Shown here piece after piece: positions 1 to 64,000 of a stretch of 64,000 nt of DNA; the first letter of the stretch is position 1, and each line of letters begins with the position of its first letter. The notes beneath the pieces are model-generated. The model searched no databases. It had not been told where the DNA came from and worked only from the letters and a program-made list of their open reading frames with translations. Source of the stretch: Octopus vulgaris (taxonomy: Eukaryota); assembly GCA_951406725.2 (NCBI GenBank), contig OX597818.1:59396001-59460000 (forward strand), given 5' to 3'. The position numbers were made by a program, and so were the translations under genes.

Positions 1-185
1 GCGATGGTACACACACACACATACACACACATGTATATATATATACACGACAGACATCTACCAAATCTACTCACAAAGCTTTGGTCAGCCCACGGGTAAA
101 ACAGAAGACATTTGCTTAAGGTGCCACGCAGTCGGACTGAACTCTGCACCATATGGTTTGGAAGCAAGCTTTTTACCCCAAAACC
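1..185 (-). mobile_element. tRNA-derived SINE family B (CORE-like), degenerate, cut by window edge
   Basis: Matches reverse complement of copies at 19439 and 30113 (ctcacaaagctttggtcagccc, gtgccacgcagtcggactgaac). Confidence 0.75.
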
Positions 186-534
186 ACGCAGTATATTCCA
201 AAGTTACATATCCTAGAATGCCGCATATATAAAATATGTACGTCTTTGACAAATATTTTCTTTGCACCATATTAAATGTGGTAACATCTTTAATCTCTTA
301 ATCTCTATTAGATTATAAATCGGGCGCTAGTTAAATTTGCAGTTACCACAGTGGAATCTAAGGTTATCTCCTAATAATATTACCATTGATTTAATTGGTC
401 CCAGTCGACGTGTTTATCACCTGTATTTTCACATTTGCAGGTAACGTTCTGCTCCTTGGTTCATCGGAAGGCGATCTCCATCTTACACTGAATAAGTTAG
501 CTACCAACGCTGCAAGGAGGCTACGAGGATAAGT

Positions 535-920
535 GGAGGCGCAATGGCTCAGTGGTTAGGGCAGCGGACTCGCGGTCGTAGGATCGCGGTTTCAATTCCA
601 AGACCGGGCATTGTGAGTGTTTATTGAGCGAAAACACCTAAAAGCTCCACGAGTCCCCGGCAGGGGATGGTGGTGATCCGTGCTGTACTCTTTCACCACA
701 ACTTTCTCTCACTTTTACTTCCTGTTTCTGCTGTACCTGTATTTCAAAGGGCCGACCTTGTCACTCTCTGTGTCACGCTGAATATCCCCGAGAACTACGT
801 TAAGGGTACACGTGTCTGTGGAGTGCTCAGCCACTTGCACGTTAATTCCACGAGCAAGCTGTTCCGTTGATCGTATCAGCTGGGACCCTCATCGTCGTAA
901 CCGACGGAGTGCTCCTACTA
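535..920 (+). mobile_element. tRNA-derived SINE family A, full length
   Basis: tRNA-like head ggaggcgcaatggctcagtggttagggcagcgg...ggtttcaattcc (A and B boxes); TSD ctacgaggataa at 521-532 and 921-932; near-identical copies at 8605, 9658, 41119. Confidence 0.93.
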
Positions 921-1464
921 CTACGAGGATAATCGTTACGAAGCGTGAGACGTTGGTCGTCTGGAAAGTGTTCTTCCCAGTGCACTCTGCAAGTTGTGGA
1001 ACATCAGTGAGGAAGCGGAACAATATTTCAGTGCCGTATTCATGAGTGATGAGACGCAGGAAACTGAATTTTCTGCTACAATTACAGGTGTGCGCACAAT
1101 AATGCGTCAGCTTAAGCATTCGATCCGCAGAAGGGGTTGGTAAGAAGGGGTAAATCTGCTATCTTTAATTCGGTTTTCGCAACAGTTTTCACTTTCGGTC
1201 ATGAATGTTGGGTAATAAGACAAATATTATGATCGTGAGTAGAAGCAGACGAAACGCAGTTCCTTCTAAGGGTCAGTCTAGGAACATTATTCGACAGGGT
1301 GCGTATCTCAAATATCAGGGAATTCCTCTAGAACGAACCGCTGTTTCTCCGCATTGAGAATTCTCAGCTCCGGTTCTTCGGACACTCGTTTAGAACGTCT
1401 CAGGCAAGGATCTTAGGGTGGGCAGCTTGTAGACAAAGAAAGAAACCAGGTTCGAAATTTCCCG

Positions 1465-1512
1465 AAGACACCTGTTGAAAGCTGGAGGGTATATCAGCCG
1501 AAGCGTTGTCTT
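1465..1512 (+). ncRNA. Degenerate minimal hammerhead-like motif in a Penelope-type terminal repeat
   Basis: aagaca/tgtctt stem I; CTGTTGA (for CTGANGA); gctg/cagc stem II; GAAG (for GAAA) then cg-tt. Two core substitutions. Confidence 0.5.
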
Positions 1513-2849
1513 AACAACAAGCAAGATGAGGACAAATATCCATCAATTGTAAATAAATTAAATAAGAGACAAGAAAGAAATGTTTGAAAATATTTATAGC
1601 CTCAGTTGGCTGCACTTGAACATCCATTAGGAAGGTGTCACGACGGTTTCTTTTCATAGGAGTCTATGCAGGAGATATCAGAGGACTCTCTTTTCACTAA
1701 CTACCCAGAAACTTTTCACGGAAAAAGATGGTTGGATGAGGCAATATTCTACCCCGAATATTTGGGATACATTTATTTTTAACCCGTGAGAAACTATAGT
1801 AGCGTTAATAGACTAATGTAGACTCGTCTGCTAAAATATTAATCTTAACAACAAAATTCACTGGACTGATAGGTAAGTTTATTGGGTCCTCTGGAATCTA
1901 TATAATATTATTATTTCGGATTTGCGGTGCAATGAAATATTAATATTCTTATAATATGAAATTACTCGCTGGATGCGTATCCATATCCTCTGTTTTTTTT
2001 AATTAAAATATTCGGTTATTTAGATTGTAACATCGTGACTATGAAATAACGTTCTATATTTTAAAACTTTGAATCGGTAACACACATGTACATACATGCC
2101 TATCCACACACACCTATGCATTCACGCATGCACACACGTACACACACCTGCATACATATGTGAATATGTATATATGTGAGTGCATTTGTGTGTGAGAGTG
2201 CCAATCAACATTTCCACCGCCATATATAAATAAATATGCATATAATTAAAATGTGTTTTGAGCATCGTAGTATAAAATACTGTATAAACCCAACTAACAG
2301 TAAAAAATATTTAAATATTTCAACACAGATATACTCAACACGACATTAACATATTCCTATATCTCTATTTTTTTCTATTTCACATTCTTGTTATGAATAT
2401 CCGATCAACTTTATCAGACACAGGCTCTCTGTAGTTTTATTGTAATATTCTTTTGTTAATAATTTTTTGATGTTTTATTAATTTTTTCCCCTGAAAAGAA
2501 TGGTAATACCTAATTAAATTAATTTAATTAAATTATTATTTTAATTATTATAATAATTAGTTTAGTATTTTCCATGTTATCTTACATGTCAGTACTGTCA
2601 TTCGAATCGATCCTATGGATTAAAAATTTCTAGAAACTTTTACCATCTCTTCTACATTTTTTAAAACTGTTAGTTGGATTTATAGTTAGTTGGATTTTAT
2701 ACGCATCACACAGTTTCAATTCTCATAATTTCATATTTTAAATTACTTGAAATAGCAGGTTACTACTTTGATATGAGGAATCTTTCTTAGAAATCTGACT
2801 TTTGGGATTCCCTCAAAAAGTTCTACATTTTCTACTTGAACTAACTTTT

Positions 2850-2914
<65 letters not shown>

Positions 2915-3087
2915 AATGTGTGTGTGTGTGTGTATGTTTGTGTATTCATATATATATATATATATATATAGTAAAAGCAATTAAGATTCAAGTGAGTTCT
3001 GTTGAATTCACATGAATGAGGTACTTAACTTAGATGCACCAGAAATCTATATGGTATTAACCATAAGATAATGCGGGGTGATTATAA

Positions 3088-3157
3088 ACAAGAAGAAAGC
3101 AACAAAAATGGATCAATCGTACCGAAATATTGATCCATTTTTGTTGCTTTTTCTTGT
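3088..3157. repeat. Short fold-back at the end of a repeat family also seen at 29420-29570
   Basis: aaagcaacaaaaatggatcaat / attgatccatttttgttgcttt; flank 2985-3087 resembles the reverse complement of 29470-29570. Confidence 0.75.
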
Positions 3158-3163
3158 ATATAT

Positions 3164-3477
3164 ATTGGTGTAAAGCAAGAAGAAGAAAATAGAGAAGAGA
3201 TGCATGTAGTTAATTTATTTGTATGTAACAAAAAGATGACAGTTTCTTAAAAGAAAAGCATAACAGTACAAATAAATTGAATTGCTGGTTGAAAGCTCAA
3301 AAGAAAAAATTAAAATAAAATTAAAAACGTACTAATATGTTTCAGTCCTATCATCTATTTAATGGGAATTTCGAAGTATTTGGTTTAATACTAAGAATGT
3401 TGCATATCCTAAATATCCTAAATGCCTTGTGAGTGGATTTGGTAGACGGAAACTGAAAGAAGCCTGTCGTATATATG

Positions 3478-3514
<37 letters not shown>

Positions 3515-3998
3515 ACGTGTTTGTGCGTCTGTGTTTGTCCACCTAGCATTGCTTGACAACCGATGCTGCTGTGTTTAAGTCCCCCTCACTTAGCGGTTCG
3601 GCGAAAGACCGATAGAATAAGTACTGGGCTTACAAAAAATAAGACTGGGGGTCGATTTGCTCGATTAAGGCGGTGCTCCAGCATGGCCCCAGTCAAATGC
3701 CTGAAACAAGTAAAAGAGTAAAGAGTATATGGTGGTAGGACTCCTTCAGGGTTAATACAGACCCCATGAAAGTTAGATAAACATTTCATTCTTTTGAAGG
3801 GATAATACAGTAAAAGTTAAAGTCTATATACATTTACTTTATTTGTAATTCAATTCTGTAAAGTCTGTAAACCAGTAATTCAATTTATTTGTACTGTTAT
3901 GTTTAAAAAATAACTGTCATCTTTTTGTAACATACAAATGAAATATTTTATTACATTCATTTCTTCTCCATATTTGTCTTTTGTTTTTACGCCATTAT
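3164..3998. mobile_element. MITE-like element with ~125-bp imperfect terminal inverted repeats, interrupted by a SINE
   Basis: 3164-3290 (tttgtatgtaacaaaaagatgacag...cataacagtacaaataaattgaattgctggtt) is the inverse of 3871-3998. Confidence 0.65.
3423..3725 (+). mobile_element. SINE family B, 5'-truncated, with internal (TA)n(TG)n
   Basis: gccttgtgagtggatttggtagacggaaactgaaagaagcc...ggcggtgctccagcatggcc...gaaacaagtaaaagag, as in the 19439 copy. Confidence 0.88.
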
Positions 3999-4119
3999 TG
4001 ATAATTTTAATTATCGCGAATATATAACAATGACTTTCGCATTATATGATAGGGATTAAACCAATAGAATACATTGGATTATCTATAATACCGCAATGAC
4101 TTGCTGCTTCAACGTAAAC

Positions 4120-4935
<816 letters not shown>

Positions 4936-5970
4936 ATATATATGTGGGGAGGGTGCATACTGTTTTATTTTAATTTAGATTTTCCTTCAATGATTGAAAA
5001 AGATAAAAGGATTGTAGGATATGATATGTACTTTAATGTATAATGTTGATTTAAACTAAATTTCTTCACACAAAATTAGCTCTGCGTCAGCACCACAGTC
5101 ACGAGATAAGTACTGCCAGCAGCATCAATTCAGTACAGATGTCCTTTTGTATTCGTCAGTGTAAAGCTGTTTGTGTGTGTGTGTGCGTGCGTGTATGTGA
5201 GTCTTTGGATTGTATTGGTTCGTTGCATTTATCATGAGCATTATCTGTGTCTGATTGCTGTAGAGCGATTAGTTTCGCCATTTATGCTAGTCATTTAATA
5301 AAGTACAAGGCCCTTTATTTACGGTTCACTGGTGCTATTCTTCATGTCGTTTAAATCTCTTATTTTATGAAGATGACGTTTATTGAATGGTACAAGAAGC
5401 TTTTTTATGGTAGACTGGTCATCTCTGTATATTGTGTGATTTGCGTGATTTTTGCGGTTAAATGATTCTGTTTTTTTTTTCTTTATTTTTACTGGATAGA
5501 ATTATGTTGGGTTTTCGTCATAGGATGTCCTTATACCATTTCCTGCTCTGAAAACGTGTCATTGTAGGTTTGTCTGAAGAGAAGTAGTTTCGTCTGTATT
5601 GTCGTCTGTGGTTCGATTCTTGTAAATATTAACGTGTTTATTGTCAGGTAAGGGTTTACTAGCTCGCTGGTGATAGACGGTTGATTTTGCCAACTCGCAG
5701 AGATGACCCAGCCTCAAATGAATTCCATCACAGACAGAAGAGGAATAATCCAGCTATGTAAACATGTCCCTCAAGGAGAACGTCTTGTATTTTCAGCCAC
5801 TCAAACGACGTGGAAACCGAGTCATGCTCCGGTTTATTGAGAATGATTCCTGACAGTTTTTAACATATGACATATATGCGTTCGGGCCTAGTTTCTTCCA
5901 GAGAAAGGAATACGAGAATATAAAATGAGAGAGAATAAAAGAAAATCGTGGATTTAGCAGTGAAGATTGG

Positions 5971-6393
<423 letters not shown>

Positions 6394-7399
6394 AGGAAAG
6401 TAAGTCAAGGTAGAAAATGCTAAGATAATTTTATCACAAAAACCATTTTAGCACCGGTTTCAGTCATTGAGACTTTTTTAACTCTAAGTATAGAAAGTAA
6501 TTACATTTTGGAAATCTTTAATGAAAAAAAAAATTATTTGCATATTTTTCCTTGTTTCTGCGTATATATATGTGTGTGTGTGCATATGGATACAAAATTT
6601 TTCTCGTCTCCCATAGAAAGTTAAAAATTTATAGACCTCACTATATATGTTGCTAATAACCGCACAATTTTGACCATACTCTCGTTTCTCCATAAGAAAT
6701 TTCGCGCTGGTTTTAATATAGCTATTTTAATTGATAGTTGTTAGAATATATTTCTACACATCATTTCATCTTAATTCACAGATGATACTTTTCATTTTGA
6801 TGTATGATAGCTTCCTTATCACCATCTATCTGACTTGAATAAAGTGCTATTTTCACCACTTGTACATCCGAGATATAATTCTGTTTTATTTAAAGCAATA
6901 CATCCCTGGAGGTAATAATTCACAGCTTTTCTCCTATTGTCCATTAAATAACCCTTCTACAAAAAGAAAGAAAAAAGAATTTACGAATATGATTTATTTA
7001 GAATCTTCAAAAATATAATTTTAAAACAGAATATATAATACAAAAAAAAAAATTGATAATATAGTGTTAACATCTGTAATCTAGGGAACGTTGAAAGACT
7101 AATTAAAATAATTACGTGTGTAAATTTATATTAATCAATGACTAATATTATTTGAATTTTGACTTCTCCAGATGAATATAGAATACGCCTTAGTTGCCAA
7201 AGTAGTGATTTAAAATAACACTAAGAAAATTTTCAGTATTATACACAAGTGGGCGTTGAAATATGAAATCACTTAGAAAATAAATAACGAGATTCGCTGC
7301 CCACCTGAACCTACAGCTTAATTCGATATTGATATATGTAATTCCGATTCATGTCACGGATGCGGAATTTTAGCAAATTAAAAAAGTATAAAATATTCT

Positions 7400-7760
7400 C
7401 TTCTAATTGTTCCAGTAATTTGACTGCCGCCATGCTCGAGCACCGCCTTTATTTGACCAAATCGACCCCAGGAATTATTCTTTGTAAGCCTAGTACTTAC
7501 GCTAAGACGTAAACACACTAGCATCGGTTGTCAAGCGATGTTGGCGGGACAAACACAGACACACAAACACTCACACACACATATATATGCATATACGACG
7601 GGCTTCTTTCAGTTTTCGTCCCCCAAATCGACTCACAAGGCTTTGGTCGGCCCGAGGCTATAGTAGAAGACGCTTGCTTAAGATGCAACGCAGTGGGTCT
7701 GAACCCGGAAGTATGTGGCTGGTAAGCTAGCTACTTACCATACAGCCACTCCTTCGCCTG
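7400..7760 (-). mobile_element. SINE family B
   Basis: Ends cagccactccttcgcc (reverse of head ggcgcaggagtggctg); internal CA/TA tract; gacgggcttctttcagt. Confidence 0.85.
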
Positions 7761-8089
7761 TTGTTATATGTTATATGTTATATTTATTTTCGTTTATTTC
7801 CTGATTTATTTTTGTTTTCGTTTTTAAGCGTCAGAAAATTTCGTCGACCTTCTGCATCCTGGTAAGACGCATCCCTACGAATCTTGCAAAACAAATGCAG
7901 TTTTGATATTCATCTCTATTTCCCATGGCAATAGATAATGGTAAATGGAAAGTTTTCCAATATTTACCACTCTAATTATAATAACTTATTTAAAATTTTA
8001 GTTTTCAATTCATAACTTACATCAAGATTTTTATGTAACCGTGATGACAGATCTTACTATATTAATCTTCATTTATTTATTTATTTTTT

Positions 8090-8312
8090 TATTTCCCACA
8101 AAGGGTTAAACATAGAGGGGTCAAACAAGGACAGACAAACGGATTAAGTCGATTACATCGACCCCAGTGACTAACTGGTACATATTTAATCGACCCCGAA
8201 AGGATGAAAGGCAAAGTCGACCTCGGTGGAATTTGAACTCAGAACGCAACGGCGGACGAAATACCACAAAGTATTTCGCTCGGCATTCTAACGTTTCTGC
8301 CAGCTCGGCGCC
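8090..8312 (-). mobile_element. SINE family C (Nin-domain type), monomer
   Basis: atcgaccccgaaaggatgaaaggcaaagtcgacctcgg is the reverse of the Nin-like core gcctttcatcctttcggggtcgat; B box gagttcaaattcc. Confidence 0.85.
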
Positions 8313-8604
8313 TTTTCTTGCTATCTTAATCTTACGATCATATATCTGACGATTGCAAGATTTTTACGGGGTGAGAGCGGGTGTCTTGTTTTTTGTGAAT
8401 GTGATGTGTGTGCGTCTTTGTGTGTGTGTGTCTGCGTGTTTTTACGCCTGCGTATCTCTTAGTAAGTGTAGACCCCGTCCCTTTAAACTTAATGCAACCT
8501 AATATCTCTTTAAAACGTCTTACCCTCTCTATATATTTTAATATTATCTTATAGTTTATATTTTTCTGTTTACAGTTATTCTGTTATGGCTATTTAATAA
8601 TTTT

Positions 8605-8992
8605 GGAGGCGGAATGGCCCAGTGGTTAGGGCAGCGGACTCGCGATCATAGGATCGCGGTTTCGATTCCCAGACCGGGCGTTGTGAGTGTTTATTGAGCG
8701 AAAACACCTAAAAGCTCCACGAGGCTCCGGCAGAGGATGGTGGTGATCCCTGCTGTACTCTTTCACCACAACTTTCTCTCACTCTTACTTCCTGTTTCTG
8801 TTGTACCTGTATTTCAAAGGGCCGGCCTTGTCACTCTCTGTGTCACGCTGAATATCCCCGAGAACTACGTTAAGGGTACACGTGTCTGTGGAGTGTTCAG
8901 CCACTTACACGTTAATTTCACGAGCAGGCTGTTCCGTTGATTCGGATCAACTGGAACCCTCGTCGTCGTATCGATGGAGTGCTTCCATCCCA
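8605..8992 (+). mobile_element. SINE family A, full length
   Basis: Same head and body as the 535 copy; ccatcc tail; flanked by a ~39-bp imperfect direct repeat. Confidence 0.93.
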
Positions 8993-9167
8993 TTTTTGTG
9001 TTTACGGTTATTTTGTTATGGCTATTTAATATTTAAGGAGAACTGTGGCGAGCTCCATTCACTGGTTATAACGAAGACACAGCGGCTGAACAACAACATA
9101 CCTGCGAGAACTCAATATATTTAACGGGGCACCACTTTATATATGCATGTATCTGATGAGACTCAGA

Positions 9168-9230
9168 CTGCCCCGATGATGCATGACTATTGGATGCGCA
9201 ACACCCAACACCCAACCCGTAAAGTCGCAG
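9168..9230 (+). ncRNA. Degenerate hammerhead-like motif
   Basis: ctgc/gcag stem I; CCGATGA; gcat/atgc stem II; GCAA (for GAAA); GTC immediately before the stem I partner. Confidence 0.4.
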
Positions 9231-9657
9231 GAGGGGTCGGAGCGATCGTCGTACTGAACTCAGACTAGTACCAAATCTATCTTCCGCTTCCTTCGTCAAT
9301 TAATGTGTGTGTGTGTTTATGGTGAGCTATCAAAGTGTTCCTGTCAACCAAACTTACTCGTTGTCCCCGGACTATAAGAATACATTTTCATTACAAGGCG
9401 AGCTTTTTAAGAACACCGTAATGCCTACTCCTATAAATTAGCATTCATTTGGTATACATCTAAATATTTCTATTTCCTCCATATTGACCTTATTCCTTTT
9501 AAAGGTGACACATAAAAAGAAAATATCTAATTAAGCCAACATACTTTAATAAATACATTTCAGCTTACGATCTCATTAACGTAAATATTTTCCTTCTGCT
9601 AAACACGTTATTTCAACACTGATTCGTGGTAGATTTCTTATGAGTACGTAGTAAAAT

Positions 9658-10043
9658 GGATGGAAGCACTCCGTCGGTTACGACGACGAGGGTTCCGGTT
9701 GATCCGAATCAACGGAACAGCCTGCTCGTGAAATTAACGTGTAAGTGGCTGAGCACTCCACAGACACGTGTACCCTTAACGTAGTTCTCGGGGATATTCA
9801 GCGTGACACAGAGAGTGACAAGGCCGGCCCTTTGAAATACAGGTACAACAGAAACAGGAAGTAAGAGTGAGAGAAAGTTGTGGTGAAAGAGTACAGCAGG
9901 GATCACCACCATCCCCTGCCGGAGCCTTGTGGAACTTTAGGTGTTTTCGCTCAATACACACTCACAACGCCCGGTCTGGGAATCGAAACCGCGATCCTAT
10001 GACCGCGAATCTGCTGCCCTAACCACTGGGCCATTCCGCCTCC
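9658..10043 (-). mobile_element. SINE family A, full length
   Basis: Reverse complement of the 8605 copy; TSD acgtagtaaaat at 9646-9657 and 10045-10056. Confidence 0.94.
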
Positions 10044-10473
10044 CACGTAGTAAAATACACGTACAGTGTTAGTAATTCATTTATCTTATATAGAATTCCG
10101 CATAATACTAGTGACTTTGTTCAGTGTTGACCAATTTTTGCGGTAAACTTGGCACCAAATGTCAGTTTATGTAAGTTTGTGTCTACATTTATTTTTGTTT
10201 GTCCCACGGTACCGCTTGAGAAACGTTTCTGGTTTGTTTACGTCTCTATAACTTAGCGTTTCGTCACAAGATCCGATGGAGTAAGTACCAAACTCAACGA
10301 TAAGTATCAGCGTGTAGGACAACGCTGTTCAGCATGGCAGCTGTCTTATGGACGGAACAAATAATAGGTAACAGAAGCAACTATAACACAGTCGTTATTT
10401 TCATAAGACTCACATGTATAAACAAGGTCAAAATGCTTACACACGCATGTATGTAGGCGTTTCTGATTATATA

Positions 10474-11992
10474 TAGTGCTCCATCGCTTTTAGCGGTAGA
10501 TTGGATCCGAGACCGGCCGCGATAACTGAATTTCCGCGAAGTAGGGACACGAAATTTACAGTATTTATTTAACGTGTATTTGTACTTTTAAAACTTTTCC
10601 CTGTACTGTTAACAACCCACCTATTACAGTAGTCTATTAATAAGAAGGAAAACTGTTAAGCAATAACATTTTAGATTTAAAAAAAATAAAGATTGTTACT
10701 GATACACAGGCCAGATTACAAAATAGAAAGCTGTGATTCGTCGTCTCTCTCCCCATTGCACCAATCACAGCCCGTCTTAAGTTCAAATACCCCTACATAT
10801 ACTTTTTTGCTATTTTACGCTCGTTTTGTTGTTCTTAGTCTAGGAAATAATATTTATTAATATTTTAATGGATTTAATGAAATATTTTTGGTGCTCATAT
10901 ATAAATATATATACGAGTGGGTATATATTTATAAAAAAGAAGTTTGAAAACGCCACTATATAAGATAAATTTTAATTTTCTTAGAAATTTTACATGTTTC
11001 GGTTCTTCTTGAAAAAACGAACCTTATCAAAAATATATTTTAAAAAGTTAAGTGTAATACAAAAAGTTCATAATTGTTTCGTACTGGTCGTAGTTGTAGT
11101 AACCGTGGTGGTGGTGGTGGTGGTTGGGTTTGCAGCAGCCCACTGGTTGTAGCAGCAGCAGCAGCAGTGGGGGGGGGCTGTTGATCGTAGTAGTAATAGG
11201 TGGTTGTGGTTGTAGTAGTAGTAATAGTAGTGACCACGGTGGTTGTAGAAGCAGTGGTAGTGGAAGCAACAGTCGTAGTGATCGTGTTGGTTGTGGTAGA
11301 ATTCCATTTTTCTTTTCGGAAGACCAATGTATTGTTTTAACGTTCCTGGCCCAGGGTGTTCAAACTTGGTTCAAAATTCGGACCAAGTTTGAACACCCTG
11401 GGCCAGGAACATTCAAACAATACATTGGTCTTCCGAAAAGAAAAATGGAATTCTACCACAACCACCACGATCACTACGACTGTTGCTTCTATTACTACAA
11501 CTACAACCACCGTGGTCACTACTATTACTACTACTACAACCACAACCACCTATTACTACTACGATCAACAGCCCCCCCCCCCACTGCTGCTGCTGCTACT
11601 GCCACAGCTAAGCTGCTGCAACCAATGGGCTGCTGCAAATCCAACCACCACCACCACCACCACAGTTACTAAAACTACGACCAACAGTCACTGCTGCTAC
11701 TGCTATTTCAGCCACTGACCATTCGGACACATAAGACAGCTAAAAACAACCACGTGGATTCTGTTAAGACCAGTAAGAAACAATTATGAACTTTTTTTAT
11801 TACACTTAACTTTTTAAAATATTTTTGATAAGGTTTTTTTTTCAAGAAGAACCGAAACATGTAAAATTTCTAAGAAAATTAAAATTTATCTTATATAGTG
11901 GCGTTTTCAAACATCTTTTATATATATATATTTAAAATTCGCGAAGTCGTGAATCCGCGATAGTTGAACCGCGAAGTAGCGAGGATCACTGT
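10474..11992. mobile_element. Non-autonomous pogo/Tigger-like (Tc1/mariner superfamily) element with a large internal fold-back
   Basis: Left end ta-tagtgctccatcgcttttagcgg versus reverse of right end ta-cagtgatcctcgctacttcgcgg; TA flanks; subterminal ccgcga motifs at both ends. Confidence 0.6.
10925..11930. repeat. ~1-kb imperfect palindrome centred near 11376
   Basis: ccagggtgttcaaacttggt...accaagtttgaacaccctgg at the centre; arms pair out to tttgaaaacgccactatataagataaa / tttatcttatatagtggcgttttcaaa; right arm has ~85 extra bp (11683-11767). Confidence 0.93.
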
Positions 11993-12006
11993 AGTTCTAT
12001 CTATAA

Positions 12007-12118
12007 AGGCGGCGAGTTGGCAGAATCGTTAGCACGCTGGAGGAAATACTGAGCAGTATTTCGCCCGTCGCTACGTTCTGAGTTCAAATTCCGCCGAGGT
12101 TTAATTTGCATTTATCAT
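12007..12118 (+). mobile_element. SINE family C, 5' fragment
   Basis: aggcggcgagttggcagaatcgttagcacg...gagttcaaattccgccgagg. Confidence 0.8.
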
Positions 12119-13065
12119 GTGGACGGCTTTTCAGTATCCGAGTTCGTAAAAACTTTATTCTGCGATACATAAAGAAATACTAACCACACGCATGATAATT
12201 CTATTCATTTTTATAATGTGAACTGCGTTGACCGTACACTGACCGGAACATATGCAATTTCCTAGCATTCTCTGTAATTTATAATTCATTTCCTGCAGTT
12301 CACATCTTGTAATTCCTATTGTAGTGTTTCGCTGTTCAATTTATTCGGAGCTCCTGTTTCTTCTGAAAGAGTACAGGTACAAATATACAGACCATTCTGT
12401 CCTTCTCTCTAGAGTTGTTAAATTATCTTATTGATTTAATTGTTTTTACTAAAATATGTTTCATATCCAATTCTATTGCATTGCTTTGAACTGATACGTA
12501 TAGCATACACAGAAATTCTGTATCGCTGACACATAGTTATTATTCATAATTGCATTTGTAATGTCAGTCTGTCTCGTATATATAGATATTGATACATCGC
12601 TGGAACCATAAAACAGATCTGTGTGTAAATGGATACCGTATAGCATTATAAGTGAAAATGTTAGACATTTGTGATTTGAGAATTGGGCTGATATGATATG
12701 TGATTCAAACAAGAGGCAATATGAATGTAATAAATATGGAAATGCATAAATTGCAGATATAAATTGCGAAGAAATACTAAATTACCTATCATAAATCGTG
12801 GGAGATGTATGCTTATTAGAGTTGTTTTGAATGTTTAAATGTGACAGGTTTCTCATAAAGAAACTTGTAAACTTACGAGCTGGAAGTGTTCTAGTAGTAT
12901 CTTCAGATATGCATGTAACTTATCTTTCCCTCGTGTTTTAAAGCTAAATTGCTTGAATGTTATGTTATAGTTTGTACAGTCTCTGCAATATAAAAACATT
13001 AACATTTGAAGTTTTTGTCAAGTGAAATAGATGTTTTCGTTCTTAATAGTTCAATTATAAAAATA

Positions 13066-13865
13066 TTCTTTTCTATTCTAGGCACAAGGCCTGAATGCTT
13101 TAGGGAGGGGGACAGTTGATTAGATCGACCCTGGTGCGCAAATATTACTTAATTTATCGAGCCCTAAAGAAAGAAAGGCAAATTCGAACTCGGCCGAATT
13201 CGAACACAGAACGTAAAGACAGACGAAATACGACTAAGCATTTCACCCGGCGTGCTAAAGTTTCTAATTTCTTTATTGCCCACAAGAGGCTAAACATAGA
13301 GGGGGAAACAAGGGCAGACAAAAGGATTAAGTCGATTACATTGACACAAGTACGTGACTGGTACATATTTAATCGACCTCTAAAGGATGAAAGCCAAAGT
13401 CGACCTCGGCGAAATTTGTACTCAGAACGTAATGGCAGACGAAATGCCTATTTCTTTACTACCAACAAGGGGATAAACACAGGGAGGACAAACAAGGACA
13501 AACAAACGGATTAAGTCGATTATATCGACCCCAGTGCATAACTGGTACTTATTTAATAGACTCCAAAAGGATGAAAGGCAAAGTCGACCTCGGTGGAATT
13601 TGAACTCATAACGTAACGGCAGACGAAATACCTATTTCTTTACTTCCCACAAGGGGCTAAACACAGCGGGGACAAACAAGGACAGACAAAGGGATTAAAT
13701 CGATTATATCAACCCCAGTGCGTAACTGGTAATTGATTTATCGACCCCGAAAGGATGGAAGGCAAAGTCGACCTCGGCGGAATTTGAACTCAGAACGTAA
13801 CGGCGGACGAAATACAGCTACGCATTTCACCCGGCGTGCTAACGATTCTGCCAGCTCACCGGCTT
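13066..13865 (-). mobile_element. SINE family C head-to-tail multimer (~182-bp units)
   Basis: Nin-like core recurs near 13170, 13390, 13575 and 13755; junction gacgaaatac/gcctatttctttac repeated; single head at 13850-13865; distinct terminal tail at 13066-13120. Confidence 0.88.
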
Positions 13866-14265
13866 TAAATTATAAAAAACATTGAACCTTCACACAACGA
13901 ATGCAGCCATTAGATATACACACGTATACATTCACGCACGAACACAGATATGATTCAGCTTTTTAGATTCAATTCCTTTTGTTCTTCTTTACATCGCTAT
14001 GTGACTTGCGTTCAAATCCGCCCAACGTCAACTATTTCATCCTCTCGGGGACCAAAAGTATTTTTCTACTACGAGAAACTGTCTCTATTACGCCCTGGTG
14101 AGGACTGGTCCCTGCCATATTTAAAATGCCGTACACACGTCATATGTGATGAGGAGTTGCTACTTTTAAAAGATTGGTTGGTTATTTGTAAAATCGTCCA
14201 CAACCAGTCTTCCCTTGCTATTCGAGGTACTTTACCTGATGGTACTTTTGAAACTGGTGTCTCCT

Positions 14266-14330
14266 TTTTCTTCTTCTTCTTCTTCTTCTTCTTCTTCTTC
14301 TTCTTCTTCTTCTTCTTCTTCTTCTTCTTC
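14266..14330. repeat. (TTC)n microsatellite
   Basis: Directly visible. Confidence 0.97.
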
Positions 14331-14624
14331 AAATCAGGACTCATGCCATTAGCCACAAAGAATAAATCTCTAATCCGAGCCTACTCTAAGCTACTAAGAA
14401 TGCGTGTGGCAACTTGAAGATCCACCCACCACACGCGATTGACTGGCGGTTGCACGGGCGCGAAAGCTACGTTGTTATCCTCATACCGTAAACGGTGGCT
14501 TTTAACGGGTGGAGAGCCGAACCATCCTGGGGTACAGAGGATTCTCAATCTAGACTAGAGGTTTAAAGTTTACCACACCATAATGGGTTACACCATGGTT
14601 CCTCTGCTTTGTGGTGAAGTTGGA

Positions 14625-14807
14625 AGAAAGAGTGAGAGAAAGTTGTGGTGAAAGAGTACAGCGGGGTTCACCATCACACCCGCCTGAGTCTCGTGGAGCT
14701 TAGGGGTTTTTGCTCAATAAACACTCACAATGCCCGGACTGGGAATCGAAATCGCGTTCTTACGACCGCGAGTCCGCTACCTTAACCACTGTGCCATTGC
14801 GCCTCCA
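14625..14807 (-). mobile_element. SINE family A, 5' half
   Basis: gagtgagagaaagttgtggtgaaagagtacagc...ccattgcgcctcc. Confidence 0.85.
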
Positions 14808-15595
14808 CGGAAGCTGCTACTTGTTCCTCTTACTGTTGCACCGGATGTTCTCCGCTGACTTGCGTCCCTGTGTTCTGGCCTAGTGTTTTTCTGTTACTTT
14901 AGCACATATACTTATATGCATAAAATATACGAGCTTCCTTACATTATGCATCATAGCTTAATACCGAGCGGATTGAATTCTCGTTGACAGGCCTCTGATA
15001 ATACACAAAGTAAAATAGAGTATTGAATACTTATAGCATGCAAATTGGTGGCTCCAGCCATCTGCAGCAATTTCATTTGATATGCATGTATACGGTTTGG
15101 TTTCTTGTATCTCTAAGATTGGTCAAATGATGGAGACAACTTGGCTGAGACCCCCATTAATGGTCGACAATGAATTAAGGCTGTAAAACATTTTTTTCAA
15201 TTTACAGAGAAAAAGATAAATTCGCCATTTAATTATGTCTACGGCGTACATTTACATATATTAACATTTTATATTGTGTTTATGTAGTCCAACAAATTTT
15301 CTACACAAACTTATATACACACACGTACATACACACATATCTGAAAACATCCATAAACACATACGAACATACCCAAACGAAAGCATTGTCAATCTGCACA
15401 TACGCATATATACGGAAATATACAGATAGCCAGACAGATATACCTATAAACATACGAAATCATTAAAACTCTCAGCTTTATTTTCCTTGGTATAATGGAA
15501 AGGCTCGGCTGCTCTCAGTAGAGTAAGTTCAACCTCATTTATTGATCGTGTTTGAAGAACTCTGTGAATGATTATTATTATTATTATTATTATTG

Positions 15596-16291
15596 TCATT
15601 TACTTTTAATCTGCATGTTTGATGCAATCACCTGCCGGGGCACACCCAGCGCCCTAGGGCAAGTGAAGGTTAAGAGTTGTTGAAATATAGCTGAAAGCTT
15701 GGGGAGGGGAAGTAGAGATATATCTCCATGTAATGCAAACACAGACATTTACATTGATAGGGTTTTTCTAAGGATGTGGGCAGTACTTGTTAGCACAATC
15801 TTTTGGATTTCCTTGAGACATGGTTTTCCAGGGATATTGTCTAGGTGTTTCTGACATCCCTTTTTTATCATACCTAGGGCACCTACAATTACAGGAACAG
15901 TTTTTGTTTTAAGATTCCACATCCTCTGTATTTCGATTTCCAGGTCCTTATATTTACTAAGTTTGTCAAATTCCTTGACAGATACATTTTTATCAGTGGG
16001 GACGCTTACTTCTATTAGTCTGCAGGTATTTTCTTCCCTGTCTTTAACAATTATGTCTGGTCGATTAGCCTTGATCGTTCTGTCAGTGTTGACTGGAAAA
16101 TCCCAGAGGATGGTGACATCTTTACCTTCAACAACTGGCTGAGGATGGTGTTCATACCAGTTTGCAGGAGTGTCGGATTTGTAGTGTTTACATATCTTCC
16201 AATGTATATACTGTCCTACCCTATCGTGGCGATTTTTGTATTCGTTTGGTGTCAGCACAGGACATCCCGAAACGAGATGGTCTATCGTTTC

Positions 16292-16294
<3 letters not shown>
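15596..16294 (-). mobile_element. 5'-truncated R4/Dong-type non-LTR retrotransposon (C-terminal restriction-like endonuclease domain plus 3' UTR)
   Basis: Open frame 16294-15749: ETIDHLVSGC...RHD...ILWDFPVNTD...NRPDIIV...KLSKYKDL...PVIVGALG...TAHILRK; (ATT)n on both sides. Confidence 0.9.
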
Positions 16295-16354
<60 letters not shown>

Positions 16355-16819
16355 GTAGCAAGTTTGTTGAAATGTGGTTGAATCGTGGAAGAATGGCCAG
16401 TGTGAAAGGATCAATTCTGAGCGTGTTCCCATAAAAAAAACAGAAATGCTCTTGCCTAGTTGTTCAGGCACCTGTGGCTTTTGTGCGTTTTTCCACGAAG
16501 ACCTTAAAGCGCCTCCCCTATTGGAAGTTTATTTATATTGTGTACACATCCTGTTTTTGTCTTTTATGTCTTTTTTTTTGGTCTTTTATGTTGTATGTCG
16601 TTCAATATTTCGTATGTCAGCCCTTGTGGCTAATAAAAGAATTTATTATTATTTTTGTTCTTTCTTCAAATTTTCTTCCGTTTCTCGCCGACTGTTTTCC
16701 GTACACCTAGGGCAGAGAAGCTCATTGTATGCATTCCCAGATTACACACGCAAATTCACAGGAAAAATGTGTATATAAAAGAATTAATAAATAAATAAAT
16801 CCACGAATGGATGTTATTT

Positions 16820-17661
16820 TCACAGCGATAGTGCTCTTCTCAGTACATGAGCAGTTCCAGTTAATGCGATTTTTTGCCCTTCCTGTAGTGATGGTAAGCC
16901 TGGTATCATTTTCAGATAGGTTTCAGTACTTTTTTTTATTTACCATTCCTTGAGATCCTGCAATCACTGGTACCGTAGTCGCCTTGAGATGCCACATTTT
17001 TTTCAATTTCTATTGGCAAGTCTTTATATTTACTGATCTTGTCAAATTCTTTCGCCGCTCTATTGTGATCATAAGGAATACTCATGTCAATTAATAAACA
17101 CATCTTTTTTGTCTGATCTTTTATAATAATATCTGGTTTATTAGCTTTTATAGTTTTGTCGGTATGTACGGAGAAGTCCCATAGAATCGACACATTTTCT
17201 CACTCAGTCACAGCTTAAAGATGGTGTTTATACCATTTGTCAGCGGTTTTGATTTTATAATACCGACATATTGTCCAGTGTAAATAATGGCCGACTCTGT
17301 CATGTCTTGCTTTATATTCTGCAGGTGCTAAGACTCTACACCCTGAGATTAGGTGGTCTATAGTTTCACTCTCATCGTTACAGAATCGGCATTTTGGGTC
17401 AGCTCCATTTTTTATCACATTGGCTTGGTACTTCCGGGTTAATAAGCTTTGGTCTTGAGCAGCTAATATGAAACTTTCACTCTCTGATTTTAGCCCTGAG
17501 CTCCGTAACCATTATGGCGTGTGTTTCTGGTCGACATCAACTGATTTGCTACGAGCCACATACTTGCCATGCAGAGGTTTCTGTTCCCATCTGCTAGCCA
17601 CTTTTTCATGCGCTAATGTCTCTGCAATTATTTTTATTTTCCTTGCAGTAGCAGTTGGCGC

Positions 17662-17662
<1 letters not shown>
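16820..17662 (-). mobile_element. Second, diverged R4/Dong-type retrotransposon fragment (frameshifted)
   Basis: CRFCNDESETIDHLISGC (CCHC), RHDRVGHYLHW, ILWDFSVHTD...NKPDIII...SKYKDL, TAHVLRRALSL*; 5' end abuts (ATT)n at 17662-17717. Confidence 0.88.
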
Positions 17663-17715
<53 letters not shown>

Positions 17716-17716
<1 letters not shown>

Positions 17717-17875
17717 GAGTGAGAGAGCAGTTCATGCGATCAAAGTGACACTGGGGTAAAATATACGAAGCCCAATATACCCATCATGACTACCCGTCTG
17801 ATAAGGGTACACCAGGTACATGCATCACAACCATATGTGCACGACATGGTGATCTCATATCGAGATAAACAGCAC
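17716..17875. mobile_element. ATT-flanked repeat module, probably a Dong-type terminal UTR; inverse copy at 57730-57875
   Basis: aaagtgacactggggtaaa...catgcatcacaaccatatg...gatctcatatc shared with the reverse complement of 57730-57875; both abut ATT/AAT runs. Confidence 0.6.
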
Positions 17876-18228
17876 TATTATTATTAATACTATTATTGTT
17901 ATTATTATTACTATTCTGTTGCCTCACATGTCCTCAAACACTTTCCGATGCCTGTGTATGTTTACAGTCAAATTTTAAATAACCGCCTTCTTTCTTTCGA
18001 TAATAAATGTTTTCGCCATTTTCCATTTCACATTTTTTTTTCATTCGTTCTCTAACATACACTGCAGGAACATCTTGCAGCAGAACTTTTTTTAATATTC
18101 CAAAACCATTAAATGAAATCATGGAACATCTACTGCAAGCTTGCACACATACACACACACATGATGCATATATTCATACACATACATAGACACCCGTACA
18201 CACGCACACACATTCATGTGTGTGTATT

Positions 18229-18230
<2 letters not shown>

Positions 18231-18263
<33 letters not shown>

Positions 18264-18293
18264 GTATGTATGTATATATACATATATATGTAT

Positions 18294-18373
<80 letters not shown>

Positions 18374-18450
18374 ATATATATATACATATATATATGTATG
18401 TATATATATATATGTATGTATATATATATATATACATATATATATGTATG

Positions 18451-18486
<36 letters not shown>

Positions 18487-18534
18487 TGTATGTATATATA
18501 TATATATATGTATGTATATATATATATATGTATG

Positions 18535-18595
<61 letters not shown>

Positions 18596-18642
18596 ATATA
18601 TATATATATGTATGTGTGTATATATATATATATATGTATGTA

Positions 18643-18673
<31 letters not shown>

Positions 18674-18700
18674 ATATGTATATATGTATATATATATATG

Positions 18701-18775
<75 letters not shown>

Positions 18776-18788
18776 ATATATATGTATG

Positions 18789-18819
<31 letters not shown>

Positions 18820-18824
18820 GTATG

Positions 18825-18855
<31 letters not shown>

Positions 18856-18860
18856 GTATG

Positions 18861-18922
<62 letters not shown>
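18231..18922. repeat. ~690-bp (TA)n/(TATG)n microsatellite
   Basis: Directly visible; source of six spurious 87-275 aa ORFs. Confidence 0.97.
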
Positions 18923-18927
<5 letters not shown>

Positions 18928-19438
18928 ATGTATTTTCTGATGACAGTAACAATATGAAAGGTTAAATAGGAAATGCATAACGTCAGTGTCTCTGATGTTT
19001 CGCAGAAGTTATGAAGAAAGAGAAAAGTTGAAACCCCCTTCTCTTTCTAGCTTCTAAGTGCACATGAATCTAGTGTCCTTCTCGACAGGAAGATGACGTG
19101 GAACGAATAGGTAGGTTTGGTGCAAAGAAGAAACTTACAACTCCGAACAAAATATATCTAATATTATAGAAACACATACACACCTACGCACACACACACA
19201 CACACACAGACTAATGCATATATACATACACGTGTATACCTCCGCACCCGCAAATAAACTTTCTTACATGTAAAGTTTGAACGCAGTTTTTGGAAGATTT
19301 AGTCTAGAATTATGCAAACTATGTTCCATCCATGGGTTCCAAATACATTTTCATTCATCTTAGAAGCAATGCGTTCAAATAAGCTACAAATACGGGTATA
19401 TCTCAAAAGAGAAGGGAGTTAGATCTTGGAAAATTCTA

Positions 19439-19603
19439 GGCGCAGGAGTGGCTGTGTGGTAATTAACTTGCTAATCAACCACATGGTTCCGTGTTCACTC
19501 CCACTGCGTGGCATCTTGGGCAAGTGTATTCTGCTGTAGCACCGGGCCGACCAGTGCCTTGTGAGTGGATTTGGTAGACGGAAACTGAAAGAAGCCCGTC
19601 GTA

Positions 19604-19655
<52 letters not shown>

Positions 19656-19863
19656 GGGGTTTGTGTGTCTCGTTTGTCCCCCTAGCATTGCTTGACAACC
19701 GATGCTGGTGTGTTTATGTCCCCGTTACTTAGCGGTTCGGCAAAAGAGACCGATAGAATAAGTACTGAGCTTACAAAAAGAATAAGTCCCGGGGTCGAGT
19801 TGCTCGATTAAAGGCGGTGCTCCAGCATGGCCGCAGTCCAAATGACTGAAACAAGTAAAAGAG
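19439..19863 (+). mobile_element. SINE family B (CORE-like), full length
   Basis: Head ggcgcaggagtggctgtgtggtaa...; CORE-like cttgggcaagtgt; internal (TA)n; tail gactgaaacaagtaaaagag. Confidence 0.9.
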
Positions 19864-19869
19864 TATGTT

Positions 19870-21775
19870 GTTTTGGACCCAATAGGCATTCTGATAGTCT
19901 CGTGCAAGTCTCCCTCTGTACATGTTTATAAATATATATCAGCCCCGCCGATGCCCATATATCTCCCCAAGAAGTTTGTCGCACCTCCCCACCACTAATC
20001 CTCTATAAGACATCTTAGTGGAAATGAAGTCAAACAAGTTTGATGCTGGACGGCAGAGCTGTTGGAGAGCATGGCGACACTCGCGGCACCATTCGCCCAG
20101 CATTGGTCTCTACTTTAACTATGATTGCATTTGGTCAATAGGGCGAGCTGCGGGAAGGCGCATCTCCCAAACGGCGACCGCACCTGTCCACTGTCGTCTA
20201 TGAAACGTTGGAGATGTCGCAGTCTCAGCACATGATAGTGCATCATCAACCATAACATACCCAGCCCTCCAATTAGCGGTTGTTAGTGCCAAATGGATAT
20301 GCCTAACCATTGGAACGCTTCCCTTCTACAAAAAGCGGAAGAGTATGCGTTCCAGTTTCGTGATGGTAGGGTCGGGACAGAACATGATTGTCAGACGGCA
20401 GTTGATGACGAATGTGATGTACGCATTCGCCACCTCAGCCCGACCTATTAGAAATAGTTTCCTCTCGGCCAATTTCTGGGTGAGAGTAGCCAACCTACTC
20501 GTTATCTCGCCCCACTTATTCCCCATTTGGAGGTCTGGACCTAACTAGACTCCGAGTAATTTAACCGGTTTGTTGGCCCAGTTTCCCGCGATGGAGATGC
20601 TGTTGATCGGCATGGGTTGCTTCCGTCCTTTCCCGGTTAATTTTCGCTCCTTTTACCGCTCCTGTTATTTTAATATCCCGGTGACCAGGGCAATAAGCCT
20701 GTGGCTTGACACTATGAAGATGACATCGTCCGCGTATGCAGACACATTCCTTTAATATCCCAGTTCTCGCGAGATGCCCCTTAGCGTCGCGAGATTCTCC
20801 AGTAATGTTGCTAGAGACAATAGATACAGAAGTGACAAGTGGGGGTATCCTTGAGGGACCGAATGCGTGGGGCTAAATGGTCTAGATAGATAACCATTTA
20901 CGCGAACTACCGAGCTGATGCCGCTCTACAAAGCAGCGATCCGACCGCGGAAGATTTGACTGAAATCAGCTCTCCTAAGGACAGCTTCCAAGTAGTGATG
21001 ATCGACCCTAACGAAAGCTTTTGGTTGATCAGCGCCTCACCTAAGTCAAGTTCCTTAACTATCCTGTCTATGATGTAGCGCATGCAAAGGAGCTTGTCAT
21101 AGATTCTTCTGCCTGGTCACAATGCACATTAGCGCCTTATCGACTAGTTTCTCGATGACATGCGCCAAGCGCTCAGCCAGCAAACTTGCCCAAAATTTTC
21201 AAATTATCTACAACGTTTCCCTTGTCTTGTTTCTTGTGTCCTTCTTTTACAGGGTCATCGCTCCTCGGCTCACAAACTCCCGTTTTTGCTTCCAGTTGCA
21301 GTAGAACGTTGCCAAGACGTCTCCAAACAAGTCTGGCATATGAAAATAAAGCTCGTAGGGCAGACTATCCAAGCCCAACGACTTGTATTTCGCGCAGCCT
21401 GCCATCGCATTCCGTACATCAGCGGCTGTAATGAGACATTCGAAACACTCCGCCTCTCTTGCCGAATGCCGTGGCAAGCCATGCAGGTAGGCATTAAAAT
21501 CCACTCTGCGTTTTGACCCATCATTCGTCCCGAACATTCGGGCAAGGTGTTACCGCAAGGCCTCACACATCATTTCGGGCTCGAGTTATTTGTGACCCTG
21601 TTCAAAAACCGAATGGTGGCTTTGTTGATAAGTTGCGCCTCCGCCACCCGTGCATTTCAGACAGCTGCAATTTATTCGTTTGTCAGGGCACAGATTCTAG
21701 CTATTACAACGCAACCTTCGTTCAAGGAATAACCAGGATGCTTTACCCCCTTCAAAATAACATAGCATTTGGCCA
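19870..21775 (-). mobile_element. Decayed Tx1/L1-clade LINE ORF2 (reverse transcriptase region)
   Basis: Reverse-strand motifs GLDSLPYELY (~21365), KAFVRVDHHYL (~21010), VPQG (~20855), AYADDV (20722-20740), LIGRAEVANAYI, LERILFRFL; many stops and frameshifts. Confidence 0.88.
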
Positions 21776-21940
21776 AATGTGAACGTTAGAATAAGTACCA
21801 TACTTTAAAAAACAAGTAGTGTGGTTGATATTCTTGACTAAATCTTTCAAGATGCTGCCCCAACATGGCCGCTATTCAATAACTGAATATAGATTAGAAA
21901 TTTAATATTGTAAATCAAACGAAATTGCTAAATTATTGTA
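21416..21940. repeat. Arm 1 of a 525-bp near-identical inverted duplication (partner 26850-27374)
   Basis: acatcagcggctgtaatgag...gctaaattattgta; mirrored ORFs in the track differ at about one residue. Confidence 0.95.
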
Positions 21941-23189
21941 TATATATATATTTTCGATTTGATTTATTATTATTATTACTAGTATTGTTGTTATACATAC
22001 ATACAAACAAGCATATGTAATGATAATAATAAGTGGATGTAAACACATGAACAAAATACTGTATACCCTTTTGTGATACATGACGTTTAAATGTAACATT
22101 GATTGATTGAAGTGAAAGTAAATATATTCCAATGTATAGCACCCAAAATTTTCGTTTGTATTTCAACACCTGAAGCCGTTTCAATAACCCAGTCGATGCT
22201 TTGCAAATTACATAATATTAATCACGTAATTATTTATTGTGGTAACTAAATAAATTTAATTTAGCTGAATGTGTTATGAACATCATTTCATTACGAAGGT
22301 TTTTGAAATAAGAAAATCTAATTACCGTTGCGGATACAGATATGATATAAAATTACTATTGAGATGAACATGAGGTGTAAAGTGAAAGTTAATCGAATCT
22401 AAAAATAATAAGATGTCTTGATATCATCCCAACCATTTATAGCAATCGGACAAGGCAGAAAAGTAATATCATTAAACCGATACAATTGAGAAAGAGATAG
22501 TTATTTCTCACGGAAACGAGTGTACATAAATAATCCAATAAACGCTATTCACTTGGTTTTAAATTGAAATAGCCATGAATGTACCAAACTTAATGTATAA
22601 ATACATAGAGCAGTGATGGGATTTTAACGGGGTGTTTTCTGAGAAGGCATCTATGAACGTAAAAATACGACTTTGGTAACGATATGAAAACTTCCACCAG
22701 CAAGAACACCAAGTGTATTTTGACCGCTTTTGGCCTCTTCAATGACGTCTCCTTGCCTCGTATTTTAGTAAACGATGAATAAAACGTTCACTGGTGTGGC
22801 AGGTAGCTACAAAATCTAAACGTGCCATGGTTATATACTTATCATCATATGCATAGGCTCGAATATAATATGCTGGTACATCGCAAATATAAATACAATC
22901 ATCAAAGTATACTCAAACAAAACCAAAATACATCAATGAATAAAGTATATGCCCGAACATTTTTATTTTGTTCGGTGACATTTAATATATCAGTGAGGTA
23001 ACACACTGCAACCTTTACATTGTTAATGATTTCACAAATATATGGTACAATGATTTCAATATAACAAAATGTGTAACTATTCGATATTACAAAAACACTG
23101 GCGTTGCAAAAGAACAAATGAACAAAGTCCTGATTTCAAAGGAAATAGAAGTGGCGATATTTATAATTTTGCGCATTTCAATTTAACCA

Positions 23190-23729
23190 ATCATCATCAT
23201 CATCATTGTTCGACCGTGGTCAAGACAATGGAATTTACCATGCTACGCCAGACTTCACGGTCCATCATAGCATTACGGAGGTCCTGTTGCTGGATGCCTG
23301 TATCCCTGGAGATTACATCAGGGTAGGAGAGTGTGCGCCCTCTGGTATGGCGAGTAGATGGCTTCCAGGGAAGAAGAGGAGAAATTGCCTCGTTTTCAGC
23401 TCTACAACAATGTCTAGCAAACTGGACTCTCCTACTCTTTACAAGAGATAACACAGATGGTAGTTTCCCATATATTTGCAATTTTGGTTGGATGATGCTT
23501 CCACGAGAGACTTTGAGCTCTCGTAAGGAGGCGAGTGTAGGTTCCATCTAACCGCCTCTCAATCTTATTTGATAAAGTCCAGGTTTCTGAGCCATATAGT
23601 AGAATTGGTTCGATTGTGCCTTTGAAGATTTCAAGTCTGAAGTTTCTACTTAGATTTGATGACAGATCTTATGCATATCATTACAGGTTGACCAGGCCAT
23701 ACCCTTTCTAGTAAGAAAATCTTTTCCAG
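23190..23729 (-). mobile_element. 5'-truncated RTE-type LINE 3' end
   Basis: QIYGKLPSVLSLVKSRRVQFARHCCR...MMDREVWRSMV then stop and short (TGA)n tail; upstream KGMAWS and EPILLYGSETW motifs. Confidence 0.85.
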
Positions 23730-23749
23730 ATTTAACCAATAAAGTGATG

Positions 23750-23786
<37 letters not shown>

Positions 23787-23887
23787 CATGTATATATATA
23801 ATTATAATATTAGGGAGTAAATCCAAACTTTCAGGGAAAAATTAGATTTAGGATTAAGTCAAATTCTAAAGTTAGATTAATCTCTAA

Positions 23888-23965
<78 letters not shown>

Positions 23966-24217
23966 TATATATGTGAAAAGGTTGAGTTCTAATTCATCCT
24001 TTACTTTGGAGGGTTGGAAACGGGTGATTTCTAACAAATGTTCATCATATTTCGCTGGTAGCTTACTGGCGTAAGATCTTTGCAAATATGAAATTATTAT
24101 TACATATAAGTGGGGTGTGATTAGAATTTATAGAAAGGTATCCCACAGAAACTCAGCAAAATGTTAAAGATAGTGAAGAAAGAAGTTAAAAGTGTTAATA
24201 TATAGTTAATAATCAGC

Positions 24218-24273
<56 letters not shown>

Positions 24274-24477
24274 TAAAGGAAAAAATAATAATAGCATAAT
24301 GATAATAATATAAATTAATTAGATGCACAACACAAAATGAAAAATAAAAAAAACATATCTATAAGTACATACATTTTGCAGAGGTGTAGATCACCAAGAA
24401 TTATTATATATGCGTAAGCATATAGCAGTTGTAAGATATCTTACAACTGTATTTATATATGTATGTATGTATATATG

Positions 24478-24518
<41 letters not shown>

Positions 24519-24817
24519 TCCTTTTCTGTAGTTTTTTTCTTTCGTATATGTATTTAAATACATCCCTCTCTTACGTATTCCAATTATTATTATTTATTCT
24601 TAATTGCCAATTATTAATCTGTTTGACAATTAATTAATTCCTACAAATGATATATGCAAACACTTATAATACTTCTTGGTGTCCAATTTGTCTATATATA
24701 TTTTTTCCTTCATTTATTCCATTATTTTTTTCTTTCTTCTTAGTAATTTATTCCATTTGTAAAATATGTACTTTAAAACTAATTCCAATGTTATTATTGT
24801 TTAAGATTAATTGCTAA

Positions 24818-25100
24818 CCTACCTGAAGATTGACTATAACCATAATTCGAATTATTAATTGAATTTAAATTATTGTAGTTCAAATTAGGTTATGGGCATG
24901 AAACGTGCGTAGTGGTTTTACTTTTTATCTTATATTAAACTTTATAATGCTTTTTGATAGTTATATATATTTAATAAATAAAAAGATATAAAAAATAACT
25001 ATTAAAAAAATTTATAAATATAAATTAATAATTTTAATTTTAAATTTTATATTTTATATATTTTGTATATTATATTGATTATTTTTATTTTTATGTTTTG
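24818..25100 (+). mobile_element. Penelope-type terminal repeat with hammerhead-like motif (24818-24916)
   Basis: CTGAAGA; long stem II tgactataacc/ggttatgggca; GAAA-cgtgcg-TA; tail cctaatagtggttttatctctaatttaat shared with 40220-40250. Confidence 0.62.
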
Positions 25101-26237
25101 GTTTATTTTTTTCACTGTTTGATTTACCTAATAGTGGTTTTATCTCTAATTTAATTTATATATATATATATATATGGTGTTACTTTTGCCTGTGACTTAC
25201 CGCATTATCTGATCTGACTTATGATTAGTGTTAGGGTTTAGGGTTAGGATTATGGTTAGAGATAATTTTAGTGCTTGTTTGCGCACTAAGTTTGAAATGG
25301 CTAGATAGGCCACATCTTAAACTGTGAATGGTCAGGTAGACCGCGCTCTAAGGTGTCACCATATATTCAATATCTGTTCAAAGCGAATTGATGCCTTAGT
25401 AATAAAACTGGATGTGCAAGCTTCACCGATAATACTATCCATTGCATTTAAGGAAGTAATATACTGTGTCAAGGGCTAATGTGTTATATCGATACATGGA
25501 TGATATCTATGAAGCATATGGAAGCTAAAAATGACATGAAAATAAAAGTGAAGCTGTATAGATAATTCTGGAACACTATAAATTTCTATGAATACAACCA
25601 CGTTCTTTATGGGGAAATAATCATGTGTTACTCAAATAACAATAATCATGTATTCCCAATGGTCTATGCCCCTTAAATCATATATTCCTCACCATCTTGT
25701 AAAATGATATATGCGTTGTGTTTTGGTGGCGTCCCAAGTTTTATGACTTCATTGTTCATGAAAATAATTTGTAACAATTATTCCTGTACCGCTTTATGAT
25801 ATTAATTCACTTATAGATATTATACCGGCTATGATATAACAACTACAATTATATATATACACTTATACACGCACTTATATGCACGCGCGAATATAGAAAA
25901 ATACAGCGCGTATCAACCATACAATAAAAAAGTTGTTTTATAGCTGTGTGAAAGTGTATTGCAATGAGTCAATATTTCAGCCTTCTGCACATTGAATATA
26001 AATATATTACAAATAACTATGGAAAGAACCAGTGAGTTTGTATTTACTTGTTAATGCATTTCAAATGACACACAAACCACTGGAGTAATACACAACAAAA
26101 TATAATAATAATTGTACACGTACATACATGCACACACATAAAGAAAATTAACATATATTTATGTATTATGCATACATGTATTTTTCACTGTTGTGATCAG
26201 TATTTTAATACACATTAGACAATATGTAGCATTTCTA

Positions 26238-26645
26238 AGGCGGCGTGTTGGCAGAAACGTTAGCACTCCGGGCGAAATGCTTAGCGGTATTTCGTCTGCC
26301 GCTACGTTCTGAGTTCAAATTCCGCCGAGGTCGACTTTGCCTTTCATCCTTTCGAAGACGATAAATTAAGTACCAGTTATGCACTGGGGTAGATGTAATC
26401 GACTTAATTCGTTTGTCTGTCCTTGTTTGTCCCCTCTGTGTTTAACACCTTCGGGGCAATAAATAAATAAGAAACGTTAGCTGAAATGCTTAGCGGTATC
26501 TCTACATTCTGAGTTCAAATTCCGCCGAGTTCGACTTTACTTTTCATCCTTTCTAGGTCAATAATTTACGTACCAGTTGCGTGCTGGGGTTGATCTATTC
26601 GACTACACCCTCCCTCAAAATGTTGGGCCTTGTACCTAGAGTACA
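26238..26645 (+). mobile_element. SINE family C dimer
   Basis: Head aggcggcgtgttggcagaaacgttagc, Nin-like core twice, junction aaataagaaacgttagc at ~26470, terminal ggccttgtacctagag. Confidence 0.87.
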
Positions 26646-26849
26646 ATAGCGTTTCTGAGCTATTGCATTTTAAAGCTTCACTAGTGGCTTGTAATGCTAT
26701 GCTTTCTATCAAAGTTGAATGCGTACAATTTCACAGACAACATACTTTAATATTGGTTCATATATTCTTGTCAATGGCGTTACGTACACAAACAGGATTC
26801 ATTCAAAAATATTTTATTTTTTATTTCTATAATCTTTAGTGAGATTTAT

Positions 26850-27374
26850 TACAATAATTTAGCAATTTCGTTTGATTTACAATATTAAATTTCTAATCTA
26901 TATTCAGTTATTGAATAGCGGCCATGTTGGGGCAGCATCTTGAAAGATTTAGTCAAGAATATCAACCACACTACTTGTTTTTTAAAGTATGGTACTTATT
27001 CTAACGTTCACATTTGGCCAAATGCTATGTTATTTTGAAGGGGGTAAAGCATCCTGGTTATTCCTTGAACGAAGGTTGCGTTGTAATAGCTAGAATCTGT
27101 GCCCTGACAAACGAATAAATTGCAGCTGTCTGAAATGCACGGGTGGCGGAGGCGCAACTTATCAACAAAGCCACCATTCGGTTTTTGAACAGGGTCACAA
27201 ATAACTCGAGCCCGAAATGATGTGTGAGGCCTTGCGGTAACACTTTGCCCGAATGTTCGGGACGAATGATGGGTCAAAACGCAGAGTGGATTTTAATGCC
27301 TACCTGCATGGCTTGCCACGGCATTCGGCAAGAGAGGCGGAGTGTTTCGAATGTCTCATTACAGCCGCTGATGT
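26850..27374. repeat. Arm 2 of the inverted duplication of 21416-21940
   Basis: Reverse-complement match; contains a Tx1 piece and a SINE fragment. Confidence 0.95.
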
Positions 27375-27660
27375 TGTTATACATACATACATACATACAT
27401 ACATACAAGCATATGTAATGATAATAATAAGTGGATGTAAACACATAAACAAAATAAGAATAAACAAAAACAAAATACAAATTACATGAACATATATAAA
27501 CAGAAGATACAAATATTACAGGCATCTCCCCACATACACACACTAAATAAACATAGACGCACATAGAGATATAAGCATGCGCAAATGAAGACATACAATA
27601 GAAATACAAAATGGCTGACGGTTAGTAAGGAGAGACACAAATAAGAAAGAAGAATACAAA

Positions 27661-27705
27661 GGACCACTGATGCGGTCACAGGAGTGTGACGAAAGAACTC
27701 TGGCC
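27661..27705 (+). ncRNA. Minimal type-I hammerhead-like motif
   Basis: cca/tgg stem I; CTGATGC (A9 replaced by C); gtcaca-ggag-tgtgac stem II; GAAA-gaac-TC. Confidence 0.6.
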
Positions 27706-27896
27706 GAAATAAGATTAAGTTTAATGTCAAAAATAAATAACACTGAAGCAAAATAACACCAAATATATAGTGCGTGTGTTTTTATTGGCTAAACTGGCAA
27801 TATGACCATTCCGAAATATAACAATATCTGTTTCAACACACGACTTCACATAAAAAATCTTGCACAACAAATATTTAAATATATATATATATATAT

Positions 27897-27958
<62 letters not shown>

Positions 27959-28021
27959 GGTATAATTATAAACAGGGCAATTTTAAGCCATTTCTCCGCA
28001 GACTGAAAAAGTGATGAACAA

Positions 28022-28073
28022 CCTTAATCGAATTCGAACCTTAATGGGTACTCATCAGAGGGGCTACATCATT
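28022..28073 (-). ncRNA. Degenerate hammerhead-like motif
   Basis: Reverse strand cct-CTGATGA-gtacc-cattaa-ggttc-GAAT-tcga-tt-aagg. Confidence 0.45.
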
Positions 28074-28108
28074 CTGACAGAGTCTAAATAAATTAACAAC
28101 CAAACTAG

Positions 28109-28268
28109 AGGGCTTCTTTCAGTTTCTATCTGCTAAATCTGCTCATAAGTCTTTGGTCGACCGGAGGTTATAGCAGAAGACACTTTCTCATGTTGCCAGA
28201 AAGTTATACGGAACCCGGAATCATGTGCTTGGGAGGCAAGTTTCTTACTACGGAGCCACTCCTGCGCC
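28109..28268 (-). mobile_element. SINE family B, 5' half
   Basis: gggcttctttcagtttc...agccactcctgcgcc. Confidence 0.8.
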
Positions 28269-28744
28269 TTGTTCATTTTCTTAAAATTTTTCCGCCACAC
28301 CCATCTCATCCGCAATGCAGAGCATACAAGCAGGAAAGCACACATACATCTTTACAATACCCTACATAAGCACAATATACTCACGCGCGAGCACCCAATA
28401 CGCACTGTTATTTATTCTTAGCTTTAGGCCATTACTACTTTTCTGCCTCTCCTCTCCTCTGAGATTTTTAATTTAAATTGCAACTACTATACAAATTTCT
28501 CCTCATTGACCGAAAAAATTTTATCATCCACTTCCCTCGCTTTTCCTTCCCTCCACACAATCCAAGGTCACACACTACGCCTTTTTCTTCTCTCTCTCAG
28601 CTTAAATGGCTCTATTAAAAGCCATATATTTAATTACCCCTCTTAAATTCTTCATATCCTGACAATTTGAAAACCAAACCTCCTCCAGTCACAAGATTAC
28701 AAGTTTACTTGTAAACTTATCCACTCCCTTATACACACACACAC

Positions 28745-28804
<60 letters not shown>

Positions 28805-29008
28805 CCTACTTTGTCTCTACAATTATAGTCACTTCTCGAACTTTGCTTTCTATGCAATTTCAACGAAAATCCTGTGTGGAAACTTCATATAACCGAATAA
28901 GACTGACCCGAAGAATAGCTTGGGGTAGACCCCTTGTTTGGATAATTATTTCTACCGATGTTTCACTTGCTTCGAAATATATGTAGACCGGAATTTATCT
29001 ATTCCATT

Positions 29009-29056
<48 letters not shown>

Positions 29057-29060
<4 letters not shown>

Positions 29061-29250
29061 AATGTGACCGCGTGTGTACCGTTGGCGATTTTTTTCCTCC
29101 GTCTTCCCTTCTTTGGATCTTTCCTTTTCCAATGTTTCTGACGAAGAGCTTCTTTCCTTCTTTCCTGAGCGTACAATAATACTATACTTGTTCCACGTCC
29201 TCGCGTTGTTGTGTTTTCTCTTTGTGTTTTCATGTTTGGATTAACCTTAT
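29057..29250 (+). mobile_element. TA-flanked short Penelope-type element (family also at 36241, 45312, 49425, 57318)
   Basis: caaaatgtgaccgcgtgtgtaccgttggcgat...gtttCTGACGAagagc (rest of motif deleted)...ttccacgtcctcgcgttgttgtg...tttggattaac. Confidence 0.7.
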
Positions 29251-29296
29251 ATATATATATGAATGTATGTTTATATCTATATATATGTACATATAA

Positions 29297-29333
<37 letters not shown>

Positions 29334-29342
29334 CATATATAC

Positions 29343-29399
<57 letters not shown>

Positions 29400-29419
29400 G
29401 TTTGTATATAATCAAATAA

Positions 29420-29470
29420 TCAAAATAAGCAACAAGGATATCCAAAGGTACCCTTGTTGCTTATTTTGAA
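29420..29470. repeat. Short fold-back, same family as 3088-3157
   Basis: tcaaaataagcaacaagg / ccttgttgcttattttga. Confidence 0.75.
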
Positions 29471-30080
29471 TATAATCACCCCATTTTGAATTATATGGAT
29501 AATACCATACTAAATTCTGGTGCCTTTAACTTAAGTACCATAAGCAACTGAATCTAAATTTCTACTGAACGTATATATATATATACATATACATATATAT
29601 ATATATATATATACTCGTGTAGAAAGACCATACTTCTAGATTTTAACACTGTGATTGGTAGTCATCCTCCCCTGTTATATTCAGCGAATGTCTTGTAAAA
29701 TTAGAATTTGTTTCGTTATACATACAAAAATGAATGTTTCACGTGACATGCCATTTGGTTCCGTACTGTGCTTCATAGAAAAAAAAAATGTGTTTTCGCA
29801 GTTTATGTCTCTGCTAAGAAATATTTACAACGTTCATACATATTTAACGTATGTGAGTGTTTAGTAATATCGTACTTACATTTCTCAGCTTTGAACCACG
29901 GGTGCCATAAAAATAATTTAAGCTCATACAATTGTAGCCAATACTATAAGTGTCATGGACTAGCTCAAATCTGACAGCACAGCCGAATAATTTATAGAAT
30001 GTTCTCAAACTTTTGCCATCTGTCTATAAAAAGAAGGGCGACAGTAAGTGCAAAGAGAACAATGAGATTTTTCAAGAGGG

Positions 30081-30112
<32 letters not shown>

Positions 30113-30113
<1 letters not shown>

Positions 30114-30272
30114 GCGCAGGAGTGGCTGTGTGGTAAGTAGCTTGCTAACCAACCACATGGTTCCGAGTTCAGTCCCACTGCGTGGCATCTTGGGCAGGTG
30201 TTTTTCTACTATAGCCTCGGGCCGATCAAAGTCTTAAGTGGATTTGGTAGACGGAAACTGAAAGAAGCCTGT

Positions 30273-30320
<48 letters not shown>

Positions 30321-30520
30321 TGTGTGTGTGTGTGTTTGTGTCTCTGTATTTGTCCCCCCAACATTGCTTGACAAACGATGCTGGTGTGTTTACGTCTCCG
30401 TCACTTAGCGGTTCGGTAAGAAAGATCGATAGAATAAGTACTGGGCTTACAAAGAATAAGTCCCGCGGTCGATTTGCTCGACTCAAATGACTGAAACAAG
30501 TAAAAGAGTAAAAAAGAGTA
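30113..30520 (+). mobile_element. SINE family B
   Basis: Head, CORE-like block, internal (TA)n(TG)n and tail as in the 19439 copy. Confidence 0.9.
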
Positions 30521-31125
30521 TATAAATGCCTCTGTGTTGGTGTGTGTGTATCTGTGGTTTCTGGCTGCTATTAATCTTTAATGTTTTCCTTGAAACAATT
30601 CAAAGTTGTACTTGAGAATCTCTCAGCTTATCATTGCAGTATATTATCTTAATAATTCTGCTTAGTCTTCCACAGCTACTTTGCGTTGCGATGCATCGAT
30701 ACCTTCTATCTATGTGAAAATATGTGGAATTGACTTTGAGGCTTGTTATACACTATATTCTTTGCTCATAACAAATGCATCATGTGTCTAATAACGAACT
30801 TTGTTCCAGATACGTCAGAGTTAGTTATACTTTCACGGCAGTAGTCCGCATCTTTATCTACAACGCAATGAAAGTGTGTGAGATGTTGTGAGAAGGAAGA
30901 TAACGCCGAATCAGTTTAGACAGCAAAAAAGTTGTTTATTAATGAATCGAGGCAACGTCAAATTTGGATATTCTTCAAATTGTTCTCGACAGCAGCAGGA
31001 AATTGACAATACATATGTAAAACATAATTGTGAATATCCGTAGAACTATGGACTTTCGTTTATTGTTTGCCGTTCCCGTTGTCTTGGCTTTTATAGATGA
31101 AATATTTTCTAATTTCACCTAATCT

Positions 31126-31156
<31 letters not shown>

Positions 31157-31242
31157 TTTATATGTGTGTGTGTATATATGTGTATATATATGTATATATA
31201 TGTATATATATAAGTTTATGTATATATATCTATATCTATATA

Positions 31243-31649
<407 letters not shown>

Positions 31650-31658
<9 letters not shown>

Positions 31659-31870
31659 ATATGTCTGTGTGTCTGTGTTTGTCCCACACCATCACTTGAC
31701 AACTGCTGTTAGTGCGTCTACGTCCCCGTAACTTAGCGGTTCAGTAAAAGTGAGGGATAGAATGAGTACTAAGTATAAAAGGAATACGTCCTGGGGTCGA
31801 CGTGCTCGACTAAAGTCGGTGCTCCAGCATAGCCGTAGTCAAAATACTGACAGAGGTAAAAGAAGAAAAG
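31650..31870 (+). mobile_element. SINE family B, 3' half
   Basis: gtgtttgtccc...cttagcggttc...ggtgctccagcat. Confidence 0.78.
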
Positions 31871-31880
31871 TATATGTTTG

Positions 31881-31924
<44 letters not shown>

Positions 31925-31944
31925 TATATATATATATGATATTT

Positions 31945-31975
<31 letters not shown>

Positions 31976-32869
31976 ATGCATATATATGTATACTTACAAA
32001 TACATGTGTGTGGGTTGTTTTTTAATGTTTGTACGCATGGGTGTATGTGTTTGTGTATTTGTGTAGGCGTGTAGTTTTGTGTCCGTGTGTCTTGGTTATA
32101 AATCCTAAGCGATGCTTCTGACGAATTGTAGTGTGAAGACATGTATAGGTTATTTATAATTACAATGTAGAACATCGGCTGTGATTTCTATAATTTTAAA
32201 AGTAATCAATAGAAAATATATATGAATTTATCGATTTCACATCATAGCGTTCAGAGTTTAATTCCTGGTCTCATAAATTCATTTAATCTCAATTCCCAAA
32301 GTTTACCATATTCTAAATGCATTTCTTCCATCCTTTCTTCCTTCACACATTTTCACTTTGAAATAATGCATTTTCTTCTGCAATAAAACTAAAGTACACT
32401 ATTTAACAATTCATACGTGATACCGATATGTGTGTGAACGTACGTATATTTATTGCGCATCTTAAAGTGACTTTCAATGAGGAGCTTGTACTTAATAACA
32501 TATCATAATGATACAGATTGTACTATACACCCACATATAATTGTCATGTCTATTTTAATTGCTTTAATATAATGTCTCTGAATTTTTCAATCACACATAA
32601 ATATCTTACAACATATATTTATCTATCATTCTTCGCCTCATTTACACCACCGATTTGCAAATTCAAACATCACATGATTTTTCAAAAGCCATTATCAACA
32701 GCTTCGCTTTCTTCGAAGCCTCTACGTGTGAGCGTAGGCTGGGGAGTTCATATTTTGACGATGAAGGACTGATGCTACAGCTGTTAAATCCTGCCGTTAT
32801 TAATTCCAATTATTTTCCCTGATACCTACATTGTTTCGCGACAAGTAAACTGATATCTGACTACTCAAG

Positions 32870-33870
32870 TGGTCAAAGTACCAGAAAAAACATGATTTCT
32901 TCCACAATATTCCTGCTGCTATGCTTGCTACTTTAGGGAAGGAAGCTCCAGCTTTAGCAACCTTGCAAAAGTGAGCAGCTCAATTTAGGAAAGGAAGGGA
33001 GAGTCTTGGAAATGACCCAAGGTCTGGACATCCTGCAACTACCATCAAAGCATTGCTCGTGTCCACCGCACGCTGGTGGATGACAGGCGATTGACTAAAA
33101 CCGATATAGTCAATTATATTGCCATATATCGTGAATGGTTAATATTCTGCTCAATGAATTTGTTATGGTGAAAGTTGCTGGTTGACATGTATCACGTCCT
33201 CTGATATCTAATGAAAAGCGCACCAGGCTATTCCGCATCAAGGGGAAACCTAACATTATTTGAAGCAGCTCTTACCTATTTCCTTAACGCTTTCTAAGCG
33301 AGGACGGGTTTTGAATTCATTACTTTGAACCAGGGATAAGATAATTCTTGCAGTCGAAAACCCCCTCAACGCCTTCTCCAAAGAAAGCGAACGTTCTTTC
33401 ATCGGTGGAGAAGCTGATGGCTTCAGTTTTTTTGGATGCAAAAAGCATTGCATTTATTGCCTATTTTCAAGCTGTTCACATCATCATTGGAGAGTATTAT
33501 GCCAACGTGCTGAGGCAGTTATGAAAGACTTTCAAGACAAAAAGCCCAGGAAAACTGACAAAAGATGTTTTGTTTCATTATGGCAATACTCCAGGACACA
33601 AGCCTTTAGAGTCAAGGACTGTTTTGCGTGACTGTGGCCTTGATCTGATTAATCAGCTTCCCCATTCTCCCGATTTGTCTCTATCCGACTAACATCTGTT
33701 ACCCAACTGGAAAAATCAAGTTTCCCAATGATGACGTCATATCAATAATTGAAGAATTTTTTTTCAGCAAGAAGAAAATTTCTCTACATGTGATATCCAA
33801 ATCCTGCACCATTGATCGGAGAGCTGTATGGACTACAGGGGGAATTATGCTGAAATCTAAACCTCATTTG
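32870..33870 (+). pseudogene. Decayed mariner transposase
   Basis: TLGKEAPALATLQK*AAQFRKGRESLGNDPRSGHP; KLMASVFLDAKS; YYANVLRQL; VLFHYGNTPGH; PHSPDLSLSD (YSPDLAPSD-like). Confidence 0.85.
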
Positions 33871-34069
33871 GCCCCATTTGATAAGAGTATCTTTTACAGA
33901 AATGAAGTTTTCAGCTAATGAAGTTTTCATAGATATAAAAGGATGCAATGTTTCTGACATACTTACACAATGCTCTTATTAAAGATGGCTGTAATAATTG
34001 GGACGATGCAGGCAAGAACTATGCCAACAAGAAAGAAATAATAAATAAAATAAAAACACGAAAACCCCA

Positions 34070-34440
34070 GTTGTAAATCTTCTCTTCATGAGTCAACTCG
34101 GTCAGAGTATACCCAGAGGTAGAATGTAGTAGCAACGGCAGAGGCGAAAATAAGGCATACGTGAAACACAAGCCTATAAGAATTCCTTTCAACACACGGC
34201 TATGATGCTCCCGCACTACTTCTGCTCGTGGTCAGAGATGCACATATCGGTAGCCACTAAGGGACATGGTAAACTGGGTAAGGTCAAACAACTGACAAGC
34301 AAATCTTTGGTATTGAGCAGAATATTTGCTGTAGACCAACTTCTATACCAACACAATACATTGTAAATGATAACACATCCAATCAATTAAGAGAAAATGC
34401 CATGAGCGACACTGTCTGGTACTGCATCAGGTCATTTATG
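34070..34440. mobile_element. Interspersed repeat abutting (ATT)n, possibly the 5' UTR of a Dong-type element on the minus strand
   Basis: GC-richer block ending ggtactgcatcaggtcattt next to (ATT)n 34440-34513; family assignment is inference. Confidence 0.35.
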
Positions 34441-34514
<74 letters not shown>

Positions 34515-36240
34515 GTAGATAGCGCAGTTTAGAGTATATTATACCTTCGGAAAAATTAGTCTGTTTAAATAAATGATACCTAACTCTGACGAGTATGTTC
34601 AAAATTGTTTTAATATTGCCAGAAATTCCTTCCTGGTAATTCAGACTGAAAACACTTGAATCATCTTTTGAATGATTAGAAATTAGATATGATTTTGGCG
34701 AAAAAACTTACTCAAAATTAATTAGTGCCACAACGTATTCTAATTTGCGATAACATATCTTCAGGAAACAGACGGTTGTCAGTCAGTGATGTTTATATCA
34801 TAAAATAGATTTATAATAAAATTGCACTCAAATAATGAGGTGGAGTACAACGATAAATTTACGATGTGTAAACCCGTTTTTTATGCGTTCAGTATCAAAA
34901 GAAATAAAACGCGCCACCATATTGTTAAATGGGCTAATGCTAGTAGCAGCACTTTGTCCATTTTGTACCCACACTAAAATGTTTCTCTCGCCATTAGACG
35001 CTAATGGAATCAATAAAAATTTTACTTTTCATCTGGATCGATATTTTTTCCTTTCTTTTATGCTTTTCTCTCTTTCAAAAAAAAATGTAGCTAAAAGGTT
35101 GAAGGGAACGGAAAACGACGACCAGTAGATAAATCGGTATGAAAAACACAGTAAAATGTTACTGGCGTGCAAAGAAATAATAATAAATAATTCAATGAAA
35201 TTGATGGAAGTTTTCTATTAAACAAAAAGACAAAAATATATTTTTGACCTAACGTTTACAGTGAGTTAGGAGATTATTGTTATTAAGATATTTTTTATTT
35301 GATTTCTTCAAATAAATCACGTCAAGTAATATTTATTAACGCCAACCGCTTTTACAAATGGAATTTCATATTTGTTATAAAGACAAAAAATTATGCCATT
35401 ATCTGTATGTTTTCTCTCAGAAAATGCTAAATATATTTTTGCTTTATAATAATTGCTTTCTAATTTAAGAACAAGGGAACCAATTTTGAAGGGAGGAGTT
35501 TTATTTCAGGAATGTTCAATGTCCTTGCAAGAGTCAGTTCGTCTGCTGTTTCTCGCATGAGGGATTTCATAGAATTTCCGTCAATGTCCGAAATATTTGT
35601 AGATATAGATATTACACTTTAGTCGTTCCTAATATGGAACTATCATGTCACAAAAATCTTCAGGATTTGAAATTATTTCCAATGGGGTTGTTGATTAATT
35701 TTGAAATACACCTATACCATATTTTTGTTTGAGTAGCATAGTTAAAACCTTATAAATGTTATGGAGCATTAGTAATGATGTAACTAAATGAAGGCAACCA
35801 GTTCTATTCAAAGTATAATTACAGTTAACGGGTAATATTTTCCCAAAACTAGTTTGGCAGAACATGGTTGAACAGCTCAAGGATTTGTTCTGAAAATAAT
35901 AACAATGAAATTGAATGGGTATCAATTTTAATCCATAGAGTCTTGTTTGACACTGTAGCTACAGTATATGAAATAATTACTGTGCAACACCGACGTCTCT
36001 AAGAGTTTTCCTAATCTGCTAGAAATAGCAGTCAAATTTTCGTTTAATTGTAAAGAAAGAAAAGTTACACTAGATAGGAGAATTTTAATACATGGATTCT
36101 GAAACCAACGGAATTGCTACAGCTGGATTGATACTCATCATGACTATTTACAATCAAAAGAGACTGCATGGAATCATATCAGAGAATTTAGTAGACGGAA
36201 CTCTGATTGGAATATATTCAGGCATGTATATATATATATA

Positions 36241-36470
36241 TAAAGTTAATCCAAACAAGAAAGCACAAAAAAAAACACAACAACGCGAGGACGTGGAACA
36301 ATTATAGTATTATTGGAGGCTCAGGAGAGAAGGAAAGAAGGAGGGTTTAACGTTTCGAGCAGAGCTCTTCGTCGGAAACATAGGAGAAGGAAAGATCTAG
36401 AGAACGGAAGACGGGAAAGAATCGCCAACGGTACACACGCGGTCACATTTTGAATGACTGGAAGGAAATA
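36241..36470 (-). mobile_element. TA-flanked Penelope-type short element with hammerhead-like motif (36345-36379)
   Basis: Reverse strand gttt-CCGACGA-a-gagc-tct-gctc-GAAA-cg-TT-aaac. Confidence 0.7.
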
Positions 36471-36539
36471 TATATATATATGCTAATCGGTTTCAGCTTC
36501 AAGCTTTGCCCATCCTGAGGCATAGTTTTGCTACGCTGC

Positions 36540-37390
36540 TACTATTGTGAGCCTCCACTGATAAGTGGCATTTGGTGAATAAAGGAGTTTGATGTTGCTC
36601 TATCCCCATTTGCGCCTCCTGTCGCGAGGTAGGGTCATCTAGGACTCTCGACAGTTAGAGAATCAGTTTTGATTTTAAAACACATACAACCACTTTGTGT
36701 AGGTCTCTGGGTTTTTGAGAGAATATTAAGAAGCTATGGGCCCCTGAAACCCAGGCTGTTGCACTAACTGGTCCTGAAACACGATGGCGTTGTTAGAATG
36801 TTTGGTATTATGCAGTGGTAAACCGTTCTGGCCTTTGTGTAGATTTCAATGTCAAAATCTGGTACCATCCATTCCAGGATCTTCCAGATGTATATTACTG
36901 CATATTTCTCCTGCCTTTGCTCCAGGGAGTGAGAGACTTAGTTGTGTCAGCGTATCCCAGTACCTGAGCTGTTGCAATGAGACGATCGTCTTTGTGAAGC
37001 TTTTATGGTCCGCTGTTATGTCTATACTGTGGGGTAACCATAGTTGGAAGGAGTAGTCCAGGGCAGTGAGGACGGATATTCTCCAGATAACCATCATGAT
37101 TTCCTCCTCTGTGATTTTGATGTATCTCAAGATCCAGCTAGCCAGCTGTCTGCACTTTGTCGCCATCTTAGTAACGTGTACTTGGTAATGTGCACTTGGA
37201 AAGAGGTGCCATCCCTCATATCACTTACCAGGTCATGCACTGATTTAGGTTCTGGGATTGCAATGCAATCGTCCTTGGGCCAGTGAACCCTGTAAGTTTT
37301 TCGTTCAGTTTTGGGTGCTGGTAGCGAAGGGTTGGATTTTTCCAGCATTAAACTGCATGTTATCCTCAGGTGGACTCCGAAGCACACCTG
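36540..37390 (-). mobile_element. Decayed CR1/L2-like LINE 3' region
   Basis: NMQFNAGKIQ, LASWILR, LDYSFQLWLPH, YWDTLTQLSL resemble post-RT motifs (MxFNxxK, LDYCSQLWSP, YWERL). Confidence 0.75.
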
Positions 37391-38927
37391 CCTGGCTGTT
37401 ATATGAAGCCACAGACACAGCTTCGGGTGTCAATCCGGGATAAAAATCCCAATTCAGTGCCTCTGAGTCAGTCCATCGTCGTCGACAATATCGCTCTGGC
37501 AACTACTTTTCAATGACGTGTGGGAATGACGTCCCACAGTTTCTAGGCTTGCATCCTATTGAACAGCCTATGCGGAAGAGGATACGGCTCACTACAACTT
37601 ATACAACACGGGGACCATCATAGGTGCGGCTTGTGTTAGAGTGATGATTCTGTGTGCATTGGACGGACTGTTTAACCAACGACACATACAAAAAACGGAC
37701 ACGTTATCTTCCTCAGAGTTTATCTTACGAAATAATCTTACGTTCAATGGAATATTCATTATAAGTCAGTATCCATCTTATTAATAACAGACGGCCATTA
37801 TGAACAGAGTAAGACTCCAAATAACTGCCCTATTCATTTTAGCTGAGGGTTAGAGCCAACTGAATGTATTCCGCTAAATTCCTCGAATATTCTTTGTTCA
37901 TTACGAAAATATATATTCCAAATTTATTTTGTGTTGCGATACATTAACTCGGAAGACATAAGCGACTGCGAGAAATGTAAGATTATTTTACTCCAACTCA
38001 ATCATATATAAATTGCTGAAATTGTAATAAATACGTGGCAGGCATTTTGAGGTGGAAACGTTCAGTTATTTCAACCGACTCTATTTGACTTATACCGAAG
38101 ACCAAAGGAGTTGGAAATGAATCTATGACCAATGAGATGTGAACTCAAAATGTAGAAAACGAAGCTATGATTAAAAGCTTCCACTACAGACTTTATCTTC
38201 GTTAATGTTTATCATAGTGACATATCTTTATGTATAATGGAATATTTCTTATAAAACTGTATCTGTTTTTATCATGCACATCTGCACAATCGATTTCTAA
38301 GGTTCGCTGACTAGTTTATTTAATATGCTTTTTTCGATAGTAAACACATTTTAAGAGATATTCTGTTTACGCGTATTACTACATAAAACTTTAAAATAAG
38401 ATCGTAACGCATATAAAACAACCACAGCAACGATAATCTTTTACGGTATACGATATCATTACGACTTTTGATATCACGCATTGCTAGAAGGGTTTATTTA
38501 TGCAAAGAAGAGACACGTATCTTGTATAGGTTGTAATCTGATATATTCATTGTGTATATTTTTCATTGCAAAATAGATACTCCTAAAATTGTTGCATTAA
38601 TTGTTGTTTTTCCTTCTATCATACGACAATTGTATTGTTACAATGGCCAGCAATCCATGAAATAAAATAAGCATTTCAATGCAGTCCCACCACATTTTTC
38701 TTTTTTATTGAAGTTGTGATTGCTAAACAGAATTTAGATTTATTTATTTAGAAATGTTTGGGATTACAAACAAACAGAATTTTTTTTTTTACACAAGTTT
38801 GTGTGTTGGTATATGTGCGCGAATATATATAGATGCGTATGTATCATTGTACAAAAAAAAATATTTCTTTCTATACACATACACACACGCATACATAAAT
38901 ATATAAATATTTATGTATATATCTGCG

Positions 38928-38975
<48 letters not shown>

Positions 38976-39007
38976 TATATATATATATATATATTTGTGT
39001 ATATACT

Positions 39008-39038
<31 letters not shown>

Positions 39039-39101
39039 CTGTGTATTCTTATATAAATATATATATATATATGTGTGCATGACTGAGCATGTGTACATAT
39101 G

Positions 39102-39149
<48 letters not shown>

Positions 39150-39195
39150 TATATAATACATAATACTGTATGTAATAACATACACATTCATATCT

Positions 39196-39239
<44 letters not shown>

Positions 39240-39243
<4 letters not shown>

Positions 39244-39616
39244 ATTATATAATAGACCACAGTATCGGATTTTGAATTACATCGCTGATAACAATGCACC
39301 TTCTTTATTTCTTTCGAATGATGTCATGACCTGAGTGCGTGAACTCTTTACGCACACTCACACACAAACATATCTATAACTATCAGGCTATATACATATA
39401 TGAATAATTACATACACACACACATATATACGTATGTATATATATATAACGTGATTATATAATAGATAACACTATCGAATCTTGAATTACATCGCTGATC
39501 AAAATGAGCCTTCTTTATTTGTTTCGAATTATACCATAACCTGTGTGCGTGAACGTTTTAAGTACACACACAAACATATCTATAAATATCTAGCTATACA
39601 CATATACGTATACATG

Positions 39617-39620
<4 letters not shown>
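39240..39620. repeat. Old tandem duplication, ~210-bp period
   Basis: cgtgattatataataga...ttgaattacatcgctgat...ccttctttattt...gtgcgtgaac begins at both 39240 and 39450. Confidence 0.85.
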
Positions 39621-39681
<61 letters not shown>

Positions 39682-39754
39682 CAATATATATATAGCGGCC
39701 GTTACATTGAAGGAGTCATTCTACTGTTTTAGTACCTTTGGATTATTGCAGAAA

Positions 39755-39844
39755 ATCCATTCTGAAGAGGAATGTGGTTAGTAGAGTTTATATTTTGGGA
39801 TATTCTTTATTTAAAACCTGATTCCGAAACGCGCGTCTATGGAT
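39755..39844 (+). ncRNA. Minimal type-I hammerhead ribozyme with canonical core
   Basis: atccat/atggat stem I; CTGAAGA (39762-39768); ggaat/attcc stem II; GAAA; palindromic acgcgcgt stem III; GTC cleavage triplet ending at 39837. Confidence 0.8.
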
Positions 39845-40056
39845 AATCGGATATTGATTGATTTTCGTTACGTTACCCTCTGCCTGGATGAATAAGATTC
39901 AGGTATTATGGTTTCTCTAGTAGACCTTTTTTTAAGTAGAAGAAATGGCTTAGATTTTGGCTGCTATTTCTGAATAGTATGTGGTGATGCATTTCTTTTG
40001 CTGATCCCTTAATATTAGTATATATATATATATATATATATATTAGATATTTCAAT

Positions 40057-40246
40057 CACCTGAAAATTGACTGTAACTCGAATTTTTACGAATTGGACAG
40101 CCATGAAACGATCGTAGTGTTATACTCATTATCTGTTTTTAATAATTTTGATATATATTTAAAATAATATTAATTAATTAATCTTATGTATTGGCTTAAG
40201 TTTTTCATTGTATGATTTGCCTAATAGTGGTTTTATCTCTAATTTA

Positions 40247-40250
<4 letters not shown>
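40057..40250 (+). mobile_element. Penelope-type terminal repeat with hammerhead-like motif (40057-40119)
   Basis: cac-CTGAAAA-t-tgactgt...acagcca-t-GAAA-cgatcg-TA-gtg; tail shared with 25065-25100. Confidence 0.6.
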
Positions 40251-40299
<49 letters not shown>

Positions 40300-40323
40300 G
40301 TGTGTGTGATTGTGTATAGAAGA

Positions 40324-40771
40324 ATATATTAATAAAAGAATTCCAACCTTGTCTGATTTTCACGTTTTATTTACAATCTTATAATGATATATTATAAGAT
40401 AATATATTATAATTGAATAAAATAAAATGAAATAGTAGAATGTTAAATATTCATTCTGATTGAACTAGTACTTTCATGCATTGAATTTTGCAATCTTCGG
40501 GTTCATGTAGTAGTGTTGACAGTCATGCTTCACAATTTTTGACTGTCCCTAAATTGTGAAGTCAAAAATTGTGAAGCATGACTGTCAACACTACTACATG
40601 AACCCGAAGATTGCAGAATTCAATGCATGAAAGTACTAGTTCAATCAGAATGAATATTTAACATTCTACTATTTCATTTTATTTTATTCAATTATAATAT
40701 ATTATCTTATAATATATCATTATAAGATTGTAAATAAAACGTGAAAATCAGACAAGGTTGGAATTCTTTTA

Positions 40772-40780
<9 letters not shown>
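40324..40780. repeat. Near-perfect palindrome (221-bp arms, 15-nt spacer), each arm with a hammerhead-like motif
   Basis: Arms 40324-40544 and 40560-40780, one mismatch seen; tgaac-CCGAAGA-t-tgca...tgca-t-GAAA-gtac-TA-gttca at 40599-40643, mirrored at 40461-40505. Confidence 0.93.
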
Positions 40781-40822
<42 letters not shown>

Positions 40823-40824
40823 CG

Positions 40825-41640
40825 ATGTAATCCATCGTAACTGCCTCGCTGGGATGCGTTGGGATGGACACTTACTTCGATTGAAGATGACACGTACGGA
40901 CTTGTTTCGAAGGAATTGCACGTGGTAAACATCCGAAACAGAAACCTTAAAAAATGTTTTAGGGACGTCGTCAGAAAAAGCTTTATGGATCATAAGGTGG
41001 ATATTGGTGACTGTGAGCAAATGATGGAGAATAGATTGGTTTGGAAACAAGTGTTGCACGATGGTTGTGAAGCAAGTGGAACGTGCAATCGGACGTACCG
41101 TCATTATACGAGCACATCGGAGGCGCAATGGCCCAGTGGTTAGGGCAGCGGACTCGCGGTCATAGGATCACGGTTTCGATTCCCAGACCGGGCGTTGTGA
41201 GTGTTTATTGATCGAAAACACCTAAAGCTCCACGAGGCTCCGGCGGGGGATGGTGGTGATCCCTGCTGTACTCTTTCACCACAAATTTCTCTCACTCTTA
41301 CTTCCTGTTTCTGTTGTACCTGTATTTCAAAGGGCCGGCCTTGTCACTCTCTGTATCACGCTGTATATCCCCGAGAACTACGTTAAGGGTACACGTGTCT
41401 GTGGAGTGCTCAGCCACTTACACGTTAATTTCACGAGCAGGCTGTTCCGTTGATTCGGATCAACTGGAATTCTCGTCGTCGTAACCGACGGAGTGCTTCC
41501 ATCCATACGAGCACATCGCAAATAGGTCTTCACTTCAATCCCAAACACTTTCCGGCCTCAAAGTATTTGTAACATCTACTTTAGCGTCTGTTTTTCAAAA
41601 GCTGAACTTCCTACTCATAGGAGATCTCTTGACAGCATTT
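40825..41640 (+). mobile_element. Decayed RTE/BovB-like LINE 3' end interrupted by a SINE
   Basis: KKCFRDVVRKSFMDHKVDIGDCEQMMENRLVWKQVLHDG resembles RTE C-termini (KRYKD...W...A.DR..WR). Confidence 0.6.
41119..41504 (+). mobile_element. SINE family A, full length
   Basis: TSD atacgagcacatc at 41106-41118 and 41505-41517. Confidence 0.95.
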
Positions 41641-41674
41641 AGTAATTGAATAGATGGCCTTTCATAAAGAAGCA

Positions 41675-41719
<45 letters not shown>

Positions 41720-41764
41720 CACTACAAATTTTTATATACTTCTGTCAGCACAAACACATAATCT

Positions 41765-42168
41765 TTCTTCTTTTTCTTCTTCTTCTTCTTCTTCTTCTTC
41801 TTCTTCTTCTTCTTCTTCTTTTCTTCTTCTCCTCCTCCTCCTCCTCCTCCTTCTGCTTCTTCTTTTTCTTCTTCTTCTTTCTTCTTCTTTTTCTTCTTCT
41901 TCTTCCTCTACTGCTACCTTTTTTCTTCCTCAATTTCTTCTACTCCTTCTTCCTTCTCCTCTTCTTCTTCGTCTTCTTCTTCTTCTTATTATTATTATTA
42001 TTATCATTATTAATCATCATCCTTATCATCATCATCATCATCATCATCACCACCACCAACACCACCACCATCATCATGATCATCATCATCATCATCATCA
42101 TCTGCATCATCAACACCACCACCACCACCACCACCACCACCACTACCACCACCACCACCACCACCACC

Positions 42169-42202
<34 letters not shown>

Positions 42203-42264
42203 TCATCTTCATCATCAACACCACCACCACCACTACCACCACTACCACCACCACCGCCACCACC

Positions 42265-42296
<32 letters not shown>

Positions 42297-42364
42297 TCTT
42301 CATCATCAACACCACCACCACCACTACCACCACCGCCACCACCACCACCACCACCACCACCACC

Positions 42365-42397
<33 letters not shown>

Positions 42398-42448
42398 TTC
42401 ATCATCAACACCACCACCACCACCACCACCACCACCACCACCACCACC

Positions 42449-42503
<55 letters not shown>

Positions 42504-42638
42504 CCACCACCACCACCACCACCACCACCACCACCACCACCACCACCACCACCACCACCACCGCCACCACCACCACCACCATTCATGATCATCATCATCA
42601 TCATCATCATCTTCATCATCAACACCACCACCACCACC

Positions 42639-42672
<34 letters not shown>

Positions 42673-42690
42673 TCATCATTACTACCACTA
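41765..42690. repeat. Compound triplet array (TTC)(CTC)(ATT)(CAT)(CAC)n with higher-order units
   Basis: Marker cttcatcatcaacaccaccacc recurs near 42207, 42298, 42396 and 42611. Confidence 0.95.
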
Positions 42691-43308
42691 CTTCATAGAA
42701 GCAGTCTGACACGGAGTCTTTCATGCATTTCGTGAGTGCAACTAAGCAACTAAGCAAAGCGTTTTCTTAGTTAATAGTTTTACGTTTTACTTTTCGTATA
42801 AAAACCAGCTACGACCGAAATGCAACTTCTATTTAGAAAACGCCAACAGCAGCTGCAGTGTAAATCTCATGAGAATACATTTCATAGAATCAGGCAGTTT
42901 CTTTCCAGTCAGAGAGAGAATGAAGACAGTTTCTTTCTCTTTATGTGTGTGACTTTCTTTCTCTCTCTCCTTCTCTCTCTCTCTCTCCTTCTCTCTCTCT
43001 CTCTCTGTTTCACACACTCTTTTCTCAATATAGTAACGATCAGAAATATATGTTAAAGAAGACAAGAAAAGCAAATTATTTTTTTTTAATATTGTATAAA
43101 ACTGAATGTTCTCATGTGTAAAGTAACAAAATTGTCGGGTTGAAATATGTATCGCAGTTTCTGGTGGCAAATTTCTTTTGAAAATTTAACATACTGCATG
43201 AAGCATTTGCAACATTCAACATTTTACAAGAACAGATACGCACACGGGATAATATTCAAGCACACACAGAGATGTATAAATGTGCGTATATATGATATAT
43301 ATATGTAT

Positions 43309-43545
43309 ACTCTCTTTTACTCTCTCTTTTACTTGTTTCAGTCATTTGACTGCGGCCATGCTGGAGCACCGCCTTTAATCGAGCAACTCGACCCCGGGAC
43401 TTATTCTTTTATTTTTTTTAAAAGCCCTGTACTTATTCTATCGGTCTCTTTTACCGAACCGCTAAGTAACGCGGACATAAACACACCAGCATCGGTTGTC
43501 AAGCAATGCTAGGGAGACAAACACAGACACACAAACACACAATCG

Positions 43546-43597
<52 letters not shown>
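43309..43597 (-). mobile_element. SINE family B, 3' half (other half at 46790-46974)
   Basis: ctcttttacttgtttcagtcatttgactgcggccatgctggagcaccgcc...acacac(at)n; stops at the Helitron CTAG. Confidence 0.9.
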
Positions 43598-43598
<1 letters not shown>

Positions 43599-43994
43599 TA
43601 GCAGTATCGCCCGGCGTTGCTCGGGTTTGTAAGGGAAATAACTATATAAGCATTTTTAGAGAGTTATAGCAAAAATATAGCCAAAAAATCCATTAAAAAT
43701 GGAAAAAAATGATGGTAAAACTTTTCTTTAAATCGTTGACTCATCGTAGACACTTTTAGAGGGTCACTTCCCTTATATTAAAAAAAATATGCATTGAAAT
43801 AGAAAAAAAATGATGGTAAATTATTTTTTAAATCGTAGACTCATTGTAGACGCGCGCTAATACCCAGAAGGGCTCGATATGAATCACGACTATAAGATAC
43901 TCGGTTTTGGTTAAACTGCACCGCAAAATGTAGGAGTAGTTAGGAATCTAAATCGGAGTAGACAGACACACAACCTTTCTTTTATATATAAAGA
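43598..43994 (-). mobile_element. Non-autonomous Helitron, type 1
   Basis: Minus strand A|TCtttatatataaaag ... hairpin cccgagcaacgccggg, cgatactgCTAG|T; no TSD. Confidence 0.9.
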
Positions 43995-46410
43995 TATTCC
44001 ATTATACATAAAGATATGTCGCTATGATAAACATTAAGGAAGATAAAGTCTGTAGTGGAAGCTTTTAATCATAGCTTCGTTTTCTACATTTTGAGTTCAT
44101 ATCTCATTGGTCAAAGATTCAATTTCCAATTCCTTTGGTCTTCGGTATAAGTCAAATAGAGTCGGTTGAAATAACTGAACGTTTCCACCTCAAAATGCCT
44201 GCCACGTATTTATTACAATTTCAGCAATTTATATATGATTGAGTTGGAGTAAAATAATCTTACATTTCTCGCAGTCGCTTATGTCTTCCGAGTTAATGTA
44301 TCGCAACACAAAATAAATTTGGAATATATATTTTCATAATGAACAAAGAATATTCGGGGAATTTAGCGGAATACATTCAGTTGGTTCTAACCCTCAGCTA
44401 AAATGAATACGGCAGTTATTTGGAGTCTTACTCTGTTCATAATGGCCGTCTGTTATTAATAACATAGATACTGACTTAGGAATATTCCATTGAACGTAAG
44501 ATTATTTCGTTAAGATAAACTCTGAGGAAGATAACGTGTCCGTTCTTTTGTATGTGTCGTTGGTTAAACAGTCCGTCCAATGCACAAAGAATCATCACTC
44601 TAACACAAGCCGCACCTATGATGGTCCCCGTGTTGTATAAGTTGTAGTGAGCCGTATCCACTTCCGCATAGGCTGTTCAATAGGATGCAAGCCTAGAAAC
44701 TGTGGGACGTCATTCCCACACGTCATTGAAAAGTAGTTGCCAGAGCGATATTGTCGACGACGATGGACTGACTCAGAGGCACTGAATTGAGTTTTTATCC
44801 CGGATTCACACCCGAAGCTGTGCCTGTGGCTTCATATAACAGCCAGGCAGGTGTGCTTCGGAGTCCACCTGAGGATAACATGCAGTTTAATGCTGGAAAA
44901 ATCCAACCCTTCGCTACCAGCACCCAAAACTGAACGTACATTACTAAAAACTTACAGGGTTCACTGGCCCAAGGACGATTGCATTGCAATCCCAGAACCT
45001 AAATCAGGACCAGTTAGTGCAACAGCCTGGGTTTCAGGGGCCCATAGCTTCTTAATATTCTCTCAAAAACCCAGAGACCTACACAAAGTGGATGTATGTG
45101 TTTTAAAATCAAAACTGATTCTCTAACTGTCGAGAGTCCTAGATGACCCTACCTCGCGACAGGAGGCGCAAATGGGGATAGAGCAACATCAAACTCCTTT
45201 ATTCACCAAATGCCACTTATCAGTGGAGGCTCACAATAGTAGCAGCGTAGCAAAACTATGCCTCAGGATGGGCAAAGCTTGAAGCTGAAACCGATTAGCA
45301 TATATATATATATTTCCTTCCAGTCATTCAAAATGTGACCGCGTGTGTACCGTTGGCGATTCTTTCCCGTCTTCCGTTCTCTAGATCTTTCCTTCTCCTA
45401 TGTTTCCGACGAAGAGCTCTGCTCGAAACGTTAAACCCTCCTTCTTTTCTTCTCTCCTGAGCCTCCAATAATACTATAATTGTTCCACGTCCTCGCGTTG
45501 TTGTGTTTTTTTTTGTGCTTTCTTGTTTGGATTAACTTTATATATATATATATACATGCCTGAATATATTCCAATCAGAGTTCCGTCTACTAAATTCTCT
45601 GATATGATTCCATGCAGTCTCTTTTGATTGTAAATAGTCATGATGAGTATCAATCCAGCTGTAGCAATTCCGTTGGTTTCAGAATCCATGTATTAAAATT
45701 CCCCTATCTAGTGTAACTTTTCTTTCTTTACAATTAAACGAAAATTTGACTGCTATTTCTAGCAGATTAGGAAAACTCTTAGAGACGTCGGTGTTGCATA
45801 GTAATTATTTCATATACTGTAGCTACAGTGTCAAACAAGACTCTATGGATTAAAATTGATACCCATTCAATTTCATTGTTATTATTTTCAGAACAAATCC
45901 TTGAGCTGTTCAACCATGTTCTGTCAAACTAGTTTTGGGAAAATATTACCCGTTAACTGTAATTATACTTTGAATAGAACTGGTTGCCTTCATTTAGTTA
46001 CATCATTACTAATGCTCCATAACATTTATAAGGTTTTAACTATGCTACTCAAACAAAAATATGGTATAGGTGTATTTCAAAATTAATCAACAACCCCATT
46101 GGAAATAATTTCAAATCCTGAAGATTTTTGTGACATGATAGTTCCATATTAGGAACGACTAAAGTGTAATATCTATATCTACAAATATTTCGGACATTGA
46201 CGGAAAATCTCTGAAATCCCTCATGCGAGAAACAGCAGACGAACTGACTCTTGCAAGGACATTGAACATTCCTGAAATAAAACTCCTCCCTTCAAAATTG
46301 GTTCCCTTGTTCTTAAATTAGAAAGCAATTATTATAAAGCAAAAATATATTTAACATTTTCTGAGAGAAAACATACAGATTATGGCATAATTTTTTGTCT
46401 TTATAACAAA
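43995..46410 (-). repeat. Captured inverted copy of 35371-38244 with a ~466-bp internal deletion
   Basis: Junction aaatcaggacc near 45005 joins donor 37240 to 36777 through ctga microhomology. Confidence 0.95.
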
Positions 46411-46789
46411 CTAGCAGTATCGCCCGGCGTTGCTCAGGTTTGTAAGGGAAATAACTATAAAGCATTTTTAGAGAGTTATAGCCAAAAAATAGCAAAAAAA
46501 TGGAAAAGAAATGATGGTAAAAATTTTTGAGAGTTAAAAAAGGTGGAGTTGCGTCCCCTAGACGGTCTGTGGTTTGGGTTTCTGATTCTCGACCCCATGT
46601 CGAATTTATCGATTTTTTTCAAAACTGGGGGAACTTTTCAAAATTTTCGCTGCGTTAGTTTTGAATTATGACATTGGGCTATGTGTGTGTCAAGTTTCAT
46701 CAGAATCGGTTGAAAGCCGTGGTCAGAGTGAGGGTACGAGAAAACAGACACACAGTAAACGCACAGACAAACTGCCGTTTATATAGAGA
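46411..46789 (-). mobile_element. Non-autonomous Helitron, type 2 (same 3' end, different 5' part)
   Basis: Minus strand A|TCtctatataaacggcagtttgtctgtgcg ... cctgagcaacgccgggcgatactgCTAG|T. Confidence 0.88.
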
Positions 46790-46974
46790 TATATATATAT
46801 ATATATACATATATATGACGGGCTTCTTTCAGTTTCCATCTACCAAATCCACTCACAAGGCTTTGGTCGGCCCGAGGCTATAGTAGAAGAAACTAGCCCA
46901 AGGTGCCACGCAGTGGGACTGAACCCGGAACCATGTAGTTGGTAGGCAAGCTACTTACCACACAGCCACTCCTG
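46790..46974 (-). mobile_element. SINE family B, 5' half (continues 43309-43597)
   Basis: (ta)n-gacgggcttctttcagtttcc...cacagccactcctg, the sequence that follows the TA tract in intact minus-strand copies. Confidence 0.9.
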
Positions 46975-47409
46975 ATATATGTAAGCATAAGTGTATGTAT
47001 ACTTATGTGTATATATATGTACGTATGAATATGTATATATACATATATATACGTATGTATCTGTCTATCTCTATGTCTTAGTCTTTTGGGTTTTTTTGTG
47101 AATTATCCCCGTATATTACATGCTCACGTGGTCGCACCAGTTGATCCTGTCTCCTCTCATCACCCACGAACCTCTCCACTGGACTTTCTACACTTCAACT
47201 GCACCTCTACTGTCTGTGGATTACACTGGACTCCTCTGTTGGTGAAAAATCACTCCAATACACCACAACGTCTGAATCTTTTGATCGTTTTGAACTTTTC
47301 GTAACTTTTTTATACTTTCTAAACTTTTTTGTACTTTCTGCTTTTCCATGATAGATCGCAAGCCACTACACATTCTCTATTTTCTTTCCTTGTTTCTTTG
47401 TGTGTTTCT

Positions 47410-47975
<566 letters not shown>

Positions 47976-48011
47976 TATATATATATATATATATATATTT
48001 CTCGCTTCACA

Positions 48012-48106
<95 letters not shown>

Positions 48107-48584
48107 AGAGAGAGTTTTAATGATCCTCACATGCTAGGAAATTGCAGGTCGAAACTGCCATAAAACCACAATAACCACTCATATTTTTCCCTCCACAGCA
48201 ACACTATCTGCGCCTGACATGACACATAATATCTACAATTTTTAAAGACAAACTTTTGGTTAATTCTCGATTGCAGTTTCGAATTTAGAAAACTGTTGTA
48301 CTATATTACATACCGTTTCGTGAAGTAACGTATAAAAACAATACGCCAGTTATATTTTTCTCATCAGGAGAATATTCCGGAAAATACAAATCGATACAAA
48401 ATTGTAACTTGGAGCTTTAAGTATCCCGACTAGCAAGAAATAATGTGTGAATTTCTATCTCCACATTCAAATTCTGAAACCAATGTTAAGCACATCGTTT
48501 ATGAGTAGAGACCAGTAAATAGAGCCGCAGCGAACAACCCGTATGTGGGTGATGAAAACAAATATGTAAGAAGAGTAGAATACG

Positions 48585-49000
48585 GTTTATTACACACATG
48601 TCAGTGAGAACACTTTGAGATATTTTTGGTATCTAACATATGTCAGATACTGCGAGCGCTGCTTCTGATTGGTCAATCCATGGTGATGACCCGAGGTCAC
48701 GGTGACAGCGCTGCTTCTGATTGGTCAATCCATGGTGATGGCCCGAGGTCACGGTGACGGCACTACTTTTGTCATTCATAAGTTACAACTAAACGTGAAG
48801 AATTTAGTTATTGGGTTAGTAAAATATGGTCGTTTATTCGTGTGTAATAAATAAAATACCAAACTCATTCCCTATGGATACCGTATTTATTTCAATTCGT
48901 GGCTTGTAAACGTATCTAACGAGCGAGAGCGAGTTAGATACGTTTACAAGCCACTCGTTGTAATAAATACGGTATCCATAGGGAACTCGTTTGGTTTTCT
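48585..49000. mobile_element. Palindromic non-autonomous element (possibly Crypton-like) with a 52-bp tandem repeat
   Basis: tttattacacac/gtgtgtaataaa inverted motif; 52-bp unit at 48655 and 48707; hairpin 48868-48985 (ttccctatggataccgtatttatt / aataaatacggtatccatagggaa). Family is a guess. Confidence 0.45.
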
Positions 49001-49424
49001 CTATATATGATAGAGTACAACAAGTTTCTAACTTCGAAATTTCAAACAAGAATTAAGGAAATATCTTTTTAAATTGCGATTTTTATGTGTCATGTCGCCC
49101 GCAGCGTTCTTGTGAAGAGAAAAATATAAGTGAATAAGCTGTTACAGCAGTTTTGACTGCTAGTTCTAAACATTTAAGGGATTTTGTGACCCTTTCCGTC
49201 GTAATTATGATGCCATAATACTCTCTTTATATATATATCATCAAAGTAAGCAACAAGAATATCTTCGGTAATTTGGTACGATCGCTTCATGCTACATCAT
49301 TTTATTAAACATTGTATATATTACATCAGTTTTAAAATGTTGAGCAATCTTCACCCATTCATAGAGGTTTTTCATCAATACATATACTTATTTCCTTATA
49401 TATATATATATATGTGTGTGTGTG

Positions 49425-49590
49425 TGACCGCGTGTGTATCGTTGGCGATACACACTGTCTTTCTTTGTTTGCCCTTCCTTGGAACGGTAAATGTTTCTAC
49501 TTTCTTTCCTTTCCTGAGCGTCCGATAACACGACAAATGTTCCTCGTCCTCGCGTTGTTGTGTTTTCTCTTTGTTCATGTTTGGAGTAAT
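49425..49590 (+). mobile_element. Degenerate copy of the TA-flanked Penelope-type short element
   Basis: tgtgaccgcgtgtgtatcgttggcgat...cgtcctcgcgttgttgtgttttctc. Confidence 0.65.
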
Positions 49591-49840
49591 TATATATATA
49601 TATATATATATATAAAATATGTTAGCATGCTTGACTACTGATATAGTCATGAACAGTCTTTGTTTAATTGTTCATGCTAAAACCTTGCAATGTAATTCTT
49701 CAATTCTCTTCTTATATACATACATATATATATGGACCGGAATAAGCATAGAAATGTGAAACAAGTTGAAAGAATGAGTACCCGAATACCAGAGGTAGAG
49801 TAATATGCTTTACTAAAAGCATCAGAAATATCACAAAAAA

Positions 49841-49880
49841 CTGTTACTCAGAGTTTCACGTTCCCGCTCAGCAGGGCAAT
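49841..49880 (-). ncRNA. Degenerate hammerhead-like motif
   Basis: Reverse strand CTGCTGA-gcg-ggaa-cgt-GAAA-ctctgag-TA-acag; near-palindromic stem III actctgagt. Confidence 0.45.
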
Positions 49881-49989
49881 ACCTATTATTTAAGGTAAAA
49901 CACGTGGATTCTTATCTTATTCATATTTGAACGTGATTAGTATAATTGATAACGAGTAAGCTGAGTAACTGTACAAACAGTTGAAATCA

Positions 49990-51110
49990 CTAAATTTTCA
50001 GGTGATAACGTCAGTGGGCAAAACATTTTGGTTACATTTTCGAACATATCGTATGTGTTGAATAGGATACTTCGGCTTTTCTTTGAGAAGCTTTCCCTAC
50101 AGAATATAAATGTTCAATATGTCGTTTTCCTTTGTTAATCTACTTTACACTGGACATCTTAGCAGTTCACCTGTCAAATGAATTTATCGATTAATAGAGG
50201 CTCCTTCAACTAAATTTTCTCCCTCGCCACTCGCTTGTTCACTGGCATCTTGCTGTAGATTTACAAAGATTTACACGATTTCTCAGGCAGTATAATGATT
50301 CACATAACCAGCATCTTCAGCTACGATAATCCATTCCCGAATATAATTTTCATTCATTTACAACAGAAAATCCCTTCCGGCAGGATTTGTTAAGTAACGA
50401 TTATAAAAAAGCAGATTATGTATATCTTTTCCCTTCACTCCTTCAATACTATATAGCGATTTTCAACGGCTTGATAATCAAATATCGATCTTAGACACTA
50501 TTTATGCCATCCACTTTCACTGTAGATTCTTCTAAATTTTCCCAAACACTGACAACACAGTAAGGCATAACTTTTACATTAAATTCCATGAAAAAAAGTC
50601 GTGTACTGGTCTGCCAAGATTCACTGCATATTGTAGTTGGCAATATTTATTCTAATAGATCAGTGTAAACCATTATATTGGGACTAGCGTAATAATTGCA
50701 TTTGAACAAGAGTTTAATGCAAAATATTGTATTCTTATGCGAGTTCTACTGAAGGTTGTGCAGAACAGTGTCCAATATAACCATTAACACACAGTTGTAA
50801 CTCAGGCCAACAGATTTACAAAACGCTCTTATTAAAGGCACAAGATATATTGTCAACTGACCCAAAGTAATATCGGCTCTTATCAGACCACTTTTAACTG
50901 ATTGGATTAACCAGATTTACCGTAAACTTTTACGAATGTCAAATAAGTTGCATATATCTGTATCTGCAGCAATACAGCAGCTTATGAAAAGAGAAACGGT
51001 TATCGATGCATGATAGCCCGTTGGTGATTTTGCATCCTGAGTCGTCTCTGTCCACCTTGGATACATTTCCCAAATAATACCGTTTACTGCCTAACTAGCA
51101 GCACATACAT
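49990..51110 (-). pseudogene. Heavily decayed pogo/Tigger (Jerky/CENP-B-like DDE_1) transposase
   Basis: Frame-jumping reverse-strand motifs: SPTG...IRKSLR; LVPLIRAFCKSVGL; VILD/HCSAQPSVEL (LDNCSAHP-like); FNVKVMPYCVVSVWENL; IREWIIVAEDAGYVNHYTA*EIV plus an acidic stretch. Confidence 0.65.
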
Positions 51111-51139
51111 TTTCAACACTTAAATATATATATATATAC

Positions 51140-51171
<32 letters not shown>

Positions 51172-51248
51172 GTTAATTTCACGAGAAGGCAATTCCGTTG
51201 ACCGCGTCAACTGGAAACCTCGTCGTTGTAATCGTCGGAGTGCCTCAA

Positions 51249-51263
51249 ATGTATGTATGTATG

Positions 51264-51297
<34 letters not shown>

Positions 51298-51580
51298 TGT
51301 ATGTATGTATGTATGTATGTATGTATGTATGTATGTATGTATGTATGCACGCATGTATGTATGTATGTATGTATGTATGCATGCATGTATTTATGTATGT
51401 ATGTATGTATGTATCTATCTATGTATGCATGTATGTATGTATGTATGTATGTATGTATGCATGCATGTATGTATGTATGTATGTATGTATGTACGTATGT
51501 ATGTATGTATGCATATATGTATGTATGTATGTATGTATGTACGCATGTATGCATGCATGTATGTATGTATGTACGCATGT
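51249..51580. repeat. (TATG)n microsatellite following a SINE A 3' fragment (51170-51245)
   Basis: Directly visible. Confidence 0.95.
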
Positions 51581-51775
51581 AGCCCATAGGTGAGATCCAA
51601 AGCTTCTCCGTATACAATACACTTGGTAATACTCAAGAGATTTAATCATCAGCCGGTGTAGAAGTAAAGGTAATTTGTGAAACGTCACAATGGAGCGTGT
51701 ATCACTTCTTTGTTGTGCTCAGTTTATGTATGCACATTTCGCCCGGCGTGCTAACGTTTCTGCCAGCTCGCTGCC

Positions 51776-52607
<832 letters not shown>

Positions 52608-52810
52608 TCACTGCCTGGAATCGAACTCGGAATCTATTAGCACGCGCTCTTAACCACTGTTACGTTTATGCATTTGTCTTGCTACATCCTGATGTGAAAT
52701 CGTGTGTTGAAACAGATGTTGCTGTATTTCGTGATGGACACCTTTTTCTTGCCAAATAAACACACGTACTATATATTTTTCACTCATTTGTTATCATAGG
52801 GAAGGGACAA

Positions 52811-53970
52811 AGGCGGTGTGCTGGCAGACACGCTAGAACGGCGGCCGAAATGCTTAACGGTATTAATGGTACTTTATTTATCGACCCCGAAAGGATGAAA
52901 GGCAAAGTCGAACTCGGCGGAGTTTGAACTCACTTCGTCTGCCGTTACGTTGTGAGTTCAAATTCCGCCGAGGTCGACTTTGCCTTTCATCCTATCAAGG
53001 TCGATAAATAAAGTACCAGTTACGCACTGGGGTCGATGTAATCGACTTAATACCTATGTCTGTCCTTGTTTGTCCCTTCTATGTTTAGCCCCTTGTGGGT
53101 AATAAAGAAATAGGTATTTCGTCTGCCGTTACGTTGTGAGTTCAAATTCCGCCGAGGTCGACTTTGCCTTTCATCCTTTCGGGGTCGATAAATTAAGTAC
53201 CAGTTACGCACTGGGGACAATATAATCGTCTTAATCCGTTTGTCTGTCCTTGTTTGTCCTCTGTGTGTTTAGCCCCTTGGGGGTAGTAAAGAAATAAGTA
53301 TTTCGTCTGCCGCTACCTTATGAGTTCAAATTCCGCCGAGGTCGACTTTACCTTTTATATACTTCGGATCTATTCAATTTGACGTACAGATTATCTAATT
53401 ATCATTTTTAACTAGACACTTTGAATCTTTCGATATTGGTACAATGTGTCCCATACAGCAGGATTTACTCTTAACGATTTTGACAAAATTTTATACTTTA
53501 TAAGCTGTATTTCGTCTGTCTTAATGCGTTCGTCTGTCCTTGTTTGTCCCCTCTACACATAGCCCCTTGTAGGCAGTAAAGAAATAAGAAACGTTAGCAC
53601 ACTAGGCAAAATGTTTAGCGGCATTTCGTTTGTCTTTACGTTCTCAGTTCAAATTGCGTCGAGGTTGACTTTGCTTTTCATCTTTTCGGGATCGATAAAT
53701 TAAGTACCAGTTACGCACTGGGGTCGATGTAATCGACTTAATACCTATGTCTGTCCTTGTTTGTCCCCTCTGTGTTTAGGCCCTTGTGGGTAGTAAAGAA
53801 ATAGGTATTTCGTCTATCTTTGCCTTCTGAGTTCAAATTACGCCGAGGTCGACCTTGCCTTTCATCGTTTCGGGGTCGATAAATTAAGTACCAGTTGCAT
53901 ACTAGGGTCAATCTAATCGACTGACCACCTCTCCCGAATTTTCAGGCCTTGTGCCTAGAGTAGAAAAAAC
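52811..53970 (+). mobile_element. SINE family C multimer cluster with a short inverted piece (52867-52931)
   Basis: Units restart at ttcgtc near 52935, 53118, 53301 and 53809 after aaagaaatag/aag; restart at gaaacgttagc near 53588; terminal tail ggccttgtgcctagagtagaaaaa. Confidence 0.88.
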
Positions 53971-55221
53971 TATTATGAATGTACTAATGAGAAGAGGAGG
54001 AGACACGTGGGGCAAAGAGTCACTGAAGAGGTCACTGATGTATGACGAAAGACTTCCAGACAAGGGACATAAAATAGAAAAAAATAATAAAGAAGTGAAG
54101 AATGAACATATAATGCGTGGGTTCATTTGGCAAGAACAGAAAATGTCCATCCCGAAATATAACAATGTCTATTATCTGTTAAATATTGGTAGCGTTTAAA
54201 GTTCTTTGATGTATCACCGTTTATCTTCGTTGTTTTGAGAATCGTCTACCTCAGGAGCGTCTTTAATACCTTCGTTTCTTAACTGTTAAAAAAAATAATA
54301 ACAAAACAGCTAAAACAACGTAAGGATACTGAAGAACTCCAATCAGATTTAGTGCTTCTCAAGTCTGACAATTTACGAGAAATAACTATTGTGCTATTCC
54401 GATGGTTTTTAATAAATTAGATTTTAAGTAACCCGCTGTAATCACTGGAAGTCGGATATAATTGAAAGAATATGAGAGAAAGTCAATGTAATACACAAAT
54501 CAAAATGATTTTTAATTACAATTATCCAGTTAATAGTCTCTTGAAGAATTGAGGAAGCCAAGTGAATGTAGATGACAATTTAATATTATTTGCATCTGAG
54601 TAACGATATTAGATTAAAATAATTTATTGTGAACTCTCGTCTCGATTGACGTAAATTCTAGCAATTATTACTCGCTTTGTTATCTGCTGCACCGGCTTAG
54701 ACTGTCAAATCATAATTATCAAAGAAAAGATCATCACAGACAGGAAATATTGTTAACAATTAAAGAACATTACGTAAAAAATAACAATATATCTCTGACA
54801 GGTGTAATGTGGTCGTCAATCGAGCCTTTTCCATCCATCATTATCTGGTTATTCACACGCTTAATGACATCTGGTGTTATTACTCTCATAAGATATTTGT
54901 ATATCGTAGAGAACTAATCAATTTCACAGAGCGAGTCTTTGTCACATATAAATATTTTCAGCGTAATTAATAATAATCTCTGTGGAACAATCTAACTCAA
55001 AATATTTTATTAATATGAATATCAGGTAAAATAAGGCATGGTTATAATTGTTTTGTTTTGTTTTTTATAGAATGAGATATGCGATTCTTTGAATAAAATC
55101 TTTGACTTTTATTCAGATGTAGATGCTTAAATCCTGGTATTTAACAAATGGTAGTGAGTCCATCCAACCTCATACGCACACACACACAAACACATACATA
55201 CATATATATGTATATATATAA

Positions 55222-55696
55222 GGGCGGCGAGCTGGCAGAAACGTTAGCACGTCGGGCGAAATGCGTAGCCGTATTTCGTCTGCCGTTAAGTGTTCTGGGT
55301 TCAAATTCCGCCGAGGTCGACTTTGCCTTTCATCCTTTCGGGGTCGATAAATTAAGTACCAGTTACACTGGGGTCGATGTAATCGGCTTAATCCGTTTGT
55401 CTGTCCTTGTTTGTCCCCTCTATGTTTAGCCCCTTCTGGGTAGTAAAGAAATATATATATGTATATATATTTCTTTATTTCCCACAAAGAGCTAAACATA
55501 GAGGGACAAATAAGGACAGACAAACGGATTAAGTCGATTATATCGACCATAGATACGAAATAGGTACTTTATTTATCGACCCCGAAAGGATGAAACGCAA
55601 AGTCGACCTCGGCCGAATTTGAACTCATAACGTAACGGCAAACGAAATACGGCTTCGCATTTCGCCCGGCGTGCTAACGTTTCTGCCAGCTAGCCA
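55222..55696. mobile_element. Tail-to-tail inverted pair of SINE family C monomers joined by (TA)n
   Basis: Plus copy 55222-55451 ends tagtaaagaaata; minus copy 55470-55696 begins tttctttatttcccac. Confidence 0.9.
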
Positions 55697-55799
55697 CATT
55701 AAAGACATATATACATATATATATGATACTCGGCTTCCGTACGATAGAATTTTATTATGCTTTGGTTGGTTTCGAGTATTATCTTTCAACCTTCTTCTG

Positions 55800-55914
<115 letters not shown>

Positions 55915-56978
55915 CTATGCAGAAGAGCAGATCAATAGATCAGTACAAGTGGTAATATTTGTCTTGATGATAAGAAGACGTTAGTACGAGCTTCATTCAT
56001 TCACAATCATACCTTCTGGAACAGGTATCACTCTGTTCTCACTTTAAGTCCTCTGCCAATTGGATAACAGTCATGCCTTCAAATCAATACACAGCAGAAG
56101 TAGTTTCTTTTGATCGATAATCATGGAAAAGGTTTTGATAAGTTTCTGAGTCCAACACAATACCTTCAGATTATACAGGTGTGCTATTTGAAAAGATTTT
56201 GTAGAAAGGCAGAATTTCTGGAAAATGCGTAGGAATTTAAACAAAGCGCCGCGAGTTAAGTAGAAAGCAAGAGATAAATGTAGGATTGTAGTTATAAGAG
56301 ACGAGCATCTTTCTGATAATTGCCAATATTTGTTGATGGACAAATATCTACTTATGTTTAATCTACGTTTCATTGGGTTCTTTTGTATTATCATTTTCAT
56401 GCTCTATGCGAGGAAGCCGTAAAATGGCATCTATTAGTTATTTCTTGTTAGCGTTGTTTGTATCTGCTCAATTCTTAAGTTGAATAATGCCTATTGAACG
56501 AAATGAAAATCAATGAGATAAATTAGAGCGCCAAGATTTTATATATTACTGGGAAAATAGAAGGTTATTCACAGATAAACGTTTCGTAAGCGGATAGATT
56601 TTAATAAAAGATCAATTGATTTTATAAGGGTTGACTGAGGAATTCATAGAAACCAATAACACAATATAAAGTAATTTCGCTTTTCATTTTCTAGCAATTT
56701 ATATAAAGATAGTTAACTTGCGCAACAGAATATATAATTAGATTCCTCAAAGGCGTATCATTATTGATAGTTACAATTAATAATCCATTGTTGGATACAC
56801 CTGTATCAAAATATGTTCTCGAAATATCTGGAGTTTTTTTCATATCGGTGCTCGACAGGTTACGTATGCTTAAAGCTGTAGGAATTAAATATACTAGTTT
56901 CATTGTCGCTCTCTTCCCCGCTTTCTCTCTGTATGTGTATTTGTGTGCTTCTGTCTATATGTGTGTGTATGTGTGTGT

Positions 56979-57022
<44 letters not shown>

Positions 57023-57099
57023 GCTTAACATGTTATAATGTATATATAAAAATTAAAAATTGTATAATACAGCAGCATTTTCGAACTTCATTTTTTACA

Positions 57100-57183
<84 letters not shown>

Positions 57184-57317
57184 GTGTATATATATATATA
57201 TGTAAACATATACATATATATATTTATGTGTGTATATATATATATGTATATGTATATATGTATATATATATGTGTGTGTGTATGTATCTATCTATCTATC
57301 TGTCTATATATATATAA

Positions 57318-57505
57318 AATCGTTGGCGATTTTTTCCTCTGTCTTCCCTTCTCTGGATCTTTCCTTCTCCTATGTTTCCGACGAAGAGCTCCGCTCGAAA
57401 CGTTGAACCCTCCTTTCTTTCTTTCCTGAGCTTCCAATAATACTATATTTGTTCCACGTCCTCGCGCTGTTGTGATTTTGTGCTTTCTTGTTTGGATTAA
57501 TATAT
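57318..57505 (+). mobile_element. TA-flanked Penelope-type short element with hammerhead-like motif (57374-57408)
   Basis: gttt-CCGACGA-a-gagc-tcc-gctc-GAAA-cg-TT-gaac. Confidence 0.7.
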
Positions 57506-57609
57506 TATATATATATATATATATGAATATATATGAATGTTATAATTTCTAAATCTCTCTACAGGAGAGACACAGCAGCAGTACTATGTATTAATATTAA
57601 TATTTATTG

Positions 57610-57875
57610 CCAAACTTACGTAGCAGTCCAGACAAATAGGGCGAATGCTGCTGTTGAATGGCTCGGAGAGGCGATCGGGATGAGCGGGATGGGCTACTCG
57701 ACCTGAAGAAAAATCCTAACTTGGCCCCACCTGCAAGGTCATGCGCTGTTCATCTTGATATGAGATCACTATGCCGTGCATATATGGTTGTGATGCATGT
57801 CTCTGGTGCACTTTTATCAGGCGGGTGGTCATGATGGGTAAACTGAGCTTCGTATAATTTACCCCAGTGTCACTT
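57610..57875. mobile_element. AAT-abutting repeat module (inverse of 17716-17875), probable Dong-type UTR
   Basis: Shared sequence; followed by (AAC)(AAT)n. Confidence 0.55.
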
Positions 57876-57901
57876 TTAACAACAACAACAACAACAACAA
57901 C

Positions 57902-58185
<284 letters not shown>

Positions 58186-58476
58186 GGTATTAATGAATTT
58201 TTCTTCATTATGAAAGAATTTGAAATTGTTTATGACTTATAGAATTTGTATAAACCTGGTTATCTCCCTGCTAGTAAATGCCACCTACGTACCACGTGTT
58301 TATAAAATTAAACAGTTGTAATAAACTCACAGCATCAGTAGATGGAAACAAAGCACAGGGTCTCAGTGGAATAAGGAAATAAAATTCATTGCAATTCCAA
58401 TCCATGTCATATTTTCAATTGAAGTTTGAAGAATATTTCTAGTCATTTATATCATAGGTTTTTGTTTTATAGAAAA

Positions 58477-58869
58477 CTAGCAGTATCACCCGGCGTTGCT
58501 CGGGTTTGTAAGGGAAATAACTATATAAGCATTTTTAGAGAGTTATCGCCAAAATATAGCAAAAAAATGCATTAAAACTGGAAAAAAAAATTATGCTAAT
58601 TTTTTTTTTAAATCGTTGTCTCATCGTAGACATTTTTAGAGAGTTACTTCCCTTATATAATATCGAAAAAATGCATTAAAATGGAAAAAAAATGATGGTA
58701 AATTTTTTTTTAAATCGTAGACTCATCGTAGACGCGCGCTAATACCCAGAAGGGCTCGATATGAATCACAACTCCCCGGTTTTGGTTAAACTGCACCGCA
58801 AAATGTGGGAGTAGTTAGGAATCTAAATCGTAGGAGACAGACACACAACTTCACTTTTATATATAAAGG
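58477..58869 (-). mobile_element. Non-autonomous Helitron, type 1 (solo copy)
   Basis: Plus strand a|ctagcagtatcacccggcgttgctcggg...cacaacttcacttttatatataaagg|t; collinear with 43598-43994. Confidence 0.88.
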
Positions 58870-59989
58870 TATAACAAAAAGTGGGAGAAATTAATCAATT
58901 AACGTACACACTTGAAACAATCTTAGATTAAAGAACCGGTATATGCATACAAACACGGAACTAGCAATTGTAAAATTTTGTAGCGTAGAAATATCGCCAA
59001 GGGATTTGTATCTTTAAAACGTAGGGCATCACTCGCAACGCTTGTGAGACATGGTTTTTTAAACCAGATTTGATCGTCTCTCTACACTATTCGTCATTTA
59101 GATCAATTGACCTCGAATGATAGTGTCTGGCGACCTGTCGGTATTTTGAGCAGAACTCTGTATTTTAAGCTTTGAATATCTGTTTGTGATGTTTCTAAGC
59201 GAGAAAATGTTTCATCTCGTACCGTTCCACGTTTCTATTCCTACTGCATATATTATACACATAATATCTCTATGCCTATTTAAAAGCAAACGGCTGTGAA
59301 GGAACACTTAATTTTGACTTGAACTTTCAGCTAGATTTCCGAGTGTCAGAATATTTGTAATCAATATTCGTATAAAATATAATCCGTTTTATTAAGTTTA
59401 TTCCATGAATATCAGCTATTCTTAAACATGAATACGAAGCGTAAGTAAATACGCTCTAAGGATTAAAGTATCCAGTCTTGAATTTCGCGATCAATAATGT
59501 GGCAGCATTTATTGCCTAAGATACGTCCAGTTATCTGTCGCCGAGATGCAAGGACTTGTAAGAAGCTATTAATAAACCATTATTAGAAATCAATAAAAAC
59601 AATTTAATTAGAGCATAATCAATGTTCAGTGATGTCTGGAGTAAACACTGCTGTTCTCTAATCGTATATATATTTCGGTCTTAAATATCTAATTTGCAGA
59701 GGTGAGAAATTCGACCTCGTTTAGTTTGATATTTTATATATTTATTATCTTCCTGTTTTGATTTGCTCGACCGTGGCCATCCTAGACGTCTGCCCTCACT
59801 GGTTTGTGTTCGATTGGTTTTAGTTCACCCCAATATAAGGTTCAATGTGGTAATTATTTTATCGATTTTCTTGTATGGAGTCACTTTATAGATGTAAAGC
59901 AAACCAAATCGGAAACTTTCACAAGTAAATATAGACACATAGAAACAGGGAAACGTGTTAGCAGATGTTAATATTATTAAAAATTGAGA

Positions 59990-60180
59990 CAGCGAGCTGG
60001 CGGAACGGGTAGTAGGCTGGGCAAATTGATCACAATTTTAGTTCAATATCCGCCAAGGTCGACTTTATATTTCATCTTTTCGAGATCTATAACAAAGTTG
60101 CCAGTTGAGCACAGAGGTCTATGTAATTGACATACTCCCTTCCCCGAACTTCCTGGCCTTGTGCCAAACATTTGAAACCA
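59990..60180 (+). mobile_element. Old SINE family C copy
   Basis: gcgagctggcggaacg...gttcaatatccgccaaggtcgacttt...ggccttgtgcc. Confidence 0.65.
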
Positions 60181-60941
60181 ATAATATTAGAAAATATTCT
60201 TCCATCTCTCGACTTATAGTTCCGGTTGATATTCATTGAATAAACTTAATAAAACAGACGCAGACATCGAAACGGTTTCAGCCTAGACAAAAACATCGTC
60301 GGCATTATATACTCCTATGTTTAGAGATGGGGAAAATACACACGTAAGGGAAACCCTTATCGCGGGCACTAATTTTCTTACTGAAAATATAATATTTACA
60401 GAATGAAAACTACTAAAAATGGCAACATTCTTAGTTATGTTCGTATGGATAACAAAAAATATTTAAAGAGAGTATCGAAAAATAGCCAAGGCTGCTGAAG
60501 GGCAAACTGTCAGCTCTTTTTAAAAAGCTAAGGGGAATAACTGCCGCTATCTTTGTCCAACAAATACAGATGCACTCTTAGGAGAATGTGTAAGTCACTA
60601 GGCACAGATGTGGTAGCCATTAGTGAGACCGTGAAGATTAACGTTAACGTCCATCCTTTCACCATTGATAAAATAGGCTATCTATTCAGTACGGGGTTAG
60701 TGTAAAGGTCTAGCCGCTTTACCTCAAATCTGCTGGGTTTCTAGTTTCGCCGGTACTTGCTTTTCGATAGCTGTCCGATTCATTACCACCTCCGTTCAAA
60801 TTCCGCCGAATTCCACTTTCCTTTTCATAATTTTGGAGAATTTAAAGTAAGTACCAGCTGTATCGTGGACCGATGTTATCGACTTATCCACTCACTGCGA
60901 AATTCCAGTCCTTCTGCCTATAGTAGAAAGGCTTGTCTTTA

Positions 60942-60999
<58 letters not shown>

Positions 61000-61389
61000 C
61001 ATTATTATTATTATTATTGAACTTGCTCAGGTTTGTTCTTATTCTTCGTAGGATTTATGTGGGAAGTGTGTATTACCTGTAACCTTAGGTATCCGAAAGC
61101 TTTCAATTGTCTTTGAAATGCTAAAAACCCTCCTCATAATCTTTCCCGTTTCTAAGGAGCAAACTTTCTGTAGAAACTCTACAAGGCATTCTACTACAAT
61201 CGCCTTCAACTATTTGCCTATATCTATGTTCACAGTTCGCAAAGTACGAATTATTACAAGTACAACATTTACCGTTTTCACACTGCAAATTCTTGTAATT
61301 TCAAAGTTTAAGAAATTGTATTAGGTTGTCAAGAAAGTTCTTGCGGTTTTTAACGTTTAAATTCAGATGCACATCTCTCAGCTCAAACA

Positions 61390-61535
61390 AAACTTTATTA
61401 ATTGAAACTGTCACCATGACATTGTTTTGGTGCAACCTTCGCTTCGCAAAGTGCCGTGGAGGTTCGTCGGCGTCGAACCACTGAGCTGAGCATCGCCGGT
61501 TGTCGTAAAGGATCCACTTTTCATTGAGAAACTGG
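61390..61535 (-). pseudogene. Mariner transposase fragment
   Basis: NEKWILYDNRRCSAQWFDADEPPRHFAKRRLHQNNVMVTV, matching the mariner DEKWILYDN...LHQKKVMV region. Confidence 0.85.
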
Positions 61536-63665
61536 TCGGGCACTGGACGAGTGCGTACAGAATGGCTTCGTTGCTCTGCGCACATCTCAGGCAGGTGCGA
61601 CTGAAGGCACTCCCATGCCTGTAGAGTTTATCTTCAACAGGCAAAGCCCCTCTGTAGTACTGCCAGGACAGGGATTATGGAAGTTATCCATAGGTCCCGG
61701 TCCGAAAGTCCTCCGGAACAATCTGGCACGTTGAAATTCATGGACGCCTAGAGACCCCAAGAAAGTCGTCATTTCCTATAACCAATAATCCTCTATACAA
61801 CGCCATAATAGAACTTCCACTAACAGCATTGCCCGACTGACTGAGGAACGAAACCATTCTGTACGCACTCGTCCAGTGCCCGAGCATATCTGATATATGG
61901 GTTTGTCGGACACATGGCGTTACTCAAGGTGCCAGACGCCTAGCCTCGGTCTAAGCTTGATTCAAGATTGCAGCTCACTGAAAGAGACTAGCTGTGGGAA
62001 AGGGAGTATGACAAATGGTGACCACACCTTCTTACCGTTGTCGAGGAAATTTTGAATGTGCCGCAGCCTCAGCGCATGACTGCGCGTCACCAGCCACAGC
62101 ATACTCAGCCCACCGTTCATAAGGTGTTGAAAGCGAATATAGCGCCTGAGCAGCGGAATCCGTCCCTTCCATAAAAGGCGGAAAACAAACTCTCCAGCTT
62201 CACCAGGTACGAACTGGAGCAAGGCACGAATGTGAGGCGGTGGTAAATGACTGAGGCTACATATGTGTTCGCCAGCTCTGCCCCACCTTTCAAGGATCGC
62301 TACCTCTCAGCCTATTTCTAGGTGAGGCTGGCTACCCTGCTCGTCACCTCGCTCCAGTTCTTCTCCAGTTGTAGTTCCGGTCCGAAACAGACCCCGAGCA
62401 ATTTTACGGGCCCAACGCTGTCAGTCAGCATGGATCTGCTTCTCCAGGGGCCGAGCTGCAGGCCCACTAATTTTTACAGATTAATCTTTGCTCTCATTAC
62501 TTTCTCATATTCTTTCACAGTAGTACTGACCAAATGTATATGCTTGTCGTCCGACATTATGACGAGGACGTTGTCTGCGTATACCGACACAACTCACCAC
62601 CATCCTAGTTCACGCGAGATGCCTCTCAATGTCTCCAGTTTCCAAAGTAAGAGGGTCAATAAATACAGAAGGTGTTGGAAGCGTGGGTATTGGTGTGTTG
62701 TTCTTGTTGCTGTTGTTCTTTTCGGATGATCTTGAATGGTTTTGTGGGGGCTACAGCTTGCTTATTTGTTGGAGCACTGTTGTGTCTCTTCTTAGACTTT
62801 TAGATGTGACTTCCGTCCACTCAATTCTGTCGGTCTCCGAACAACATGTCTGAGTGGTCAGAGTCGGGAAGGGGTAGTTCTAGTGGGTCAAAATTTGCGA
62901 ATGTTTTTTGTTCTCCTGAAAAGAGCTACGGTGATAGTATTTTTGTAGGCGCTGTGCTGATGGTTGAGGTCAGCCCCTCTTTTGTTATGGGCGTTGTTAT
63001 CTCTCGCGTAATAGTTGTTGTTGTTATTGGTGTGTTTGCTCGAGCCCTCTCTAGTTTCTCTTCTTGGGGTTTCTTCTCATGTTGGGGTTGCTTTTGTTGT
63101 TGAGGTTGCTTCTGTAGTTGGGGTTACTTCGGTTGTTGTGTGGGTGGTGCTTGTATCAAAAGGGTAGTGCCCTCCTTTTGTTTAATTTCTGGGCAGAAGG
63201 CTTTATGGTGGTTATTCTGTCCGTATTGATAACATCTTGGCCTTCTGCCCTCAACTGTAACGTTCAGCATAGTGCCATCTGTAAGGCTGAGTTAGTCAGG
63301 AATTTGATACAAAATGTCTTGGTTTATTTGGGTCATTATTTGTAATTCTAGACCAGTTCAGTTGTGTTTTCCTTGTTTCTCGCCTTGGATAATTCTGATT
63401 TTATCTTCCACGTCGAGGAGCACAGCGGCGACAATCCAGCAAGTATTCATTCCTGGTGGTATTTCCAGTGTTTTTATCCTGGTGACGCGCCGTCCCAAGT
63501 ATGTTGGAACTAGGACAAGTTCACTGTTTCTCAGCTGGGTTGTTGAGTGCTGCTTTGCAAATCTGACTTCAATTTTGCTAAATTTCTTACACCTTGACAT
63601 ATATGTTGTCTTTCCAAATAGGTTGCAAGCACTTTTCACCAGCTTGTTTTGTGGCAGGTTTTTAA
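61536..63665 (-). mobile_element. Rearranged Tx1/L1-clade LINE: ORF1 remnant, large internal deletion, RT C-terminal part and CCHC finger
   Basis: ORF1-like LVPTYLGRRVTRIK (63358-63639); VSVYADNV (~62580); FRLLWKG...HLMNGGLSM; CLRCAQSNEAILYALVQCP (61540-61600). Confidence 0.78.
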
Positions 63666-63699
63666 CGTCTATTTTTTAAAGATATAGTTTTATACACTA

Positions 63700-64000
63700 C
63701 TAGCAGTATCGACCGGCGTTGTTCGGGTTTGTTTCGACCTTTTATAATTGGAATTTTTGAAAAGTAAACATGTTGCATTACGTAGCTTGTTGTTCTCTTT
63801 AAGTAAACATTTTAATGGTTGAAATACACAGAAAAATGGCGACGCAGCAGTCAAAAAATCGTACAAAATAGGGATTTTCATGAGAAAAAAACACCTTTTG
63901 ATGTAAAAATTTTTTAGTATTAACATGGTCCGACTTGAATTTATTCTTTTACAGAATGAAGTGCAAACCTTCTTCTGTCATACTCTCAATTTTGGTCAAC
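63700..64000 (-). mobile_element. Helitron 3' end with a third type of internal sequence; runs off the window
   Basis: Plus strand a|ctagcagtatcgaccggcgttgttcgggtttgt, then diverges from types 1 and 2. Confidence 0.75.

Follow-up and report, generated by a model that had tools for sequence, protein, structure and literature searches.

The locus described here is a real and unusually legible Helitron capture, in which an inverted copy of a host segment lies between two Helitrons (H1 and H2) while its donor, 5.7 kb away, carries no Helitron at either end. Helitrons are major movers of host DNA, and empty donors of this kind are a known open puzzle of Helitron capture. The explanation that we tentatively place first, giving it a little less than an even chance, is that H1 was already resident at the recipient site and that H2 lay on a donor allele since lost; transposition of H2 would have read through into the segment, been cut at the strongest downstream target and been inserted at the 5' junction of H1. 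The weights attached to this and to the other mechanisms discussed below are judgements and were not computed.

Donor and product both lie within the window, that is, the whole stretch of 64,000 nucleotides that was analysed (G000:C5:59396001-59460000, from an assembly of 2.8 Gb in 227 contigs). The features, in window coordinates, are:

43309..43597, plus strand: SINE left half, ending in a CA/TA tract; the recipient site
43598..43994, minus strand: H1, a non-autonomous Helitron of 397 bp (TC...hairpin-CTAG)
43995..46410, minus strand: inverted copy of the donor segment 35371-38244, placed by base-level alignment
45536..45554, no strand: internal TA tract of the copied segment, seen in the sequence
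46411..46789, minus strand: H2, a non-autonomous Helitron of 379 bp from a younger subfamily, its 5' end possibly reaching out to 46793
46790..46974, plus strand: SINE right half, beginning in the TA tract
35371..38244, plus strand: donor segment of 2,874 bp, a mosaic of old repeat fragments and low-copy DNA
35370..35382, plus strand: left donor junction, an empty Helitron target, A|T and then ATAAA at +7 to +11
38244..38256, plus strand: right donor junction, an empty Helitron target

Base-level alignment of 43995-46410 to 35371-38244 confirmed the anatomy and the coordinates of the original prediction. Read on the minus strand, the block runs A|TC-H2-CTAG, T-segment-A and TC-H1-CTAG|T, within the TA tract of one SINE; read on the plus strand, the order is SINE half, H1, inverted copy, H2, SINE half. 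The shape is that of a composite, with an upstream 5' end, host DNA and a downstream 3' end in one orientation, and the insert sits between two complete, different elements, not inside one. The structure works like an end-bypass capture, but a donor occupied by both Helitrons, from which it could have been copied as a unit, was not found among the assembly donors and the contigs sampled. The copy departs from the donor by 26 substitutions in about 2,400 aligned bp, four 1-bp indels and one of 3 bp, a 9-bp insertion and a 466-bp deletion. Because a second product copy upstream keeps most of the 466 bp, this deletion postdates capture; the earlier figure of 2.4 kb thus describes the copy as it now stands, whereas the captured piece was originally 2,874 bp. 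Each donor junction is an A|T without a Helitron, and each reads ATA|T, giving a 4-bp ATAT microhomology at both ends that overlaps the A|T target. The donor segment contains 7 CTAG and 39 CTRR motifs, all of which were passed over.

Both elements are indeed Helitrons, as had been proposed. They have 5'-TC and 3'-CTRR termini, a subterminal hairpin some 10 nt inside the 3' end, insertion at A|T without target duplication, and many copies, which are the canonical tests for non-autonomous members of the group; exact 3' ends of their family number 29,196 in the genome. H1 and H2 represent two subfamilies with about 120 bp of 3' end in common, and since they share only their ends a rolling-circle concatemer of one element is ruled out. 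The subterminal hairpin of H1 is intact (predicted -4.5 kcal/mol); the predicted end fold of H2 is weaker (-2.7 kcal/mol) and competes with an alternative predicted fold. H2 lacks the first TCTC of the family, and where it begins is uncertain by 4 nt: almost every one of the 29 copies nearest to it has an extra TCTC at the start, which reads here as TA tract. Copies of the same family also occur at window positions 58477-58869 (89% identical to H1) and 63700, and both are followed by the target motif described below.

The SINE at the recipient site is presumably an octopus-like one from its appearance. Rejoined around the TA tract, its halves match the arrangement in 14 of the 17 unlinked SINE copies nearest to them. 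The left half shows 8 substitutions in 217 aligned bases relative to the majority of unlinked copies and the right half 6 in 158 relative to the majority of 14 copies, so that both are some 3.7-3.8% diverged from the nearest unlinked copies. The claim that the two halves come from one SINE is upheld by these figures, and by its age the SINE could have been the host of H1. An inversion with staggered breaks is ruled out, the halves being collinear. The flank beyond the right half has itself as its sole near-identical match.

Are the two Helitrons as old as the copy between them? H1 is much older. Set against the majority of the 27 copies nearest to it, H1 has 17 differences in 394 positions, of which 11 are common to at most one of the 27; the resulting 11-17 private changes compare with 2.1 expected from the segment duplication (P = 1.5e-5 for 11), or with 4.3 on the assumption that the product bears every one of the 26 segment differences (P = 0.004 for 11). 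The best unlinked match to H1 among the best 40 of 3,353 candidates, which were those scored, is 94.5% identical, and it is unlikely that a close copy was missed by this search. H2, by contrast with the roughly 2 differences expected, has 5 in 379 (4 events) relative to the majority of its 29 nearest copies, with P = 0.06-0.15 on the first rate and 0.39-0.58 on the second, all-on-product, rate. H2 is therefore of the same age as the duplication or slightly older, which mildly favours prior residence. Its best match elsewhere is 98.7% identical, and none of the scored matches is a near-identical parent. The age of H1 speaks against the view that the whole block arrived as one unit, and the clean rejoining of the SINE halves is no proof of it; H1 was likely in the SINE before the capture.

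Besides the pair in the window, the assembly has another two copies of the donor and another two, partial, of the product; they lie 11-62 kb upstream, around a gap. Each of the three assembly donors is empty at both junctions, in agreement with what was first reported for the one in the window. All three products carry H1 and only that of the window reaches H2, so that the H1/segment junction is seen three times in the assembly and the H2/segment junction once. A genome search with both halves of the segment returned local copies only, and no unlinked copy with both Helitrons in place; the paralog bearing both elements that had been suggested as donor was thus not found, the local copies all being empty.

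Some 62 kb of the region recurs upstream (window -67920 to -5417; G000:C5 about 59328000-59390600) at 96-98% identity, as far as a 100-N gap. After the gap come 10.7 kb at 99.4% identity that end inside the captured segment, at the equivalent of 45250, with a GATA-rich junction. The 62-kb duplicate is likely a retained second haplotype, and the 10.7-kb duplicate is likely a tandem duplication or a mis-join. A second local inverted duplication was also observed in the window (21416-21940 and 26850-27374; 525 bp, 99.8% identical, 5 kb apart), with microsatellite at its junctions and no Helitron ends, and it is present in the upstream duplicate as well. Being free of Helitrons, it indicates that local templated copying happens here by other routes too. 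A 600-bp imperfect palindrome (88%) at 11085-11683 is possibly a MITE or a foldback element.

Evidence from other samples came from short-read contigs of four of the 24 runs listed: X2 (organism A, a different sample), X4 (organism B), X18 (organism C) and X19 (organism D). In the segment X18 and X19 are about 1.2% from the product, at uniform single-copy depth. Alignment of their contigs reaches 43994, beyond which come 332 letters in X18 and 238 in X19 with no alignment to H1. At 46410 the alignment of X2, X4 and X19 contigs breaks off, and the 850-880 letters that follow are not H2. These run-ons are probably empty donor flank. On this small sampling the left donor junction is empty in the informative contigs of three of the four runs (the fourth stops short of the junction), and the right donor junction in those of two, the others being uninformative. 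Since H1 is older than the splits between these species, an H1 fixed at the donor should occur in organisms C and D, yet it is absent. Footprint-free somatic Helitron excision in maize is described in PMC10095026. That an old H1, fixed at the donor, was later excised precisely is nevertheless disfavoured, because contigs of C and D cross the site without H1, and precise excision of both Helitrons, one of the routes offered in the original prediction, cannot account for the empty sites in relatives. The start of the SINE is present in X19 contigs, where repeat contigs hide whether H1 lies inside.

None of the runs covering them carries three of the product alleles in the left half, and X2 contigs hold a product-identical path at 44306-44440; the product is therefore not a simple assembly copy. 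Depth in X2 is about 2x over 44039-45351 and 1x, with donor alleles, over 45567-46410. From these depths X2 seems to have a product without the left part and H2, and this loss would most simply be a deletion between TA tracts with one end-point at 45536-45554. Growth of the product in two steps, with the short X2 form as intermediate, was rejected in favour of a later deletion because no difference in divergence was seen between the two sides of the internal TA tract (7/872 versus 19/1532, p=0.41); between the two sides of the 466-bp deletion there is one (9/1403 versus 17/1005, p=0.016). In X4, parts of the right half of the segment, over 44067-45279, stand at 4-13x the depth of the left half, a possible amplification, and there is no cover at 44517-44810.

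The nature of the donor ends was examined with a target matrix. Nearest matches supplied 56 unlinked insertions (27 H1-like, 29 H2-like), from which 19 in microsatellites were dropped, and the matrix was built from the remaining 37. The flanks of the 56 have A at -1 in every case (H2 flanks being trimmed of the TCTC start) and T at +1 in 55. Beyond plain A|T the family target is A|TNNNNNATAAA, with ATAAA at +7 to +11 (A 29, T 27, A 27, A 28 and A 27 of the 37). Among 8,900 plus-strand positions in 34600-43499, the right donor junction ranks 2 (score 10.76) and the left donor junction ranks 5 (9.58), and between 35371 and 43499 no target-like site is stronger than the right one. Only 0.018% of the 38,091 AT sites in 164 kb reach the score of the right junction and 0.15% that of the left; on leave-one-out, 4 of the 37 real targets reach 9.5. 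The earlier description of the donor ends as A|T sites is therefore made far stronger. Because the 5' junctions of the elements themselves score only 1.4-5.5, the donor ends are target-like and not origin-like. The idea that the target mimics the element's own 5' end was rejected on the same scores and because the ATAAA is out of register. For Helraiser a preference for AT-rich DNA is reported, chiefly on the 3' side (PMC4778049, section 10), and the Helraiser logo in that paper may be similar to the motif found here. With both ends top-ranked for the target motif, their sequence makes it very likely that transposase cut both.

Two of the mechanisms considered are weaker than the others. In the first, the copy would owe nothing to Helitron chemistry: a repair-driven templated insertion would have used the 4-bp ATAT microhomology to enter the TA tract beside H1, and H2 would have come later. 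The ATA|T reading of both donor junctions suits such an origin, as does the Helitron-free 525-bp inverted duplication, its halves 5 kb apart in the same window. Repair would however need chance to have placed the right donor end at a top target (a score reached by 0.018% of AT sites), the join to fall exactly at the first base of H1, and H2 to hit exactly the other junction; we strongly disfavour it and regard it as very improbable. In the second, the segment would have moved alone, between cryptic sites, to the 5' junction of H1, with H2 inserting afterwards at the new left junction, which would still be a top target after the move. Empty donors would then follow without any lost allele, but the left site is unlike a TC origin, a later hit at exactly the left junction is by our own estimate a ~1% event, and H2 is not younger than the segment copy. 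This order of events is improbable too.

The 5' junction of a resident Helitron is a real landing site. Genome-wide, 422 of the 29,196 exact 3' ends directly adjoin a Helitron 5' start in head-to-tail fashion (CTAG|TC, for example L112-L121), and since nine of ten inspected abutting pairs are at most 93% alike, these are not fresh tandem copies. At 30 of 160 loci the Helitron 3' end lies in a CA/TA tract, with few in a complete SINE.

Composites of a similar outline have multiplied in this genome. L163/L170 (about 50-1514, in element orientation) and L167/L171/L179 are multi-copy composite Helitrons at unlinked sites, each with a Helitron-like 5' start, captured repeat fragments amounting to about 0.7-1 kb and a full H1; their upstream and H1 parts are similarly diverged. 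The unlinked loci L169 and L176 (1-1110) have more than 1 kb in common upstream of the Helitron, SINE included, and represent either a larger composite or a segmental duplication; the same upstream piece begins L167. That multi-copy composites ending in a full H1 exist here raises the prior for a classical composite. In that case both Helitrons would have stood on one unfixed donor haplotype, later lost; transposition would have started at H2, bypassed its terminator and ended at the hairpin-CTAG of H1, and the block would have inserted into an intact SINE. Only documented steps are called for (HelibatN539, PMC4224331, section 15), the two top target sites become two ordinary insertions, and the intact hairpin of H1 and weaker predicted fold of H2 agree with the roles assigned to them. 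What makes us doubt it is that H1 would have had to stay unfixed through 3-4% divergence, though the relatives differ by only about 1.2%, or alternatively have been newly copied from an old element that the assembly lacks. In addition, organisms C and D have no H1 at the donor, and the 5.7-kb proximity is left unexplained. We consider a classical composite unlikely, while keeping it among the serious candidates.

Our preferred reading, a read-through from H2 joined to a resident H1, would proceed as follows. H1, whose age is shown above, would have inserted in the TA tract of the SINE, its probable position at that time. H2 would then have inserted on one allele at 35370|35371, a top target. 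Transposase would have nicked the 5' end of H2, peeled the strand beyond the H2 terminator and nicked the A|TC junction of H1; the TA-tract 3'-OH would have joined the TC of H2, which is a junction present in the product, by a chemistry assumed from Helraiser. The peeled strand would next have been cut at 38244|38245 and its 3'-OH A joined to the TC of H1, the far end thus being cut at a target-type A|TNNNNNATAAA site in place of hairpin-CTAG. A strong target may serve as a cryptic terminator in this way, since the normal terminator always precedes the 3' half of a target. The H2-bearing donor allele would later have been lost via recombination and drift, which would be why all sampled donors are empty. 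Later deletions would finally have trimmed the product, by the 466 bp seen in the window and, as depth suggests, by the left part and H2 in X2.

This read-through is consistent with an H1 older than the duplication, with top targets at both donor ends, with the use of 5' junctions as landing sites, with X18 and X19 donors that lack H1, and with a SINE old enough at 3.7%. About 11.7% of Helraiser events involve read-through, and its ends can form away from CTRR and lack a hairpin (PMC4778049, section 11). On the other side, H2 was not seen at the donor, neither in the three assembly donors nor at the left junction in X2, X4 and X19 contigs, and a mostly open-access literature search gave no description of Helitron termination at a target-type site. 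Nor was any relative seen to have H1 in its SINE while lacking the segment, an arrangement that repeats would hide in these contigs. The multi-copy full-H1 composites also count against it, as does the lack of a second case: a scan of 564 kb, of low power, revealed no second locally duplicated flank starting at a junction, whether among 18 other 3' ends or among 9 other 5' ends. Moreover, since Helraiser showed no local hopping (PMC4778049, section 10), the preferred model needs a reaction in cis for the 5.7-kb proximity.

The original prediction had also listed sequential strand transfers at AT sites, and these stay in contention, although not in the lead, as a target swap in which neither Helitron was ever at the donor. 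Resident H1 would start a local hop, its 5' end joining A38244, while an incoming H2 would join its 3' end to T35371 and its 5' end to the TA-tract 3'-OH; the strand between the two nicks would move to the SINE and the donor would be refilled from the other strand. Single-strand transfer with donor resynthesis is described in PMC5876387. Such a swap would put both ends in target register (scores 9.6 and 10.8, versus 1.4-5.5 for the elements' own 5' ends), would make every junction a canonical half-reaction and would account for the cis proximity; all sampled donors are empty, and the age of H2 is compatible. It would however require two elements to act together, in the same place and at the same moment, with three nicks in all, and H2 has no near-identical parent (best 98.7%). 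The scan of 564 kb gave no further case among the 18 other 3' ends and 9 other 5' ends, and no precedent for target swapping by Helitrons was found in the same, mostly open-access, literature search. We hold it to be a doubtful but real competitor.

How does the locus compare with known systems? End-bypass or chimeric capture is described in section 15 of PMC4224331 (Feschotte and Wessler 2001; Tempel 2007; HelibatN539). In the bats treated there, 26 captures have no related Helitron at the parental locus, three have one and 20 are unassessable; for the empty parents the authors could not separate "never there" from "not fixed", and one composite with both progenitors in place is documented. 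Our locus resembles these in having one Helitron's 5' end, host DNA and another's 3' end at A|T without target site duplication, and in the progenitors missing from the parental locus, as in those 26 cases. It differs in its downstream element, which predates the capture and is missing at the donor of relatives, in having two donor ends that score measurably as top targets, and in the 5.7 kb that separate donor from product. The 3' transduction of Helraiser (PMC4778049, sections 11 and 12) likewise involves kilobase read-through, hairpin-less new ends, one Helitron inserted against the end of another and an AT-rich preference strongest on the 3' side, but the alternative ends given in those sections are CTTG, CTAC and AATG, and the sections describe neither termination at a target-type site nor joining to a resident 5' end. 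In alternative transposition of Ac/Ds (PMC4270019) the ends of two separate, nearby elements also flank a local segmental duplication; that system, however, is a cut-and-paste hAT one with re-replication and repair junctions, whereas all junctions here are single-strand A|T joins. Filler-DNA capture (PMC6544945) also has short microhomology at both donor junctions, though at our locus this coincides with the A|T target; the insert here differs in lying between two different, complete elements and in having both ends at target-motif sites. Li and Dooner are cited within the comparison papers, of which PMC13286980 is a further one.

End-bypass capture and empty donors are known; what this single locus adds is a pair of donor ends that lie at target-type sites. 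The extended target motif can mark the sites of transposase cuts at a donor even where no element remains, and the ages of the elements order the steps. Under both leading models one captured end forms at a target-type site and not at a terminator, and if ends are of this type the boundaries of a capture become predictable from sequence. Read-through that joins an older resident Helitron could help to explain why capture sources are free of Helitrons, and target swapping, if true, would be a way of capturing DNA that inherently leaves the donor empty.
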